Source of the DNA: a virus
Lineage: Duplodnaviria; Heunggongvirae; Uroviricota; Caudoviricetes
IMG/VR virus record: IMGVR_UViG_2713896833_000003
Location: 1 to 14,385 of that record
DNA: 14,385 nt
Reading direction: 5' to 3' (one strand)
Numbering within the stretch: position 1 is the stretch's first letter; the number at the start of each line of letters is the position of its first letter. Under the pieces are notes generated by a model. It saw only the letters and a list, made by a program, of their open reading frames with translations, had not been told where the DNA came from and made no database searches. A program made the translations under genes and the position numbers. Shown here in pieces: positions 1 through 14,385 of the stretch.

Positions 1-9713: not shown

Positions 9714-9752
9714 TTGCATATCTCGCAACAAAAACACTTGCATAATGCGCAA
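9714..9752 (+). promoter_or_regulatory. pL/oL-like region: two 15-bp operator-like sites TTGCATATCTCGCAA and TTGCATAATGCGCAA overlapping -35/-10-like hexamers
   Basis: Sites share the TTGC(A)-N5-(C)GCAA form with sites in the cI/cro intergenic region; TTGCAT and CATAAT hexamers present; lies between the cI terminator and the leftward gene block as in lambda. Confidence 0.45.
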
Positions 9753-10177
9753 CTTCATTTTATCTTTCTTTCCAGACAAACAAACAAGGTACTAACAAAA
9801 TTTGGTTGTAACACGGCGTATGGCACATGCGTCGTTAGCGGTCTGGGGACGTTAAAGGGGACAATCCACTCCTTGCTCGGGCAAACAAACCAGGTAGCCG
9901 GAATGTGCAAGTCAATGATGATGCTGATAAGACGCCTAACCAGCGTGGCGATTCGGTTTGACGCCTGGGAAGAGACCAGGGTGCAACGATGAGGGCATTT
10001 ATGGAGCCGCGACAAAGTGTGGTGCCGTAACTGGCTAAGTGCTCTCAGCGTTGTGGTAATCCGCGAAATGGCGCGGCGGTAAGTATGGCGGGGTTACTCT
10101 TTCCCCGTTGAGGACACCGGATTGTCAGGTTGACCATACGCCTGAGTGACAACCCCACCACAACAGCCACTGCTTTG

Positions 10178-10223
10178 GCGGTACCAGTTTGTACACTTGC
10201 TTCCGGCTGGTACCGCTCTTTTT
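10178..10223 (+). terminator. Intrinsic terminator-like hairpin inside the long leader (GCGGTACCAG-N19-CTGGTACCGC then TCTTTTT)
   Basis: Perfect 10-bp inverted repeat followed by a T-tract, about 140 nt upstream of the yfdP-like start. Confidence 0.5.
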
Positions 10224-10360
10224 ACAAAACAGAGAAGAGCATCACCGGACGACGGGCTCATAACCCAATCCATCCGGGCGGCTGCCACCGCAGGTGTTCT
10301 TCTCTGTTTTGTGGAGAAACCAACCGACCTTGCAGGGTCGATATGATGAGGAACAGCAAA

Positions 10361-10723
10361 ATGGCTAGCGAACGCAGTACTGATGTGCAGGCATTTATCG
10401 GGGAGCTGGACGGCGGCGTATTTGAAACCAAAATCGGCGCAGTTCTCAGTGAAGTCGCTTCCGGTGTGATGAACACGAAAACCAAAGGTAAGGTCTCACT
10501 CAACCTGGAAATCGAACCATTTGATGAGAACCGTGTGAAAATCAAACACAAACTCTCATATGTTCGCCCGACTAACCGCGGGAAAATTTCCGAAGAAGAC
10601 ACCACCGAAACGCCGATGTATGTCAATCGCGGTGGTCGCCTGACTATTCTGCAGGAAGACCAGGGACAATTACTGACTCTTGCCGGTGAACCTGACGGAA
10701 AACTACGCGCAGCAGGTCATTAA
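10361..10723 (+). CDS. yfdP: YfdP-like cryptic-prophage protein
   Basis: ATG at 10361 gives 120 aa (MASERSTDVQAF...), the length I recall for K-12 YfdP; the ORF track extension to 10130 starts at TTG and is Cys/Arg-rich, unlike a protein. Confidence 0.6.
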   Translation: MASERSTDVQAFIGELDGGVFETKIGAVLSEVASGVMNTKTKGKVSLNLEIEPFDENRVKIKHKLSYVRPTNRGKISEEDTTETPMYVNRGGRLTILQEDQGQLLTLAGEPDGKLRAAGH

Positions 10724-10788
10724 TATCGTTCTTAATTAACTGATTATTTATCTCATCACTGAATATCTTTATATAGTGAGGACTTATT

Positions 10789-11613
10789 ATGTCTCAGAAC
10801 TTAGACGCAACCGCAATTAATCAAATCCATGCCCTTATTTCTGCTCAGGGTGTTAATGAAATTATCAGTAAGATTGGTGCCGATGCTGTGGCATTGCCTG
10901 AGAATTTCCGCATTCATGATCTGGAAAAATTTAATTTAAATCGCTTCCGTTTCCGTGGCGCGCTTTCCACTGCCAGCATCGATGATTTTACCCGTTATTC
11001 TAAAGATCTTGCAGATGAAGGCACCCGCTGCTTTATCGATGCTGATAATATGCGTGCCGTCAGTGTGCTTAACCTGGGTACTATTGATGAACCAGGTCAC
11101 GCAGATAACACCGCCACTCTCAAACTGAAAAAGACAGCACCGTTCTCTGCCCTGTTGTCTGTTAACGGCGAGCGTAACTCCCAGAAGTCACTGGCAGAAT
11201 GGATTGAAGACTGGGCCGACTACCTTGTGGGCTTTGATGCTAATGGTGACGCCATTCAGGCAACAAAAGCGGCTGCGGCGGTCCGTAAAATCACGATTGA
11301 AGCAAACCAGACCGCTGATTTTGAAGACAATGACTTCAGCGGCAAACGCTCTCTGATGGAGTCTGTCGAAGCGAAAACCAAAGACATTATGCCAGTAGCA
11401 TTTGAGTTTAAATGCGTTCCGTTTGAAGGCCTGAAAGAACGTCCGTTTAAATTACGCCTCAGCATTATCACTGGTGATCGCCCTGTACTGGTTCTGCGCA
11501 TTATTCAGCTGGAAGCAGTGCAGGAAGAAATGGCTAACGAATTTCGTGATCTGCTTGTTGAAAAATTCAAAGACAGCAAAGTAGAAACCTTTATTGGTAC
11601 TTTCACCGCCTGA
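10789..11613 (+). CDS. yfdQ: YfdQ-like protein (DUF2303 family)
   Basis: 274-aa ORF with GAGGA SD 8 nt upstream; length and gene order match the yfdQ-yfdR-yfdS-yfdT block of the K-12 CPS-53 prophage (from memory). Confidence 0.65.
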
Positions 11614-11740
11614 TTTCATTACTGCAAATGCCCCTGCGGGGGCATTTATGGAAACGTAATTAACTCAATAATCACCGGATGGTGAGGGCTTCCTTTTACC
11701 CAAACTCAGCGCGGTGCAGCGCATATACGTGGAGAACAAA

Positions 11741-12277
11741 ATGTCATTTATTAAAACTTTTTCCGGGAAGCATTTTTATTATGACAAGATAAATAAAGAC
11801 GACATCGTGATTAACGATATCGCGGTTTCCCTTTCAAATATCTGCCGCTTTGCCGGTCATCTTTCTCACTTCTACAGTGTCGCCCAACATGCGGTGCTTT
11901 GCAGCCAGCTGGTGCCGCAGGAATTTGCTTTTGAAGCGTTAATGCATGATGCAACAGAAGCGTATTGCCAGGATATTCCCGCTCCACTGAAACGCCTTCT
12001 GCCTGACTATAAACGGATGGAAGAAAAAATTGACGCCGTAATCCGTGAGAAATACGGGTTACCCCCAGTTATGAGTACGCCCGTGAAATATGCCGATCTT
12101 ATCATGCTGGCAACCGAACGCCGCGATCTCGGGCTTGATGATGGCTCTTTCTGGCCTGTACTGGAAGGCATCCCGGCAACAGAGATGTTCAACGTGATTC
12201 CACTGGCACCTAGCCATGCCTACGGGATGTTTATGGAACGTTTTAACGAGTTATCGGAGTTACGCAAATGCGCATGA
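11741..12277 (+). CDS. yfdR: HD-domain phosphohydrolase, YfdR-like
   Basis: HD-domain motifs (HLSHFYSVAQHAV ... LMHDATEAY...D); ATG at 11741 with GGAG SD gives 178 aa; stop overlaps the yfdS-like start. Confidence 0.65.
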   Translation: MSFIKTFSGKHFYYDKINKDDIVINDIAVSLSNICRFAGHLSHFYSVAQHAVLCSQLVPQEFAFEALMHDATEAYCQDIPAPLKRLLPDYKRMEEKIDAVIREKYGLPPVMSTPVKYADLIMLATERRDLGLDDGSFWPVLEGIPATEMFNVIPLAPSHAYGMFMERFNELSELRKCA

Positions 12278-12630
12278 ATGTTTTCGAAATGGAAGGGTTT
12301 CTTCGCGGGAAATGTGTACCGCGAGATCTGAAAGTGAACGAAACAAATGCTGAGTACCTGGTACGTAAATTCGACGCGCTTGAAGCTAAATGTGCGGCAC
12401 TGGAAAACAAAGTAATACCAGTGTCAACTGAACTGCCACCAGCAAATGAAAGTGTTTTGTTATTCGATGCTAACGGAGAAGGCTGGCTGATTGGCTGGCG
12501 TTCTCTCTGGTACACCTGGGGACAAAAAGAAACCGGAGAATGGCAGTGGACATTTCAGGTCGGGGACCTTGAAAACGTCAATATCACTCACTGGGCAGTA
12601 ATGCCAAAAGCACCGGAGGCTGGAGCATAA
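12268..12630 (+). CDS. yfdS: YfdS-like protein (DUF551)
   Basis: 120-aa ORF overlapping the upstream stop; stop overlaps the next start (TAATG). Confidence 0.6.
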   Translation: MRMNVFEMEGFLRGKCVPRDLKVNETNAEYLVRKFDALEAKCAALENKVIPVSTELPPANESVLLFDANGEGWLIGWRSLWYTWGQKETGEWQWTFQVGDLENVNITHWAVMPKAPEAGA

Positions 12631-12935
12631 TGACCACTTTTACCGACAAAGAACTGATTAAAGAAATTAAAGAGCGTATCAGCAGCCTTGACGTGCGAGA
12701 CGATATTGAGCGCCGTGCTTATGAAATCGCACTCCTATCTCTGGAAGTAGAACCAGATGAACGCGAAGCTTATGAATTATTCATGGAAAAGCGTTTTGGT
12801 GACTTAGTAGATCGTCGGAGAGCAAAAAACGGCGATAACGAATACATGGCATGGGATATGACTCTCGGTTGGATCGTCTGGCAGCAACGAGCTGGTATCC
12901 ATTTCTCAACAATGTCACAGCAAGAGGTGAAATAA
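12630..12935 (+). CDS. yfdT: YfdT-like protein
   Basis: 101-aa ORF translationally coupled to neighbours on both sides. Confidence 0.6.
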   Translation: MTTFTDKELIKEIKERISSLDVRDDIERRAYEIALLSLEVEPDEREAYELFMEKRFGDLVDRRRAKNGDNEYMAWDMTLGWIVWQQRAGIHFSTMSQQEVK

Positions 12936-13285
12936 TGGAGCCATACAGCCTCACACTCGATGAGGCCTGTCATTTTCTCAAGATATCCAGACCGACTGCC
13001 ATTAACTGGATACGCACAGGGCGTCTTCAGGCAACACGCAAAGATCCCACTAAGAATAAATCTCCTTACCTCACAACACGACAAGCCTGCATTGCGGCTC
13101 TTCAATCTCCGCTGCATACTGTCCAGGTGAGCGCGGGTGATGGCATAACAGAGGAAAGAAAATGTCACTCTTCCGCAGAGGTGAAATATGGTACGCCAGT
13201 TTCACATTGCCGAACGGTAAAAGATTTAAACAGTCTCTTGGAACAAAGGACAAAAGGCAGGCGACAGAACTCCATGACAAGCTAA
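12935..13285 (+). CDS. xis: Excisionase-like (Xis/AlpA-type MerR-like wHTH) recombination directionality factor
   Basis: ATG at 12935 with GAGG SD 7 nt upstream; N-terminal [30 protein letters not shown] resembles Xis-type HTH; ORF track start at 12851 would lie inside the yfdT-like gene; 3' end overlaps int by 124 bp. Confidence 0.6.
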
Positions 13286-14325
13286 AGGCTGAAGCATGGC
13301 GGGTCAGCAAACTTGGTGAAATACCTGATATAACGTTCGAGGAAGCGTGTGTCAGGTGGCTTGAAGAGAAAGCACATAAAAAATCACTGGACGATGACAA
13401 AAGCCGGATCGGATTCTGGCTTCAACATTTCGCAGGAATGCAACTAAGAGACATTACTGAATCAAAAATTTATTCAGCAATGCAGAAAATGACGAACCGG
13501 CGTCATGAGGAAAACTGGAAACTCAGGGCAGAAGCATGCAGAAAAAAAGGGAAACCTGTTCCAGAATACACGCCAAAACCAGCGTCCGTTGCAACGAAGG
13601 CTACGCATCTTTCATTTATAAAGGCCCTACTAAGAGCCGCAGAGCGTGAATGGAAAATGCTGGATAAGGCACCAATTATTAAAGTGCCTCAACCAAAGAA
13701 TAAACGGATCCGCTGGCTGGAGCCCCATGAAGCACAAAGGCTGATTGATGAATGTCCGGAGCCATTAAAGTCTGTTGTTGAATTTGCACTGGCAACAGGC
13801 TTAAGACGCTCGAACATCATCAACCTTGAATGGCAACAAATAGATATGCAGCGCCGGGTGGCATGGATAAACCCGGAAGAGAGTAAATCAAACCGCGCAA
13901 TTGGCGTTGCGCTGAATGATACTGCATGTCGCGTATTGAAAAAACAAATCGGGAATCATCACCGTTGGGTATTTGTGTACAAGGAAAGCTGTACCAAACC
14001 AGACGGAACGAAAGCGCCAACAGTAAGGAAGATGCGGTATGACGCAAACACAGCCTGGAAAGCGGCGCTGAGACGGGCTGGTATTGATGATTTCAGATTT
14101 CACGACTTGAGACACACCTGGGCAAGTTGGCTGGTTCAAGCCGGAGTCCCGTTGTCAGTGTTACAGGAAATGGGAGGCTGGGAGTCTATCGAAATGGTTC
14201 GTCGATATGCTCACCTTGCACCTAATCACCTTACCGAACACGCACGGCAAATAGACTCGATCCTGAACCCATCGGTCCCAAATTTGTCCCAGTCAAAAAA
14301 TAAGGAAGGTACTAATGATGTGTAA
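13162..14325 (+). CDS. int: Tyrosine site-specific integrase (lambda Int family)
   Basis: 387 aa; N-terminal [10 protein letters not shown] arm-binding-type region; C-terminal catalytic motifs LRRSN (Arg), HDLRHTWAS (His-x-x-Arg), VRRYAHL (Tyr); stop codon lies inside the right direct repeat. Confidence 0.9.
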
Positions 14326-14385
14326 CTTATTGATTTAAATGGTGCCGATAATAGGAGTCGAACCTACGACCTTCGCATTACGAAT
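14322..14385. repeat. Right copy of the 64-bp direct repeat (att site)
   Basis: Identical to bases 1-64; overlaps the int stop codon. Confidence 0.9.
14340..14385 (-). tRNA. thrW: tRNA-Thr(CGU) 3' portion, truncated by the window edge; probably the intact gene continuing beyond 14385
   Basis: Reverse complement equals the tRNA-Thr 3' half ending in CCA; int lies next to it, the usual arrangement for the reconstituted tRNA junction. Confidence 0.55.

Follow-up and report, generated by a model that had tools for sequence, protein, structure and literature searches.

Annotated copies of the five genes yfdP, yfdQ, yfdR, yfdS and yfdT exist in thousands of E. coli genomes; those of the Shigella flexneri temperate phage SfV were sequenced in 2002 and those of E. 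coli K-12, carried by the prophage CPS-53 (KpLE1) as b2359-b2363, were studied in 2016. K-12 YfdR binds DnaA through Phe46 of domain I and competes moderately with DiaA and DnaB, and multicopy yfdQ and yfdR together with either yfdS or yfdT inhibit initiation at oriC, yfdP being dispensable (Noguchi and Katayama 2016, PMC4776307). The dependence on Phe46 parallels that of B. subtilis SirA on the equivalent Phe49, and YfdR shares with lambda P the property of being a phage protein that inhibits host initiation (PMC4776307). YfdR is nonetheless an HD-fold phosphohydrolase unrelated to DiaA competitors, SirA or lambda P, and its effect in vivo requires YfdQ plus YfdS or YfdT and is known from overexpression only (PMC4776307). 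YfdQ, YfdS and YfdT bound neither DnaA nor YfdR in pull-downs, deletion of yfdQRST had no initiation phenotype, and the functional data were all obtained in multicopy, the authors allowing for an artefact (PMC4776307). These data on the orthologues continued to be cited in 2025 as representing current knowledge. A preliminary description of the locus reported here had given both the DnaA binding and the multicopy inhibition correctly, and had taken the locus for a yfdP-T block between cI and xis/int.

The DNA analysed (the window, 14,385 nt) ends in a 64-nt exact direct repeat, positions 1-64 being identical to 14322-14385. These copies correspond to attL and attR, neither assigned to a strand; attL comprises the 3' 46 nt of the thrW tRNA-Thr plus 18 nt, and attR overlaps the 3' end of a tRNA-Thr on the minus strand. 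A circular excised element, as suggested by the terminal repeat, was rejected because E. coli KFu021 carries an integrated prophage of 44.9 kb that is bounded on either side by the same 64 nt, and there an annotated tRNA-Thr adjoins the repeat sequence. Window positions 1-189 match the attP flank of phage SfV, and the element is a 14.3-kb deletion remnant of an SfV-like prophage at thrW from which all lytic genes have been lost. It retains a cI-type repressor (8966-9658, +; Pfam Peptidase_S24 6e-19 and HTH_3 1e-10, named XRE family regulator by PGAP), an SfV-type excisionase (12935-13285, +; PHROG 2907 excisionase 1e-50, Pfam HTH_17, annotated as xis in SfV) and an SfV-type, thrW-specific tyrosine integrase (13207-14325, +, PGAP coordinates; Pfam Phage_integrase 3e-48). 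The block lies between cI and xis/int, and all of these genes are on the + strand.

By sequence the block (10361-12935, +) is the yfdP-yfdQ-yfdR-yfdS-yfdT set of the SfV/CPS-53 lambdoid prophage family, an identity that was already known and is not a new finding. Five co-directional ORFs of 120, 274, 178, 120 and 101 aa, the lengths given in the preliminary description, occur in the order P-Q-R-S-T, and BLASTP against K-12 MG1655 gave ungapped alignments with 96-99% identity throughout; the lack of K-12 similarity named in the preliminary description as refuting its assignment is thus not observed. YfdP (10361-10723, +; PHROG 204, precomputed PF27127) is identical at 119 of 120 residues (99%) and YfdQ (10789-11613, +; Pfam DUF2303 2e-92) at 272 of 274 (99%), the latter passing the DUF2303 model (PF10065) with 309.7 bits against a cut-off of 26.6 and matching PDB entry 9o7m, 'YfdQ Protein', with an E value of 1e-44. 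YfdR (11741-12277, +), an HD-superfamily phosphohydrolase (PHROG 318, 5e-110), is identical at 176/178 residues (99%). YfdS (12268-12630, +; 118/120, 98%) consists of an N-terminal module and a C-terminal DUF551, the PF04448 model being passed marginally over residues 50-117 (22.2 bits, cut-off 22.0), and YfdT (12630-12935, +; PHROG 660) is identical at 97 of 101 residues (96%). Comparison of YfdS with YfdT revealed no similarity to account for their interchangeability. In a 100%-identical E. coli genome PGAP names the genes yfdP, yfdQ, yfdR, 'phage protein' and yfdT. Tight packing with overlapping stop and start codons had been described for the whole block; this applies to yfdR/yfdS (10 nt), yfdS/yfdT and yfdT/xis (1 nt each, TAATG), but yfdP and yfdQ are 65 nt apart and yfdQ and yfdR 127 nt. 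A Shine-Dalgarno motif could be read 6-9 nt upstream of all five starts. The yfdQ-yfdR spacer contains a 9-bp GC-rich hairpin, AAATGCCCC-TGCG-GGGGCATTT (11626-11647, +), with no proper T tract; the homologous site in phage Ayreon carries a terminator annotation.

The proposal that the block does not encode recombination functions is supported negatively. Pfam and PHROG searches with all five proteins gave no match to Red-beta/RecT, Erf, Sak, Sak4, lambda Exo/YqaJ/RecE or Gam/Abc2, a fold search with models of YfdQ and YfdP gave no recombinase or nuclease fold, and none of the PADLOC-DB families matched any of the five; an NCBIfam scan of the same proteins was uninformative too. An independent argument comes from phage ArgO145, in which the yfdPQRST cluster coexists with a full Rec module (PMC12315714). 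The H...HD...D metal-binding motif of YfdR is intact, with H50, H69-D70 and D119 each matched by the same residue in PDB 2gz4 (alignment E 4e-14). RefSeq labels the protein 5'-deoxynucleotidase, and PHROG 318 bears the name 'deoxyribonucleoside 5' monophosphate phosphatase'. These features would fit a role of the block in altering nucleotide pools or countering defence, with YfdR hydrolysing dNMPs or a signalling nucleotide and YfdS/YfdT acting as anti-defence or host-modulating proteins like the mosaic early-left Ea22-type proteins; YfdS and YfdT are exchanged module-wise (see below) and DUF551 also occurs in Ea22 variants. Such a role is considered improbable. YfdR scored 19.9 bits against a cut-off of 122 with the YfbR equivalog model NF003009 (NCBIfam) and 24.4 against a gathering score of 25.9 with the Pfam YfbR-like model PF12917, its RefSeq name deriving from the K-12 gene and not from these models, and the absence of PADLOC matches also counts against it, although PADLOC-DB is a library of defence and not of anti-defence proteins.

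The K-12 CPS-53 genes have the same order, lengths and overlaps, and DNA identity is 97.4% over window positions 10342-12991. This homology begins only 19 nt before the yfdP ATG and stops 56 nt into xis (ypdJ in K-12), where it is followed in K-12 by torI and integration at argW, unlike the SfV xis-int at thrW of the window element. CPS-53 represents the window arrangement minus 7481-10341, the immunity region, with the segments corresponding to 6278-7480 and 10342-12991 abutting at that point; cro, cI, the operators and the structured leader have therefore been lost in K-12. The K-12 arrangement thus derives from a window-type layout by a 2.86-kb deletion, leaving the K-12 genes without an obvious control region. 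In SfV (NC_003444), where the block corresponds to orf32-orf28 and is 97.7% identical at the DNA level, the layout cro/cI/terminator/block/xis/int is the same as in the window and identity is 98.1% over positions 10176-14385. The two differ in that SfV has another immunity region, and orf33 in place of window 9700-10175 (the first half of the leader); SfV is moreover complete, at 37 kb, and has gtr genes for serotype conversion, whereas the remnant carries an EcoRII-type R-M system and PD-T4-3.

With respect to cI, xis and int, the block is placed and oriented like the lambda pL operon (N, cIII, kil, gam, bet, exo, ea genes, xis, int), and it is presumably transcribed from a repressor-controlled promoter downstream of cI. 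The lambda analogy drawn in the preliminary description holds in this positional sense: a terminator-like hairpin follows cI (9679-9696, +; a 7-bp stem with 5 GC pairs, then TTTTCATT, identified by consensus scan), two operator-like TTGC-N7-GCAA sites, a putative OL/pL, come after it (9714-9728 and 9738-9752, +), all genes are on one strand and the layout is that of SfV. A third exact TTGC-N7-GCAA match in the window is located in the cI-cro intergenic region (8931-8945), giving 3 matches where 0.57 are expected. A sigma-70 consensus scan between cI and yfdP found no promoter. Lambda N, Kil, Gam, Bet and Exo have no sequence, family or fold relation to the block, and a counterpart of lambda N is absent from the window element, its place being occupied by a long structured RNA leader.

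This untranslated leader, approximately 600 nt long and 5' of yfdP, contains a 123-nt Qin-like element (10050-10172, +) that matches by blastn (110/123, 89%) DNA ending 9 nt upstream of K-12 Qin dicF and is 75% identical to the 'dicF-like region' of P1. It is followed by a hairpin, GGCGGTACCAG...CTGGTACCGC plus TCTTTTT (10177-10223, +), which from its fold and the dicF alignment is terminator-like and resembles the DicF 3' end but is not DicF. The Qin dicF-dicB early-left operon thus has in common with the window the 123-nt segment and the GGCGG..CCGC hairpin with its T run, at an equivalent place downstream of the immunity region, whereas the 5' 20 nt of Qin DicF are missing from the window leader. 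A DicF sRNA at 10157-10226 was considered and rejected: Rfam RF00039 was unmatched at E <= 1 over 9600-10420 and at E <= 10 over 10100-10240, and the energy of a duplex with the ftsZ translation start was reached by shuffled sequences in 288/500 and 478/500 cases.

Immediately upstream of yfdP lies a conserved structured leader RNA (10219-10317, +) with a basal stem of ~22 bp, an inner hairpin A and a variable hairpin B, which is unannotated and not in Rfam. Its folding z score is -4.5, and 12 of 33 base pairs show compensatory changes, 98% of cells being paired compared with 40-61% in slid controls; the model of this RNA (R1) scored 114.9 bits for the + strand and 39 bits for the - strand. 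Positions 10253-10266 reproduce, over 14 nt, the anticodon arm of the initiator tRNA and are identical to metZ/W/V. Hairpin A was rejected as a tRNA gene, ARAGORN finding 0 genes and the Rfam tRNA model being unmatched; identity to the initiator tRNA is confined to these 14 nt. In many genera the leader, with its long basal stem, carries such an anticodon-arm copy.

Matches to the block were present in 4935 of 5426 complete E. coli genomes, covering at least 80% of the query in 1640, and in 213 phage records. This prevalence, the survival of the block in remnants without lytic genes, and the increased H2O2 sensitivity on deletion of CPS-53, yfdQ or yfdS (Wang et al. 2010, cited in PMC4776307) could indicate that remnants such as the window and CPS-53 keep the genes as host-beneficial stress-tolerance functions expressed independently of induction. 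Little probability is attached to this possibility. The phenotypes are weak, in the window both cI-controlled operators and a terminator-like hairpin precede the genes, and the prevalence is accounted for just as well by the frequency of SfV/Stx-type prophages, since 213 phage records match.

The linkage within the block is uneven. In E. coli prophages yfdP, yfdQ and yfdR occur together with constant spacing, at 76-79 of 77-80 loci. In loci from different species YfdP is directly upstream of YfdQ in every case (79/79), and YfdR is present in 55 of 77, being missing from 22/77 and from every non-enterobacterial locus. The N-terminal ~42 residues of YfdS and YfdT are joined to other C-termini in 13 and 15 E. 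coli loci, and their genes are absent from 14 and 27. The block is accordingly not one co-inherited unit; YfdP-YfdQ is an obligate pair, YfdR a frequent add-on, and YfdS/YfdT are swappable. The pair ranges over phages and prophages of Enterobacterales, Vibrionaceae, Marinobacter and Xanthomonas, and includes Xanthomonas phage CP2, at 39% identity, where its neighbours are Erf, an exonuclease, an endonuclease and SSB; elsewhere it is accompanied by a YqaJ exonuclease and SSB (Kistimonas) or a DEDD 3'-5' exonuclease (Photobacterium/Vibrio). In PDB 9o7m a YfdQ homologue, encoded by a CP2-like phage of Xanthomonas, is present in 36 chains. The CP2 YfdP homologue and ORF36 had no PDB match at all and the CP2 major capsid protein matched only capsid entries of other phages and not 9o7m, results which argue against 9o7m being a virion reconstruction or a YfdP-YfdQ complex.

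The constant linkage of YfdP to YfdQ, retained as far as CP2, the DNA-metabolism genes beside the pair in CP2, Kistimonas, Photobacterium and Vibrio, the 36 YfdQ-homologue chains, and the weak MMS and H2O2 sensitivity of yfdQ mutants in reports cited by Noguchi and Katayama (PMC4776307) all favour a reading in which YfdP-YfdQ, often with YfdR, is the conserved unit and assists the phage in replicating its DNA, recombining it or handling its ends. On this view YfdQ would act as a large homo-oligomer, and the DnaA effect would be a side effect of YfdR overproduction. This reading is possible, though on the unlikely side. That YfdP is dispensable for the DnaA effect yet linked to YfdQ points to a YfdP-YfdQ function outside the DnaA assay.

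The explanation preferred here, which is given an even chance of being correct, is that the block comprises repressor-controlled early-left genes whose natural role is a brief brake on host oriC initiation at the onset of induction. The gene identities, the linkage pattern and the layout, with cI, terminator, operator-like sites, ~600-nt leader, yfdP-T, xis and int in this order, are observed, and on the present reading the block still occupies its original position, as the first coding part of an early-left (pL-type) operon. The lysogen would keep it silent by means of cI, through a presumed pL-type control, with one or more of the terminator-like hairpins of the leader contributing; DNA damage would inactivate cI through its S24 self-cleaving domain and switch the block on, provided that the element is SOS-inducible. 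YfdR would then bind DnaA domain I at Phe46 in competition with DiaA and the DnaB helicase, and excess YfdR with YfdQ and YfdS or YfdT would lower initiation at oriC. DnaA binding and inhibition of initiation are known only from the K-12 proteins; the window YfdR differs from its K-12 orthologue at 2 of 178 residues. A YfdQ/YfdR core with exchangeable helpers may thus carry a brief brake on chromosome initiation, if the overexpression effect has this physiological meaning, with YfdP, the constant companion of YfdQ, probably playing a separate part. Several observations stand against the proposed brake: the functional data are all from multicopy plasmids and may be an artefact, deletion leaves initiation unaltered, YfdQ, YfdS and YfdT bound neither DnaA nor YfdR, the scan yielded no consensus promoter, terminator-like hairpins precede yfdP and yfdR, the lytic genes are lost and YfdR is patchily distributed. 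The host-takeover module suggested in the preliminary description is supported only in part. The DnaA and initiation effects of the K-12 orthologues are in favour of this, but they were seen on overexpression only and deletion had no phenotype; the effect does not require yfdP, the genes of the block are not co-inherited as a unit, and in a 14.3-kb remnant without lytic genes nothing is left for host takeover to serve.

A broader and rather unlikely interpretation is that what is conserved, rather than the block of five genes, is a three-part early module of structured leader RNA, obligate YfdP-YfdQ and usually YfdR, in which YfdQ forms a large homo-oligomer, the leader represents a new class of cis-acting RNA, and the function is of an undescribed kind, for example control of host replication or translation initiation at lytic onset, the DnaA effect being only one facet of it. 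If this were true, the leader might be cleaved by RNase III or otherwise processed, or might act as a decoy for, or a sensor of, a factor recognizing the initiator-tRNA anticodon arm. The conserved leader RNA outside Rfam and the strict YfdP-YfdQ linkage are possible places of unknown biology. The window keeps the regulated layout of cI, operators, leader, block, xis and int that is ancestral to the K-12 arrangement, and the 2.86-kb deletion in K-12 suggests SfV-type lysogens as the place to study native expression of these genes.

Comparison of the five + strand genes at window 10361–12935, which the preliminary description had likened to yfdP-yfdQ-yfdR-yfdS-yfdT of E. coli K-12, with those of the K-12 MG1655 cryptic prophage CPS-53 confirmed their identity, the encoded proteins being near-identical and aligning free of gaps. 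YfdP (10361–10723, 120 aa) was identical to its K-12 counterpart at 119/120 positions, YfdQ (10789–11613, 274 aa) at 272/274, YfdR (11741–12277, 178 aa) at 176/178, YfdS (12268–12630, 120 aa) at 118/120 and YfdT (12630–12935, 101 aa) at 97/101, and the interval first described begins exactly at the yfdP ATG and ends with the yfdT stop codon. Several complete E. coli chromosomes match window 10000–13200 at 100% identity, with the genes named by PGAP as yfdP, yfdQ, yfdR, 'phage protein' and yfdT; the five-gene finding is already known. Overlapping stop and start codons were found as described at yfdR/yfdS (10 nt) and at yfdS/yfdT and yfdT/xis, which both share the sequence TAATG, but not at the first two junctions, where yfdP and yfdQ are separated by 65 nt and yfdQ and yfdR by 127 nt, the latter spacer containing a 9-bp GC hairpin (11626–11647).

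Upstream of the block lie a cro-like gene (8608–8868, − strand) and a gene for a cI-type repressor with an S24 peptidase domain (8966–9658, + strand), followed 3' of cI by a terminator-like hairpin (9679–9696) and two TTGC-N7-GCAA sites (9714–9728 and 9738–9752), the sole further exact copy of which within the window is in the cI-cro spacer. Downstream are genes for an excisionase (12935–13285) and a tyrosine integrase (13207–14325). This order is that of the Shigella flexneri temperate phage SfV (cro, cI, terminator, orf33, orf32-28, xis, int), to which the window is 98.1% identical from 10176 to its end, and because the layout is shared the proposed lambda early-left position is correct. That position has been documented for SfV ever since publication of its genome, and the SfV homologues were cited by Noguchi and Katayama (PMC4776307). 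Matching DNA was present in 213 phage records, including Stx2c phages, cdtI, Ayreon and 2H10.

The window is bounded by an exact 64-nt repeat (1–64 and 14322–14385) corresponding to the thrW att repeat at the 3' end of thrW. In E. coli KFu021 the same att ends are 44.9 kb apart and the arms of the prophage match window 1–5347 and 5736–14385, with approximately 31 kb encoding Q, lysis and structural functions gone from the window and patchwork joints at 5346–5754. Judged by this alignment, the window element is a 14.3-kb deletion remnant. An ORF crossing the joints (5272–5958) seems to be chimeric, combining fragments of RusA, DUF968 and methyltransferase genes. Cargo of the left arm, near attL, consists of an EcoRII-type restriction endonuclease gene (1728–2942, + strand), its C5 cytosine methyltransferase partner (2977–4452, − strand) and a PD-T4-3 defence gene of the GIY-YIG type (4817–5356, + strand). 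Five Chi sites (GCTGGTGG) were counted at 5484, 5490, 5611, 8410 and 12436, four of them on the − strand, where 0.39 were expected from shuffles, a count recalling the Chi-rich lambdoid phages that have no Rec module (PMC12315714).

K-12 CPS-53 matches the window in two blocks, 6278–7480 (yfdN and the part of the O-like gene known in K-12 as yfdO) and 10342–12991. Because these abut in K-12, at 9586/9587 of its locus record L002, CPS-53 is on alignment the window arrangement minus 7481–10341, a clean 2.86-kb deletion. Absent with it are the 5' part of the O-like gene, a cII-like gene, cro, cI, the operators and the leader, and the truncated yfdO is joined to sequence that regains homology 19 nt ahead of the yfdP ATG. 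At the other end (12851–12991) homology stops 56 nt into xis, and for this reason K-12 ypdJ (b4545) is apparently what is left of an excisionase gene of the SfV type.

The leader, outside 10361–12935 but physically linked to the block, occupies 9990–10360, where there is no annotated gene, no Rfam match was obtained and the RNA fold z-score was −4.5. Its segment 10050–10172 (123 nt) is 89% identical to Qin DNA ending 9 nt before dicF and 75% identical to the 'dicF-like region' of phage P1, and is followed by a GGCGG...CCGC hairpin with a T run (10177–10223) resembling the DicF 3' end. The latter was rejected as DicF itself: the DicF 5' part is absent, the Rfam model failed and complementarity to ftsZ was not above that of shuffles. 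On these similarities 10050–10226 resembles the remains of a dicF locus. Directly upstream of yfdP, 10219–10317 folds as an RNA with a basal stem of approximately 22 bp and two inner hairpins. Homologous sequence was found by nhmmer upstream of yfdP in 31 of 80 loci from different species, and among 29 sequences from more than 12 genera 12 of the 33 predicted pairs had compensatory changes, 98% of cells were paired (40–61% with slid partners) and none of 500 shuffles reached the observed covariation. The covariance model, which matches window 10216–10323, scored 92–124 bits on the + strand of the training sequences, except that from Yersinia massiliensis (51 bits), and 32–44 bits on the − strand. 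Weaker + strand matches at the corresponding position in Serratia, Yersinia, Morganella, Proteus, Providencia and others, the distant ones among them retaining the basal stem and flanks alone, bring the total to approximately 47/80 species loci; the element was also found in 76/79 E. coli prophage loci, and no match was obtained in K-12 CPS-53, Qin, Xanthomonas phage CP2 or non-enterobacterial loci. The length and perfection of the basal stem point to a possible RNase III or processing site. The loop region of inner hairpin A (10253–10266, CGGGCTCATAACCC) equals 14 nt of the initiator tRNA anticodon arm (E. coli metZ/W/V), and this 14-mer is exact in all 80 IMG/VR loci with identical YfdQ and in 15 species loci and gone in distant genera. 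ARAGORN detected no tRNA in the leader RNA, and the resemblance is offered as a lead only. Separately, P1 contains moderate matches to the model at 2485–2593 (27.9 bits) and 2767–2845 (37.7 bits), downstream of its dicF-like region and tRNA genes, and in Y. massiliensis (L158) an Rfam tRNA match of 128 nt (3250–3377, 40 bits) lies just upstream of the local leader RNA copy.

Linkage of the block genes was assessed in 80 IMG/VR prophage loci with identical YfdQ and in the 80 loci from different species. In the former, yfdP was present in 79/80, yfdR in 76/77, full-length yfdS in 48/75, full-length yfdT in 32/74 and the window's xis type in 21/71; partial YfdS (13 loci) and YfdT (15 loci) most often retained the N-terminal ~42 residues. 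Among species loci a YfdP homologue was directly upstream of YfdQ in 79/79, and YfdR lay within 1.5 kb downstream in 55/77, being confined to Enterobacterales and found at this distance in none of the Marinobacter, Photobacterium, Vibrio, Kistimonas and Pontibacterium loci. YfdS and YfdT were seldom detectable. From these counts it follows that the block is a mosaic of an obligate yfdP-yfdQ pair, a frequent yfdR and exchangeable yfdS and yfdT.

Recombination or replication genes often adjoin the pair. Phage CP2 (2639–3892) encodes YfdP (39% identical) and YfdQ followed by Erf, an exonuclease, an endonuclease and SSB, and neighbours elsewhere include YqaJ exonuclease with SSB or DEDD exonucleases. 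The main rival to an action on replication initiation is that the YfdP-YfdQ(-YfdR) core would serve DNA metabolism, which we consider less likely. YfdR belongs to PHROG 318 ('deoxyribonucleoside 5' monophosphate phosphatase') and in alignment with the HD protein Atu1052 (PDB 2gz4) keeps H50, H69-D70 and D119; it scores below the cut-offs of the curated YfbR-type 5'-deoxynucleotidase models. Clusters of yfdP, yfdQ and an HD-phosphatase gene are common in lambdoid early-left operons, and since they are found in phages that lack a Rec module (LLS, ST64B) as well as in phages whose module is complete (ArgO145), the authors reporting this considered hidden recombinases unlikely (Genome Research 2025, PMC12315714). 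The other four proteins fall into PHROG groups of unknown function, and PADLOC returned no match for any of the five. YfdQ is a DUF2303 protein (2e-92) from a family of 1810 clusters at 50% identity (E≤0.001), nearly all approximately 270 aa long, the C-terminal part of YfdS matches DUF551 marginally, and the local Pfam copy gave no match for YfdP or YfdT, YfdP homologues being assigned to the newer precomputed family PF27127. AF2 models of YfdQ and YfdP (pLDDT 76 each) gave no convincing match to any solved fold; PDB 9o7m ('YfdQ Protein'), for which no publication was found and which is absent from the fold libraries searched, contains 36 chains of a 274-aa YfdQ homologue from a Xanthomonas CP2-like phage (E 1e-44).

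For multicopy suppression of hda-185 the smallest sufficient set is yfdQ and yfdR with either yfdS or yfdT, yfdP not being needed; YfdR binds DnaA, with Phe46 important for binding, and moderately inhibits DiaA-DnaA and DnaB-DnaA binding, and YfdQ, YfdS and YfdT have no strong affinity to DnaA or YfdR (Noguchi and Katayama 2016, PMC4776307). Deletion of the genes left both initiation and hydroxyurea resistance unchanged, and the overexpression effect might, according to its own authors, be an artefact (PMC4776307). A 2025 eLife paper cites only this study on these genes. The preliminary description reported this literature accurately, its host-takeover module being an extrapolation from it. 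The observation was confirmed and the interpretation supported in part. The most likely reading, to which we give about an even chance, is that the block would form a repressor-controlled early module in which YfdR and YfdQ restrain DnaA-dependent initiation. Beyond the accessible literature, this analysis adds only the data on gene linkage and on the leader RNA.
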